Positions 1 through 64,000 of a stretch of 64,000 nucleotides of DNA are shown one piece after another (positions within the stretch are counted from its first letter, which is position 1; every line of letters begins with the position of its first letter). The notes beneath the pieces are model-generated. The model saw only the letters and a program-made list of their open reading frames with translations, made no database searches and was not told the origin of the DNA. The position numbers and the translations under genes are program-made. Origin of the DNA: Pseudovirgaria hyperparasitica (lineage: Eukaryota); assembly GCA_010093815.1 (NCBI GenBank), contig ML996579.1. One strand, 5' to 3'.

Positions 1-797
1 CCACGGTTCGGCATAGCGGCATGGCTACCGTTGTAAAGCGGGATTGCTCCTTGACTGTTTGGGTTCGGAGGTTCGTTCATGGGTATTGAAGGATTGTTTG
101 CATTACTGAACCCCCCGAATTGTAATGGAGCGCGTGCCTGCGAGTCAGATGGAGTAACAACAGGAAAGTTATCGAGAGCGAGGGTTGCAGAGGGGGCAGG
201 ACCTTGACGAGCAAGGAGTTCTGGCCCATTGCCTCCACAATGACAATGACCTTGGGCTTCGTGACGTCTACAGGAGCGGCGTCCTTCGGGTCTTGGGCCA
301 GAGTAGATCCCATTGCTGTCGTTATCGTCGAAATCGTAATCGTCATATAGTTCGTCGTAATCAAAGTATATAGGCGCGGCTATGCCATCGATAAAGAGTC
401 CAAGCCGTGGATCTAAATGCATTCTACCGTAGCCGGTCCGGTCATAAATGATGTCCCAGCATCGATAGAGAAGAAGAATCTTGAAAGCGTGCTCATCGAA
501 CGGAATCAAGCGTCTCGCCAAACTATGAGGGTCGCCGTACAGCTCATACGCCACAAACCACAACTCTGTCGAAATCTGTACGATAAGTTCATCTGGACAG
601 CGTTCGAGAACGCGATATGAGAGTGGCATATCTACCCATAGAGTCTCATCGCCATAGTAGACAGGTGGGATTTCCAGCTTGCTGATAATCATCCCCACGC
701 CTCGGCGCGTCAGTTCATGCTCGATATCTAGGGCCTCGATGTCGTAACCTAGAGACCGAATCTCGATGATACCGGGTCCGATTAAACGGGATCCCAT
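1..797 (-). CDS. Hypothetical protein, 5' part (runs off the left edge of the window)
   Basis: Manual translation from ATG at 797 gives ~265 codons with no stop to position 1 (MGSRLIGPGIIEIRSLGYDIEALDIEHELTRRG...FDYDELYDDYDFDDND...). Absent from the ORF track because the stop lies outside the window. Confidence 0.65.
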   Translation of the reverse strand, partial: MGSRLIGPGIIEIRSLGYDIEALDIEHELTRRGVGMIISKLEIPPVYYGDETLWVDMPLSYRVLERCPDELIVQISTELWFVAYELYGDPHSLARRLIPFDEHAFKILLLYRCWDIIYDRTGYGRMHLDPRLGLFIDGIAAPIYFDYDELYDDYDFDDNDSNGIYSGPRPEGRRSCRRHEAQGHCHCGGNGPELLARQGPAPSATLALDNFPVVTPSDSQARAPLQFGGFSNANNPSIPMNEPPNPNSQGAIPLYNGSHAAMPNR

Positions 798-1282
798 GTT
801 GAGCGTTTCTTGTAGTATGCCTTGGGATGTCGAGACTGTCGTAAGAAGGTTACAGCTTTGCAGGAAATATCAAGGTAGATGTGCTTATTGGTTATGAGCA
901 CAAGAGGCTCGCCCCTATATGCTGTATCGACGACGCAGCTGTCACTGACCCCTGCGCTGGAGGATACCTCGTGTAAGATGTGTGCAGAAAATACTGGAGC
1001 GTGGCCCTAACGATATGCTTCAATGTTATCGACATGCTCTTGAACGCTGTGTCAAACGAGTGAATCACCTCTAGTCCCCATTTTGATAACGCTGTGGACT
1101 TCTTATGTGCCGCTACTGCCAGCGCATGAGCGTCGATGACAGTGGACCGTATATGAAGACCTTCACAGAATGGCTAGTATAGAACTCTCTTCCATAGACG
1201 GTGTGCTAGAAGTTAGGGCCAAAGACGTTTCTTTTGGGCTGACGGTGATTTGAACAGCAGAAATGATTCTGAAATTTAGAGT

Positions 1283-4267
1283 TCATGTCTCCGAGTCACT
1301 TTCCAGGGCTTGTAGTTTTTTTAACGCTCTCGCGCTCTCCTCTATGTGATAGGATAACGTGCGCCGGAGATGCACTATCTCAAGCTCCCTAGCCGGTGCC
1401 GGCATTGATGTAGCTGAGATTAGAGCTGGCCTTGCTCCAAAGCCTTTAACAGATCGCAACTCAGAGGGTGGGCCAGCAACAACCTGCGCTGCTTCGCCTG
1501 AAGAAATTGTTGCTGGACATCTACTTGGATCTGGAGTCGTAGGGGCACTATGCTTTCGACGTTTCGGTAAAGCAGATGAACAGCATTCTCCTGGAGACCT
1601 TGCATCTAACCAGGCGTGGACAGGTGCCGGGTCGAATATACCTTGGCGTGACCGGGATCGTTTCTTCTTGTATGACTGTTGAGGTGGTTGAGAGACCACT
1701 TCTTCTGCTTTGACCAAGGGCAGCTCAACCACGGCTGTACTGGTCTTTCCACATTGTGGCATGTCTGAGACCTTTCGCAGAGCCTCCTCTGTGGAGGGCG
1801 GTGTTGGTAGTGAGTCATAATTTGTAAATCTACTGGAAGGTATGGCATCTTTCGCTACTGTGTTCAGCGTGATTGACGAACTATGAATGTTGATCTCTCG
1901 TAATGCTGACGAGTTGGTATTGTCTGTTGGTCCCAGTCTGGCGATCCCAAGCTCTGGCATGTCTGTGGTCGAGTATGATGAAGCGAAGGCTTCAATCGGC
2001 TGGACACGATCGCCTGTATCAATGCGTACAAGCAGCGGTTGTGTTCGTCCAGATCTGGGGCTTCTCCTGGTCCGCGCTATCATGGGAGTCGACATGACAG
2101 ACTCAATCGACCTTGGTGTCGTTTCTTGCGCTATTTTTAGGGAATCATTCGTCCTCTGTGACTCTTTGGCCTTGATCGCATTGATCAAATCTCTGTACCT
2201 CTGAGAGGTCTTATTGATCTCTTCTTGACTTGGTATCGGTAGACTGTGAGCCTCTTCGGCCATGGTTTGAAGATCGTCCAAGCTGACTGTGTCCTCCCAT
2301 GATCGATCCAGATGATGTTTTAGCATACGAGGATGTCTCAGCATATAGATGCTCTCATTCGGCATCTTGACGAAGCCGCTCCCAAGAACTTCAACGACCA
2401 TAGGCTCCTTGAAATAGTGGCTCATAGGCAGTAGGTTACTGTTGTGAATATATTCAATCTCAAATGGCGACTCACTCTTAAAATGAGTTTGTGTGAACTC
2501 ATCTGCAACAAAGCTACCATGTATATTTATGCTTTTCAAGACCGCATCTGGTATACAATGGTCCTGTGAGATCATACCAACGATTCTATATCTTGGCTTG
2601 GAGTTACATTGTAACACAGACTTCGTGTTGACGAGACAGCCCAAGTAGAACGTAGTCCACCGAAGATTCCGCATTGAAGACTTTTGAGCCTGTTGCGGAT
2701 TGTAGCGTGCTCCGATGATGGCAAAGTCAGCAACGTCTCGACCACCACCTAGCTCTTCCATATAGTCTGCTTTCATCTTGATGAAATATCGAGGAGAAGT
2801 TGCGTTTGTTTCGCCGCCATGACTTGACCGCCCAAGAGATATATATGGCGCATCTGCTGGCTTTAGAATTAGTCCTTCATGACCTCGGTATCGTGCTATT
2901 GCAAAGTGTTCAAGTACGCGCCGCTCAGCACATGGATCGGAGAAGTCTACAGTCACTCTTTCTGCTCTCGCGGCTCGCCCATGCCGTAGCTTGACCATTG
3001 TTGAAAGTATGCGTCGCCGTTCTAGATACGGGAGACTGAGTGTAAAGTTGTCATCTATAACAAGGACATCGAAATAGACAATTTTGAGATGTTCCCAAGG
3101 GTGGCATTGCGAATCGGCACTTGTACCAATCAGGCGTCCAGAACGCCTTATATGTTTTCGTATCTTGTCAAAGTCGGCGATCCTGTCTTCTCTGTCGTCA
3201 TAAACGACCATTTCGCCCAATACTATACAGCGCTGTTGAAAGGCGCATCGTTGCGTTCCGATTTGAAGACTTTCCATAATGGTTGCGTGAAGCTTATGGC
3301 GATCTTTTGTGGAGTCCTTTCCGCTTTTCGAAAAAATTTGAATCATGTTCTCCTTTGTAGCCAAGTCGACGTGGATTTCGCAATATTCGCCATCATACTT
3401 GCGCTCAACCACCCACTTGTGACCACGAGCGAGTTGCAGACAGTGTTTTACTGAGCGTGCCTTATGAAAGTTTGGCCTCCCAACCTTGACGCCTAGCACA
3501 GGCTGAAGCTGTCGATCGACTATTTGCATGATGGACTTGCGTTCTCGATCACTTGGACAAGCTGGGACATGGCCGAGGGATTCTTTCAGGAAGCGTGTTG
3601 CTTCCAACAGATCGTCTTGGAATTTCATCAAGCCAGGAAGGAGGAAATGGAAACACTTGAGTATCAATGGCTCGTCCATCAAGACAGGAGAAAAGTCCTT
3701 GAGTATAAGTCTGACAAGCCATTTAGCATCCTTTGAGTATGCCTTTTTGAACAAGGGATTAAGAATAGTTTGCCTGTCCCGTCTTTGAGATTCTTCAAGC
3801 GCTAATGCTCGAATACGTGGACTAGAATGTGGTTGTTGGGAAGCGATTTCGGTAAGAGCCTTGTCTACTTCGCGAAGCATAAGAGGGCCAGATCCAGGAC
3901 GAGACGAGGAATCGAATTGAGCAAGGACCCTCTGGACTGAGTTGCCGAGATCGCCTTTGCCAGGCTCCCGAAAGGATTGAAGAGATCTGGTATTGGCGAC
4001 TCCAAAGCCGAAAATACGAGGTACCAGCCTTACCAATGTCTCCTGCTGAATAGCATATACTCGATCAGAGCGCTTATGCGGCAGCAAAGTCGACAAAATC
4101 GCACCCAGGTCGATCTCGTGAGGACTGAGCTCGGTCTGGTATTTACGAAACCATGATTCAAATGCGACGCGTTTTGAACGCTCTTTTTCCGACTTCGAGA
4201 CTGGCTTCGGATGCGTCTCAAATCTCTCCAAACTCTCCAGGAGCTCGGTGATGATTGAAAATTTCAT
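1283..4267 (-). CDS. ATP-dependent DNA ligase (ligase IV-like core, no recognisable BRCT domains, disordered C-tail)
   Basis: Single ~994 aa ORF with nucleotidyltransferase motifs I (ERKYDGEY), III (VLGEMVV), IIIa (VYFDVL), IV (HEGLILKP), V (FIKMKADY) and VI (LRHPR), preceded by a ligase DNA-binding-domain-like N-terminus. Confidence 0.9.
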   Translation of the reverse strand: MKFSIITELLESLERFETHPKPVSKSEKERSKRVAFESWFRKYQTELSPHEIDLGAILSTLLPHKRSDRVYAIQQETLVRLVPRIFGFGVANTRSLQSFREPGKGDLGNSVQRVLAQFDSSSRPGSGPLMLREVDKALTEIASQQPHSSPRIRALALEESQRRDRQTILNPLFKKAYSKDAKWLVRLILKDFSPVLMDEPLILKCFHFLLPGLMKFQDDLLEATRFLKESLGHVPACPSDRERKSIMQIVDRQLQPVLGVKVGRPNFHKARSVKHCLQLARGHKWVVERKYDGEYCEIHVDLATKENMIQIFSKSGKDSTKDRHKLHATIMESLQIGTQRCAFQQRCIVLGEMVVYDDREDRIADFDKIRKHIRRSGRLIGTSADSQCHPWEHLKIVYFDVLVIDDNFTLSLPYLERRRILSTMVKLRHGRAARAERVTVDFSDPCAERRVLEHFAIARYRGHEGLILKPADAPYISLGRSSHGGETNATSPRYFIKMKADYMEELGGGRDVADFAIIGARYNPQQAQKSSMRNLRWTTFYLGCLVNTKSVLQCNSKPRYRIVGMISQDHCIPDAVLKSINIHGSFVADEFTQTHFKSESPFEIEYIHNSNLLPMSHYFKEPMVVEVLGSGFVKMPNESIYMLRHPRMLKHHLDRSWEDTVSLDDLQTMAEEAHSLPIPSQEEINKTSQRYRDLINAIKAKESQRTNDSLKIAQETTPRSIESVMSTPMIARTRRSPRSGRTQPLLVRIDTGDRVQPIEAFASSYSTTDMPELGIARLGPTDNTNSSALREINIHSSSITLNTVAKDAIPSSRFTNYDSLPTPPSTEEALRKVSDMPQCGKTSTAVVELPLVKAEEVVSQPPQQSYKKKRSRSRQGIFDPAPVHAWLDARSPGECCSSALPKRRKHSAPTTPDPSRCPATISSGEAAQVVAGPPSELRSVKGFGARPALISATSMPAPARELEIVHLRRTLSYHIEESARALKKLQALESDSET

Positions 4268-4516
4268 CAAAGATGCTTCCGACGCATTGCGTCAAAATAT
4301 ACTGCAGACTAGGATTTGTATCGGAACTGATTAAAAACTAGTTCAGTCGATACCCTCTGACCCTTAAATTAATATGTTTAAGAGACAATGCGTTCCAAAA
4401 TCCAAGCCCAACTGAAGGAGTAGTATGTAGGATAAAACTGCCTCAGACGTGAGGCAGGGCTCAGTGTTGCAAAACTTTCTCCTGGAGAGACTGGAGTTAG
4501 TTGGATGTGAAAGAAA

Positions 4517-4571
4517 CCGCGTGGTGAACGCGACAGGTCTTACGGATCCTCCCGTCCAAGAAACCACGCGC
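4517..4571. promoter_or_regulatory. MCB-like (ACGCG) element cluster upstream of the DNA ligase
   Basis: CCGCGT 4517-4522, ACGCGA 4528-4533 and ACGCGC 4566-4571, 250-300 bp upstream of the ATG; a further exact ACGCGT at 4814-4819. Confidence 0.45.
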
Positions 4572-5214
4572 TAAGCAACGAAGGCACGTGATACAGACCA
4601 AACGCTAAACTCAGTAACTATGTCTCTCTTCTAATTAATTACCCCTTTCGTTAATATATGCTCGATTTGGCTACACATGGTAGCCTCCTGCGCTATAATT
4701 ATAATAAGAAAGCGGAGTCTTGCATGCAGAAAGGATGCGCTAATCTAATACGGTAATATCTTATCTCCGCACGATAAATGGAATGGGAGCGGAGTCGGCC
4801 AGCAAATTGTCCGACGCGTCTGCAAGTCCTGGGACAGACTTCCATTGATTGGTATGAATTCAATGTCCGAGTCCATTAGGAGTGATATCGCCGCATGGCT
4901 TGATTACGATCCATGCGCTGCTTTGCAATCACTATAGAAGCATTCCTGCCATGTTGCCTGAAGTGCTCCTGGGCTAGCTAGTGAGGCACGACTGCGTCTA
5001 CGGTCCTCTGTTTGATGCAAAGATGACTGCATCATACCGCGTACTGTACTATCTATATAAACCACGTACATTCCTATCACATACGGACCACTGAACCAAA
5101 GTCAAGCCATTTAACCATCTCGCAGCATCATAGCTATTCGATATTCATATCAACAAGCAACTCGATATCCGGAAACTGTAGCAAACGAACAAAGTACACA
5201 ATCCAGCCGCAGCC

Positions 5215-6072
5215 ATGGCCAAAGTCAATACCGCGGACCTCAAACTCGCCAAAAACGACCTTATCGAGCGCGGCTCCAAAGACCCAACGCCCCTCGGTTC
5301 CGCCATATTCGTTGGCTTCCGCTTCCTCGATCCGCTCTGGCAATATCAACTTCTCGCTTACGGGACTGGCAATGCACTCATCACCAGACTCGGCGGCACA
5401 GTAATCCCTCCAGGTATCGCCGTACACACGGGTATCAGCTCCATAGACTCTCTCGGACTGTCACCACATCGCTTAGTGCTACTGGGTATGGGTATCGGCG
5501 CGATGCTCAAGCAGAACCACTGGCAGCTGTTCCTTTCAGGTGAGCCAATGCCGGTGCCTGCAGCGCTAATGGTGGGCACGTTCAACATCTTCCTGGATAC
5601 GCTGAGTACAATCTTCTTCCTGAACCGCTTTACTTCCACGGCGCAAGCGGGCGAGACCACGCTGTCCGCCAAAGTGGTAGTTGGAGGTGCACTGTATGTT
5701 CTTGGACTTGCGCTAGAATGGTATTCTGAGATACAGAGGAAGGCTTTCAAGGCTAACCCCAAGAACGAAGGGAAGGCGTACACGGGCGGTCTTTGGAGTC
5801 TGGCGCGGCATATTAACTATGCTGGGTATGCATTGTGGCGGACTGGGTTTGCTATGGCGAGTGGGGGGCTTGCTTGGGGGGCGGTCATTGCAGCGCTGAA
5901 CATGAGTGTGTTCATTGGCAGTAGCATCCCTATCCTAGATGAGTACTGTGATAAGAGAGTAAGTGACTGGGTCGACGCAAGAGGATCTTGACTAACATGA
6001 ACATAGTATGGTGAACAATGGGCGGCTTTCAAGCGTCAGACTCCTTACAAGCTGTTTCCATACATCCTATGA
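5215..6072 (+). CDS. DUF1295 / steroid 5-alpha-reductase-like membrane protein
   Basis: Hydrophobic segments and the motif YTGGLWSLARHINYAGYALW; intron 5959-6006 (GTAAGT..CTAAC..TAG) gives the last exon YGEQWAAFKRQTPYKLFPYIL*. Confidence 0.85.
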
Positions 6073-6254
6073 GCCATGGCATATGGCCATAACCTCGGTA
6101 TCATGTAAGAGCAAAAGAAGTAGTTAAGTCAAATCTAGAGTTCTACTGTAGCGTTGCATCATACACAACATATCGTATCATTCACAGAATGATCATACAA
6201 CTGTATTCCAACGCCTGGGTATGCCAACAAGAAAACATCACATCGTCCCGTGCC

Positions 6255-8580
6255 TCACACTCCGCTTCGATACACTTGCCCGCCACCTTGCCGTATTTGC
6301 ACAGTTTCTCTCCTTTGCAGAACGATTAGAGCTCTGTTCAATGCACCTTCACTGAACCCTCGTCCATCGACGAATTCCCTCTTAAGTGTGGCCAGACTCG
6401 TCGACCAGCCAATTGGCAGTCTGCGTCGTAGCTCCTCTTCGACTTTACCAACCTCGTCCATTAGCTCTTTGCTGCCAGCACCCTCACCTTGACTAACAGC
6501 ATCCATAGTGGATGCAAGGAACAGTCGAATCGCTTCGTCCACATGCTCCTCCGTGGCAATTGGAGTTAGGGACAGTTTCGCTAGCGACTCTGTAATACGA
6601 ACAATAGCTTCGAGTTGACGGATGGTGATAGGAATGGAGGATCGAGTGTTAGAGGAGAGTTCTGACGCATGAATCTGGTGACGGATAGACACAAAGTGAG
6701 ACGTGAGTTTCTGGATAGCACCATCAGAAAGTCGGGGAGCGCATTTCCTATCCCAGATCATTAGCTGTTGAATATGTCGTGCTTTTTGGATTCTGAACTT
6801 ACTGCTTGCAATAGCTAATGTATCGCTTCATCTTGTCCACGGAAATTTCGGCTTGTACTTGCTCTTCCACACCGCGCCCACCCATATGTATGCCCATAAC
6901 GTGCTTTGCAATGCGCTCATCCCGACCACGCTCGTGTTCGTCGCGCACGATGAATATCATATCGAAACGGGACAGAATGGTAGTTTGGAAATCAATGTTT
7001 TCGCCTGGTGTCTTGAGATCGTCATATCGACCAAAAATCGGGTTGGCAGCTGCAAGGACCGAGGTGCGAGCGTTCAAGATGGTTGTGATTCCAGCCTTGG
7101 CGATGGAGATCGTCTGCTGTTCCATGGCCTCATGTATAGCCACGCGATCTTCGTCGCGCATTTTATCAAACTCGTCGATACACACGACTCCACCGTCAGC
7201 TAGCACCATAGCACCACCTTCAAGATAGAACTCTCGCGTGTTAGTGTCGCGCTGGACTGAAGCTGTAAGACCCGCCGCGGAAGAACCCTTTCCGGATGTA
7301 TAGATAGCAATTGGAGCGACCTTCTCTACGAACTTGAGGAGCTGTGACTTGGCCGTACCCGGGTCACCAAGCAGTAGTACATTGATATCCCCACGGAGTT
7401 TCATACCGTCGGGTAGGATCTTCTTCGATCCACCCATCAGAAGACAAGCGATGGCCTTCTTGATATCTTTGTTACCGTAAATCGACGGCGCGATTGACTC
7501 CGCGAACGCGTCGTAAAGATCGGGCCGCCGGCTCATCTCCAGAAATTCTTGCTCCTCTTCTTCCGTAAAGGTTGCGTTCCCTTTCATGGTATGATCAATG
7601 TCTGTCCGAATACCCACTGCACGCAGATAGGGGTTGCGGATCGCAACAGCAGCACTCTGGGCTCTCTTTGACCCTTTAGATTGGTAGATCGAGAAGACAC
7701 CCATGACTGTACAACGTGATCCCGGGACGACACGATTCGTGAGATAGCGATCGGCCGAAATAAGGATGTGGCGAGGCAATTCACCGACTGGGACCTGATC
7801 CGGCGCCTCTTGCAGTTTCAGGACTTGCTGATCGATGAAGTGAGACTTCTCATGCACCACGACGTAAGGATCCAGAGGACACTTTTCTGCATTATCGCCC
7901 TGCATTTTCTCACGCGCGCATGTTCGAGGCAGGGACAGGCCGGAGAACCCGTCGGAGACTCCGATTTTATTTGTGTGTTGACAATTTCGGCACTGAATCG
8001 TGAGAGCCGTGGCTTTTGAGGAGAGGGTTGAGGCGCCAATGATGATTCCGGGTATGCGGACAAGTTTCGATACACTTGTAGCTGTCAAGTCACGAATAGA
8101 CACTTGTGCGGCTCCCGAGTGTAGGAGTAGTTGATGCTCAGGGAGTTCGACGTCCTTCGCAGAAGGATATACAATTCTTCGAGAGCAGATCTTCAGAGCG
8201 GACTCAAACTATCAAGGATCAGCGCGCCACATCCATGTATCAAGAAGTCAAAACGTACGAGGGGGATGATCTCTGCTGGATCACTTGTGAGCTTGTTCGC
8301 GAGCTCTTCGTTATAGGAGATAAGATGGGCAACGTCTATGTCGCAATAGTACTGTTTGATGAGGACATTTTCGCGGATTTGATCTCTTGAATGTTATCAG
8401 CATCTTAAGTGAGTAGCCATAGGAGCGCAAGAGTGCTGACCGGTATATGAAGACATTGTCCAGTCTGAAGTCCAAGATAAAGTCAACGAGCTGCTGTTGG
8501 ACCTGTGCCGGCGCATGTTCTCCGTCTTCGCTGCGATCCGCGCCAAATAGATTGAGAGAGTACACTGTTCGACGGTCCAT
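6255..8580 (-). CDS. MCM5: DNA replication licensing factor MCM5
   Basis: MCM AAA+ motifs [20 protein letters not shown] and [11 protein letters not shown]; zinc finger CRNC..C..CPLDPY; N-terminus MDRRTVYS; introns 8386-8440, 8209-8258, 6748-6802. Confidence 0.97.
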
Positions 8581-8660
8581 GGTTGATAATGTTTGTATCA
8601 ATGACGACGGCGAGGTTTGACTTCGAAAGGTGGAGGGGGGATTTCGCCAAGATGAAGCAG

Positions 8661-8700
8661 GCGCGTAACGCGAAATTGAACGCGTCTTGTCACGTTCGCG
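8661..8700. promoter_or_regulatory. MCB/SCB-type G1/S element cluster upstream of MCM5
   Basis: GCGCGT 8661, ACGCGAAA 8668, ACGCGT 8680 and TCGCG 8696 within 40 bp, 80-120 bp upstream of the MCM5 ATG. MBF control of replication genes is established in ascomycetes. Confidence 0.7.
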
Positions 8701-10281
8701 GATGGTTCAATTAAGACTCAAAGCGGCTAGCCCAACATGCCAGCCACCAGGCTTGTTGTATTTGACGGCATGACCACACTAACTTTTTCTCGTGCGATGA
8801 ATTTCTTCACTGACATCAATATAAGCTATTAATTATGTCTTACGGGCGACCGAGTGCTCCAGCAGAAGTCAACCATTAAAACTTGAAAGTAGCGTCGTTT
8901 TCGTAGCCATTGAAGATCAAGGCACCTCAAATGTATGGTGAGAATTCATAGCATCCAGCAGTATATGGCTATGCTGTGGAAGACAAGAGGTATCTCTGTT
9001 CAGTGTGCATTGCTTTCATCAAGCTTGTCTCGGGTTCATGACCTACGTGCCACAGACTTCGGAGTGTGCAGCATCGATGTGGACCGTTCATGACAATATA
9101 AGGTAACAAGGAGAACTACCTCATACTGAACTGGCCACTCTTCCATGCTACTTCGGCTTACCTGATCGCTCGACAAGTTGCATGATGGGTATTGTTCATA
9201 GGGTGACTGGACCCTGGCTCACACTAATCGTGGATGGTAATTAGGGTTGTTGTTGGATTGTTGGATTCTCTTCATCCGGATTGGGTCCATTGTTATGACT
9301 TTCTACAGCTAGCGTTTGGTCAGTGCTACCACATCAACTTCCAGGTTGTGACTAGCATAATCACTTGCAACAGGGCCAGCGTGTATGTTATATTGTGGTG
9401 TTCTTGTCTATCAGAGCCTGGGGAAGAAGTGGTAGCAACGGCATATCAGAAGAGTTGAGGCATAATTACCGCGAAAAGTTTCGTCTATCTCGGGGACAGG
9501 AGGCACGCCGCACGCGCATAGCGGAACCCGCAACACCCATGCCGGACTCGGCCCGAGTCACGCGTAAAATTCAGGTCGGCGAGGTGACGATGATGGACAC
9601 TGGGGGTCGACGATGGGACATCCGGGTCCATGCATGGATGCAGGCAAGAGGCCACAGCCATAGCAGCCCAATAGCAACAGCCAATTCCCAGCATTCGCAC
9701 TTCTCGAACAACGTTTGCATTACACTAAGACTCTACGACTCAGCAGTAGGTAAGCTTCATAAAGTAGCATCTATAGCGCTTTATGATACACTACGTACAC
9801 AGTATACTAACTGATCCTAATACAAGACCGCAAAGTCGTCTTTTGCAAATTTATGAGGTCGAGGAGGGACTCGCACAGTAGATGAAACAATACCAGGGAA
9901 GCAATAAAAGGACCGATAACGATGAGCTTTCCGTGAATGTTCTGCATATTCTTCTTCCTTTCCAGATTCCGAAGATACCAAGCCTTCCAAATGCGCAAGG
10001 CCAAGCGTTTTGACTCAATCGGTCGAAAGAACATCATTCCACCGTTTTGTCTATAACACTGTCATGCTTCTATAGTCTGCCCACAGGTACCCACTCCAAC
10101 AGCTAGCTGCGGCATTCTCCCGTGACGGTGAACAATCTCAAAAAGTCATGATGGCACTCAATCACAATATGGCTCCGGTTCTATTATATAACTCTAAGCC
10201 CGCTGCCGAAGCCAGTAGAGGTATATAACTAGTTTTCGTACCTCATGTCATAACCACGGTGACTCTGCTTCAAGCTCGGCC

Positions 10282-13096
10282 ATGGAAGCATCTTTGCAAA
10301 GCTGGCTCCTTCTCCCGGGACTGTTGATACAAACTCATCTAGCTCTTGCTGTAGGCTCTGGTAGGTCTTCAATCCAGATTTTATTATTCGTCACTGATGC
10401 CGACAGTCGAAGGTCTGGGCCCGTCAAGACAATCTATAAAGTATACGAACGCCTCGGCAGCATCGACTTCTCGAGGCAGTCATGCAACGACGAAAGCTTC
10501 AGTGACGAGTACACCGAGTGTAGGGACCTGGGCGACTGTAATTCCATGGTCCACTTGGGCAAACATCATTCAACCCACAACCAACGGCACTGGTAGGCAG
10601 CATAACGCATTCTGGGACTTCAGAAGTTGATTGAAAACAAAGGCCCGGAGTATGCCTCGAGCTGTAACGCGGCCCACCTATCGTATTCGAAGGCATACTC
10701 GAGCCTTCCATACAAGGAGCAGCCTAAACCGGCGCCAACATGTTATATAGATGATAACGATTGCATCCACCTGAAGAGTGCGCAAGACTTATCCTGGTCG
10801 ATGGATGATGTCTGGACAGTCTCTCTAGCAAACCCCCCGAACGAGATAGTCGTTAATGGCAAGACAACTCCATTGAATACGGCTGGACCTCTTACAACAC
10901 CACCGCCGCTGACCATTCACGGGGATGCTTACACAGCCCTGCCGTACGCTTATGGCATATCTTATACCCTCTCCAATGCGACGAACTACTATTCAGACTT
11001 GATGCTTACACCTGGTGGACAACTGACGGCCACGTGGAATGGCGACTATAGGCTACACGATTACGACTTGACTATGCCATATCGTTCTGGAGGCCCTGCA
11101 TGCACCTGGCTGTTCAGCGAGGGCCCTCGATGGGTCCCTGATCATGGCGAACTCTCCATCGGGCAGCTACCCACTCCGATAAAACAAAATCTGGCGCAAG
11201 CGAGAGAGTGTAAAGCGCAGTACCCGTGTACCATCACTGGCGTCTCGGTCGATCTTCAATTCTTTGCTCCACCCCCTATCACTCGTGATTTGAACGAGAA
11301 CACTTCACCAGGATGGTATCAAGGTAAGTTACCCTAGCGAAAACTTTCAAATAGTCATATTAAGGTGCTCTTGTTTCGTCTAATGCTGGGACTGGTGCTA
11401 ATTTCTATGTCAAGGAAACGTATCGGTATATTCGATGCCACATGAGGCGACTGTCGTCAACAGCACAACGTACTGGTCTGATAGTGCATATCTCAAGTAC
11501 GACTCTATTTACGCCGTACGTACCTGTGATGAAGGTAAGGTCCTTGTTGGTACCGTCGTCACCGACCATGTAGTAGCCCTACCGTCAACTGAGGTCTCAA
11601 GTCTCTGTGGTTGGAAAACGTACAAACCTTGGAATGTATTTCATACCTACACGATTGGAGCAACGCCCTGGCCATTTAACTTCTACGACCTCCAAGGTTC
11701 TGTCCCACAATCGGCATGGGATTGTCAACCACCACCAATCTTTATGAACAAACCGTACGCACCAAAGCTAGCCGTTCCAACCGAAATCCGATCGTTGAAT
11801 CCTGAATGGGAGTCATGCGTGATGTGGTTTCAAGGCTCTTTCGACCCTCCTACTGCCTTGGGGACAGCAAGCATCGTGGCCATATTAACATCAGAGGCAC
11901 AAGCATTTCCATCGTTGCCTGCGACACCTGGGGTGACTCCTCCACCAATGCTGCAAACGACTATGCGATCTCAACCTGCATATACACCTGCAAGGAACCC
12001 GTTCGTACCACTACCAGACCCTACCCCGATTACCGCAATTGGGTCTGCTTTAGTTCTACCTGATCCCATGAATCCTGATAATATCGTCGTTGCAATACCA
12101 GCACCATCAAAATTTCCCAATGCACCACATCTCCCACCAGGCGAAGTTTTCAGTCCTGGAGGTCCATCAAAAGTCATCGATGGTACGACAGTATCGGTTG
12201 CCCCCAATGGAAACATTATTATTGGCGGACCCGGAAATGATTCGCCTAAGACGGTCCAAATACCTGGCCCGACTGAACCAGCTGCAGATCCACGGTTGAC
12301 AGCAATCCAAGGCAAGGTACCCGTAGTCGTAGTAGGGGACAAAATAGTCTACAAGGAGCCATCTAGTCCTTCCGAGGTCGTCATTGTTGGAAGTGATGGC
12401 TCTGCAACAACATTGACCCTGGGGTCTCAGCCTGTTACCATATCAGGTACCAAGGTCATGTTATCTCCTGCTCTGACACAGGGTATGGACCTAGTCATTC
12501 AAGCCCCTGACGCTCCGCCAGCCATATTCACGTTGGCGACCAAGTTAGTACCCGACGCAGGAGAAATGAGTGTGGTAGAAGTTGCAAGCCTTGGCTCGAC
12601 AAGAGTAACATATGATATATCGCTGCAAATACCTACTTCAATCATATTTACGATCACCACGTCTACTGGAAAACAACAGACCGTGGATATATCATTACCA
12701 CTAAGTGCTTCAAGCACGGTCATAGAACTGAAAAATGTTGGCATAACAATCATGTCGACTCCAGCTGGAGTTGTTGTAATCAACACCGAGACAGGAACGT
12801 CAACAACAGTGTCTAGCGCAGTGTTACAGATGCTTTGGCTTTCAAGTTTTGGAAGTAACCATGAGGTTCCCGACTCTAGCAATCTTTATCAGCAAGTAGC
12901 GACCGACACGAACACGGCAGGCCCTACGACGAGATCCGCAAGCGGTGGAGATGGTGAGACAGCTTCCAGGACACAAGATGATGAGGCAGCAGTCACTTCG
13001 TCCAGTCGCTCCCATGGCAAGGCCACTACCAATATATGCTTCGGAGGCTGGTATCCTATCATCGTAACCTCCATCTGGTACCTTCTCACAGCTTGA
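10282..13096 (+). CDS. Secreted, probably GPI-anchored, Cys-containing and Ser/Thr/Pro-rich cell-surface protein
   Basis: Signal peptide MEASLQSWLLLPGLLIQTHLALA; introns 10361-10406, 10593-10642 and 11324-11414 join four ORFs in frame; hydrophobic C-terminus ..GGWYPIIVTSIWYLLTA*. Confidence 0.8.
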
Positions 13097-13125
13097 ACGC
13101 CAAGTCTCCTTTACAACGACAGACG

Positions 13126-13848
13126 TTACTCTATCATGGACATGTCATACGTACCACCAATCTCCAGTGCCCTCTTATACGCATCCCTTTCCTTCACCGC
13201 AGCATGCCAACTCGCCAGTCTCGGATACTTCTTTGGCTTCCAGAGAACCCCCTGCTGCTCACAAAGATCCAAGACGAAAAACGTCTTCAGATCCGCCGCG
13301 CCAAAGTTCCTCCCATTGAACCACGGCCGCTCATCACTCAGGCCATCATTGGTAAATTGGTAGAACTGGTGCAAGTCCTGCGCAAGTATCTTCACAAGCG
13401 GCGCAAACAGTAATTGCAGAAGATGTCTCAGCCCAAACGGCATGACGCGCGGAATCATCAACCACGGAATCAGAATGATGACTTTGCCCATCAAGCTGCG
13501 CAGCATGAACTCGGACCAGAAGTTCGCTCGGCGCTTATCTTCCTCCGGTGGATCGAGCTCGCCGTTTGTGTATTCGTCGAGGATGTATTCAATTAGCAGT
13601 CGGCTTTCGATCATGGTCTCGGGTGTCCCGGAGCCATCGGCTTGTCTGACTACCATGACTGGTGATTTGCCAAGTGGATGGACTTGTTTGAGTTCGGGTG
13701 GTGCGCGGCCCCGAGGGCGCCGGTAGTGGACAATGTCGTATTTGAGGCCGTCGGGCCGCAGTGCAGAAGCTTCTTCCAACGTCACGAGAACGGGAAATGA
13801 GTTTGATGAGACCATGTGATGGAGAGTTGGGATCGTGGTCTGCTCCAT
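13126..13848 (-). CDS. Glutathione S-transferase (GTT1-like)
   Basis: PPELKQVHPLGKSPV, IESRLLIEYI, WFNGRNFGAADL, YPRLASWHAAVKERDAYKRALE. Confidence 0.9.
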   Translation of the reverse strand: MEQTTIPTLHHMVSSNSFPVLVTLEEASALRPDGLKYDIVHYRRPRGRAPPELKQVHPLGKSPVMVVRQADGSGTPETMIESRLLIEYILDEYTNGELDPPEEDKRRANFWSEFMLRSLMGKVIILIPWLMIPRVMPFGLRHLLQLLFAPLVKILAQDLHQFYQFTNDGLSDERPWFNGRNFGAADLKTFFVLDLCEQQGVLWKPKKYPRLASWHAAVKERDAYKRALEIGGTYDMSMIE

Positions 13849-14501
13849 TGTGCCGGTTGTGAGTTCAGTTTGTGAATCTGTGTTTCATGTACGGGTTTGA
13901 TGTATATCCATAGCATTTGGAGAAGGGTGAGGGTATTTCGTGAGAGAAGAGTGACAGGGATTGATGGAGGGCATCGCACGGCTCGCATACTGGCGTATAC
14001 ATATGCATGGGTTTCGGAGAAAGAACTCGAATTGGGTAACAGCGTTCTCTGGCCTAGGTTGCTTACTACCTACTACCTAGTGCATAGTGCTTATTCATAA
14101 GTGATCCTCTGATCTATGTACAACCGATGGATGCCTGGGTAAGTGCGAGACTATGGCCAATCTCGAATTAATAGATGCTTCTCCTAATACAACTCCACAC
14201 AATCACTATGAGTACTATGGCGATATGTACGCGCAGTACGGCGCAGTACGGCGCAAGACTGTAGCTAGTACCAAGCCAAGTTTCGACCGCTTGTGCTACG
14301 TCAATGACAGATTCAATGGCATTCAAGACTAATTTCATTCCTGTGTCCAGGGCGCCTGCTGATAAACATTCTATGCGCTTGCTGATGCGTATGGTAATAT
14401 AGTGGTTACATGTGGCTTGTAAAAGCCGAGGCCGCTGTACTATGCCAATACAACAATATTTACAAAGTAACCTTGATATCATTGTCCTCCCCGAAAAGCG
14501 C

Positions 14502-16286
14502 TCATATGTATTTGTATGGGTTCATAATGCCGTTCTGAAGAATCGTTAGCCGATTATGGATCTACTTCTTAAGTAGTCTTGCCCGCGAAGCTTACCGGAT
14601 CATAAAGATTTTTAATCTGTTGCATCAGCTTGACCATGGTTTCGCTGCGGCTGTAACCAATGTATGGCTTCTTAGTTATACCGAGACCGTGCTCAGCGCT
14701 GATGCTTCCTTTCTTCTTCTGCACCCACTCGTACACGAATGGCTCTATCAGTTTTTCCACCTCCTTGTCGAATCTTCGGCATGGTACGTTCAAATGTAGA
14801 TTTGCGTCTCCCATGTGGCCATATCCCACGACGTCAACAACAGGCTTTGAGTCGTCATCGCCAACAAGTCCAGCCTCTTCAAGACGTGCTCTGGTATCAT
14901 TCACAAGGTCGTACATCGAGCTGATCGGAATGGACAAGTCGTACTTGTAGACTGCACCCCAGTGACCGAGACACTCTGTGATGCCCTCACGCCACGTCCA
15001 TAGATCGGCCACCTGGGTCTGATCTTGGGCGAGGACGCCATCGGCAACTATTTCATTCTCCATCACGTACTCCAAGAAGCTCTGCAGCTTCTCGTTATCG
15101 TGCTCGCTGTTTGATCCACTGGTTTCAACAAGACAGTAAAATGGATAGTCTCCCTCTAGGGGCTTGCTAGTGCTTTTGATATTATGAACGATGTTTTGGG
15201 TCCGTCCGTCCATCATCTCGAAGGCTGAGAGAATTTCCGAGAGCTGGCTCTTCGCCTCTTTGAATGCTTCTTGAGCTTTCTCGAAGCTTTCGAGACCAAA
15301 GTACGCTACATTGACGGCAGGTGAACGTCGCGGACATAGTATAGATATCTTCGTGATGATGCCAATGGTCCCTTCGCTACCAATAAAGAGTTGTTTCAAG
15401 TCGTACCCAGTGTTGTTCTTTCGCAGTGTTGAGAGATCATCGACAATAGTTCCATCTGGAAGCACAGCTTCAATGCCCAGGACATTGCCGTGAAGGCTGC
15501 CGTATCGCAGCAGTCGCAAACCTCCCGCGTTGGTGGCCACGTTACCTCCTATCTGGCACGATCCTTTGGCGCCAAGGTCCAGGGGAAATATATGGTTCCT
15601 TTCTGCGAGATAGTTGTCTGCCACTTCCAGAATCACACCAGCATCAGCAACAAGTATGCCGGAAACATCGTCAAATGATCGGATCTCTTTCATTCGCTGT
15701 AGGTTGATAACAATCTCATCAAAGACCGGTACGGATCCACCGACCAATCCGGTGTTTCCTCCTTGAGGCACCACAGCCAATTTGTTCTCGTTGCAGTATC
15801 CTAGAATCTTGCTGACCTCCTCCGTCGAACCCGGCTTCAGAACCACTTTTGTGTGGCCTCTAAATTTCCGCATCCAATCCGCATTATAGGCCTCGACATC
15901 TTCCGAGGCTTCACCGGTGATATTATCTATCACGGCGGACTCTGCGCCTAGAACGCCTTTAAAGAACTTTACGTGTTCCTCTGTAATCTGCGCATATTTA
16001 TCGTTTCTCTTCAGCTTGGGGTATCTGGTTGGTGATTAGGGTATAGGACACCGGAGTGATTGTGATGATTGTCTTACGAGTCTGATGTATACTTGATAGC
16101 TTTAGGCGGCGCTGCACTCCCGTTAACTTCATTGTCGGCAGTGGGCTGGAGGGGCTCAGTAGTAGCAGAGGTGCTACCTGTCCAGCGAGTTTGTATAGAC
16201 GGCGCGAACTGTTTATTGCAAGGAGTTCTCGGAATGGATGCCCGCGCGGATCGTAAGTATCTCGCGACCCTGAAAGTGCTTGCCAT
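14502..16286 (-). CDS. DLD2: Mitochondrial D-2-hydroxyglutarate/D-lactate dehydrogenase (FAD-linked oxidase)
   Basis: PQGGNTGLVGGSVP, DLGAKGSCQIGGNVATNAGG, GHMGDANLHLN, SAEHGLG and end NGIMNPYKYI*; Arg/Ser-rich presequence; introns 16025-16077 and 14535-14595. Confidence 0.93.
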
Positions 16287-16622
16287 GTTGCGTCGAATTC
16301 CAAAACAAGAGGCTCCAAAACTCCAGGGAAGAAAAAGAAAGTCGTCATACCTAGCGGCTAATGAAGCATTTCGCCCGAGGGGAGTTTAGCTTCGGAATTC
16401 AGGCAACAAAAAGCTGGTTGTAAGGCTGCAAATGCTAAGCGGCTAAGGAGCTCTCGGAGCTAGGTTACTTCACCTCCAGGCATAACAGAGTTGCGTCAAC
16501 TACGTCCACCTCATCAGTTACCGTCCGTTCAATCCCGCCCATCACACGAACATTCAAACCGCGAACCCTTGAATACCATAACGTCTCCTACTTCGACTCC
16601 GTCCTCGCCCTGATTCAGAACC

Positions 16623-17531
16623 ATGGCTTCGGGCTATGATCGCGCTCTTTCCGGTACCGTAGACTTTCATACTAGCAATTGTATACTCGCCCTGACAAAT
16701 CTGCAGTGTTCAGTCCGGACGGACATGTCTTTCAAGTCGAATACGCACTTGAAGCCGTAAAGCGAGGAACATGCGCGGTTGGCGTAAAAGGCAAAGACAT
16801 CGTTGTTCTAGGGTGCGAAAAGAGATCAGCAATGAAGCTTCAAGACACACGCATCACGCCGTCCAAAATCTGCCTCGTCGACAATCACGTCGCCTTGGCG
16901 TTCGCTGGTCTGAATGCCGATGCCCGGATTCTGGTAGATAAGGCTCGTTTGGAAGGCCAGTCGCACAGACTCACCGTGGAAGACCCCGTTTCCATAGAGT
17001 ACATCACGAAGTACGTGGCTGGAGTACAACAGCGATACACACAGAGTGGTGGCGTAAGACCTTTCGGTATCAGTACGCTTATTGTGGGCTTTGACCCCAA
17101 TGATAAGACCCCAAGGCTGTACCAGACCGAGCCATCGGGTATATATTCTGCATGGTTGGTTGGTACTATCTGGACTCATATTGTGTACTAACTGTGTGCA
17201 TAGGAAAGCGAATGCTATTGGCCGATCAAGCAAGACAGTCAGAGAATTTCTCGAGCGCAATCACAAGGCAGACATGGATAGAGAGGAGACAATCAAATTG
17301 ACCGTCAAGTCTCTATTAGAGGTTGTTCAGACTGGCGCAAAGAATATCGAGATTGCTGTCATGGCCCCAGGCAAAAATCTGGAAATGCTTCCCGTTGAGG
17401 ACATCGAAAAGTACGTCGAGAACATCAATACCGAGAAGCAGGAGGAGGCAGCGAGCAAAAGGACAGGTAGAACGCCAGGGACTGGCACTGCGGCCATATT
17501 GACGCGGTCTGCGGGTGAGGGGGCGTCATGA
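16623..17531 (+). CDS. PRE6: 20S proteasome subunit alpha 4
   Basis: [53 protein letters not shown]; introns 16654-16706 and 17155-17203. Confidence 0.96.
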
Positions 17532-17794
17532 GAGGAGAAGCAGTAGCCTTGAAACCAAGCGGCATTGGCGTTTGGAAGAAATAGAGCGCTAAAGATGATG
17601 TATGTTTACAAGAAAGATCGTCAGGAATGGCGCTGCAATGGAGCATATGAGATAGCCGAAGCTCAAAAACAACACATACTTCACGCCTCACTGGCTGACA
17701 GCGCTTTCTCCGCCGCTGATAGCCTCCAAAAAAAAGAACCCTCCCATATGCCATTGCGCCGTGGAAGAACCCCATTCATTACTCTGTGACGTGT

Positions 17795-18311
17795 TCAACC
17801 TAGGCGATTTGCAGCGTCTTTCACGTCAAATATAGTTCGATGTTCTTCTTGTCGAACTCGTTCGTCTTTGATCATTCTAGAAGGCCGTCAGCATTGTGAG
17901 CTCTTCTAGACTAAATGCATTGTACCTAGAATCTTTCCGAATATCTTCGCCTTCGACTTGAAGAGACGGTTTCGGGGTGAGGGCATCGATGACAAAGTGA
18001 TTATCGCAATGAGGACAGTATTCGTCGCTAATCTGTTTAGTAAGTGTGGAAGATATAGTAGGCATGACAACGCACCTGTCTTCGAACTCGCGTGCGTCCT
18101 TGCGGAAAGCTTTCTTGCACTTTTTACACACAAATGTCATCTCGAAGCTTTGGAGTAGACCATGGTCTTGTGTTTCGTGGTGACATTCGGCGCAGTCGAA
18201 CCATTTACGGCAGCAAGGCGAACGAATCGCAACTTGTGCATTCAGAACGTGTTTACTAGACTCCTGTCAGCCATATATTGCATTTATGATCCACGAGACT
18301 ACTGACCACAT
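17795..18311 (-). CDS. Small CHY-type zinc finger protein
   Basis: Spliced product MCKHVLNAQVAIRSPCCRKWFDCAECH...CKKCKK...YCPHCDNH...; introns 18256-18306, 18028-18075, 17877-17925. Confidence 0.88.
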
Positions 18312-19106
18312 GCTGGATAATCGAGTGTCGTTATGGCCAACGCGTTTGAGACATCAGGATCGGTGTGCACTCCAGGCCCCCAGATAATAATTAGTAGCTC
18401 AAAAATTACTGACAACTGCCAAGTTTACTAAGGTAGGGGAGTGGGAGGTGGGAGGTGGGGGGTAAGTAGCTACTGTAGGTAGGGCTTTAGGTATTTAGGG
18501 CGGCTCTAGGTTAATTAATTAGGCAGATGGATCCCTAATTCGGGGGAGCCAGGGAGTCTGCGGAGATGATCGGCAGCTTGTGGCTTGTCAGTCACTTCAC
18601 ATTGCGCGTTGGGTCACAACGTCTTTTTCATAGCATTCTCTACAAACCGCATCCACGAGCCTTGGAATATTCGTCACACGCCAAACTCTCATACTGAATA
18701 TCCTGCTGGGACCTAACCTCTCATTGCCCTCACGAACCGTTCTTCTATCCTTACGCAGCCCGCTCGGTACCGCCCTTATAATCACACGACAATACAATTC
18801 GTCTCAGGCTTCAAACAGCTCCCAATCGCGCGACACCTCCTAAACCTGACCAACAATCGACACTAGAATGCTCACCTGAGTAGAAATAAATAGAAGAAGC
18901 TTTAGAGTGCCTACAGGCGCCTCCTACAAGATCATTGCGCGGCATGAAGTAGTCGAGCTTTGCGTAGTCCTCATATGGCCTGTTCGAAAGGAAAGCTATC
19001 CGCGAAAACACTCAAGTATTTGCGACCTCCACGGAGTCGGTCTATCGCGAGCCGGGACTTCGGGTTACTCGTTCAGTCAAACACTCGACCATAGCGGTGC
19101 TAAAAG

Positions 19107-22100
19107 ATGGCGGAGAATGGGGATGAGAAGACAGATGATTCCTCCATTGTTCGTACCCAGCAACATGTGCATGTTCAATGCTGACGGCATATAGAAACCT
19201 GTGTCATCGCTGCGTTCTCTGTTTGAAAATGCTCCTGGAGCAAAGCGTGCGCCTTCAACAACACCTAGATCCACCTTACGTCACGCCAGTACCTATGTTG
19301 ACAAACTCGAGTCGGCGGACGATGCAAGATCACGAGCGGATGGTAGGATATCTTTAGACATGGCTCGGCCTCCTGGGCCAGCCAATACTGCCTTCAATAG
19401 CTCGTTGTTACGAGCAACCCATCTTTCGCCTACAACGAGAGCACCACAAGATCTACAATTTTCGTCATCCAAGCCGCGACCGCTGTCTATGGGGCCCATG
19501 TCCCCTCCTCGATCGCCGCCAAAAGTAACAGTCGACTCGCCAAATTCTCCAACGAAGAAGCCCAACCGTAATGCTTACTTCACGCCTGCTCGTTATAGAC
19601 CTGAAAACACCAATGCGACCGAGAGACATGGCACACAGAAGCCGCTGCGGACGCATTCTCCTTCAGGAGCGCGGCACTTTCGGATACCGAGCCGGGCCAC
19701 AACCCCTTTTCTAGAGAGCCATCATGCGCCGTCGGTACAGCCTGTTGCCTCAGCTGAACTTTCTAATTCCTCCAAGAATCCGCTCCACGCTGAACGAGAT
19801 ACTCAGCATCCAGCTCTCAAACCTTCTCCTATACCTCCGCCAATAAATAGAGCAGGAAAACCAAAGATCCCTGCCAATAAGCTCATGGCGATTGAGTGTA
19901 CGCAGAAGGACCTTCAAGTGCCACTTAAGAAAGCCGAGGCCGCCGATGAGGGCATATCACCATTCAGTACTCCTCCTAGCAGCGACACGAGTCCACATAA
20001 TTCGCCGCCCTTTGCTGACCAAACCTCGAAGCCTCGTCATAATGGTTCCAAGTACACGGCGTCGAGTAGGAGCGAGTATTTTCCACAGTCTATTCCGCAG
20101 CGCCATGATCAGAAGCCTACGATCTCGCCATCTTCAAATACCGTTGGGAGGGCTGTTCAGCCTACGAAGTCGAAGTATGAAGCAAGTAGTAAATCATTTG
20201 ACGCAGAAGATGGTACAGATGAGAGACCTGACTTGCCACCGCGACGCGAGCTCACGAATGCTGAGACTCGCAATGCTTCAGCCAAACTTCGCCCGCGAGC
20301 GCCTGAACCTCCTCCACCTCGTAGGTCGATGGACACAATGCGCCCACCTCCAATAGAACAAAATCAAAGGCATGCGCCCGCACCGCAGCGAAACTCGGCC
20401 GTACCATACAGTCAAGTATCTGCACTAAACCTAGCGCACAATGCATCGACGGAGGCAATGAAAAGTAATGCTTCTCTACCCTATGATTCTGACGATGTCA
20501 GTGATGCATTGGAAAGGACTGGACAGCCATCTGTCGACTATCCAAACTCTTCAGAGGCTAACAGGCGACCCCCATTGTTCCGTAAAGGTCCCAGTGAAAT
20601 CCCGACCAAATATGAATCAAAACTTTTTGGGGTGTGTGGCGATTATATATGTACTACTGGATACGTGACACGTGTCTGGGATGTCTTGACAGGCCAGATA
20701 CTCGTCAGCTTAAGTCACGGGGAGACTGTAAAAGTCACCGCTATGGCGTTTCGACCTGCAGCTGACGTCGAAGACGAGGGCAAGCGTATCTGGCTGGGTA
20801 CAAATATTGGCGAGATTCACGAGATCGACGTCCCAAATAATGTAATTGCCCAAACTAAGCGCAATGCTCATACCAACAGAGAGATACTCAAGATGTATCG
20901 ATGCGCGGCAGAGATGTGGACTGTCGATGACGATGGGAAACTCCAGGTGTGGCCATCTGATGAGTCCGGGTCACCATCCCTAAACCAGATGCCTCACAGC
21001 TTTCGGGTGCCCAAAGGCCATACCTTTTCTATCGTAGCTGGCTCCTGTCTATGGTACGCGACTGGCAGAGAAATTAGGGTATTCCAGAGAGACAGCGTCC
21101 ATCATACATTTGCACCCCTGTTGCAGACATGCCTCAGTCAAACTAACGTTGGTGAGGTCACTTCTGGAGCGATGATACCTAGCCAGCCTGATCGAATATA
21201 TTTTGGACACAATGATGGTAAAGTCACAATATACGACCGATCGGACTACACTTGCCTAGGAGTGGTCAATGTCAGCGTATACAAGATCAGCTCTCTTGCT
21301 GGAATTGGCGACTACCTATGGGCCGGGTATTATACTGGCATGATCTATGTCTACGACACGAGGTGCACGCCTTGGAAAGTGAAAAAAGACTGGGTGGCGC
21401 ACGACAAAGCAATTCACGGCGTTTCTGTTGATCGCACTAGCATCTGGAAACTTGGTCGACTCCAAGTTGCATCGTTCGGCGCAGATAATATGCTACGATT
21501 GTGGGATGGTATGCTACAGGATGATTGGCTGGGTAAACTTTCCGCCTCCAGCTGATTCCAATCGACTAACATGAACCGCAGACGACAAAATGCAGCAGTG
21601 CGATCAAGACTACTGTAACTTTCGCGAGATATCTGCTGTGGTAATGACCTGGAATGCAGGGGCAAGTAAACCTACAAGCCTGCGGCATGATCCGCGAGGC
21701 ACTGACTTCTTCAAAAACCTTCTTACAACACAGGACACCGTGAGTACGCCAGAGATACTAGTCTTCGGATTCCAGGAACTCGTGGATCTAGAAAACAAGA
21801 AGGTCACAGCAAGCAAGTATCTCTGCTTCATATTGAGGACCTGTTCTAACCAACGCCCTAGAGAGCTTTTTTAAGAGCAAAAAGAAAGACTCGTACGACC
21901 AAGAGCATATTGGCCACCAATACAGAGCTTGGAGAGATCACCTTGTCCGCTGTATCGACGACTATATGCCAACCGATACCCCATATGTTCTTCTCCATTC
22001 GTCAAACCTGGTGGGGCTCTTCACCTGCGTCTTTGTTAAAGCATCGGAGCGAAGTCGTATACGCGAGGTTTGTGGTGCCGAGGTCAAACTTGGCATGGGT

Positions 22101-22952
22101 GGACTTCATGGCAATAAGGTCTGTTTCATGGACCTTCTCCCGAGTTTAGACTTACATGATGGCTAGGGTGCATTGATTGTGCGATTCATACTCGATGATA
22201 CTTCCATGTGTTTGATCAATTGCCACCTAGCAGCGGGACAGACACAAACAGCACATCGAAACAAAGACATCGCTCAGATCCTGGAGGCCTCAGCACTTCC
22301 ATTCCAACGTGACGAAACAGCTCGCTCTGAAGTCTTCGTAGGAGGTGGAGATGGGTCTATGATTCTTGATCATGAGATTTGTATTCTGAACGGGGACCTA
22401 AACTATCGCATTGACGCCATGGGACCAGATGCAGTGAAGAGAGCGGTACAGCAGAACAATCTTGCAAAGTTGTTGGAGCGCGACCAACTACTTCTTTCGC
22501 GAAAAAGAAATCCTGGCTTTCGATTGCTTGCATTCAATGAGTCACCCATCACGTTTGCACCTACATACAAATACGATGTTGGGACGGATACTTACGATAC
22601 GAGCGAGAAGAAACGCTCGCCAGCATGGTGCGATCGACTACTCTATCGGGGCAGAGGCAGGATACGGCAGCTTGATTACAAGCGGCACGAAGTAATGACT
22701 TCAGACCATCGGCCAGTCAGTGGAAGATTCAATATCCGTGTCAAAATGATCGACAAGCAGAAGAGAGGCGGCTTATTGAAACGATGTGAAAAGGAATTCG
22801 AGCAGGTGAAGCAGCGAATTGCGATGGATATCAAGTTAGTACCTCACGTTCAAGCTCGTGCCCAGGTCTATACTGATGAATGTAGGCTTGACTATCTCGT
22901 CAATGTTTTTGGCTTATCTCACAAGGAAGCCAAGAAACTTCTCCTACAGTGA
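19107..22952 (+). CDS. Inositol polyphosphate 5-phosphatase with Pro-rich N-terminus and WD40-like region
   Basis: IPPc motifs TWNAG, FGFQE, NCHLAAG, NGDLNYRI, FAPTYKYD, PAWCDRLLY and SDHRPV; introns 19149-19194, 21533-21581, 21813-21861 (GC-AG), 22119-22166, 22835-22885. Confidence 0.93.
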
Positions 22953-23956
22953 AAACGTCAGACCTTGATACCCTAGGCTTCATTCTTCATAGCGACTACT
23001 AGCGTGGTACATTTGCAGCATTTTTGCGTTTGGCCGTTATGATCAGCAGCCCTGGTAGCATTTTATGGCGTTCCAATACGGGTCAGTACTTGTATAAGTC
23101 TGAAAAAGTCTCTTGCAGACGGCTTGTGTGTGTTTATAATCGAGTATGATGTCTATAACGATGATCATAAGTCGTAGAGGCAAAACTGAATTATACCCAC
23201 GAAGGTCATAGTGCATGTCTGGTCGATTGACTACGTACGTTTAGCCTCTTGAAGAGGATCCGTACGCTGATTTACCTCGCTCTGTAAGAATCAAAGTTAT
23301 AAGAGCGCTGTGATGGCACTGCGCGGCTGGCTCTAAGGTCAATACAATAATACTACCTGCGTCGATCTTCTGGCGGGCGGATCTGGGGAAATGGTATTAA
23401 TGAAACAGACAGTGTGCTGGTAGCTGATCGGCCCCAGACTTTTGTCCAGCAGTAGCATCACCAACGTCCCCTAACTCGAAAAATGATGGCTGTTATTCTG
23501 GACCTTGAAACATTGGTATGTTCACTATATACATTCCGATGGGGGTGATACAGTGGACGTATTGAGCAAATCATAGTAGGCACGCTCGTCTATACGATCG
23601 AAAATATGATGCCGTGACATGTGTTGACGTCACGACGGGTTCATGAGACAGATTGATGTGCTACTCGCTACGCCATGCGCCGCGAAGCACGTCCCATGTT
23701 CGCATGCATCAAACTGATGTCGATGACCAGCACATTTTAATTGGAGGCGGAATGGCCGTACTGTTTCTTCGTCATGGCGTCGTAAGGCTGCACTCCTGAG
23801 AAAGCAGTCAAGCTTGGAAGCGACAAGCCTTGCTGCCATTCCTGCCTGTGCAGCCATAAAATGGCCGCTCGCGTACTCCATCGACGCCCTACCACTCTTT
23901 GCAAACATATACCGCTTTATTTCAATCGGAACGGCACTCCATTAGCCTTTGCAAAC

Positions 23957-24716
23957 ATGCCTCAAAAACGTAGCGCCTCAGGTAATCCGAAAGACCAACA
24001 GGACAGAGGTGACGAGACTGAGGGTATCAGCGAGTGGAAGAAACGCGCGCCATACAAGATACACGATTCGAACGAGGACTTTCCAGTTCGATATGAAGCC
24101 AGCTGCCATTGTGGCCAGGTGAAGTATCAATTGAAGCGTGAAACGCCATTGGCTTCAAAATTATGCCACTGCACGACGTGTCAGACTCAGCATGGTAGGG
24201 AAACGACATGCCAATCCTGTCAAATTTCTTGCCACTGATTGTCATCACTAGCTGCCCCCTTCCAGTGGGCTGCCATCTTCCATAAAGAGGACATCAACTT
24301 CAGTCACGGTCATCACAAGCTCGAGTGGTACGACCCAACTGAGAAATCGATCGAGCACAAGTTACCATGCAAAGTGCGATGCTCATATTGCCATTCGCCG
24401 ATCATGGATGAAGGGCGCAAGATGATACTTCTGTTTCCGACACTGATTCACTTCAAGAAGGATAGCGACAAGGAACGTTTCAAGCCACAGTAAGTCCATG
24501 TAGCCATATGTGCTTAACAAAACACGCTAATAGTTGCATAGATGCCATATGTTCTACAACGAGCGAGTCATTGACATTCCTGATGGTCTGCCGAAGTGGA
24601 CGGGCTTGAACGATTCGAGTGAGCTCATAGAAGACAGCCCACCAGAGATGGTAAAGGAGCTAGAGAAGAAAAGAGAAAATGAACAGAAAAAGAGTGAGAA
24701 GAGCGAAAAAGAGTGA
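23957..24716 (+). CDS. GFA/CENP-V (Mss4-like) zinc-binding domain protein
   Basis: SCHCGQV..LCHCTTCQ..RCSYCHSPI motifs; introns 24195-24251 and 24490-24541. Confidence 0.88.
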
Positions 24717-25383
24717 ACTGAAGGGTCGTGAATCCATTATTCCTGGACGGGAGGAATGTATGTGTATTTATAGCCTACCAATCAAATAAGGCTCTTGTGT
24801 CACCCAACCGGGTCTAGTGGTGCGGGCCCACCCACTCGCTATAACGTCAATTGGTCCGAACAACAAATGTGCTCTTATTGCTCTTATACAATACGGCTTT
24901 ATCACCTCACCCACCTTAGCATGACTGAGGTAGTTTCCATCTTACAATCATCTGTGCTGGTGACACTGGTAGCGCGCATCGGGAGTCAAACAGGGCAAAC
25001 ACACCTGAGCCCGTTTCGGGCCGACTTTGCTTTCAGTTTTCAACCTTGACTTTGGACGACTGTTCACTTTAATAAGACAGATAACACTTTCTGGTTCACT
25101 TCACTGCTTAGGCTTTGCTTGTCATCTATATGGCTGTTCACGGCAGTAACCCTGACTCCGGCTTGACGCAGTTGACCTGAACTTTGCCTATCACTTCAAG
25201 TCAGATCTACCACCTACCTCCCTGCTCCATCCATCACTCCGCTGCTACTACGCTGCAACTATAACCGCATCATGCTATCTTTTAGACTTTCATACTTTAA
25301 CCATCTGTCAGTCAGTGCCACTAAATTGAAAATCTCGACTTTGAAGCCAGACTTGTAAGTACTGAAAGTGGACTTCAATCCCA

Positions 25384-28300
25384 ATGGCTCCCAAGAGAAA
25401 GCCCGAAAACACACCTCGTGAGATCACCAAAAGAACGAAACCGGGGAAAGAAGATCCATACAAAGACGCCCCCGGATACGTGGGTGATGGCTTCTGGATA
25501 TGTGCGCAGATCCACGAAGAGCGCAAGCTAGAAATCACACGCAAACGAAGAGCGTGCTCATCAGGGAGGACACGAGCAAAAGCCGCGCCTCTCTACAAGA
25601 CTGAGTACCTAGTTGAATGGGGAGGCTATGATCCGGAGACGAATGAGAAATGGCCTTTCACGTGGGAAACGAAGCCAAGCGAGGATGCTCTCGAGAAATG
25701 GGAGAGAAGGAAGGCAGAAGACGCATCATTGAAAGACAAACAGAGCAAAGCTAAGGATGAAGAGACACTACAAGCTCACAGTGAGAAGGTAGCTGAGTTG
25801 ACTGAATCCCCTCCTTTGGGTGAGCAGTCCACGTCAGATTTAGGCAGTATCATTGCTCATGAGAGCTCAGTGGACCAAGATCCTGATGCGAATCAACCCG
25901 TACCAACGGACGAGACACATAAAGCAAAAGAATCGGCGTCTTTCCCCAAGCTGCTCGAGGCAGCCGGTACAGAGATACTTGCATGTACCGACAACGCAGC
26001 TGATGTCTCCGACCACGAAGTACCTGTTGTCGTCGAGGAGGCTATACCCGCGCAAATCGATAGCATAGCTGACGCATCTGAGCTGGCTGTTGATTCTGAT
26101 GAGTCCGGACTGAGAAGACATATTGCTCTTGACGAGGCAAGGGCAGAAGGTCGTGATTCTTCTCCTACAAATGGTGATCGAAATGCTTCAGACAGTGGGT
26201 GTATGGGAACTCTGCCAGCTCATACGCCCAGAGTGATAGCTAGCATTAGCAATATCGCAACGACGCATCTTGAATCGCCTCATCGTGCTCAAGTCATGAC
26301 AGAGGCTGCATCGACAAGCAGCGCAGCTTCTCTGGTAGCATCTGACTCGCAGGGAAGCACGCGCGAAGCACAAATCTGTTTAACTCCAGACACAGAGCCA
26401 GAGAGTCAGACGGATGGAGCGAAGCGCAGTGATGCTGAACAGACCAGGGACTTGTTGCTGTCGAAAACGGTCTCCAGTGTTGACGAGCGCAAAAGTGAGA
26501 GACGGTCACATTCATCGCGAAACAAAGCAGGATGTGGCTCAGGAAAAGTGGCTTGTAAGGAGGCCCGTGCGCAGACCTCGCCTCAAGTAGACGCAGCAGA
26601 TGAACCATTACGGCCATTTGCATTCCAAACACCGGACAAAACTACCAAACCAACCTCTCTTGTCTCCTCACTGTCGGTATCAAGTGTGTCTCCAAAGAGT
26701 CTCCTGAACAGTACCGAAGGCTGCTCCTCATGTCCAAGCACCAAAGTCTCACGTGAAGAAGCCGATCCGCATTCCGCCGTTGTCGTATCTACGACTTCAA
26801 CCAGTCTCGCAAAAGTAAGTGAGGGTCTTCTAGTTGCACCGAAATCAGATAGTATCACTGTTCTGCGGCATTCTGTACAGACAAAGGCAGACTTGGAACT
26901 CGACAATCGGATTAGCTCGTTTCGCAAGTCGAAGGATCGCCAGGACGTGGGCCCTTCTGCCAAATTGAACATGCCGGAGGATCCACGTGGTAAGCTACAA
27001 ACATTGTTCGATCCCGAAAAGAAGATCAATACGAAGGATAGAATGTTGGCCCTTGTTGCTCGCAATCAGGCACTGGCATCAACGGCTCCAGTTGCCAAAG
27101 CCGAAGCTCCTGCCGCCCCTTCAACAGGCGAGACACCAGAAAAACCAAAGAGTATAGAGGAGAGAGCTAAATCAGCAGCACTAGCATCTCCACCACCTTC
27201 AAAGAAAGCGCCGGGAAGTATAGACGACAAAGCTGAAGCCGCAGCAGCAACGACAATATCGTCGCCGATGGCCTCGAAAGGAGCTCCAGAGGACAAAGCT
27301 AAAGCAGAATTGGCATCTCCTCCACCTATCAAAGTACTGGAATGTCTAGAGGACGAACATGTCCAGGTCCACGAGCCATTAGCCAGAGTAGGCGAGTACC
27401 TCGTCCCATTGTTATGCAGTCACCCGTACGTTGTACAGCGCTACGATGGCATATTAAGCGAGAACGAGGAATCAATCCTCAAAATCCAAGCGAATCCAGG
27501 AGACCCAGAGGCTGTGAATAGTATGGAGAAATTAGTGACAGAGCTTCGCGATATTCTGGCAAACTATGAGATGTCATATTGCTCTAGCGTCGAAGAAGTG
27601 CTTCACGGCATAACGGCAGCAGCGCTTGCTCCAGCTTGGGAGGAGAAGAATCCCAAATTTAAATTCCTTGGAGCCTTCATCGAAGGATGCAGAAATCTTA
27701 GGCTCCATGCGGTTATCTACGCAAGGCCCGGCCTGCTACTTGGACTACTTGAAATTTATCTACAAGCGAAAAGAGTCCGCTACGCTCGACCCGACATGGA
27801 GTCAGGTACTCAGGCTCATACGCATGACAGCGATGGTGAACTCAGCTTCTCCATCCTCTCCACCAGTCATGAGAGCGAGAAGGCCGTCGTTCGCGCAGCA
27901 GATATTATCCTGTGTTTTGACAGTTCGTACAGCTTGGCCAGCCGACAAATACAGCATCTCATGAAGGCATCTGCGCGCGGCACAACAGTACCTTTACTAG
28001 CGCTCGTGCCCATCAACTCTATCGAACATGTGGAAAGATGCATTCCCAGGGAAGGGATCGATGCCATTAGATATATGTTGACGCTCCTTCAGTGCGCACA
28101 CAATCTGCGAGAGGACTTTAAGAATGTGGACTACTACAGCGCCAAAAGCGAACTGTGTGACGCTGAGGAAGCAGGCGTTGCGATCTCTACAGCAATTGGC
28201 GCGTCGGATGGCGCGTCTCCTGATCTAACATTTCTGCCAGCTCTTGAGGATATCACGGATCGATTTATCGGAGAATCCTCATCTGACTCGGAAACATCTG

Positions 28301-29286
28301 CTCAATCTGGCACATTGTCTGCGCAGCCTCTGCCTCCAGGGAAACGACCTCATGACAGCGATGAGGATAGTGAGCCCAAAAGAGTTCGGATGTCTGAACC
28401 AGAAAGGAGACAGCATATAAGCGGCGAAAACGCTTCCACTGTTCCCGGGGATAAACCTGTGCTGATTGCAGCCGATGTCGAAGACGTCCGCATGCCTGAT
28501 GCGACTGCAGCCCCGTCACCGCCAGCAAACGTCGCACCATCAGTACAAGAAGAAACCGTGCCCTTGCGTCGACTGCGAGACTACGAGCGATACCACGAAG
28601 ACCTCCTCACAAGACACGACGAACTAAAGGAACAGAGCCACGAGCTCCGCCGCGAAGTCGAAGCACTGAAAGCCGCAGCCCTCCGCCAGAAACAGATCGA
28701 CGAGCGCCGCACGGAGCAAGACAAAGTCAAACTCGAAACCATCGAAACCCTACGCAAACAGCTCTCCGACGCAACAAACACCCTCAAATCCTCCACCGAT
28801 TCCGCCAAAGCCGAAGTCGCCACTCTCCGCAACGAGCATGCCGCCCTGGCCGCCTCCCTCAAGAAAGCCGAGTCCAGCAGCGCAAGCGACAAGAACGTGG
28901 CCGAATACCTGCGCGACCAGTACGAGGCCGCACGCCAGGCCGCCACGCAGGAGAGCCAGACCTCCGCAGCACTACAGGCAGAGAATGCCCAGTTGACGGC
29001 CAGGCTCGAGGTCGTGACGCAGGATGCGAGGCGCAAGTCGGCCGAGACCCGCGCGAACATGTACCTGGCCGAGCTGAAGGCGCAGCAGCAGGAGGTCAGG
29101 GCTCTGCAGGCGCTGCTGGTGCGCAAGGAGGAGGAGATTAGGAAGTTGCAGAGTGGGCGGAGTGGCATGGGTACGCGGAATGGGAGTGTGCCGAGGAGTC
29201 CGATGGTGGGTGCGAATCAGGGGAGTAGAGGGAATAGTCCGATGCCGAGTGGGGTGGGGAGGGTGAATGCTTTGCGGAACGGATGA
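25384..29286 (+). CDS. Protein with chromo-like, HDA2/3-type (class II HDAC complex subunit) and coiled-coil domains
   Basis: 1300 aa ORF. N-terminal EYLVEWGGYDPETNEKWPFTWE (chromo-like); central NPKFKFLGAFIE..ADIILCFDSS..PLLALVPINSIEHVERCI (HDA2/3-like); long C-terminal heptad-rich region. Confidence 0.78.
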   Translation: MAPKRKPENTPREITKRTKPGKEDPYKDAPGYVGDGFWICAQIHEERKLEITRKRRACSSGRTRAKAAPLYKTEYLVEWGGYDPETNEKWPFTWETKPSEDALEKWERRKAEDASLKDKQSKAKDEETLQAHSEKVAELTESPPLGEQSTSDLGSIIAHESSVDQDPDANQPVPTDETHKAKESASFPKLLEAAGTEILACTDNAADVSDHEVPVVVEEAIPAQIDSIADASELAVDSDESGLRRHIALDEARAEGRDSSPTNGDRNASDSGCMGTLPAHTPRVIASISNIATTHLESPHRAQVMTEAASTSSAASLVASDSQGSTREAQICLTPDTEPESQTDGAKRSDAEQTRDLLLSKTVSSVDERKSERRSHSSRNKAGCGSGKVACKEARAQTSPQVDAADEPLRPFAFQTPDKTTKPTSLVSSLSVSSVSPKSLLNSTEGCSSCPSTKVSREEADPHSAVVVSTTSTSLAKVSEGLLVAPKSDSITVLRHSVQTKADLELDNRISSFRKSKDRQDVGPSAKLNMPEDPRGKLQTLFDPEKKINTKDRMLALVARNQALASTAPVAKAEAPAAPSTGETPEKPKSIEERAKSAALASPPPSKKAPGSIDDKAEAAAATTISSPMASKGAPEDKAKAELASPPPIKVLECLEDEHVQVHEPLARVGEYLVPLLCSHPYVVQRYDGILSENEESILKIQANPGDPEAVNSMEKLVTELRDILANYEMSYCSSVEEVLHGITAAALAPAWEEKNPKFKFLGAFIEGCRNLRLHAVIYARPGLLLGLLEIYLQAKRVRYARPDMESGTQAHTHDSDGELSFSILSTSHESEKAVVRAADIILCFDSSYSLASRQIQHLMKASARGTTVPLLALVPINSIEHVERCIPREGIDAIRYMLTLLQCAHNLREDFKNVDYYSAKSELCDAEEAGVAISTAIGASDGASPDLTFLPALEDITDRFIGESSSDSETSAQSGTLSAQPLPPGKRPHDSDEDSEPKRVRMSEPERRQHISGENASTVPGDKPVLIAADVEDVRMPDATAAPSPPANVAPSVQEETVPLRRLRDYERYHEDLLTRHDELKEQSHELRREVEALKAAALRQKQIDERRTEQDKVKLETIETLRKQLSDATNTLKSSTDSAKAEVATLRNEHAALAASLKKAESSSASDKNVAEYLRDQYEAARQAATQESQTSAALQAENAQLTARLEVVTQDARRKSAETRANMYLAELKAQQQEVRALQALLVRKEEEIRKLQSGRSGMGTRNGSVPRSPMVGANQGSRGNSPMPSGVGRVNALRNG

Positions 29287-29578
29287 TGGCTTCTCTGGAT
29301 CTGGTCTGATCTGAATACCCATTTGACGACTTGAAACGAATCGACGGGGGGTTTTAGAACGGTGGAGGGTACTTTTCATACTGTACATCCGATTTCTCTT
29401 GGGATATCAGTTTCGGAATCTGCGTATGATGTGGTGTTATGGAGCACCTGAGGAGTTGCTGCTATGACAGAATCGCTTCGGTTGTTGGGCTATATACCAA
29501 AGCTACGTCACGCTATGTATCACTGCACATTTTACACATCTTTCCTAGTCTCCCTTCCGCACATGGGTGCGAATCATT

Positions 29579-30419
29579 TCACTTGAACCGCTTTTCAGCT
29601 GCCTTCCAGTTGATGACATCCCAGATGGCACCAAAGTACTCGGCCTTGCGGTTCTGATATTGCAGACTGCATATCCACATTAGCCAAAATTTCCATACCA
29701 AATCTTCTCCAAGAAACCACTTACTAGTACGCATGCTCCCACGCGTCAATGCCCAACAACGGCCTAAACTGACCCACCACCGGATCCTGATTCGCATACG
29801 TCTTGATTCCAATCTTGCCCGTCTGCGTGTCCTGCACCAGCCAGGCCCAGCCGGACCCCTGAATGCCCGCCAGCGCCGTATTCATCTTCTCCTTCAGTCC
29901 ATCCAGGCTGCCAAAGCTCTCGTCAATCTCCTTGGCCAGGGCGCCCGCGGGCGGCTCGCCGCCCCCTTGGCTCTTGGGCGCCAGGTTCTCCCAGAAGAGC
30001 GAGTGGTTGATGTGGCCGCCGCCGTGGAAGTTGATGAGCGGCTGCAGGGCAATCTGCTTCTGGTAGTCCTGGCCCGCCTGGGCCTCGGCGAGCTGGGTGC
30101 TGAAGTTGTTGAGCGAGGTGACGTAGGTGTTGTGGTGCTTGGAGTGGTGCAGCTCCATGATTTGGCCGCTGATGGCGGGCTCGAGGGCGCCGTAGTCATC
30201 TGTTTTTGGCGTGTTAGTGCTTGGTCGTTCGTGAGGTTGTTGTGCGGATTGGATTTATGGGGTATGGGGTATGGGAGGCGGCGTACATGGGAGGTCGGGC
30301 AGGGTGGCTTTGCCGCGGGTGATGGTCATGCCTGAGAGAGCGGCTTTCTTGGAGCTGGTGGTGGTTGCGGTGCGGAGGGCAGAGCGCAGGGCGGTGGTGC
30401 GGAGGAGTGTGGACGACAT
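29579..30419 (-). CDS. SOD2: Mitochondrial manganese superoxide dismutase
   Basis: LPDLPYDYGALEP, HHSKHH, FHGGGHINHSLFW and DAWEHAYY; presequence; introns 30200-30286 and 29667-29724. Confidence 0.96.
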
Positions 30420-30804
30420 GGTTGTTGTTGGAGACGGTCAATTGGAGATGTCTGCAGAGTGTGTGTGGTGGTGTGAAATGGACGAGGAGGTTGTTGCAGA
30501 CGAAATGTGTTTTGGTATTGTCAGATGTCTGTCAACTTACGTCAGAGAGTGGTCCAAGCTCCTTTGAAGCTACCAACCTACTAGTAGGTTAGGGATGCTC
30601 AAAGAAATGGTGCGGATATGCAGATGGGTGCGTATTTATGAGCACGAGCAGCCTATATATCATCCGGGACGTTCAGCAGCAAATCCGCCGATCAGCGCAA
30701 GTATGAGACATCGACATCACATCATCTTCTCTTCAATCTGTACCTCCAGCCTCAAGTCTCGGTTCTGTGTCGACGCACCTCTTCGGCGATCCTTTCATAG
30801 CAAC

Positions 30805-31446
30805 ATGCCGAAATTGGAAGCCATAGTCCCTTACTCGAGGACTGCAAAGGTAACTTCTGTCACCGACTTACCGACCGAAGAGGCAAAATGGTGTAGTCTG
30901 AAGAAGATTGCCTATGAAGACGAGACGGGCAAATCTCGACTGTGGGAGATGGCCGAGCGACGCACTCGTGGCAAGGCTGGTGTCGATGCTGTCGCCATTG
31001 GCAACATCATTCTCCACCCGTCACGCCCTCCGTCGACCGTGCTCGTCATCCAGTACCGTCCACCGCTAGACGCCTACACGGTGGAATGGCCCGCGGGCTT
31101 GGTTGATGCAGACGAGACAGTCGAGCAGGCTGCTATCCGGGAGCTCAAGGAGGAGACCGGCTATGAAGGCCGAGTACTGAGCATCAGTCCCATTGTGGCA
31201 TCAGATCCAGGCTTGACGAACGCCAACATGCAGCTGTGTATGATGGAGGTCAAGTTGAAGGAGGGTGACCCAGAGCCAGAACAACGCCTGGATGACGGGG
31301 AGCACATCACTCGGGTCACCGTACCACTGTCCGAGCTATACGACAGACTGGTGGAGTATGCCAATACAGACCGAATGACTGTGGCGGCAAAACTGCACCA
31401 TTTCGCTGCGGGTATGCACTTCTCGAAGACAGCAGGATTTCCATGA
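30805..31446 (+). CDS. Nudix hydrolase, ADP-ribose pyrophosphatase (YSA1/NUDT5)-like
   Basis: Nudix box GLVDADETVEQAAIRELKEETGY, plus QYRPP and SDPG. Confidence 0.9.
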   Translation: MPKLEAIVPYSRTAKVTSVTDLPTEEAKWCSLKKIAYEDETGKSRLWEMAERRTRGKAGVDAVAIGNIILHPSRPPSTVLVIQYRPPLDAYTVEWPAGLVDADETVEQAAIRELKEETGYEGRVLSISPIVASDPGLTNANMQLCMMEVKLKEGDPEPEQRLDDGEHITRVTVPLSELYDRLVEYANTDRMTVAAKLHHFAAGMHFSKTAGFP

Positions 31447-32014
31447 AGTTCTGGTATCCTGATGCACGACAAATCACGCTCTGCTTGGTGAACAGAGACA
31501 TTTGCGGCCAAAGCGTATAGAAAGCCTATAGATGCCGACGAATAGTAAATACTAAAAAGCCAATATAAGGCAACTGAGTCCCCACGGACTCGCCAGTCAG
31601 CCATTAGAGATAACATTCCTTCTTCCGGTGCTATACTCTAAATGGAACGATTCAGCACCAACATACAGTGCCAGTACTGTAATATTGCGTTGCGTTGATG
31701 ACGGACTGTCAACATGTGGCGTAAAGTAAAGTATTGTGGCGTAAGCTGTTCCTGATAGATTGTCGCCCGGTGGAGCTGGATGATCCACCGGGCACGCGAC
31801 TGGCTCTTCATGTCACCATCCGTACACATTCTTTACAGGCTCTTCATCCTCATGCCCCAACAGATTCTCTACATGTGCGCACAGCACCCATTGTCCCGAC
31901 TCGATTCTACGACGGAGCTCAAGCCTCTAACCAGGCTTCATTAGTCTCATCGTCTCCAAATGCTCTATATATAGCTACCCCTCCAAACATCCCCGCACCG
32001 AACGGACAACAACA

Positions 32015-33707
32015 ATGTCGCTTCAGATCGTTCACCTGCCGAACGGCCAGAACCTGCAAGTGAGTCCGGTGTTTGGAGGACTGTTCTTCAAGTCAAGCGA
32101 GCTGAGCCATACGCATTCGCCATTCCCTGCCGGCTGGACCATCGTACTCAACTCCGAAGATGGCGACGAGGACGAGGATATGGAAGATACTGCTGCGTCT
32201 GAGCAGATGACAGACCAAGAGACGAGAAACAAGAGGATACATCGCTTCCGGAGACCTACGCTCCGTAATGACCACCTCTACATCTCGTCGATCTCCAATT
32301 CGAACAGCAATGACTTTAAGCCTGCTGGTTCGCCGACACGACAGATCGCCATGATGCTATGGGCCACCTTGTGGTGGTACTTCCACCAGCCTGAGCCGGA
32401 CACACGTATTACCACGAAGCAGTCGATGTATACGGCTGAGGAGGGCAAACCACGCGGGGACTGGAGGATCAATATCAACCGTGAGGGGATATTCAAGGGC
32501 AAAGTTCTCCTGCCAAAGCTAGAAAGGATGGGTCTCATAGCCAGTGAAGACTCTACCGTTGGACTAGACCAGGGAGACAAAGTAGGAGAGGGATGGCTAC
32601 ACATGTTCGTCAGCCGGCGGACTTTCTGGCAACTCGATCCACGCCTCTACCTTTACACCTCAATCGCCCTCGCCCACTCTCCATATCTCACGGGCTCGCC
32701 ATACACCTCCCGCCCTAGCTCTCCAAGCAATGACCCCAAACACGACTCTCCAGACCCCCAACCGCCCACATCATCCGGCCTGTGGTCTTCCTCCGTCCAA
32801 GGCCCCTTTCACTCTACCTCCCACCTTCCCACATACTTCCCACCACCTCCCCAGCAATACACCTTCACAAACCACGTTCGCCACCCAATCCGTCCCAAAC
32901 CCCCGCGCCAGGGAGAAGTCTTCTACACCCGCTACATTCCCTCTCTCGGCCAGTACCTCTCCTTCCGCGTCGCCTCCCTAAGCCCGAAAGCACCGCCTCA
33001 CCGCGGACCCAGCGCAGCGACACCACCCTCCGTCGCCCAATTCCGCCACTCGCAGCTCGACTGGCCACCGACATCCGGTCCCGCGCCCCAAGGCCCGTCC
33101 GACCTCGATCTCCTGCACAAATGGATGAACGAGCCCCGCGTATCCGCAGCATGGGGCGAGGCCGGCCCGCGGGCACGACAGGAGGCGTTTCTCAAGGCAA
33201 GCCTCTCGTCGCGGCATTCGTTCCCGGTCATTGGCTGCTGGGACGGGCGGCCGTTTGGCTACTTTGAGCTGTACTGGGCAAAGGAGGACATGCTGGGGCG
33301 GTACGTGGACGGGATCGGACATTTCGACCGCGGCATACACTGTCTTGTGGGCGAGGATGAGTTTAGGGGGCCGGCGCGGGTGCGTGCCTGGTTGAGTGCG
33401 CTGGTGCACTATTTCTGGCTAGTGGATGGGCGGACGGACTGTGTGATTATGGAGCCGAGGGTGGACAATGTAAAGTGAGTAAATTACCTTTGGTCGTGGT
33501 GGTGGTGGTGGTAGTGGTGGGGTTGGGGCGTCTCTTGTTCTCGTTCGCAAAGTGAGGGCTTTTGCTAAAAAAAATGTTTGTTGTGACAGGTTGACGCAGT
33601 ATTGCTTCGAAGCCGGGTTTTACAAGGAGCGCGAGATTGCCTTTCCGCATAAGCAGGCGAGTCTGCTGAAGATTAGGAGGGATGCCTGGGAGGCGCCGGT
33701 GATATGA
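32015..33707 (+). CDS. sidL: N5-hydroxyornithine acyltransferase, SidL-like (IucB/AlcB domain)
   Basis: LLHKWMNEPRVSAAWGE, PFGYFELYWAKED, DRGIHCLVGE, EPRVDN and FPHKQA; N-terminal VHLPNGQ extension; intron 33474-33589. Confidence 0.82.
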
Positions 33708-33738
33708 GGCCGATGGTTGAATTGGACTGTGGAAAGAC

Positions 33739-33764
33739 GGCGTGCGTGCGTGCGTGCGTGCGTG
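33739..33764 (+). repeat. (GCGT)n microsatellite
   Basis: About 6 tandem GCGT units just after the sidL-like stop codon. Confidence 0.9.
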
Positions 33765-34014
33765 CTTGCTATGATGGAGCGTTGTCCAGGGGTGTGTGTG
33801 CTCATTCATTTTTCTGGGGGTCAGGTTTGGGCATGTATAGAAGATACCACCACCAACAGTCGCCCTCGTTCCAAGACATTAACGTAGCATTCGTTTCTAG
33901 CTGATTACATTACTGTCATGTCGTAGGGCTCGGGACATGTTTACTCTTGTCACCCATATTACTCATAAATATATCCCGGGGCAGAGTCAAAAGGCTCGGA
34001 GCCACCCCACCCAA

Positions 34015-35055
34015 TCACTCCATCACCCACTCCTCCGCCACAGCCTTCAAATCATCCGCATTCACCAAATCCACCCCACAATCCCACAACTCCCTCCAAA
34101 CCGCATTCCGCGTCCCGACAGGCCACCCCGGCAGATCCCAGTACCGCGTCAGAATCCCGCGCGCATGCGCCGCCTCAACCTGCGCCCTCACGACAGCCCT
34201 CTGCGTCTCATTCAGCCTGCCCGCTCTCGCCTCCCCCACGGCAGCCGTAAACGCCGTACTCGCAATCGGGGCCTCAAACCGCGTTACATTGCTCTCGCTC
34301 GTGTCGAGCAGGGCAAGATGCGCGTCGTAGAATGCGTAGCGCGGGGATTGCGCGCTTGCGGGCGCCTGGACGAGCGCGAGCGGGGTGTTGCCCGTGCCGA
34401 CGACGGTGATGGGGCCTGGGCGTAGTGTCTCGCCGTCGTAGGTGGTTAGGTAGTCTGCTTCGCGGAGCGGGGCGAGGGCGGATAGGACGGCGGGCCAGGT
34501 TTCTGGGCCGGGGGTCTTGAGGTCGATGAAGAGGTAGAGGGTCTGGGTGGAGGTGGTGTCGTAGACGCCGTTGCGGGAGGGGGGCGAGGAGGAGGAAGAG
34601 GAAGGGGGGTTTGAGCGGTGGAGGGTGTCGAGGATGGGGTTTATGTAGAGGGCTGTGAGGGTGCGGGCGGGGGTGAGGGCGGCGGGCTCGTGGCCGACGA
34701 GGAGGGCGGTGTTGTTGACGAGGTAGACGTCTGCTTCGATGCTGATTGCGCCGTGGGAGAGGGCGGTGTAGAAGGGGACGTCGCGCCAGTAGTCGTTGTG
34801 CGAGTGGAATGCTTTCTGGGGGGTTTCATGCCGTGTGAGTACGGGGGAAGTTGTTCTTGGTTGTTCTTGGATATGTCTGCTTACTGGGATGATTCCTCGC
34901 GTGAAGTCTGTGGGATAGCGGTATAAGTCGTTACTGGCGGCGTTGTCGAGGATGTTCTGTAGAGCGCTGCTACCGCTGGTCGCCATCGCGGCTGTGACAG
35001 CGAGACATGCCGCCAGCAGACCGCCTGTCAGAATACTCGCAGACTTGAATGCCAT
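34015..35055 (-). CDS. AIM6-like PLC-type phosphodiesterase with signal peptide
   Basis: YPTDFTRGIIP, HSHNDYWRDVP, SIEADV, LLVGH, LFIDLKT, RYWDLPGWP and NADDL; in-frame intron ~34816-34884. Confidence 0.85.
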   Translation of the reverse strand: MAFKSASILTGGLLAACLAVTAAMATSGSSALQNILDNAASNDLYRYPTDFTRGIIPVSRHIQEQPRTTSPVLTRHETPQKAFHSHNDYWRDVPFYTALSHGAISIEADVYLVNNTALLVGHEPAALTPARTLTALYINPILDTLHRSNPPSSSSSSPPSRNGVYDTTSTQTLYLFIDLKTPGPETWPAVLSALAPLREADYLTTYDGETLRPGPITVVGTGNTPLALVQAPASAQSPRYAFYDAHLALLDTSESNVTRFEAPIASTAFTAAVGEARAGRLNETQRAVVRAQVEAAHARGILTRYWDLPGWPVGTRNAVWRELWDCGVDLVNADDLKAVAEEWVME

Positions 35056-35630
35056 GTTCGCCGCTGAGGTATCTAGTACCAATTGGAGATCCACGGTGGG
35101 CAAACAGAAGAGAGAAGCCTGAATTGGAGAGCGGGTGTATTTAGTACATCATAGTCCGTTTCGTGGATCGCGCTGAAGTGAATGGGATTCCCCAGGAAGT
35201 TGTAGCTTGAGCTCGGACGCTGTTTTGCCGTCATCCATCTTGCCCCAGGCTTGGCATTATAGCTTGTTTGGCCAATCAGATGCGCTGCGTGCCTACCACG
35301 TGCGGGCCCTTCCCCAGCTTGAGTCTAAGGCACCAAGGCACCAAGGCCTGCTACAGCTGAGAGTGCTTTCGGAAGGTCAAGTCCTTAGGCAGAAGAGTGG
35401 AGAGACTCGATGTTCAATGATAAGAATGCAACATGACCATGTGAACTGCTCAAGCCATCAACACCCCTATGTCATGTCAAGTCAGGTCTAAATCATGCAG
35501 TATATTGATGCAATTGTGTGTGACATGGGACCTTCATCACCCATGAATGCATAACAACCCCTCCAAGCCCAGCCCCGAAACCGCGAGGTAAAACATATAC
35601 ACGAGAAACAACCGTCAAATGATGAATCAT

Positions 35631-37145
35631 CTACCATAGCTCATCCTCCTCCTTGACCATATCATCTTCCCGGAGCACCCTCTTCCCCTCCATCTTCTTC
35701 CTCTCCTTGCGATCCTTCCTCGTCACTAGATGGCTGGGCGTGACGGGCGTGATGGGCGTAAAGGGCATATACGGACTATACGGCGTGTTGGGCATGCCCG
35801 TGCGCGGCGTTGTGAGACTCAGTTTGTCTTTCCGCGCCTGTACATACGTTGTCTTGGTCGGCGTTGGGGGGACAGGTGCCAGGCCTGCTGCGTCGTGGTA
35901 CGAACGGAGTGGGAGCGTGGATGTGCTGCTCGCGGCGCTCTTTGCGGGTGAGATGTTGAGCGCCGGCGGAGGCGCGAGTGTGTTTATGCGCGGGATGCGG
36001 GCGGATGGCAGAGGAGCTGGCTGGTCGCGGGCTTCTTGTGCGTATGCAGAGTCTGCGTTGCGTGCTGTGCCCTGGGATGTAGCAAAGTCGTGTGGCGATG
36101 GGATAGACGGAAGAGCTGGTGGCGGTGGAGGGTCGTAGAAGCGTGGGGAGAGAGGGGTCCGGGCTTCCTCGTCGGACTGCTCGCCTGGATATTTCTGGAT
36201 CGGGCCAGAGATGCGTAGATTGTGTAGAGATTTGCGGGTTTTGCTGGAGCTGGAGGCGTCGGAGTCGCGTCGGGGGCCTCTGGAGAGGAATTTACGCGGG
36301 GAAAGGGGCGACAGTGCGGGTTCACGGCGAGCGCCTGCATTATTGCGCTGTGGCGAGCTGCGTTCTTCAGGTTGTTGTTGTTCTGCGAAGCGTGTGCTGC
36401 GAGCACTGCGTGGTGGCTCCATTGGGTGGAGAGGACGAGAGAAGCTTCTTGGAGTGGTCGCGCTCTGTGGACTGGGATATAGATCGGAGTGTTTGGCCGT
36501 GGTGTTGATCTGTAGCGGGCGTCTGTGGTCCTGGCTGGTCTGGTCCACTTCAGGATCAGTGACCATCGATTGTGCGGACTTGCGGGCTTCTTGTTCGTCT
36601 TGGTGTTCCATGACAGCAGCGTACAACCTCTCCATCTCCCGCTGTCGCTGTTCCTTGTCTGATTTCAGAACCATATGGTCGAAAGAAGCTACACTTTGCA
36701 CGGTCGGACTCGTGGGGCTGCTCATGCCGCTCCTGAACGAAGGTGTCCTATGGAACTTTTTCTGGAACCACGATCTCGTTGTCGAGGCCGGGGACACTGG
36801 CGTTATATCAAACGCCTGGGATCCCGCTTTGACCATCTCTATCTCCAGGGTCAGAGGTGACAACTCCGCGTCTCGTCTCATCCTCTTGCCGACGGTCAGG
36901 AGTAGAGTCAGTGCAACCAGCACAGTCACCAGGTAGGCGCCGACTATGCCACAGATCTCCCAGGGTAACTGTTTCTTGTCTCGCAGAGCGCCCGCAGCAC
37001 CCGGAGGTCCCAATTCCGGCGGAGGAGCTTTGTAGTTGTATATGTCGCTCCAGAAGCCCGACGAGGCGGCAGCTGAGACTGCAAACGTCAGAAGCACGAA
37101 GCGGTGTTTGGAGGAGGAGGAGGAGGCCAATGCAGAGCTCGACAT
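35631..37145 (-). CDS. Hypothetical membrane protein with a long Pro/Ser-rich cytoplasmic tail
   Basis: 504 aa single ORF; hydrophobic N-terminal segment, TM helix ICGIVGAYLVTVLVALTLLLTVG, C-terminal TPYSPYMPFTPITPVTP motif. Confidence 0.8.
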   Translation of the reverse strand: MSSSALASSSSSKHRFVLLTFAVSAAASSGFWSDIYNYKAPPPELGPPGAAGALRDKKQLPWEICGIVGAYLVTVLVALTLLLTVGKRMRRDAELSPLTLEIEMVKAGSQAFDITPVSPASTTRSWFQKKFHRTPSFRSGMSSPTSPTVQSVASFDHMVLKSDKEQRQREMERLYAAVMEHQDEQEARKSAQSMVTDPEVDQTSQDHRRPLQINTTAKHSDLYPSPQSATTPRSFSRPLHPMEPPRSARSTRFAEQQQPEERSSPQRNNAGARREPALSPLSPRKFLSRGPRRDSDASSSSKTRKSLHNLRISGPIQKYPGEQSDEEARTPLSPRFYDPPPPPALPSIPSPHDFATSQGTARNADSAYAQEARDQPAPLPSARIPRINTLAPPPALNISPAKSAASSTSTLPLRSYHDAAGLAPVPPTPTKTTYVQARKDKLSLTTPRTGMPNTPYSPYMPFTPITPVTPSHLVTRKDRKERKKMEGKRVLREDDMVKEEDELW

Positions 37146-37976
37146 TGCGGGGCCTTATGGGAGTCGTCGTTCTTATGGAGGAACCAGCAGTAGATATAGC
37201 AGCGATCTGCTGGTACGTCGGATGTGACGAGACAGACAGTACAGCAACATGCTGGAAAGAAGAGCAGAAGAGGGGAATGAACTAAAAGTGTATGTATACG
37301 GGATTGGTTCTTTGTCCTGGTGGTCCCGATGCGACTGGGTGGAGGAGTCTGGGGGAAGATGGTGGTACGCGGACGCTGATTGGTCGGTCGGAGCTGAAAG
37401 GCGTGCGTTGGTGTGCTCTCGTGCAGATGTTTAAGCGCCCGGCCTGGTGATGGGCAGTGAAGACCACACCACTGCGCACACTTGATTGGCCCGCTGTTTG
37501 TGTTTCTCAGACGATCCACTGCAGAGACTACTGACGAGTGACGGGGGGCGCAAGGGGAGATGCATGATGAGCCGGTTCTACATGTCCTTGTGTGCCTTCA
37601 TGCGCGAGGCGTCGATGAGAGTGCGGATATAGGTACACGGATGCCCTGTCAGAGCGACAGTATAACTTCGCGTCACAGGAATATGGCTGATAGCTAGAAT
37701 GACGTTTGCTGGTTTACATATATATGTCGGCTGTATGATAACACTAGATGGTATTGCTGGTACGTACTCCTGACAGCGCTACATGGTAAGCGCTCGACGT
37801 CCACAACAAAGCCAATGAACAAAGGGACAATGTCTGTCTGGCTGTAAGGCATCCATCTGCAGTCTATTAATGGAGCCCTGCACGACTGCAAGGCTGAGCA
37901 TGAAACAAACCATGGGACTGCTGCCTCAATCACACACGTCCATGGATGATACTCAGTCAGCCAGTACCAACACTAT

Positions 37977-38891
37977 CTATCTGTGAGCTTTGAAGGCATC
38001 AGCAACCGAGACGCCCTTCTCAATGTCGACCATCACACGCTCGTCGGCTGCAGTAAGTCCAGGCAAGATTTCAAGCACCGCGTCGACTTTCGACTTGGGT
38101 ATGCTCACCACAGACAACTCGTTTGGGTCCATGAAGATGATATCGCCCTTTGTCACAACATAAGATTGCCTGGTGCAGAACACGACGTTGCTACGACGCC
38201 GCGAGGGAGATAGAAGTAGCTTACGGGCTCGACCAGCACCTTTCCAATCTCAACAGGCACATTGCATGCCCACGGTTTGGACTCTGCTCCCGCACCGACC
38301 GTGGAGACAGAGCGTGACCAGACCTTTTTTGTGGTCGTTCAATTCCATGGTCTTGTCTCACTCTTGCTCTCTTGGACTTACCGATAGCTTCACCTCGTCC
38401 AGGACGGGAAGATCCCTTATGCGCCCGTCTACGAGTATGCCTTGCGCGCCCAACATCTCCATGCGCTTTGCCATGATTCCGCCCATGACTGCGCAGGTTT
38501 GACCGGCTGGCTGGCTCAGGACTACGACTGTGCCGGTCTTTGTGAGGTCTGCATATGGTGTTCCCGCTTTGATGTTCTGCTCTACACTCTTGTCTGCCAC
38601 GGACGGCGCCGCGGTCGCGGTCTTGGATGCGAACAGGACGGTCGATGCGGGTGCAATTGTCTTCTCGGTGCGTTTGGTTCGTTGTACTGATCAGGCTGTC
38701 AGTAGATATGCAGTATGCTCCTCGCGCTCGAGAGGAATACCTATGTCAGCTAAGAAGCCTCCATGAGTACAGCCGAGCTTGAGCAGCGCATCTGATATCT
38801 GAACGTCTCAGCCGGGCAGAGTGGCTTCAAGTAGAAGACGTACGTCGCAAGCACTGTACTTGTACAGTCTTTCAAGCTGTGTTAGCACCAT
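37977..38891 (-). CDS. RraA-like / HMG-aldolase (DlpA-type) protein
   Basis: Spliced MVLTQLERLYKYSACDISDALLKLG..AVMGGIM..VDGRIRD..GDIIFMDP..SVADAFKAHR*; several short GT-AG introns, not all boundaries resolved. Confidence 0.85.
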
Positions 38892-39206
38892 GACGAGTAG
38901 TTGTAGAAGAGGAATATCAGTTCAGATATAATATAATTACTGCAGCGTTGACTGAACAGCTAGTGACTGATTACATGCCTTGCTCAGGCCTAGCTCGGTC
39001 CCAGCCAATCAGCGTCAACCTGAACCGATGACCCGCGGTTTCAGCGAAGGAGACTTTCCCTTTGACACCACAGACTCCTACTACGCAATTCATTCCATCA
39101 CCAATTGCCGCTCTGTCAGCACCATCCAGCCCGCCTGCGGCATCTCGAACAAATCCCCTCCAATTTGCATCCGTATAGCTTCGCCGTAGCTCAATTCCAA
39201 AGCACA

Positions 39207-39861
39207 ATGGGTATCACCGACTTCTTCAGCACCGTCTACGACGGCGTCTCGACGGCCTTCTCCTCCACCGAGCTGTACGCCGAAGCTCCCACCGGCGGCG
39301 TCGACAGCAAGTCCCCGGCCAGTGGCACAGACGAGGAAGGCGAGGAGGAGAGCGAGGCCAACAAGGCTGACGAGGAGAAGGCCAAGGCTCGCACCGCCGA
39401 CGATGACGAGCCTGAGCAGGCTGACGGAAAGAGCGGTGACGACGAGGAGAGTGAAGAAGGTGGTGAGGATGGCGGCGAGGACGAGGCAGAAGAAGAAGAG
39501 GAAGAGGAAGAGGAGGAAGACGAGCCAGAGGACCCCATGCCCAAGATCACAGAGCGTAAGCGTCGTCATAGTTTACAATTTTCGGGATGAGCTAGTTCTG
39601 ACCAGTTGCAACAGAATGTGCCGAGTCAAAGGAGTGCGCCCCGGCAAAACACCACTTCGACGAGTGCGCCGAGCGCGTTCAGGGCAAGATTGAGGCCGAC
39701 GGCAAGTCTGACGAGGACTGCGTCGAAGAATGTACGTGACCAGACCGGGGGACATCCAATCCGCCAACGGACAGGGCATTACTGATCATCATGTAGTCTT
39801 CCACCTTGCCCATTGCGCATCACAGTGTGCTGCTCCCAAGCTGTTCAGACAGCTAAAGTAA
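39207..39861 (+). CDS. QCR6: Ubiquinol-cytochrome c reductase hinge protein (subunit 6)
   Basis: Highly acidic N-terminus followed by DPMPKITEQCAESKECAPAKHHFDECAERV..EDCVEEFFHLAHCASQCAAPKLFRQLK*; introns 39556-39614 and 39732-39797. Confidence 0.93.
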
Positions 39862-40337
39862 AGTGCCTCGGCACGAGCCATGTTACCACGCTCTCTCCCC
39901 GACCAACCGACATGACACTTTCCTCTGCACCCTATAGACTCACGATATGGGATGGTGTTTTTGGAGAGCGAGTAGAAAAGCCGTCGTAAGAAGCCGACTG
40001 TATATATGAAGAGCATTTTGCGAATTGTACTATTGTGTAGTGGAGATGAGCATTGTGTATGCTAGCAGTCAGTATACTTGAAGGATCCGTTCTATCATCG
40101 TTAGCATCCGTACAATTTGCGACTCCACTTCGTCTACAAGGCTGTCTGATTGCATGAGGTTGTGATTCAGATTTGCATAATCGCTTCCTGAAGTATATTC
40201 ATTCTACAGAGAACTTAGTCGGTCTGACACTAAAATCTAGACTCATTCGACATTGACATGACCTTCGACCTCGCCTCCTCAATGTCCACGCATACATACA
40301 CAAAACAGAGTAAAGACCTGGTATAAAACACCTCACC

Positions 40338-42143
40338 TCACGCCTCCTCCACCTGACCCTCCTCCCCACTCCCCCCCCTCTCATCAACCCCCAACCTCCC
40401 CTTCCTCGTCCCCTCGCCCAACCCCAACCGCCGAACGCCCAACATCAACGGCAACGGCACAACCACACACGCCACAACCGCCATAAACACCAACCCCCTC
40501 TTCATACTCCCCTCCGGCTCCCCGTCCGCGCCCTTCAACGCCCCCATAACAACAATAAACACCCCGCCGAGCAACTGGCCCGCACTCCACATAACCACAC
40601 TGCCCACCTCCGGACTCGCCGGCCACGCCACCTCAACCACATACTCCAGACTAACCGGCAACAACGCAAAACTGCTCGCGCCGAGCACCGCACAAACCGC
40701 ATAGGGCGCCGCCAGCCCCCGCGTACCGGGCGCCCATATGAAGGCGAGGAAGCTGGCGGCAACAATGGGCACGAGCACCTTGATAGGCACGAGATGGGTG
40801 TGCAGCCGGTCGAAGAGCGGGGAGAGCAGGGCGGAGACAAGCAGGCCGACGACGATGAGGATGGCGCCTGCGATGCCGGCTTCGTCTTCGGAGAGGCCGT
40901 AGGGGGCGAGGATCTGGACGAGGAGGGAGGAGAGGGCGTTGAAGAGGGCGACGTAGATGGCGAAGGGGAGGAGGATGATGTAGAAGGGTTTGCTGCGGGC
41001 GAGGATGGAGAGGGAGTTGCGGAGAGGGGTTTGCGGGAGGGAGGAGGTTGGGGATGCGGGGGTTGGGGGGCGCGAGGGGAGGAAGAAGGCTGGGAGGGCG
41101 ACGAGGGTGGACTGTGTGTGGTTTTTTTGTTTAGTTTTTGGGTAACTGAGTGGTTGCAGGTGGTAGGCTTACTATGATTGCTGTGTAGAGGACTGTGTCT
41201 GGGACTTTGCTTGCGTCTGTGGCCCAGAAGGGGTTGACCAACTGGCCAATCTGTATAGAGCAAATCAGTATATCAGATCCGCATCTCAAAAACAACACAA
41301 CAACAACAACAATATACATGCAACTTACCGCTCCCCCAAACGGATTAGCAAGACTTGCCAGCGCCGTAGCAGACACCCGCCCCCGATCCGTAAACCACAT
41401 ATCGCTATACCGCGTCGGCGCAGTCAGCACAAACGGCTGCGCAAAGCCAATCAAGATCTGGCCAAACATGACCACTCCAAACCGAGCACTGACACTGCCC
41501 GTAATCCGCACGCCCCCATATCGGATCCAGCTGCCAATGAGCGTCAAAACACTCGCCGATACGATGGACGGCTTCGGCCCGAAATGCAGGACGTATACCA
41601 CGATGCTGTGCAACAACCAGTCAGCTCATGACGTCTGCCAACAAACACACACAGAAGAGATATAAGAAACGAGCAACATACGGCGCAACAACAACAAACG
41701 CAAACAAAAACCCGGTACTCAGCCAATTAATCCCCGTTTCGGAGACGTCGAAAAACTCCGACGCAGTCCTCGATATCGGAGAAAAGGTCAACCACTGCGG
41801 TAGCACGCTGGTCAGCTAGCTCTCCGGATACACATACAAACACACACACACAAACACAAGTACACACATCGCCAGATGGGTACAAACTTACATCCCAGCT
41901 AACAACAATGTTCAGCAAAACCAGCTGGATCAAGCCAAACCAGCGACGCTTATACACGCGATATCCCACCGCCGGCGCAGGCAGAATGGGATCCAGAGTG
42001 GCCTCGCGGTCGAGCTGATAGTGGAGGAGGCCCGCCTCGTTCGTCGTCGAATCCCTCGTCGCGGCGGTCAGAGACGGCGAAGTGACAGTTTCGGTCTTGG
42101 GCATGCCGTACTCGCCCTGTTTGCCGTCGTTGATAGTCTGCAT
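40338..42143 (-). CDS. MFS transporter, FLVCR/SLC49-like
   Basis: YRVYKRRWFGLIQLVLLNIVVSWD, GQILIGFAQPFVLTAPTRYSDMWFTDRGR, LANPFGGA; many TM segments over several exons; start codon tentative. Confidence 0.88.
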
Positions 42144-43469
42144 TCTCACGTAGCCAAGGTTTGTCGCATGCCGGGTCGTGGAATGGACAACGACTTTGAG
42201 CCGGTCGAACATGCAACGAGCCCTGTGGATCGTCTATATAACCGCGAAGCAGGGATCGGATGGAGCGCAGTTATCGTTGTTATCAGCTTTGCAGACAGTC
42301 CGGATACGTCTGGTAGTCCGACCCGAGGTGGTTTCTTGAGTGATTGGCAGTTGATTACTCTCTGTCAGGTCACGGGATTATTTGCTTGAACTATCAGTTG
42401 TCAGTTGCCATAACGGGAGTAGCGTGACTTTATAAACTACAGGCCCGGACTCCCGAGGTTCCCCTGGTAGGTACCTGACACTAGTCTGCTTTAGGAAAAG
42501 TATCATCCGAGGATCCCATCCCCTTTTTCCCACCATTCATTTTCCCCAACCACAGAATAATCATTTCTACAGTGTGTAAGATCATGACATAGCCAGCCAT
42601 TTCAGCCCTTGGATTTTGGGACGTGTCGGTGCTGTGTGCCTCGAGAGTGCCCCCTTACAGCATCGAATCACTCCGTCCATGTCCTGCTCTCAACAGAGTC
42701 GTTGAAGGCTGCCCCAACATCGAACCCACTAACACGCGAGGTTTACGTATTGAAGCGACGGACCAAATGATCTTCTTGGCTGGAATATCTGAAAAAAGTC
42801 AAAATTAAAAAATAAAACAAAGAGACAGTCTGTTATCTGTTTGCATTTATTCTTGCATAGCACTCAAGTCGATCTTATCTTTTCCTTCGCACGCTCATAG
42901 GGGTTCCTTTTTTCAGAGTCAAGATACTTTATTCATCAAGTTATTTTTCTCCTCTTTCTACGTCTTACTCTCGTCATTCGTCTTTCCCTGCTCGACTAAC
43001 TTTCGTCCCGAAGGCTCAAGGTAGGAAGCGAGAAGCTCATCGCATCGCACGGCGCCGAACTTGGAACAGGGGCCCTGGTTCGCAAACGCCCCAACTGGAT
43101 GCTCCAACGAGGTCAAGAGAAAGATAACTGGACCCGTTGCCGATGGAATGTAAAGCTGGATCCTCACCGCACTGGAATAGAGTCTATAGCCTGCCGTTCG
43201 CACTCCTCCCATCCGCAATCGCATCTCGGCTACTAGGCCGGAGTGAAACTCTGAGAGGGCGATGCTGAGTCGCAGCCGGTGTGTTCTCGACACTGTACTT
43301 CTGATCGCAGGTGCGGTGGACCGTGTGGACCTAAGAGCTCGGTATTCGCGTCGGGGGCTTGCGATGAGTGGCGATTGTTGTACCGAGGATACCAATACGA
43401 TCGCGACAGGCATTCGAGTACTGGCGTTCGTATGGCATCGCTCAGCCGGCGCATGATCGACTGTGCATG

Positions 43470-44440
43470 TCTTACTGCGCATGTTCTGGATTGTGCGACC
43501 TTGTCGTGTGTAGGCGCAATCGCTCCCAGCGCTGTAGTCCCAACGCCGTCCCATTTTTATCGATGCTCTTATGAAGATGCTGCCCGCTCAGAATCTCGCA
43601 ATTGATTTTTAGCCACGGCTGTATTGTCACGGTGGCGCCGGAGGTACGAACGATGCTGCGAGTCGCGGCTGCGGCAGCCTCACCCACGACACATTCTGGT
43701 ATATCACCGATCATGCCGATACTCCGACTGCTCTTGTGCATCTCAGCCAGACTGTCCTCGAATACGATGTCGTACGACTTGATTATGGGTGGCAACTACT
43801 TTAGTTAGCTACAGACTCGAGAGTGTGCAGAGGCAAGGGTGCGACGATACCTTGGCTGTCAGGATCTACTGTTGGGACGACGGGAGGCCTCTGCGGCATA
43901 GCCAGTCGCAGCCAGTCAACAGCAAATGCTTTGTAACATGCGACCGCACTCATGTCGTCGAAAGTGCTGATTAGCCTGGTCCACACGCGTTGAAGACGAC
44001 TTGGTTGTTCGGTTCGGAAAGTTTGATGTTACAAGCCTAGATGGTGCTATTTGGGACCAACAATACGTTGTTTGTTGGATCCGTTTTCGCACTCTTCTAG
44101 TCTTTGAACATGCTGTGGTCGTCGTCGGCTATGACTGGACTCGACGGAAGTCTCGCCGTGTTGTCGTTGGTGGCGGTGGGTCAGCGTCGATGACTCAAAC
44201 GACGTGTGAAATTCTTGGTCGACTCCTGAAACAGTGGCATCAGCACAAGTTCACAGTGTGGCCTCGAGACAGAGACTTACCCGGATGTTCAACGCTCATA
44301 TCGCATGATCGAACACACTGGCCGTCTGCCAACAAGCTACGTGATATCTGCCGTCGACGACGACTGAAGAACCATCTCTATCATATTCAGAATCTCTGCA
44401 AAGATATCAGCTCTTGAATACATGTCTTTTGCTGGCATGT
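43470..44440 (-). pseudogene. Possible decayed intron-containing gene
   Basis: Canonical minus-strand intron 43796-43850 (GTATCG..GCTAAC..TAG) and a second GTAAGT..CTGAT..CAG candidate near 44225-44280, flanked by frames broken by several stops. Confidence 0.3.
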
Positions 44441-45877
44441 CTGTACTCCACCTGTGTGTCTCGAGTGCATATATGAGCGATTCCACACGTTGGCAGACGC
44501 ATCTCGACATTCATCCGAAATCGACGAAACAAATACCACGCCAGAGCTATGATATCCGTCAATGTGCTCAACCACAAAGTCTCCATCGAAACCAAACCGA
44601 GAAAGGCCATCGCCGCATCGTAGACGTGTCCGTACCCTGCTCGCACCCCGTCAGCACAAAGCTATCATCAATACAACACACTCACATCACATCCCATCCC
44701 ATCCCAATCCTCCAAACCCAAAGCCGAGACGCAAAGTACCTACTCCCCATGAAACCCAGCCGATAGGTACCTCGAAGCGTGCGTACCTACCCAACCCAAG
44801 CCAAACGCAACATACCAAACCACACAATCAAGCCTTCCTCACCTGCCATCAAAAAATCCCGTCAAGCCCCGCAAGCATCCCCCTCATCGTAGCTTACATC
44901 TGCAGTGATGCATGTGTTGCACCATATGATAGTCTGCAGTTGAAGAAAGGAGGACGGAAGGAGAGAGAGAGAGGGAAAGAATGAGAAACGCCTAGTCCTG
45001 CTGAAGATACCTACCTCCCCTGAGCGGCCCCTTTAATCCCCCCGTTATTCCCCTCCGCAGACATCCGGGTGCTCGTCGCGGCGGTGGACGCTGTAGGGCA
45101 TAGCTGGTATAGCTGGCATAGCTAGCTGGCATAGATACCTTCTGGGCGCCCACTACCCCCCTATTTTTCCTCTATGTCCCCCCCAACTCAGCCAGCTAAA
45201 ATCCAACTCGCACGCCAGAAAGAAGGGGAGACACCCTGCTAGAGGCCTGCGACTGTAGCTGCCCTGGCGATTTGTGCCCTGAGGGCCTGGCGGGCTGGTG
45301 GTGGTGCACTTCCTGGCTTGGTGCGCCCCGAGACTTCATAACGACGCGAATCTATGTACAGGGCATGATAATTATTCTCTGCGTCGGACACGCAGGGCAT
45401 TTAGACGTAGAGATGGGCTGCTGAATGTTCACTTTGCACCGACGACGGCATGTGTGCTGCTGAGACGTGGGGATGTTTGTACTGCACGATCCACGGCACA
45501 TGGATGGATGAATGTCAGACACGAACGGTGTGATGGATGATTGTGATATTCATCGTGCTCTGCACCTGTCGATGGGCAAGCGAGCATCTATCTGCGAAAA
45601 CAGAACAAGAACAAGAACAAGAACCGGTATGCCAAACACCATATGCCATGCAACCCAACCGCGCAATGCAACAACAACAACAAAACCCAACCACGCAATG
45701 CATAAACCCAAGACAAGACCAACGCTATGCAATCCAAACCGACCGCTATGCAAAACAAGACACCGACGCAAAATATACAAAATGATGCCCTCCCCTCGTC
45801 TACAACCAACCCACAACGGGACAAGTAGACGATTGAACTGTTCCCGGTGAACAGTGTGTATGTCGAATGAAGAAATC

Positions 45878-46136
45878 CAGCGGTATCCTCGGAACGTTTC
45901 GTCTCCTGATTGGATGTGATGGTGGGAGGAGACGAGTGTCTTACTCGATACTTGGATGTGGATGTGAGACTCTATTCAGAGGTACCCTCGGAACACCTCG
46001 TCTCTCGGGATGGTGAGAGACGAGTGTCTTACTCGATACTTGATAGAGAGGGGAATGAACCAGAGGTATCCTCGGAGCGCCTCACTTGACGACGACGATG
46101 ATGATAATGTCAAGTGAGTGTCCTACTCGATGCTTG
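45878..46136. repeat. Array of three imperfect hairpin repeats (candidate structured RNA element)
   Basis: Units 45878-45954, 45977-46042 and 46061-46136 share a 5' arm CAGMGGTAYCCTCGGA and a 3' arm GAGTGTCYTACTCGATRCTTG around self-complementary inner stems. Confidence 0.85.
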
Positions 46137-46308
46137 AATCATGTGTGGCGGCAGGGTGCAGTGGTGAGGTGAGCAGCAGCAGCTCAGGGACAGGGAAGAC
46201 GGCGAGGGGGGAGGGGGGAAGGCAGCAGTGGCAGCAGTGGCAGCAATGCAAGAGACGGACGAGGCCATGGGGAGAGTGGATGAGAGTGCCTCAACTGGGG
46301 ACCACTCC

Positions 46309-47373
46309 TCACCAAAGGCCCGCCTCCTCGAGCTGCTCGAGCTGCTCGTACTCCCCGAAGTCCTCGGGCTGCCAGAACTGCTCGAATGGCGGCATGTAAG
46401 CCCCAAAGTCAGTCCTAGGCTCAGCAGGAGCAGCAGGGAGATAGGCCTGCTCCTGAGCCTGGGTGGGCTCCAACTGCCCATCATCCCCGAAGAGCTGCTC
46501 GACAGCAGCCCCAGAGTCGGGCACCATCTGCCCATCCTGCCCCCATGGCTGCTGGTCAGCCCCAAAGCCGGGCTGAGGCCCAGGAGCAGCATAGTAATAG
46601 GGCTGCTCCTGGCCCTGGAACTGGCCCTCTAGAGCCGCCGTGGGCCCAAACTGCGGTCCTGCCGCCGGCACAGTCGCAAACTGGCCATCCCAAGCAGGGT
46701 CGTCACCCATACTTGGCTCCTCCATCTGCGGCAGATAGAGGTTTCCCCTCCAGCCTTGCTGCTGGACGAACGCCTCAGGAGGAGGAGTGATGGGAGCCTG
46801 GGGGGCACCCATGGGAAGAGCCCAGGGAGCCGGCCCTGGGAGCTCAGGAAGCGGCTGCTGCACGACTGGCAGCTGCTCCTGTGGCGGCGTGCTGGGCTCC
46901 GTCTGCCGCGCCTGTTTGCGTGCAGCAGCACGCTCTTTGGCAGACGGCTTCTTCTTCTTCTCGCCGTCTGCATTTGCCCTCGCCCTCGGCTTGGGCACGA
47001 TGTCATGCGCCCGGACATGATGTTTGCCCCGGGCATGGTCATCCTTGAAAGTTTCCTGGCAACCAGGCTGCTTGCAAGGGAGGAGCTCGCCGCCATGCTT
47101 GCTCCGCATGTGTGCTTTCACATGCTCCTTCTGTCTCAGGGACAGGCTGCACACATGGCATTTGTATCCCCTGGCGTTCAGGTGAGCACTCATGTAGTGC
47201 TTCCCCTCGCCCTTGATACCACAGGCCTTGCCAGACCTGTAGTTGCAGCCTGGCCACGAGCACACCCAGGGCTTCGGGTGTGTCGGCTGGGACTCGTCCA
47301 GCCTGCACCAGGTGCCTCGCACCTCTGCTGTGTACGCCAGCTTTGGAGCGAGCTCCTCCACTGGGGCAGCCAT
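46309..47373 (-). CDS. C2H2 zinc-finger protein (3 fingers, basic NLS, Q/P/acidic tail)
   Basis: CSWPGC..HYMSAH, CHVC..HMRSKH and CKQPGC..HHVRAH; KKKKPSAKER; intronless; first ATG at 47373 (frame open to 47526). Confidence 0.85.
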   Translation of the reverse strand: MAAPVEELAPKLAYTAEVRGTWCRLDESQPTHPKPWVCSWPGCNYRSGKACGIKGEGKHYMSAHLNARGYKCHVCSLSLRQKEHVKAHMRSKHGGELLPCKQPGCQETFKDDHARGKHHVRAHDIVPKPRARANADGEKKKKPSAKERAAARKQARQTEPSTPPQEQLPVVQQPLPELPGPAPWALPMGAPQAPITPPPEAFVQQQGWRGNLYLPQMEEPSMGDDPAWDGQFATVPAAGPQFGPTAALEGQFQGQEQPYYYAAPGPQPGFGADQQPWGQDGQMVPDSGAAVEQLFGDDGQLEPTQAQEQAYLPAAPAEPRTDFGAYMPPFEQFWQPEDFGEYEQLEQLEEAGLW

Positions 47374-49847
47374 GCCTGAAAACGAGGGCTGGGATGCAGC
47401 GACACTCGTTTCCCGGCGACTGGATGGTGCTAGAGTGGTGTTGCTAAGCACCGGAAACACGCTCCTTGGAGGGGGGAGGGGGGGGGGGCGTGCAGGTGCT
47501 GTAACAACTTGTCGCGACAGGCTCACTAGCTGCTGTGAGGTCGCAAGTTGGCTTGGTCTCTACAGGTTAAACCTGGTAGATCCCGAGAGGAGGAGGGGGG
47601 GGGAGGAGGAGTCCTGTTTCGGGTGCCCGCTGGATGCTTGACACTAGGACAAGGGAGAGGATACACCTAAAGTGAGGTGTGAAAGAAGAGTAGACTGCTT
47701 CGTGGGCTGTTGGACAGACAGGAAACTGTCTGTTGCACTTGAAGCTATTTGTAGAAAGATGTTCACTGAAAGTTGTTGAAGATTTAGATGGAAGGGAGGA
47801 AACAGCACCACACGCACCCTTTTATGAGGACGACCGGAACGTCCTGGAAGGCCAGTACGATCAGGACGACCACCGTAAACAGGACAGTCACCACAACTTG
47901 GGACAATTCCCCCTGAAATCCAGTCTGTGACCACAGAGTACCACGGTCCTCCATCGTCAAATACCCAACACGACGTCGGGGCAACTGAACCTCTACATTT
48001 GCGATATGGATGTGCCAAAGGGACGCAGAGTCCGGATCACATGGAATTTGGATCATTAGAAAGGGAAGAAAAGCGGCATCAAGCTCATCCCTTTTGCAAA
48101 CCGAGACCTCGAGAGTTGCATACTCAATTCCAGTTGATGCATACTGAGCAGCTTCGTGAGTGTCCTGGGGGGAGTTGCGCTAACAAACCAGTCACCAAAA
48201 TCAGGGGCTTAGCAGGACCCTACAACTCTGGTACTGCAAATTTTTCTTCAAGCTACCGGCATTTGGTCGAATCCAATACTACAATGTTCGGTATTGGGAA
48301 TGTAATAGCGTTTGCTATAGGGACAGAGATGGACGTCGACTATCCGCACGCATCCTTCATGCCAGCATATCGACGCAAATCGAGTAGGAGAAAGGATATG
48401 ATAGCAGCCGCGATGGGCATAGCTCAGGGGCTCGACCACATCAGAATGGGCTTTACGGGTTCGTATTGAAAAACGTCCACACAGGGGGGCATGCAGCAGG
48501 CAAGCAGAGTTCTCAGGCTGTACTATTGCACGTATGGGTGTGTTAGGGCAGAACGGGGGCATGGGCAGTGCTTGCGGTGTGTGGATTCGTGATGTGGTAG
48601 CTGGGCAGGAGAAGACTACACGTCTCGAAGGAACCACCAAGCACACACATCAAGAGGCTGCTCAATCTGATGATACGGTCCTCAAGCATCTACAGACTAT
48701 ACACTGTAGCCGCGCAGTGTCTTCAAGAAGCATCGCGTTGATGGCAGAATCTCGCTGCTTGAGAGCCCCCAAGTAGCAGCCTGGCCGACTGGACGCCCCT
48801 ACACCAGACCGGGACTCCGCTAGCAGCCGCATCGATTCTGCACTGTCTACATACAACATCATCTTTCCAAACACCCTCTCCAGATCCCCAACCATGACTG
48901 AATCGAACGTCATAGAATACTTGCTAATGGGTTCTGATGTGGCATATATAGGTCTTCCAACACCCGCAACCCCTGAACGAGCGAGTCGCGCCACGCAAAC
49001 ACGAGCCTCGCTCCTCAGCCATGAATCAACTGCACACCGTTCCAATCCTGCCGCAACCACAGAGCTGCGCTGTATAGGAGCTGTCAGTCATTCAACTGTA
49101 GAAGCGCTCTCTAATATAATAAAGAGAGAGCAGCCAACTTGTCGAGGCATGGTTCTGCCGATCGCGCGAGCTGGTCACAGACAACAGACCGTCCCTCCAG
49201 CAGCTCCACGAGGTCTATCCCCGACATAACCAGCAAGACGACAATGCGACTGAACTCGCGAATCTCTCACAACAAACCCGAGTCCCGAGAAACCCTCACC
49301 GAGTCCCGAGCGCGTATCAACTCCTCCGAACTCCCCTCGGCGCATTTCTCAAACGCGCGCATATTGTCCGACTCCTCCGACCGCCCGCAAGCCCGTGCAA
49401 CTGTCAATTAAAATATCCGAAACACAAAGAATGAGGCGTCAGGGTTCTGTCAGGGTTGCTGCAGAAGACCCTCTCTACCCTGGAGCGCGTGGTGCGCGGG
49501 ATGGTGCTATAGATAGACAAGACTAGACGAGGCAGACATGGGACATACGAGACTGGGCAGGGCAGAAGACGCGACAAACAACGAGAACGGGGATACAAGC
49601 ATTCAGAGCGTGCTCGATAGCGCTCTCAAGAAAACACGGAATATACAAGCAGCGCCAATGCTGTACAGAGCGCAGCATGAAATATGTATTTATATAATAA
49701 AGCCGTCCATAAACTATATACCTGTTTGTCCCAGCATCATGATAATCTTGATATGTCCAGCTATAATACAATCCCATCAAGATCTGCCCTCCAAAAAACC
49801 AAACCCGAATCCCACCTTTCTCACCCCTCATCTCCACGACAATTCGT

Positions 49848-49895
49848 GAAAGCAGGAAAGCAGGAAAGCAGGAAAGCAGGAAAGCAGGAAAGCAG
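49848..49895 (+). repeat. (GAAAGCAG)6 tandem repeat
   Basis: Six perfect 8-mers. Confidence 0.95.
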
Positions 49896-50170
49896 ATCAT
49901 TAAAGAAATCAGGCACCAACTTCCCCCAGCACCATCACTCCTACAACCCCCCACCCCTCCATAGTGTATAATACATACTTTACAATACCAAACCCCCACA
50001 AGCTTCCCAGCTCAGCTCACCATTTTTTTTTTTTCACTTCTCTAATTTTTCTGGGAAAATTCCTTTTCCTTGGTACTACTAATATATATGTCCCATGTAC
50101 CCATTCCCATGGGTCGTTCGAGTTTGGGGGTGGGGTTGGGCCCAGCTAACTAAACCCTTGCGCCCCAACA

Positions 50171-50240
50171 AGACTACCCTAGACTTCCCTAGACTTCCCC
50201 AGACTACGCCAGACTTCCCTAGACTTCCTTAGACCTCCCC
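50171..50240 (+). repeat. 10-bp minisatellite, consensus AGACTTCCCT, 7 units
   Basis: agactaccct agacttccct agacttcccc agactacgcc agacttccct agacttcctt agacctcccc. Confidence 0.92.
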
Positions 50241-50527
50241 GCAGTTTAGAAGGAAAAGGTCCCTTGTGTGTGTGTAACTGTGTGTGTAAGTGTGCGGAAG
50301 GCTGCGGCATGAGTCTCCCCTTGAATAAGAGGGGTGTTTTTGGTAGGGTTTGCACCTTTTTTTTTTTTTTTCTTTCTGAGTACTAAAGTATAGTTAGTGC
50401 CATTTAGCGGACCGATCCGCGCTGCGCCGACGTCTGGGGTCTCTCTTTTTTCTTTGCGGGGGAGTGGGATGCACTCTTTTTTTTTTTTTTTTTTTGGCGC
50501 CTGGTAGGGAGGGAGAGTGATGGTCGG

Positions 50528-50570
50528 GGGATGGGATGGGATGGGATGGGATGGGATGGGATGGGATGGG
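50528..50570 (+). repeat. (GGGAT)8 microsatellite, G-quadruplex-capable
   Basis: Nine GGG tracts separated by AT. Confidence 0.92.
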
Positions 50571-51143
50571 GTGTGTGTGGTTTGCACTTTGGAGTTTTGA
50601 AGCTTTTTTGTTTTTTTTTTTGTATTTCGTTTGTATATTGTCTGGCTAGCTAGGTAGCTAGCTAGGTAGGTATATGGGTGGATTGATGGGTCTTGATACG
50701 TGACAGACTGACAGACAGACTGACAGACAGGCCTTGCTGTCAAGAGCTTGCGATCAAGACTGCTCCAATGCGACTTTATTGTCGCCATTATAAAGGGTCA
50801 TGTGTGTATTGTACGTGCTTCATGCCAGACTCTGTCCTTGGAGTGATGATTGCGCATGATGGACTGTCCTGTCCTGTCCAATCCTGTAATGTCTAGTCCC
50901 GTCCTGCCCCGTCCTGCCCCGTCCTGTCCTGTCCTCTCTCCCAAGTCCCCATAATTAGCACGATGTGACAATCTGCTCAAGGGACGGCGTTTTGAGACGT
51001 CTTACCATTTACCAATATCTCCCATCGCAGGCCCATGTTCCCCGCGACCATACACATCCCGTAAACAAAGGTGCCACTAGTCAACGCATGTAATGTAGGT
51101 AGAGACGTGATGCCGTAAGCCAAACCAAGGCACCCGCTGGCCA

Positions 51144-53390
51144 TCACCGCCCCTCCGCCCGCGCAACAAGCCCCTCCCCAAGCCCAACCGGCTGCCAGAC
51201 CGCCCTATCGCCCTTCTTCTGCGCCCACAGAATATCGCCATGCATATACACCACCACACCGCCCTTGCCCGTCGCACTAGCCGTGATGCGGAACAGCGGC
51301 AGGCCGGTCTGGGCGTGTGCTTCGCGCAGGGGGACGAGCAGGAGGTTTTCGTCGCTGCACCACGACTCGACGACGTCTCTGAAGGTTGTCTCGACGGCGT
51401 GCTGCGGCGGGGCCGATGTCGAGGATGATGATGCGGTGGTGTTGGGGCCAGGTGTAGCGGGTCCGGAGGCGGGCATGTGAGCTGGTCGTGCAGGGCCGGC
51501 GGCGGGGAGGGGGAGGAGCGTCTTTGCGCTGTCGCCGAGGTCGAGGGCGTGGTTGATCATCTCGAGGCCCTTTTCCCACTGTGCGTCGACGGGCTTGAGG
51601 GCGTTGATGGCGTCGGGGAAGCGCGTCTTCCACCAGGTGTACCACTGGCTGATTTCGGCGTAGTTGGGCTCGGCCGTCAGCCAGAGATGGAGGATGTTGA
51701 GCCACTTGGGGAAGAATTCGGCGAGGAGGAGTTGGGCGATGACGAGGGGTTTGAAGACGGGGGTCCATGCGAGGACGTGCTCGAGCGGCGCCATGTCCTG
51801 GTTTGAAGGGTCGATTTCGAAGTCGGTGGAGAGGTGGGCGGCGAGGCGGGGGAGGAGGTGGTTGATCAGGGAGCGGTCGACTTCGGGGCGCATGACGTCC
51901 TGCCATTCGGCCAGGCCGGGCATGATGCCTCGAGTGAGATCCCAGGTGTCGAGAGCGAGACGGAGCTTGCGTTTTACGTCTGCGAGGAGGCCGGTTGCGT
52001 TTGAAGGGTCGGTGTGTTGCTCGGAGAGATATGGGAGCCAGGGGAAGAGCCATGTGTGTGGGAGCGATGTGGGATGTTTTCTCTTGAGCGCAGTACGAGG
52101 ATTCCATCCCTGTACGCTGCTTGAGAGCTTCTGTTCGACGAGGTTGTTCACCACGCTGTTGCGCACGAACTCTGGGAGGAGCGGCGACCACGCTTCCACG
52201 AGTGTCAGCAGAATCGTCGGTGAATGTGTGTCCCAGTCGTTTGTCACGGCCGTGCGGACTCTCGGTAGCCAGAGAGAGTATATCATCGTCTCGTAGGACG
52301 TTGTCGACTTCTTGGGACGTCGAAGAGATTCAAAGTCGTCCTGTGTGGAGGAACTTGTGCCTCTGCCGATCCGCAATATGCTTTCCAGCCGTTTGAGATA
52401 TGTGACCAAGTGCATTGGATGCTCTAGGGGGTCCCAGTCAAGCATCTCCTGCTTGAACAGCGGGTGTATGACTGCCACAGCAGCATCAGACAGCCCATAC
52501 TCATCAATATCAGCTGCATAGGTCGTCTGTAGCTGCTCCAATTCGCTGGTAACTTCCTCCCATCTCGCAAGAGCATCGTCCGCAAGCATGGGAGTGTTGA
52601 CATCCAGGCTTGACAATGCGACGACTGCTTCATACATTGCTTTTACCTTTGCGTCTTCGTCCTCCTGGTCTACCAGCTCTTTGAGTAATTGCTCTTCTTC
52701 GGCGTCAATATACTTGTTGCGCTCCACCATATCATTCCACGCTTCAGCGAAGCCTTCCAGCTCGAGTCGAGCACGTTTTGCGATCTTTTCGGCCTCGGTT
52801 TCACCTCTGACATGGCCCGTGGTTGGTGTGAGCAGCCCGGCGGTGGAGGTGAGGAGTCTGTTCTCTCGTCCGGTTGCATCGATGAGAGACTTGAGGACGT
52901 TGGGCACTTCCAAGCCCTCTGATTCCTTCTCAATGTCGGCAGCAGTGCGATACTTCTTCTTGGCTTTGGTGAAGCCGCCGGGTGTGCTGGCTCCACTGTC
53001 TCCAGCGCTCTTGGCCGCCCTGACAGCGTCTTTTCGTCGCTTGCGCGCTTTACGCTCTTCCTCTGAGGAGTCCTCGTACTCTTCGCCCCTGCGCTCGGCT
53101 TGTCGTTTGGCTTCCTCCTTGGCCTGCTTCGTCTTCTCTTTCACGGCACCAACACCAGCACCCTGCGGCCGAAGTTTTACTTCGATCGGGTTGAGAATAC
53201 CGTCGCCACCTTTGCCTAGACCTTCGCCCTCCTTGTAGCCCATCTTTGCCATCATCTTCTGCGCGAACGACATCTTGGGGCCTCCACTTCCATTGCTGCC
53301 AGCGCCAGCGCCAGCACCCCCCGTCTTTGCAGCTTTGCGGTTCGCATTGTCACCAAACTCCGACTTGCGCTTGAAGGACGGTCGCTCCAT
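51144..53390 (-). CDS. TFIP11: Spliceosome disassembly factor TFIP11/Spp382(Ntr1), G-patch protein
   Basis: G-patch SFAQKMMAKMGYKEGEGLGKGGDGILNPIEVKLRPQGAGVG followed by a Trp-rich GCFC-type domain (WDPLEHP, FFPKW, WYTWWK). Confidence 0.92.
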   Translation of the reverse strand: MERPSFKRKSEFGDNANRKAAKTGGAGAGAGSNGSGGPKMSFAQKMMAKMGYKEGEGLGKGGDGILNPIEVKLRPQGAGVGAVKEKTKQAKEEAKRQAERRGEEYEDSSEEERKARKRRKDAVRAAKSAGDSGASTPGGFTKAKKKYRTAADIEKESEGLEVPNVLKSLIDATGRENRLLTSTAGLLTPTTGHVRGETEAEKIAKRARLELEGFAEAWNDMVERNKYIDAEEEQLLKELVDQEDEDAKVKAMYEAVVALSSLDVNTPMLADDALARWEEVTSELEQLQTTYAADIDEYGLSDAAVAVIHPLFKQEMLDWDPLEHPMHLVTYLKRLESILRIGRGTSSSTQDDFESLRRPKKSTTSYETMIYSLWLPRVRTAVTNDWDTHSPTILLTLVEAWSPLLPEFVRNSVVNNLVEQKLSSSVQGWNPRTALKRKHPTSLPHTWLFPWLPYLSEQHTDPSNATGLLADVKRKLRLALDTWDLTRGIMPGLAEWQDVMRPEVDRSLINHLLPRLAAHLSTDFEIDPSNQDMAPLEHVLAWTPVFKPLVIAQLLLAEFFPKWLNILHLWLTAEPNYAEISQWYTWWKTRFPDAINALKPVDAQWEKGLEMINHALDLGDSAKTLLPLPAAGPARPAHMPASGPATPGPNTTASSSSTSAPPQHAVETTFRDVVESWCSDENLLLVPLREAHAQTGLPLFRITASATGKGGVVVYMHGDILWAQKKGDRAVWQPVGLGEGLVARAEGR

Positions 53391-53889
53391 GGTTGTGTAG
53401 GCTGAGCTGGATCGAGTAGGAGTCTATAGGACGCTGTAGAGAGGCGCGAGAAGCGCGATGAGGTAGTAGTTGATGCGGCGCCGAGAGTGCTATGTTTGGA
53501 AACGACCTTGGAAGTGATGATGTATTCGAACGTGCGCCACTGAATGAATGAATTGAATTAGAGACGAAAATAGTAAACGCCTGCTGGGTCGACGTGCGGC
53601 GTGCTGCAGGACGCAGGGAACGGATGTTGATGCTGCGAGTGAACGTGGGTGGCCGCCCAGTGCAGGGAGGTTAGTAACAAGTTTGTCAATGGCGCAGTCT
53701 TCAACAGGTCGAAAACTCCGCGAACCGTGTCAGTAATGATAACAAGAGGCTTGCCATGCAGACTTCAAATGTCTCTCGAGTCTATTCTGTCTAGATATTC
53801 CTTGGGGCCTCTTTTTACTTCACGCCAGTCATCTTCCGCCGCCGTTGCGCCACCGCCGTTTGGCTGGTGGCTTGCTAGTAATTGCTATA

Positions 53890-56800
53890 ATGGAACCGCT
53901 TCCGAGGCCTCCCGCCTCTTCTCCTGATCCTGAGCCTGAACGCTTTCTACGTCGCCCTTCGATCGAAATAGACCTCCGACATCCTACTCCCGACCTCCAG
54001 ACTCTCCAAGGTGCATACATTGCCAACGTCGAGAGGCTTGAAGACGAGGCGGAGCGCATGAGCACGAGCGGCTCTGAGTTGGGCGAAGAGATACGCAAGC
54101 TTCAACTGGAACAGAAGCGATCAGACAGCCGCAGGTCTTCGTTGAGGACCGCTCCTTCAGAACGGCCTACGACAAGATCACGGAACGCCTCGACGAGTTC
54201 TTACGGCAATTCTATACTAGACGTGAACAGCACAGCTCGTTGGGGAGGCTATTCGCCGGGCGGCTTTCTTGCCTCTCCCCTTGGATCAGTCCACTCGGGT
54301 TCCTGGTCTGTTGCTAATAGACAGCGGTCGACGTCGAGGGCGTCGCGTCTCGGCCAGATGTCACAGTCGAATCTGAAAGAGGCGGCCCTTCAAGGACACC
54401 AAATACTTCCATCCCCCCCTTCGCTCACATCGCCGCCCCACTCCTCTGTCACGCGACCTTTGAGCGAACACGACGAAGAGCAGGGCGAGTCTTCCACAGG
54501 GGGCTATACACCGAGAACGCCCCTTGGTCTCCATGTGGTGAGCGGAGGAGTGCAAGACGATCGTGCTGCGACAAGTCCTGGAAATGAGAGCACTGGCAGG
54601 CCTGGCTCGGCAGGCTCGGGTGACACATATCAACAGGCTCGTATGCTTTTCCACGATTTTGACGGCGCATACGATCACGAAAATGACGACCATGATGAGC
54701 ACACACATGCATACAAACATGAACACTCGCGCCAACCACGGCACACGCTGAACATTGACAGCAGCCCCAACATACAAGCCAAAGAGGAGGTCCGTGGGGA
54801 AGCTCTTGCGCAGTTGGAAGGGCTGGATGGCGAAGGATTCAAGCATGATGCGAGCCGTTATTCGCTGATGCCATCCTTGCCAGGGCCAGCCTTCGAGGCA
54901 TCTCCGCCACCAGAGGAGGGCATGGTCTTCTACCCAGCTCCGGTGCCTCGCATGCTAAACTTACCAAAACGGCTGTCGCACATGCCGAATCCCAATCTAC
55001 AAGCGAAGCGCAGGACCCAGATGTTGAGCGGGCTGCCGGCCGAAGCCAGAAAGTCAGCAGTTTGGTTATCAGATCCGAAAGACAACGATAAAGCACGCTC
55101 ACCGAAATCTCCGGATGAAGCTCGAACGAACGCTCGTCGCAGTCAGATGAACCTGGCAAGCCTTCCGCCGCAGTTGAGAGCGAGTGTGTTTTTCGACCAC
55201 CAGCCGGTAGAGGTCGATGTGCGGGGCGAATCGGCGACGCATGCGCTGGACAACATTCTAAATGCGTCGACGCGTGCATCTGTTAGTGCCTTCACCGATC
55301 ACCCGTACGCGGGTCATGTGGGTAACGAGGTGTACGGCAAGGCGGCCATGCGCAAGAGTACAGTAGCGCTGCCTGAAAGTCCGAAAAAAGAAAACAAGAA
55401 CCGGAGTTCCTGGCAAAAGCTACGCTCCGCATCAAGCACTGATGGACTGAACAAGTTGCAAAAGCGGAGCAGCTCTCGCTTGAGTATGAACATGGACAAT
55501 GAGCAGCTTGCCAGGCCCGAACAGGGCGAAGGTGATGCTAATTCACATGAGGTGATTGAGGATCCCCACTTGATGCATCGGTCTGTGAATGGAGATATCG
55601 AGCAAGATCAAGAAGACGAGGCGGAAGAAGACATTGAGCCTGAGGCTTACCACGGACCACCAACGACTCTACTCGCCGAGTTGCAGATCAGGAAAGCACA
55701 ACAGAAAACTCGCAACAGGACAGCAGCAACAGCATTTCCGAACGGGATGCACTCTACTCTACTTCAGATGGATGCTGTGGCGCAGATCGAAAAGGACAAA
55801 CGACGGACGCAGCGCGTGAATCTAGCGTGGGAGGATCCGGCAGCCAGAGCGGTTGATGAACACGATGACGACGACGACGATGTCCCATTGGGAATGTTGT
55901 ATCCAGGGCGGGATGGACTTGCGAATAAGAACAGCAAGGAGCAACATTCCCGCCGTGGGCAGCATGATCAACCGATAGGTCTCATTGAGAAGAGGCAAAT
56001 GGAAGACAACGAACCCCTTAGCAAGCGGAGGAACCGCATCAAGGGCATCGAGGAGAAGCCGGCGGCTCGCAGAAAATCGATACCGCTGTCTGCAGTGCAT
56101 AGTGCTGAGCAAGTTCGAGCATCGACGCCGATCGAGCCACGAGTAGACGAAAACGACGAGCAAGACCCGGACGAGGGTGAGACACTAGGGCAGCGACTCC
56201 GACGGCTGAAAGATAAAGCCAATCTGGATTCTGCTCTGGGTGACCCGAAAGAACGTCCCCACAGTGAAGCTTTTTCGGTCGAGATGCTTTCGCAGCTCGG
56301 CATCCAAGATGAGGCTACTGCAGGTTCAGAGCCGGTTGCACCAGAAGACGAAACGCTTGGGCAGCGTAGAAGGAGACTCCAAGCTGAGGCTCTGGCTCGG
56401 GGTAACACCCTGTCAGAGCTTCAGCCCAGTGGCATGCACCTTACCGTTCCACAGGCAGCCACGACGAGACCTCCTCTCCGGACGTCTCACAGTATGGCAG
56501 ATATCCTGGCAGCGCACCCGACTCATAACGCGGCACGCAAGGTGTCCAACGACATGCTCCTGGGATCATTGCCTCAGGGCAGTCTTCTACACCAGAGCGA
56601 AGCCACGCGCGCGAAACAGAAGCAACAGATCTATGACCAGAACAGACGAGTCTCATCAGTGGGCCTCAGTAAGCCGCTGCTCGAGGTTGGCGAGAAGGAC
56701 AAAGAATGGGACACACCGCTGGGGCTGCTCGGGGCTCAGAGCAGAGCGAATGCGGCACGGCAAAGCTCGATGATGGCAAGCATGCATCCGACGATAAATG

Positions 56801-57207
56801 CGTCGAGCCCGAACCTCATGCAACATGGCAACTTCAGCCAGCCGAACATGCCGCAAAGGAGCATCAACATGAGTATGCCCCATCTCGGCTACGGCTACCC
56901 CCAGGCTGCACAGCCAGGCATGCCAATGATGGACCCGTATGCGATGCAGCAGATGCAGATGTTCTGGCAACAACAGCAACAGCAACAACAGCAGCAGCAG
57001 CAGATGATGCAGATGGGCGGGATGAACGTCCCACACTATGCGGCGGGAATGAATATGGGCATGCCGATGGGCATGCCAATGGGGATGCCGATGGGAATGG
57101 GATATGGAGCGACTGGACGACCGCATCAGATGACTCAAGAAGAGGTCGCCGCCATGGATCCGAAGCAGAGGGACATGATTGACCGGTGGAGGCAAGACGT
57201 TGCGTGA
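53890..57207 (+). CDS. Large, mostly disordered hypothetical protein with polyQ and Met/Gly-rich tail
   Basis: About 1105 aa single ORF with motif-like islands (FYPAPVPRMLNLPKRLS; PTTLLAELQIRKAQQK; ETLGQR twice; IDRWRQDV*). Confidence 0.85.
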   Translation: MEPLPRPPASSPDPEPERFLRRPSIEIDLRHPTPDLQTLQGAYIANVERLEDEAERMSTSGSELGEEIRKLQLEQKRSDSRRSSLRTAPSERPTTRSRNASTSSYGNSILDVNSTARWGGYSPGGFLASPLGSVHSGSWSVANRQRSTSRASRLGQMSQSNLKEAALQGHQILPSPPSLTSPPHSSVTRPLSEHDEEQGESSTGGYTPRTPLGLHVVSGGVQDDRAATSPGNESTGRPGSAGSGDTYQQARMLFHDFDGAYDHENDDHDEHTHAYKHEHSRQPRHTLNIDSSPNIQAKEEVRGEALAQLEGLDGEGFKHDASRYSLMPSLPGPAFEASPPPEEGMVFYPAPVPRMLNLPKRLSHMPNPNLQAKRRTQMLSGLPAEARKSAVWLSDPKDNDKARSPKSPDEARTNARRSQMNLASLPPQLRASVFFDHQPVEVDVRGESATHALDNILNASTRASVSAFTDHPYAGHVGNEVYGKAAMRKSTVALPESPKKENKNRSSWQKLRSASSTDGLNKLQKRSSSRLSMNMDNEQLARPEQGEGDANSHEVIEDPHLMHRSVNGDIEQDQEDEAEEDIEPEAYHGPPTTLLAELQIRKAQQKTRNRTAATAFPNGMHSTLLQMDAVAQIEKDKRRTQRVNLAWEDPAARAVDEHDDDDDDVPLGMLYPGRDGLANKNSKEQHSRRGQHDQPIGLIEKRQMEDNEPLSKRRNRIKGIEEKPAARRKSIPLSAVHSAEQVRASTPIEPRVDENDEQDPDEGETLGQRLRRLKDKANLDSALGDPKERPHSEAFSVEMLSQLGIQDEATAGSEPVAPEDETLGQRRRRLQAEALARGNTLSELQPSGMHLTVPQAATTRPPLRTSHSMADILAAHPTHNAARKVSNDMLLGSLPQGSLLHQSEATRAKQKQQIYDQNRRVSSVGLSKPLLEVGEKDKEWDTPLGLLGAQSRANAARQSSMMASMHPTINASSPNLMQHGNFSQPNMPQRSINMSMPHLGYGYPQAAQPGMPMMDPYAMQQMQMFWQQQQQQQQQQQQMMQMGGMNVPHYAAGMNMGMPMGMPMGMPMGMGYGATGRPHQMTQEEVAAMDPKQRDMIDRWRQDVA

Positions 57208-57711
57208 TGGATACCCGCCCTCTTCAACACAATAGACACATACATCACTGTACAATACTAGCGATTTGCATGCCGAGGCGCTTCTCATACGGCCATCAGC
57301 ATATACCGGCGTTCTTTTTTTGCTCAGTCGACTCGCCGGACAGAGCATCGCTTTGCCGGGTACATAGCCATCAGAGGTATCAGACAAATATTAGACAGGA
57401 CCATCATTCTGGCATTTGACCATGCAGCCATGACCGTTCTTTGTACGTTTCGACTTGAAGTGCTTGTAAGTTTCTGATATTTGACAAGTGGTAATTCGTA
57501 GAGAGCATGTCGTCGTGCGAGCCTAAGGCTGCCACAATCATCCATAGTAACACAACCCCACCTACCCAGGTACTAATTAGGTACACCACAACACCCACAA
57601 CCACTGCAGCCTGTGTACGTATATACACATATAAGTATATATCCCAACGACCATACCAATCACCCACCCACCCAAACAAAAACAAAAACAAAAACCAAAA
57701 AAACCAAAAAA

Positions 57712-58858
57712 ATGCCACCACCCAACTACCAACACGACACCCTCCCAAACCCAACCCGCCAAGAACTCCTCTCCATCCTCCAGATGATGCTCCCCGTCTT
57801 CGGCGGCACAAGCATCCAGGCCAACGCCGTCTACCCACACGACATCCACGACCTCTCCAGTCCGCAGTACGAGCGCCTGGCCGACCGGCTGCACGGCCTG
57901 TGCACAGCCGATCGCTCGATTGTGTGGTGTCGGGTGCGTGATCTTGCGTGTGGGGGGAGGGTTGTTGGGGCGGCGCAGTGGTGTTTTTATGATGGGGATG
58001 GTATAGGGGAGGGGGGGGATGGAAGTGTGGAGGAGAGGGTGGAGGAGGCAACGGCGAGGCTGTTTGATGGGCCGGAGACGGCGGATGATACGTGGGAGAG
58101 TGCGGGGGAGAAGGCGTGGGCGAGGGCGGTGTATGGGGTGTTTATACGGTCTAGGTGTGAGGTTTTGCGGAGGGAGGCGCGGCCGGTTGTGGGTGAGTTG
58201 GCGTTTGTTGCTGTTGTCGCTGTGTCTCAGGGGCGGCCTACTACTGTCTGTCTGTCTGTCTGTCTGTCTGTGTACTGCAACTTGAGATGCTGGGCGACAG
58301 CTTGCTGATTGTGGAGCATATGCACAGTGCTGGATAAAATGGCCATCACACCGGAGTATCAGCGGAAAGGCGTGGGGAGGATGCTGATGCAATGGGGCAT
58401 GGACAGGGCAGATGAACTCGGGGCGTATGTGAGTACATAGTCCTCCATCATCATCTCACATGGGTCAAGATATATATGCTGATCATATATATATATACAC
58501 ATAGGGCTGCACGGAAGCCAGCACGAACGGAAGACTACTATACGAACGGTTTGGCTTCGTGGACAAGGGGCCTAGGATCTGGGAGGTGCCGGCTGAGTTT
58601 GAGTGGAAGGGCATCAAGAGTGTTCCGCTGGCGTATTTCATGGAGAGGCCGAGGGGGGGGGGGCAAGGTATGAACAAGATGGATAGATCACATTTTGACT
58701 GGTGTTCTTTTCTTTCATGGGTGCTGTATCATGTACTCGATAGAGGTTGTTGTGATTGTTCTTGTTGTTGTCGTATTATTAGCAGCATTCACTTGAGCCG
58801 CATCCATCCCTCTCCCTCTCCCGCGATACAGGGAATCGACGCTACGGGAGCGATCTAA
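57712..58858 (+). CDS. GNAT family N-acetyltransferase
   Basis: VVGAAQW; motif A ITPEYQRKGVGRMLMQWG; EASTNGRLLYERFGF; introns 58193-58327 and 58429-58504. The true end may be 58673 (see the G-run finding). Confidence 0.85.
58244..58271 (+). repeat. (CTGT)7 intronic microsatellite
   Basis: Tandem CTGT within GNAT intron 1. Confidence 0.9.
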
Positions 58859-59826
58859 GCCCCCCACCCCGATCCGTCCTAGCGCATCTATCTCTGGGTC
58901 CGTGCGCATATCCCGGGGCCTTGTCTTGTATATGTCTTGTCCTGCCGAGTGAATTCAAACTGGTAACAAAATTGCGGTGATGTGATGATGACTGACGCCC
59001 GACAACACAACTTACCGGATCATTGCTCGCATCGCGGGATTCCTAATTCCGCCGACGACCACGTTCCATATATCCTCCGATATCTCCGTCCAGTGCCGGA
59101 AGCCATGGCGCCGAGCTTTCGAACCGAGCCCTGCGTATAAATCCACAGCACATCTAACATCGATCGCCCTCTACTGATCAATGCCAATGAATACACTTGC
59201 CACGCTGACAAGGACGCGCAAACATGACGACGATGGATTCACTGCCACGCCCGTCGGGCAGTCGTATGCCAAGCTGCCAAGCCGTTCCGTCAAGGGGCCA
59301 GCAGCCAGCCCTTGAGACTGCTGCGGCAACAGAAAAAGGGGAGATTGACGCCGGGCAAAGCCAATAGCAAGCGCCAACACTTGATCGACTGGCACGCGTT
59401 TTGTCGTGAATGGGGGCGGCGTAGAGCCCGGCTTGCCGCTGTGAACGCCTGCTCTTGTGTGCTAATTCAGGCCTCCAGTCTGGGGAATGATTAGGGAATG
59501 GGGGAATGAAAGGGTGGCTTGCTGCCACTTTTCTTTTGGCGTTGTCGTCTTCTTCATTCTTCTTGTTCTTCGTCTCTCAACTCCTTGCGTTTGTGTGGTA
59601 TATATCGCCATCCCTTTGATGCGTCTGGCGTGGTAAGTGCTTATTGCTCCCGGATGTGGCTTCTCCGAGGCTGAGACGTGCGAATACGAGACTTGTATGC
59701 TGACATTGCTATAGAATATCGCACTCCACACGTCCAGCTCTTTCTTCCATCGCCCTCGATCCCATTGTCTTCTTGCCTCAGTTCTACAATTATTGTCATC
59801 GTTGCGTTGTCTTCCGCCTGGTCACT

Positions 59827-62182
59827 ATGCGCGCGGTTGCGCTCGCATTGACCGCCTTGCAGGCATCCCTTGCTTGGGGTCAGATCACCATTACCAGGGC
59901 ACGGCCGTCGCCGTCAGAAATCCCTCCGAGCGATGAGAACGGTTCGCCAACGAGCATCGCAGTGCCAGAGGAAACCGGGGAACCATGTGCTGCCATCGCA
60001 GATACCGTCACCCGGGCCAATGCCAACAACATCATCGCCATTGACGCCCAAGTTGCATACGATTGTCTCCGATCCGTGCCCGTTCTCCAAACCGATGCCG
60101 AGCAAACAATCGATGGCATCCTGAACATGCTGCAGTTCCAGTCCAACCTGGGCTTTCTCGCAAATCCGCCAGACGATTATTTCAATGATCCCGTGGATCT
60201 GGTTGCTGGAATGGAGGACATCCGGAATCGTCTCGGCAGCGGGGAGTATCAGAATGAATATGATTTTGAGGCTGCCATAGGGAACCTCCTAGGCCGCTCG
60301 TATGACGGACATCTTGCGTATGATGGATACGCTTTTGCAGGCGCTTTCAGATGGCGGCGGGATCCTGATGCTGCACTGATCTCTGCTTCCACGGATGGCA
60401 CAGAGCCACGCATCTATTCGGCCCGCGATGCCAACCAGGCCTCAGCGTCTGAGGTCACCCAGATCGACGGACGGCCCGTCACCGATGTGATCGCTGAAGA
60501 GGCGGCCTACAGCTCCTACCACGACCCGGATGCTCGATGGAACACCATGTTCGTGCTCCAGCCAGCCGAATCAAGTGGATTCTTCGTCAACCCGAGAAAC
60601 TATCCCGGTCCAAGCACGTCCATTAGCTGGGAGAACGGCACAACGACAGAGTACCCGAACGCGGCTATCGTGCAGGACCCGGATTATTGGAGTGACGTCT
60701 TTGATGGACAATCCTTCTACAACACCTTTGTTTCTGTTCGCAGTTTGAGCGGGCGAAGACTACGCGCCCGTTCGGAATCGCCAAGACAACGTGTCCCAAA
60801 GCGCCTCCAGATTCCTCGCGATGCCTCCTTGACCCAGACTCTGTCCCGCGACGGCTCGGTTCCGGAATCGTATCCTGATCCTGTTGTCCAGCATGACGCC
60901 GAGGACGTTCCTCTGGCGGGCTTCTTCATCGATACCGACTCGATGCAAAATGTGGCCGTCCTGATGATGCAGACGTTTGATGCCGAAGACGCAGACCAGT
61001 TCCAAGCTGTGATTCAAGACTTCCTCGCCGAAGCACAGTCCCGTGGCTCGGAGCGTATCATAGTCGACGTCCGAACTAACGGTAAGTCACGGACTCGCAT
61101 CCGTCCGAAAGACAGGATACATTCACTAACGACTCTCCCCAGGCGGAGGTCTAATCTTCCTCGGCTACGAAGCCTACAAACAGTTCTTCCCCGACGTCGA
61201 GCCCTACGGCGGCTCACGGTACCGCTACCACGAAGCCGTCGAGATTCTCGGCTCCTCCATCAGCCAACTCAGCCGGCCCCAAAACCCCTCCCTCTACGCC
61301 TCCCCCTTCAACTACCACGCCTACCTCGACCAAGACCTCAACGCCTTCACCTCCTGGCAAGCCATGTCCGGCCCCACCACCTTCAACAACGACCAATTCA
61401 CCAACATCCTCCGCTACAACCTCTCCGACCCCCTCCTCATCCAATCCGACCGCTTCGGCCTCGGCATCCAGCTCACCGGCTACGGCGACCGCGCAAACTT
61501 CACCACCCCGCCCTTCCCCCCCGACAACATCATCATCCTCTCCGACGGCATCTGCGCCTCCACCTGCGCCATCTTCGTCGAGCTGATGACCCGCCAATCC
61601 GGCGTCCGCACCTTCACCCTCGGCGGCCGGCCCCAGCCCGGGCCCATGCAAGCCGTCGGCGGCACAAAGGGCTCCTCCGTCCTCGACCTGCAGTACCTCC
61701 TCCAGCTCAGCTCCGCCGTCGTCTCCGGCTTCGCCGCCTCGCAGCGCGAGGCCCAGGACTGGTCCGCCGTCTTGCCGCTCGACTTTGGCATCGTGCCTGT
61801 TGACGCGAGCGTCAATTTTCATGATTCTATTAGGCTGGGGACTGAGGGCAGTGGCGTGCCGACGCAGTTTATTAATGATACGAGTAGTTGTCGCTTGTTT
61901 TATACGCCGGCTATGTATTTCGATGTTCGGGAGGTGTGGGGTGCGGTTGCGGATGCGGTTTGGGGGGGGAGTGGGGGGGGCTTGGATGCTGGTAGGTGTG
62001 TTGGTGGGAGTGATACGGATGAGAGGGCGCAGGTTGGGGCGAATCCGAATGGTGGTGGTGCTGGGGACGGAGGGGATGGAGGTGCTGCGGGGGAGAATGC
62101 GGCGGCGGTGGGTGTGGGACCGAGAGGTTGGGTGGTTGCGGTTGGGGTGCTGCTTGCTTCGGGGGTTGGGTTGGTGGGATAG
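59827..62182 (+). CDS. Secreted peptidase S41 family protein (CPAF-like), probably GPI-anchored
   Basis: Signal peptide MRAVALALTALQASLAWG; AYDCLRSVP, DGHL, IVDVRTNGGG, SDGICASTCAIF, GGRP..MQAVGGTKG; intron 61082-61142; hydrophobic C-terminus. Confidence 0.9.
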
Positions 62183-62473
62183 AGAGGGGGATGAAGGGAG
62201 AGAATAGGGGGTTGCATTTGTTGGGTGCGTGCATATTTGCTGGATTCTCGCTGGGCTTTGTTACGGAAGTAGAGGCATGCATTGAGATGGCGTTGTGCGT
62301 TCGTTTAGGGGGTGTGTATGTTTGTATGTAGGTATGTATGTGTCTGTATGTATGTATATTTACATGTCCATGTACACTCGAGGAAGCTCGATCGATCAGA
62401 ATATCTATATATACGTATACATATACACTCAACACCGCCGTCTTCCGCTCACTACCTCCCTACTCCCTACTCT

Positions 62474-63630
62474 CTACGCCCCCTTCGCGTCTGGCGGACA
62501 CAGCAGCTCCCTCCCATGCTTCTCATTCCACGCCTCCGTGCTCTCGAGCATAGCCCACCGCACGCCATCCAGCCCACACGGCAACACGACCGAACACGCC
62601 AGAATCGGAGGCGCATGATACCTGCCCCCGCGCAACTCATTCTGCATCGCCGCAACCTCACCCTGCACCTCCTCCATCCGCGCCCTCACGCGCTGCACAT
62701 CCCTCTCCCTCTCCCTTTCCCTCCCCTCCACCCCCCTATTCTTCCTCCCCTCCTCCCCCCACTCCCCCCCAACAATCCGATCAACCTTACTCAACACCAG
62801 CGTAAACGCCAACCCACCCCTCACCAGAATCTCCAAAACCCGCCTATCCCCGCCCTGCACCCCGACCTCCGCATCAATCAACAGGAACCGCATGCCCAAC
62901 TGCTCGCGCCGCTGCAGATATTTCACAATCTCCACGCCCCACTCCGCGCGACTGCCGTAGCCGTAGCCGGGCATGTCGACGAGGACCATGGCGCGTTTGC
63001 CGAACCAGGTGCGTTGGCGGGCGTTGTATGCTGCGCCGCCGAGGCCGATGGCGTTCATGCTGGTTGTGTGGCCGGGGGTTTTGCTGACGCTGGCGGGGCG
63101 GCGCGGGTTGGGCGTTGTTGGGGGGATGTGCAGGAGGGCGTTGAGGAGGGAGGATTTGCCGGCGTTGGAGCGGCCGAGGAGGGTTGTCTCGGGGAGTTCG
63201 GAGACGGGGAAGTGGGCGAATTTGGAGAGGGGGGAGAGGCGGGNNNNNNNNNNNNNNNNNNNNNNNNNNNNNNNNNNNNNNNNNNNNNNNNNNNNNNNNN
63301 GTTTGCGTAGTGGAGGGCGGTTGGGCTTGGGGGGTTGTTGTGTGGGTAGAGGCCTAGGGCGGATTGGGGGAGTGCTGGGTTGGAGGGGGGTTTGGGGATG
63401 GGTTTGGTTGCTGTTGTTGTTGTTGTGGTTTTGGATCTTGTGGATTGTGGGCGGGAGGGTTGTGTCGAGGGGGTGTGGTGGTCGAGGTGGAGGTGTCGGG
63501 TTGGTGGTGATGAGGACGACGAGATGCTCAGGGAGGACGAAGTGGTGGTGAATGGCCACGAGTGCGCCGACGGTCGAGGATTGCTGTGGAGTGCGACATC
63601 GAGGAAGCGCGTCGCCGCACGATGCGACAT
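62474..63630 (-). CDS. EngB/YihA family GTP-binding protein, probably mitochondrial; spans the assembly gap
   Basis: G1 GRSNAGKS, G2 SKTPGHT, G3 DMPGYG and G4 SKVD; presequence-like MSHRAATRFL upstream of the gap. Confidence 0.85.
63244..63300. other. Assembly gap (57 N)
   Basis: Run of N. Confidence 1.
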
Positions 63631-64000
63631 TCCAGAGTGTAGAAAAGTCGAAGAACGAGGTTTGGCGTCGCGGGCGGGAGAAGTGAAAGATATAAATATT
63701 ATATTTCCTACCTGAGATGGATAGCGCCGCGCTCCCACGTGCTGACGTGATCTACGGAGCCACCAACTTTGCGGCGAACCCCATCGACACCCCCGACGCT
63801 CCATCAACAACAACACATCATCACTCACACTCGATACAACTCCCCGTCTGACAATGGCATCGGCACACTCCCCGCAACTACGATCTCTCTACAGACGCCT
63901 CCTGCGCGAACTCCCCACGAAAGCCAGCCCCTCAAACACCATCCTCTCACATCCATCCCCGATCCAACAACGGATACGGTCTACATTCGCAGCACGCTCC

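Follow-up and report, generated by a model that had tools for sequence, protein, structure and literature searches.

Genomic context of the array

The DNA analysed here, called the window, is a 64-kb gene-dense ascomycete segment of Pseudovirgaria hyperparasitica, and a DNA ligase, MCM5 and a GCFC/G-patch protein were among the genes recognised in it with Pfam. When proteins of 822-2345 aa were searched, the MCM5 fragment had its best fungal matches, at 83% identity, in Didymosphaeria, Seirophora and Penicillium, which puts the window in the subphylum Pezizomycotina but no closer. A tRNA scan of the window returned no genes. Two genes frame the region of interest:

46309..47373, minus strand: C2H2 zinc-finger frame of 354 aa counted from its first Met, ending in the stop codon 46309-46311
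40338-42233, minus strand: MFS transporter, the next gene on this strand

In its full extent the open frame of the C2H2 gene covers 46309-47559 on the minus strand, with the first Met at 47373, and it gave a zf-C2H2 match with an E-value of 0.0094, which falls short of Pfam's cut-off. The intergenic gap from C2H2 to MFS measures 4 kb and contains all three units of the tandem array that is the subject of this work. Read on the strand of the C2H2 frame, the array lies downstream of it, 171-431 nt past the first base of the stop codon, in agreement with the first-pass annotation of this DNA, which had placed it 170-430 nt past the stop. The MFS start is about 3.6 kb beyond the array, which is thus outside the MFS coding region.

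The C2H2 protein was compared with 1.84 billion representative sequences and gave 610 matches at E<=0.001, a single one of which reached 1e-30 or below. This match, a fragment of 133 aa, agrees with residues 222-354 at 100% identity, and the remaining 149 matches listed (of the 610) cover the N-terminal zinc-finger part, mostly residues 20-165, at 26-41% identity. In a separate homologue search, no match to the frame was found at E<=0.001 among 8000 candidates. Judged from these searches the gene looks lineage-specific, and orthologous untranslated regions may therefore be few.

The stretch is present in four sequencing runs of one organism, which come from two studies and of which none is recorded as RNA. 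The array region itself was recovered in a second sample: a 266-nt contig of run X4, from the second study, matches 45887-46152 with 0 differences. In runs X3 and X4 the depth was even across coding and intergenic sequence and there was just one long (~25-kb) contig; we therefore judged both to be low-coverage DNA and drew nothing on expression from them.

Three tandem units in the window

The first-pass annotation had described three tandem hairpin units with conserved arms. All three were found, and they are built as follows (coordinates on the plus strand; E-values are those of the covariance model):

Unit 1, 45878..45954: 5' block 45878-45898; perfect 9-bp stem 45899-45907/45927-45935; 19-nt loop; 3' block GAGTGTCTTACTCGATACTTG at 45934-45954; E 1.6e-27
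Unit 2, 45977..46042: 5' block 45977-45996; perfect 10-bp stem 45997-46006/46015-46024; 8-nt loop; 3' block 46022-46042; E 5.1e-24
Unit 3, 46061..46136: 5' block 46061-46080; perfect 10-bp stem 46081-46090/46109-46118; 18-nt loop; 3' block 46116-46136; E 1.7e-27

On the plus strand every unit starts with CAG and ends with CTTG. The 3' block of unit 1 is the same as that of unit 2, and unit 3 carries two substitutions in it. A covariance model of the three units, run on both strands with the filters off, gave 14 matches in the window up to E=10; only the units were significant (1.6e-27 to 5.1e-24), and the other 11 matches had E-values of 1.9 or more. The 21-mer GAGTGTCTTACTCGATACTTG occurs twice exactly and once with two mismatches, each time in a unit, and is absent elsewhere in the window, with 0 occurrences expected from 100 shuffles. 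When up to three mismatches were allowed, the pattern of the 5' block had four matches against 0.13 expected, namely the three units with one mismatch each and 43380-43396 on the minus strand with three. There are exactly three units in the 64-kb window, since neither the 21-mer nor the 5' block pattern nor the covariance model detected a further copy. A dispersed MITE or transposon, which the first-pass annotation had raised against its own reading, found no support in the window.

Uneven conservation and compensated inner stems

Conservation is strongly uneven inside the period of about 90 nt. The 3' block (21 nt) is alike between units in 54 of 60 cells (90%), the 5' block (~20 nt) in 52 of 66 (79%) and each arm of the inner stem in 14 of 27. 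The spacers agree in 10 of 36 cells when aligned without gaps, and in all six gapped local alignments among the four stretches the likeness was not beyond that of shuffles (p 0.12-0.98, 1000 shuffles each), so the earlier description of the spacers as unrelated is confirmed.

In the inner stem all 27 cells across nine pairs are paired, and six of these pairs have changed on both sides. Over the hairpin as drawn, both-sided changes with the pairing kept were counted in 7 of 24 pairs, six in the inner stem and one at the base, a number reached by 1 of 500 column shuffles; when the partners were slid by 1-3 columns as a control, pairing dropped to 33-44%. Five of the ten positions differ between the stems of units 3 and 2, and every difference is compensated. 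The swapped inner stem that had been reported for unit 3 is accordingly real, and its pairing is intact over a perfect 10 bp. In the ensemble of the whole region, the inner stem had a probability of 0.97-1.00 in all units on the minus strand and likewise on the plus strand, except for unit 1 (0.10). Since the pairing of the inner stem is kept despite the change of sequence, there is more here than plain duplication. The first-pass annotation had taken the covariation as a sign of selection on structure rather than of simple duplication, and the core of this inference holds for the inner stem.

Perfect inverted repeats of at least 9 bp with loops of 4-25 nt are rare. One artefact at a run of N apart, the window has nine real loci, where 20 shuffles gave 3.2 on average and between 0 and 6 each. 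The units account for three of these nine loci.

Only three paralogous copies from one genome are being compared, and the conservation could consequently be due to short-tract gene conversion and not to selection. An explanation on these lines, which we consider possible but doubtful, is that the array is neutral DNA, a young minisatellite-like tandem repeat whose unit happens to hold a palindrome. Slippage would scramble the spacers and loops, recency or micro-conversion would keep the blocks alike, and intrastrand template switching, by copying one arm from the other, would mimic compensatory change without any selection on RNA. In keeping with this, loops and spacers are of low complexity and prone to slippage (the loop of unit 3 is (GAC)n(GAT)n-like and spacer 1 has GGATGT repeats), an identical 26-nt 3' segment common to units 1 and 2 suggests conversion, and the neighbourhood is rich in perfect hairpins, as six of the nine inverted repeats of the window fall within 45899-46971 and the C2H2 coding sequence holds three of these six. 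A lower stem that is not above chance, a host gene that looks lineage-specific and the absence of relatives from the collections searched would fit a neutral repeat as well. The inner stems are harder to reconcile with it. The stem of unit 3 has the length (10 bp), the position and the first three pairs of that of unit 2, which is a coincidence under block replacement and expected under selection on a hairpin; 5-6 of the 9-10 stem positions have changed, against 2-4 in the adjoining blocks of 20-22 nt; and two further double changes separate the stems of units 1 and 2. Template switching should moreover perfect the lower arms too, yet the same asymmetry of the lower stem is retained in all three units.

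The lower stem and the choice of strand

The first-pass annotation had drawn a full-length hairpin, with a GGTATC/GATACT outer stem, a CTC/TACTC internal loop and single-base bulges below the inner stem. Such a hairpin can be drawn, and it pairs 70 of 72 cells on the plus strand and 62 of 72 on the minus strand, but the support for it does not go beyond chance. Pairing of the two blocks gave a duplex energy no better than that of 2000 shuffles of the 3' block, either on the plus strand (z +0.17, +0.30 and -0.57 for the three units) or on the minus strand (z -0.70, -0.61 and +1.63). By partition function of the 311-nt region, the outer stem had a probability of 0.00, 0.00 and 0.25 on the plus strand and 0.00 on the minus strand. 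When single units were folded alone, the outer helix reached 0.82, 0.77 and 0.06 on the minus strand, and the drawn structure lay 3.4-10.8 kcal/mol above the minimum free energy fold. As the lower stem is no better than shuffles and rare in the ensemble, the robust object is a short hairpin between two blocks whose conservation is one of sequence and not demonstrably one of a helix.

Folding of both strands, which the first-pass annotation had proposed, separated them to some degree. The region folds unremarkably on the plus strand (z -0.79, with 19 of 100 shuffles equally good) and is modestly unusual on the minus strand (z -2.30, 2 of 100 shuffles as good), where the single units gave z-values of -1.87, -3.23 and -1.85. 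The drawn pairs contain seven one-sided changes, all of them transitions; five stay G-U on the plus strand and two on the minus strand, on which five of the seven are A.C mismatches. It had been argued earlier that the wobbles favour the plus strand. This stands as a count (5 versus 2), but the split is not significant, it is the one that mutation bias alone would give in a neutral repeat, and it loses its meaning without a real lower helix. The count of paired cells is itself biased, because the drawing of the hairpin was derived on the plus strand. We also noted, as a point against an element on the minus strand, that this strand is the worse one (62/72 versus 70/72) if the full-length hairpin is real.

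A plus-strand transcript, antisense to the C2H2 mRNA, would carry three long imperfect hairpins and could be a structured ncRNA or a milRNA cluster, the latter with the conserved ~21-nt 3' arm as its product; we regard this as unlikely. Besides the better pairing of the drawing and the five one-sided changes that stay G-U, it could draw on the somewhat better conservation of the 3' arm (54/60 versus 52/66), which is reminiscent of a mature and a star strand. Clustered miRNA and milRNA precursors share with the array tandem hairpins of ~70-90 nt, a conserved arm of ~21 nt, variable loops and compensated upper stems, as paralogous precursors would. In the array, however, the complementarity of the arms does not exceed that of shuffles, the region as a whole folds on this strand like its shuffles with outer stems at 0.00, 0.00 and 0.25, and neither the 5:2 split nor the difference between 54/60 and 52/66 is significant. 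Plant-type miRNA criteria ask for an extensively paired duplex of small RNA and star strand with few mismatches and little asymmetry, whereas the putative mature arm, of 21 nt, has only 16 nt paired in the best drawing, opposite a 3x5 loop and bulges. A full-text search of the literature found no polycistronic fungal milRNA, the term occurring in reviews for plants or vectors. The milRNA cluster proposed earlier is weakened by these results.

Position of the array in a putative 3'UTR

On the minus strand, UGUA, UGUAUA, AAUAAA and AU-rich stretches are absent until 505-530 nt past the C2H2 stop codon, that is, beyond the array. Two features were located there:

45770..45783, minus strand: first UGUAUA / AU-rich stretch past the stop codon, UUUUGUAUAUUUUG, a candidate poly(A) efficiency element
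45648..45752, minus strand: five clustered UGCAU pentamers, at a distance of 126-230 nt from unit 1

As the first poly(A)-like signal is that at 45770..45783, the array would be inside the 3'UTR of the C2H2 mRNA. Such a 3'UTR, at least 550 nt, is long for a fungus, and we counted its length, together with possible gene conversion between the units, against the 3'UTR reading. In favour of this reading we counted the folding of the minus strand, the inner stems that are stable on it, its being the coding strand of the nearest gene, the late poly(A)-like signals and the UGCAU cluster. On context, we lean weakly towards the minus strand as the functional one.

The occurrence of five UGCAU in 105 nt is significant, since five per 150 nt was reached in 0 of 200 shuffles; GCWATGC was not enriched across the window (23 occurrences, 19.4 expected). 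The cluster may be part of the same long 3'UTR as the array. Whi3, an RNA-binding protein of fungi, is described as preferring the motif UGCAU (PMC13537349; PMC3875557), and the CLN3 message of Ashbya gossypii, which is bound by Whi3, is described as carrying five clustered UGCAU (PMC13537349). The neighbourhood of the array, with its five UGCAU in 105 nt on the mRNA strand, resembles Whi3 targets in this respect, which suggests a multivalent protein-RNA platform. It differs from them in that the UGCAU motifs are outside the three units and that the biology of Whi3 has been established in Saccharomycetes, the host here belonging to another lineage.

Searches for relatives and comparison with known elements

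The first-pass annotation had not recognised the array as a known RNA family, and the searches agreed with it. Rfam 15 gave no match at gathering thresholds in the whole window. At E<=10, three weak matches to miRNA models (E 7.7-8.9) were seen between 45500 and 46500, all off the array at 46259-46470. A metagenome scan with CCTCGGA-N(20-50)-GTGTCYTACTCGAT returned 13 loci, about the number expected by chance, none of which had the architecture of the units: they were without flanking GGTAYC or RCTTG, without a comparable inner stem and without tandem copies. The 21-mer with two degenerate positions was found in no viral contig and in no contig of prokaryote genomes, and four 16-mers of the array on both strands, in DNA and RNA letters, were not found in the full text of the literature.

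Several described types of element were compared with the array by inspection. In a kink-turn, tandem sheared G.A pairs come after a bulge of three nucleotides, and GA/GA beside a 3-nt bulge was absent in either orientation on both strands. A snoRNA carries either terminal C (RUGAUGA) and D (CUGA) boxes or, downstream of its hairpins, an H (ANANNA) box and an ACA box. Box-like strings occur only in the loops of units 1 and 3 and in the wrong order, Rfam recognised no snoRNA, and neither ANANNA nor ACA was seen at the right distance after the hairpins. A coding reading of the array was rejected in view of stop codons in all frames; intron-like signals (GUAAGA on the minus strand, GUAUCC on the plus strand) Nrd1/Nab3-type motifs and H/ACA pockets were likewise dropped. 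The array is a member of no described RNA family among those compared.

The closest functional parallels would be with hairpins in 3'UTRs. In Saccharomyces cerevisiae, a hairpin in the RPS28B 3'UTR serves autoregulation by Rps28 and Edc3, and the ASH1 message has several localisation elements. As in these cases, a short helix in a 3'UTR would present sequence-specific unpaired or non-canonical nucleotides, and control of decay, translation or localisation would be expected. The present case is distinguished by three near-identical tandem modules with conserved blocks of ~20 nt on both sides, by the lack of any sequence likeness to RPS28B or ASH1 and by its host in the Pezizomycotina.

The array may also be compared with the U1A polyadenylation-inhibition element and with the binding of TFIIIA to 5S loop E, where repeated internal-loop motifs bind a protein. 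The bulged-G consensus of loop E and the sarcin-ricin loop is AGUA opposite GAA between Watson-Crick helices. In each of the three units GAGUA faces GAG on the minus strand, which comes near to this consensus and departs from it at the third position. The likeness to loop E noted in the first-pass annotation is therefore partial: AGUA is present, but it faces GAG and not GAA, and the helix that should frame it is no better than chance. Autoregulation by the zinc-finger protein, which the first-pass annotation had suggested by analogy with TFIIIA, would be a hypothetical role on which the results bear in neither direction. Nearest-neighbour energies are blind to non-canonical motifs, and a structured purine-rich loop on the minus strand, with GAGUA facing GAG, is possible for this reason.

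We also considered the ends of mobile elements, either MITE-like copies or tandem Helitron-type 3' termini in which hairpin and flanks would be read by a transposase on single-stranded DNA. Conserved flanks around a hairpin that keeps its structure and varies in sequence have the look of rolling-circle transposon ends as described in PMC5148889, every unit has CTGG or CTGA, and hence CTRR, after the hairpin on the minus strand, and independent insertions would leave unrelated spacers. In Helitron1, however, the short hairpin is described as lying 10-12 nt before the 3'-CTRR terminus (PMC5148889), and the spacing in the units is 17 nt. Inspection showed no target-site duplications, since the flanks of the units are not direct repeats and are partly inverted-complementary to each other, which argues against a MITE. 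Three insertions in the same orientation at a spacing of 18-22 nt are improbable, the remaining ~63.7 kb of the window holds no further copy, and no Rep/helicase or transposase domain was found by Pfam in 13 of the 28 ORFs of at least 250 aa in the window. An origin from mobile ends is thus very unlikely.

Interpretation

Uneven conservation combined with compensated stems is most simply explained by constraint on a transcribed element, and the array probably marks an undescribed RNA signal. Our preferred, still tentative reading, to which we give a probability of roughly 0.35, is that of a putative threefold protein-docking element in the long 3'UTR of the C2H2 mRNA, on the minus strand. A 3'UTR element, one of the alternatives named in the first-pass annotation, is preferred on grounds of context. 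The minus strand would be transcribed through the array, which would then lie within a 3'UTR of about 550-670 nt. Each copy would consist of a short stable hairpin, of which the pairing and not the sequence would count, placed between two blocks constrained in sequence; on the minus strand these would be CAAGUAUCGAGUARGACAC before the hairpin and YUCCGAGGRUACCNCUG after it. An RNA-binding factor would read the blocks, either as sequence or as a non-canonical fold, and the three copies together would provide a multivalent docking platform that sets the stability, translation or location of the message of a transcription factor, possibly in cooperation with the UGCAU cluster further downstream. 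A consideration on the other side is that the C2H2 protein, the identical fragment apart, has no close relatives among the representative sequences searched, which makes the locus young or fast-evolving and an elaborate regulatory element less expected.

Two further readings, which we find improbable, extend these possibilities in different directions. In one of them, the modules of block, hairpin and block in the 3'UTR, with the UGCAU cluster, would represent a new fungal RNA family that acts as a multivalent scaffold for condensate-type RNA-binding proteins. In the other, the plus strand would be a polycistronic small-RNA or structured antisense locus, and each of its three conserved 3' arms would pair perfectly with a site in the 3'UTR of the convergent C2H2 message.

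Zinc-cluster factors bind CGG triplets, and one is present in the 5' block, but that the blocks are double-stranded DNA sites for a transcription factor, forming a threefold module for the C2H2 or MFS gene with incidental palindromes, is the least probable explanation, for although a helix is not demonstrably what is conserved in the blocks, as their sequence is, and the array lies in the 4-kb gap upstream of the MFS gene, at ~20 and 21 nt the blocks are long for factor sites, the seven compensated stem pairs would be left without a reason, and the array is separated by ~3.6 kb from the start of MFS and follows the C2H2 gene on its downstream side.

What the array means depends on which of these readings applies. 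If it is a neutral repeat, it calls for caution, as processes acting on DNA can produce "covariation" among paralogous copies of a single locus, and a lower stem that can be drawn may not exceed chance. If the plus-strand small-RNA reading is true, the lineage-specific transcription factor would have a built-in cis-antisense regulator, and no clustered milRNA-type locus would, as far as the literature search shows, have been described in a fungus before.

A docking element in the 3'UTR, the reading we prefer, would work like known protein-binding stem-loops of 3'UTRs. To our knowledge, filamentous ascomycetes have so far yielded very few 3'UTR structures or arrays for protein docking. The array comes from three paralogous copies in one genome, but it makes a credible candidate RNA element new to fungi; if it is a functional RNA, it would represent an undescribed class of element in filamentous ascomycetes, carried by the mRNA of a transcription factor that is specific to its lineage.

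Hairpins in and near the C2H2 gene

Inverted repeats of at least 9 bp with loops of 4-25 nt were scanned across the window, and six of its nine real perfect hairpins were found within 45899-46971. A palindrome match at about 63254-63300 was rejected as an artefact, since it was produced by the Ns of a masked or gap run. The following hairpins lie in the coding sequence of the C2H2 zinc-finger gene (46309-47373, - strand) or beside unit 1, the first of the three tandem hairpin modules downstream of it:

46414-46463 and 46570-46622, - strand: two related strong hairpins, CAGGAGCAGC ... GCTGCTCCTG, within the coding sequence
46940-46971: third perfect hairpin, 9 bp, within the coding sequence
45834-45857: small perfect hairpin, a fourth next to the three modules, 7-bp stem AACTGTTC / GAACAGT, 5-nt loop

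The two related hairpins result from the encoding of a repeated peptide, Q-E-Q ... A-A-P, by codons that are reverse complements of one another. The small hairpin directly adjoins unit 1, and its sequence is unrelated to units 1-3.

The C2H2 protein

Among 1.84 billion representatives, no close relative of the C2H2 protein was found, with the exception of one 133-aa fragment, which is identical to its C-terminus. The single Pfam zf-C2H2 match reached 16.8 bits, under the curated cut-off of 25.2. The protein probably represents a transcription factor that is either young or evolving quickly.

UGCAU sites beyond the units

Past the three units, the - strand carries five UGCAU pentamers inside 105 nt (45648-45752). 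A density of five per 150 nt was reached in none of 200 shuffles. The pentamers sit in repeated UUGCAU(A/U)GCG strings, the surrounding tract is G/U-rich, and an extra site lies at 46246, outside the cluster. Two repeats occur nearby:

45602-45624, + strand: (AGAACA)3.8 microsatellite, read on the - strand as (UGUUCU)n / UCUUG repeats
45097-45134: three tandem copies of the 9-nt repeat GGCATAGCT, overlapping a 13-nt repeat

The microsatellite lies just past the far side of the cluster, and its UCUUG on the - strand resembles the yeast Nab3 site. A GCTATGC core is common to the 9-nt repeat and to the cluster at 45663-45751; across the whole window this core is not enriched (23 found, 19.4 expected).

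UGCAU is the preferred motif of the fungal RNA-binding protein Whi3 (PMC13537349; PMC3875557). The UGCAU cluster may mark a long regulatory 3'UTR, the putative tail of the C2H2 mRNA.
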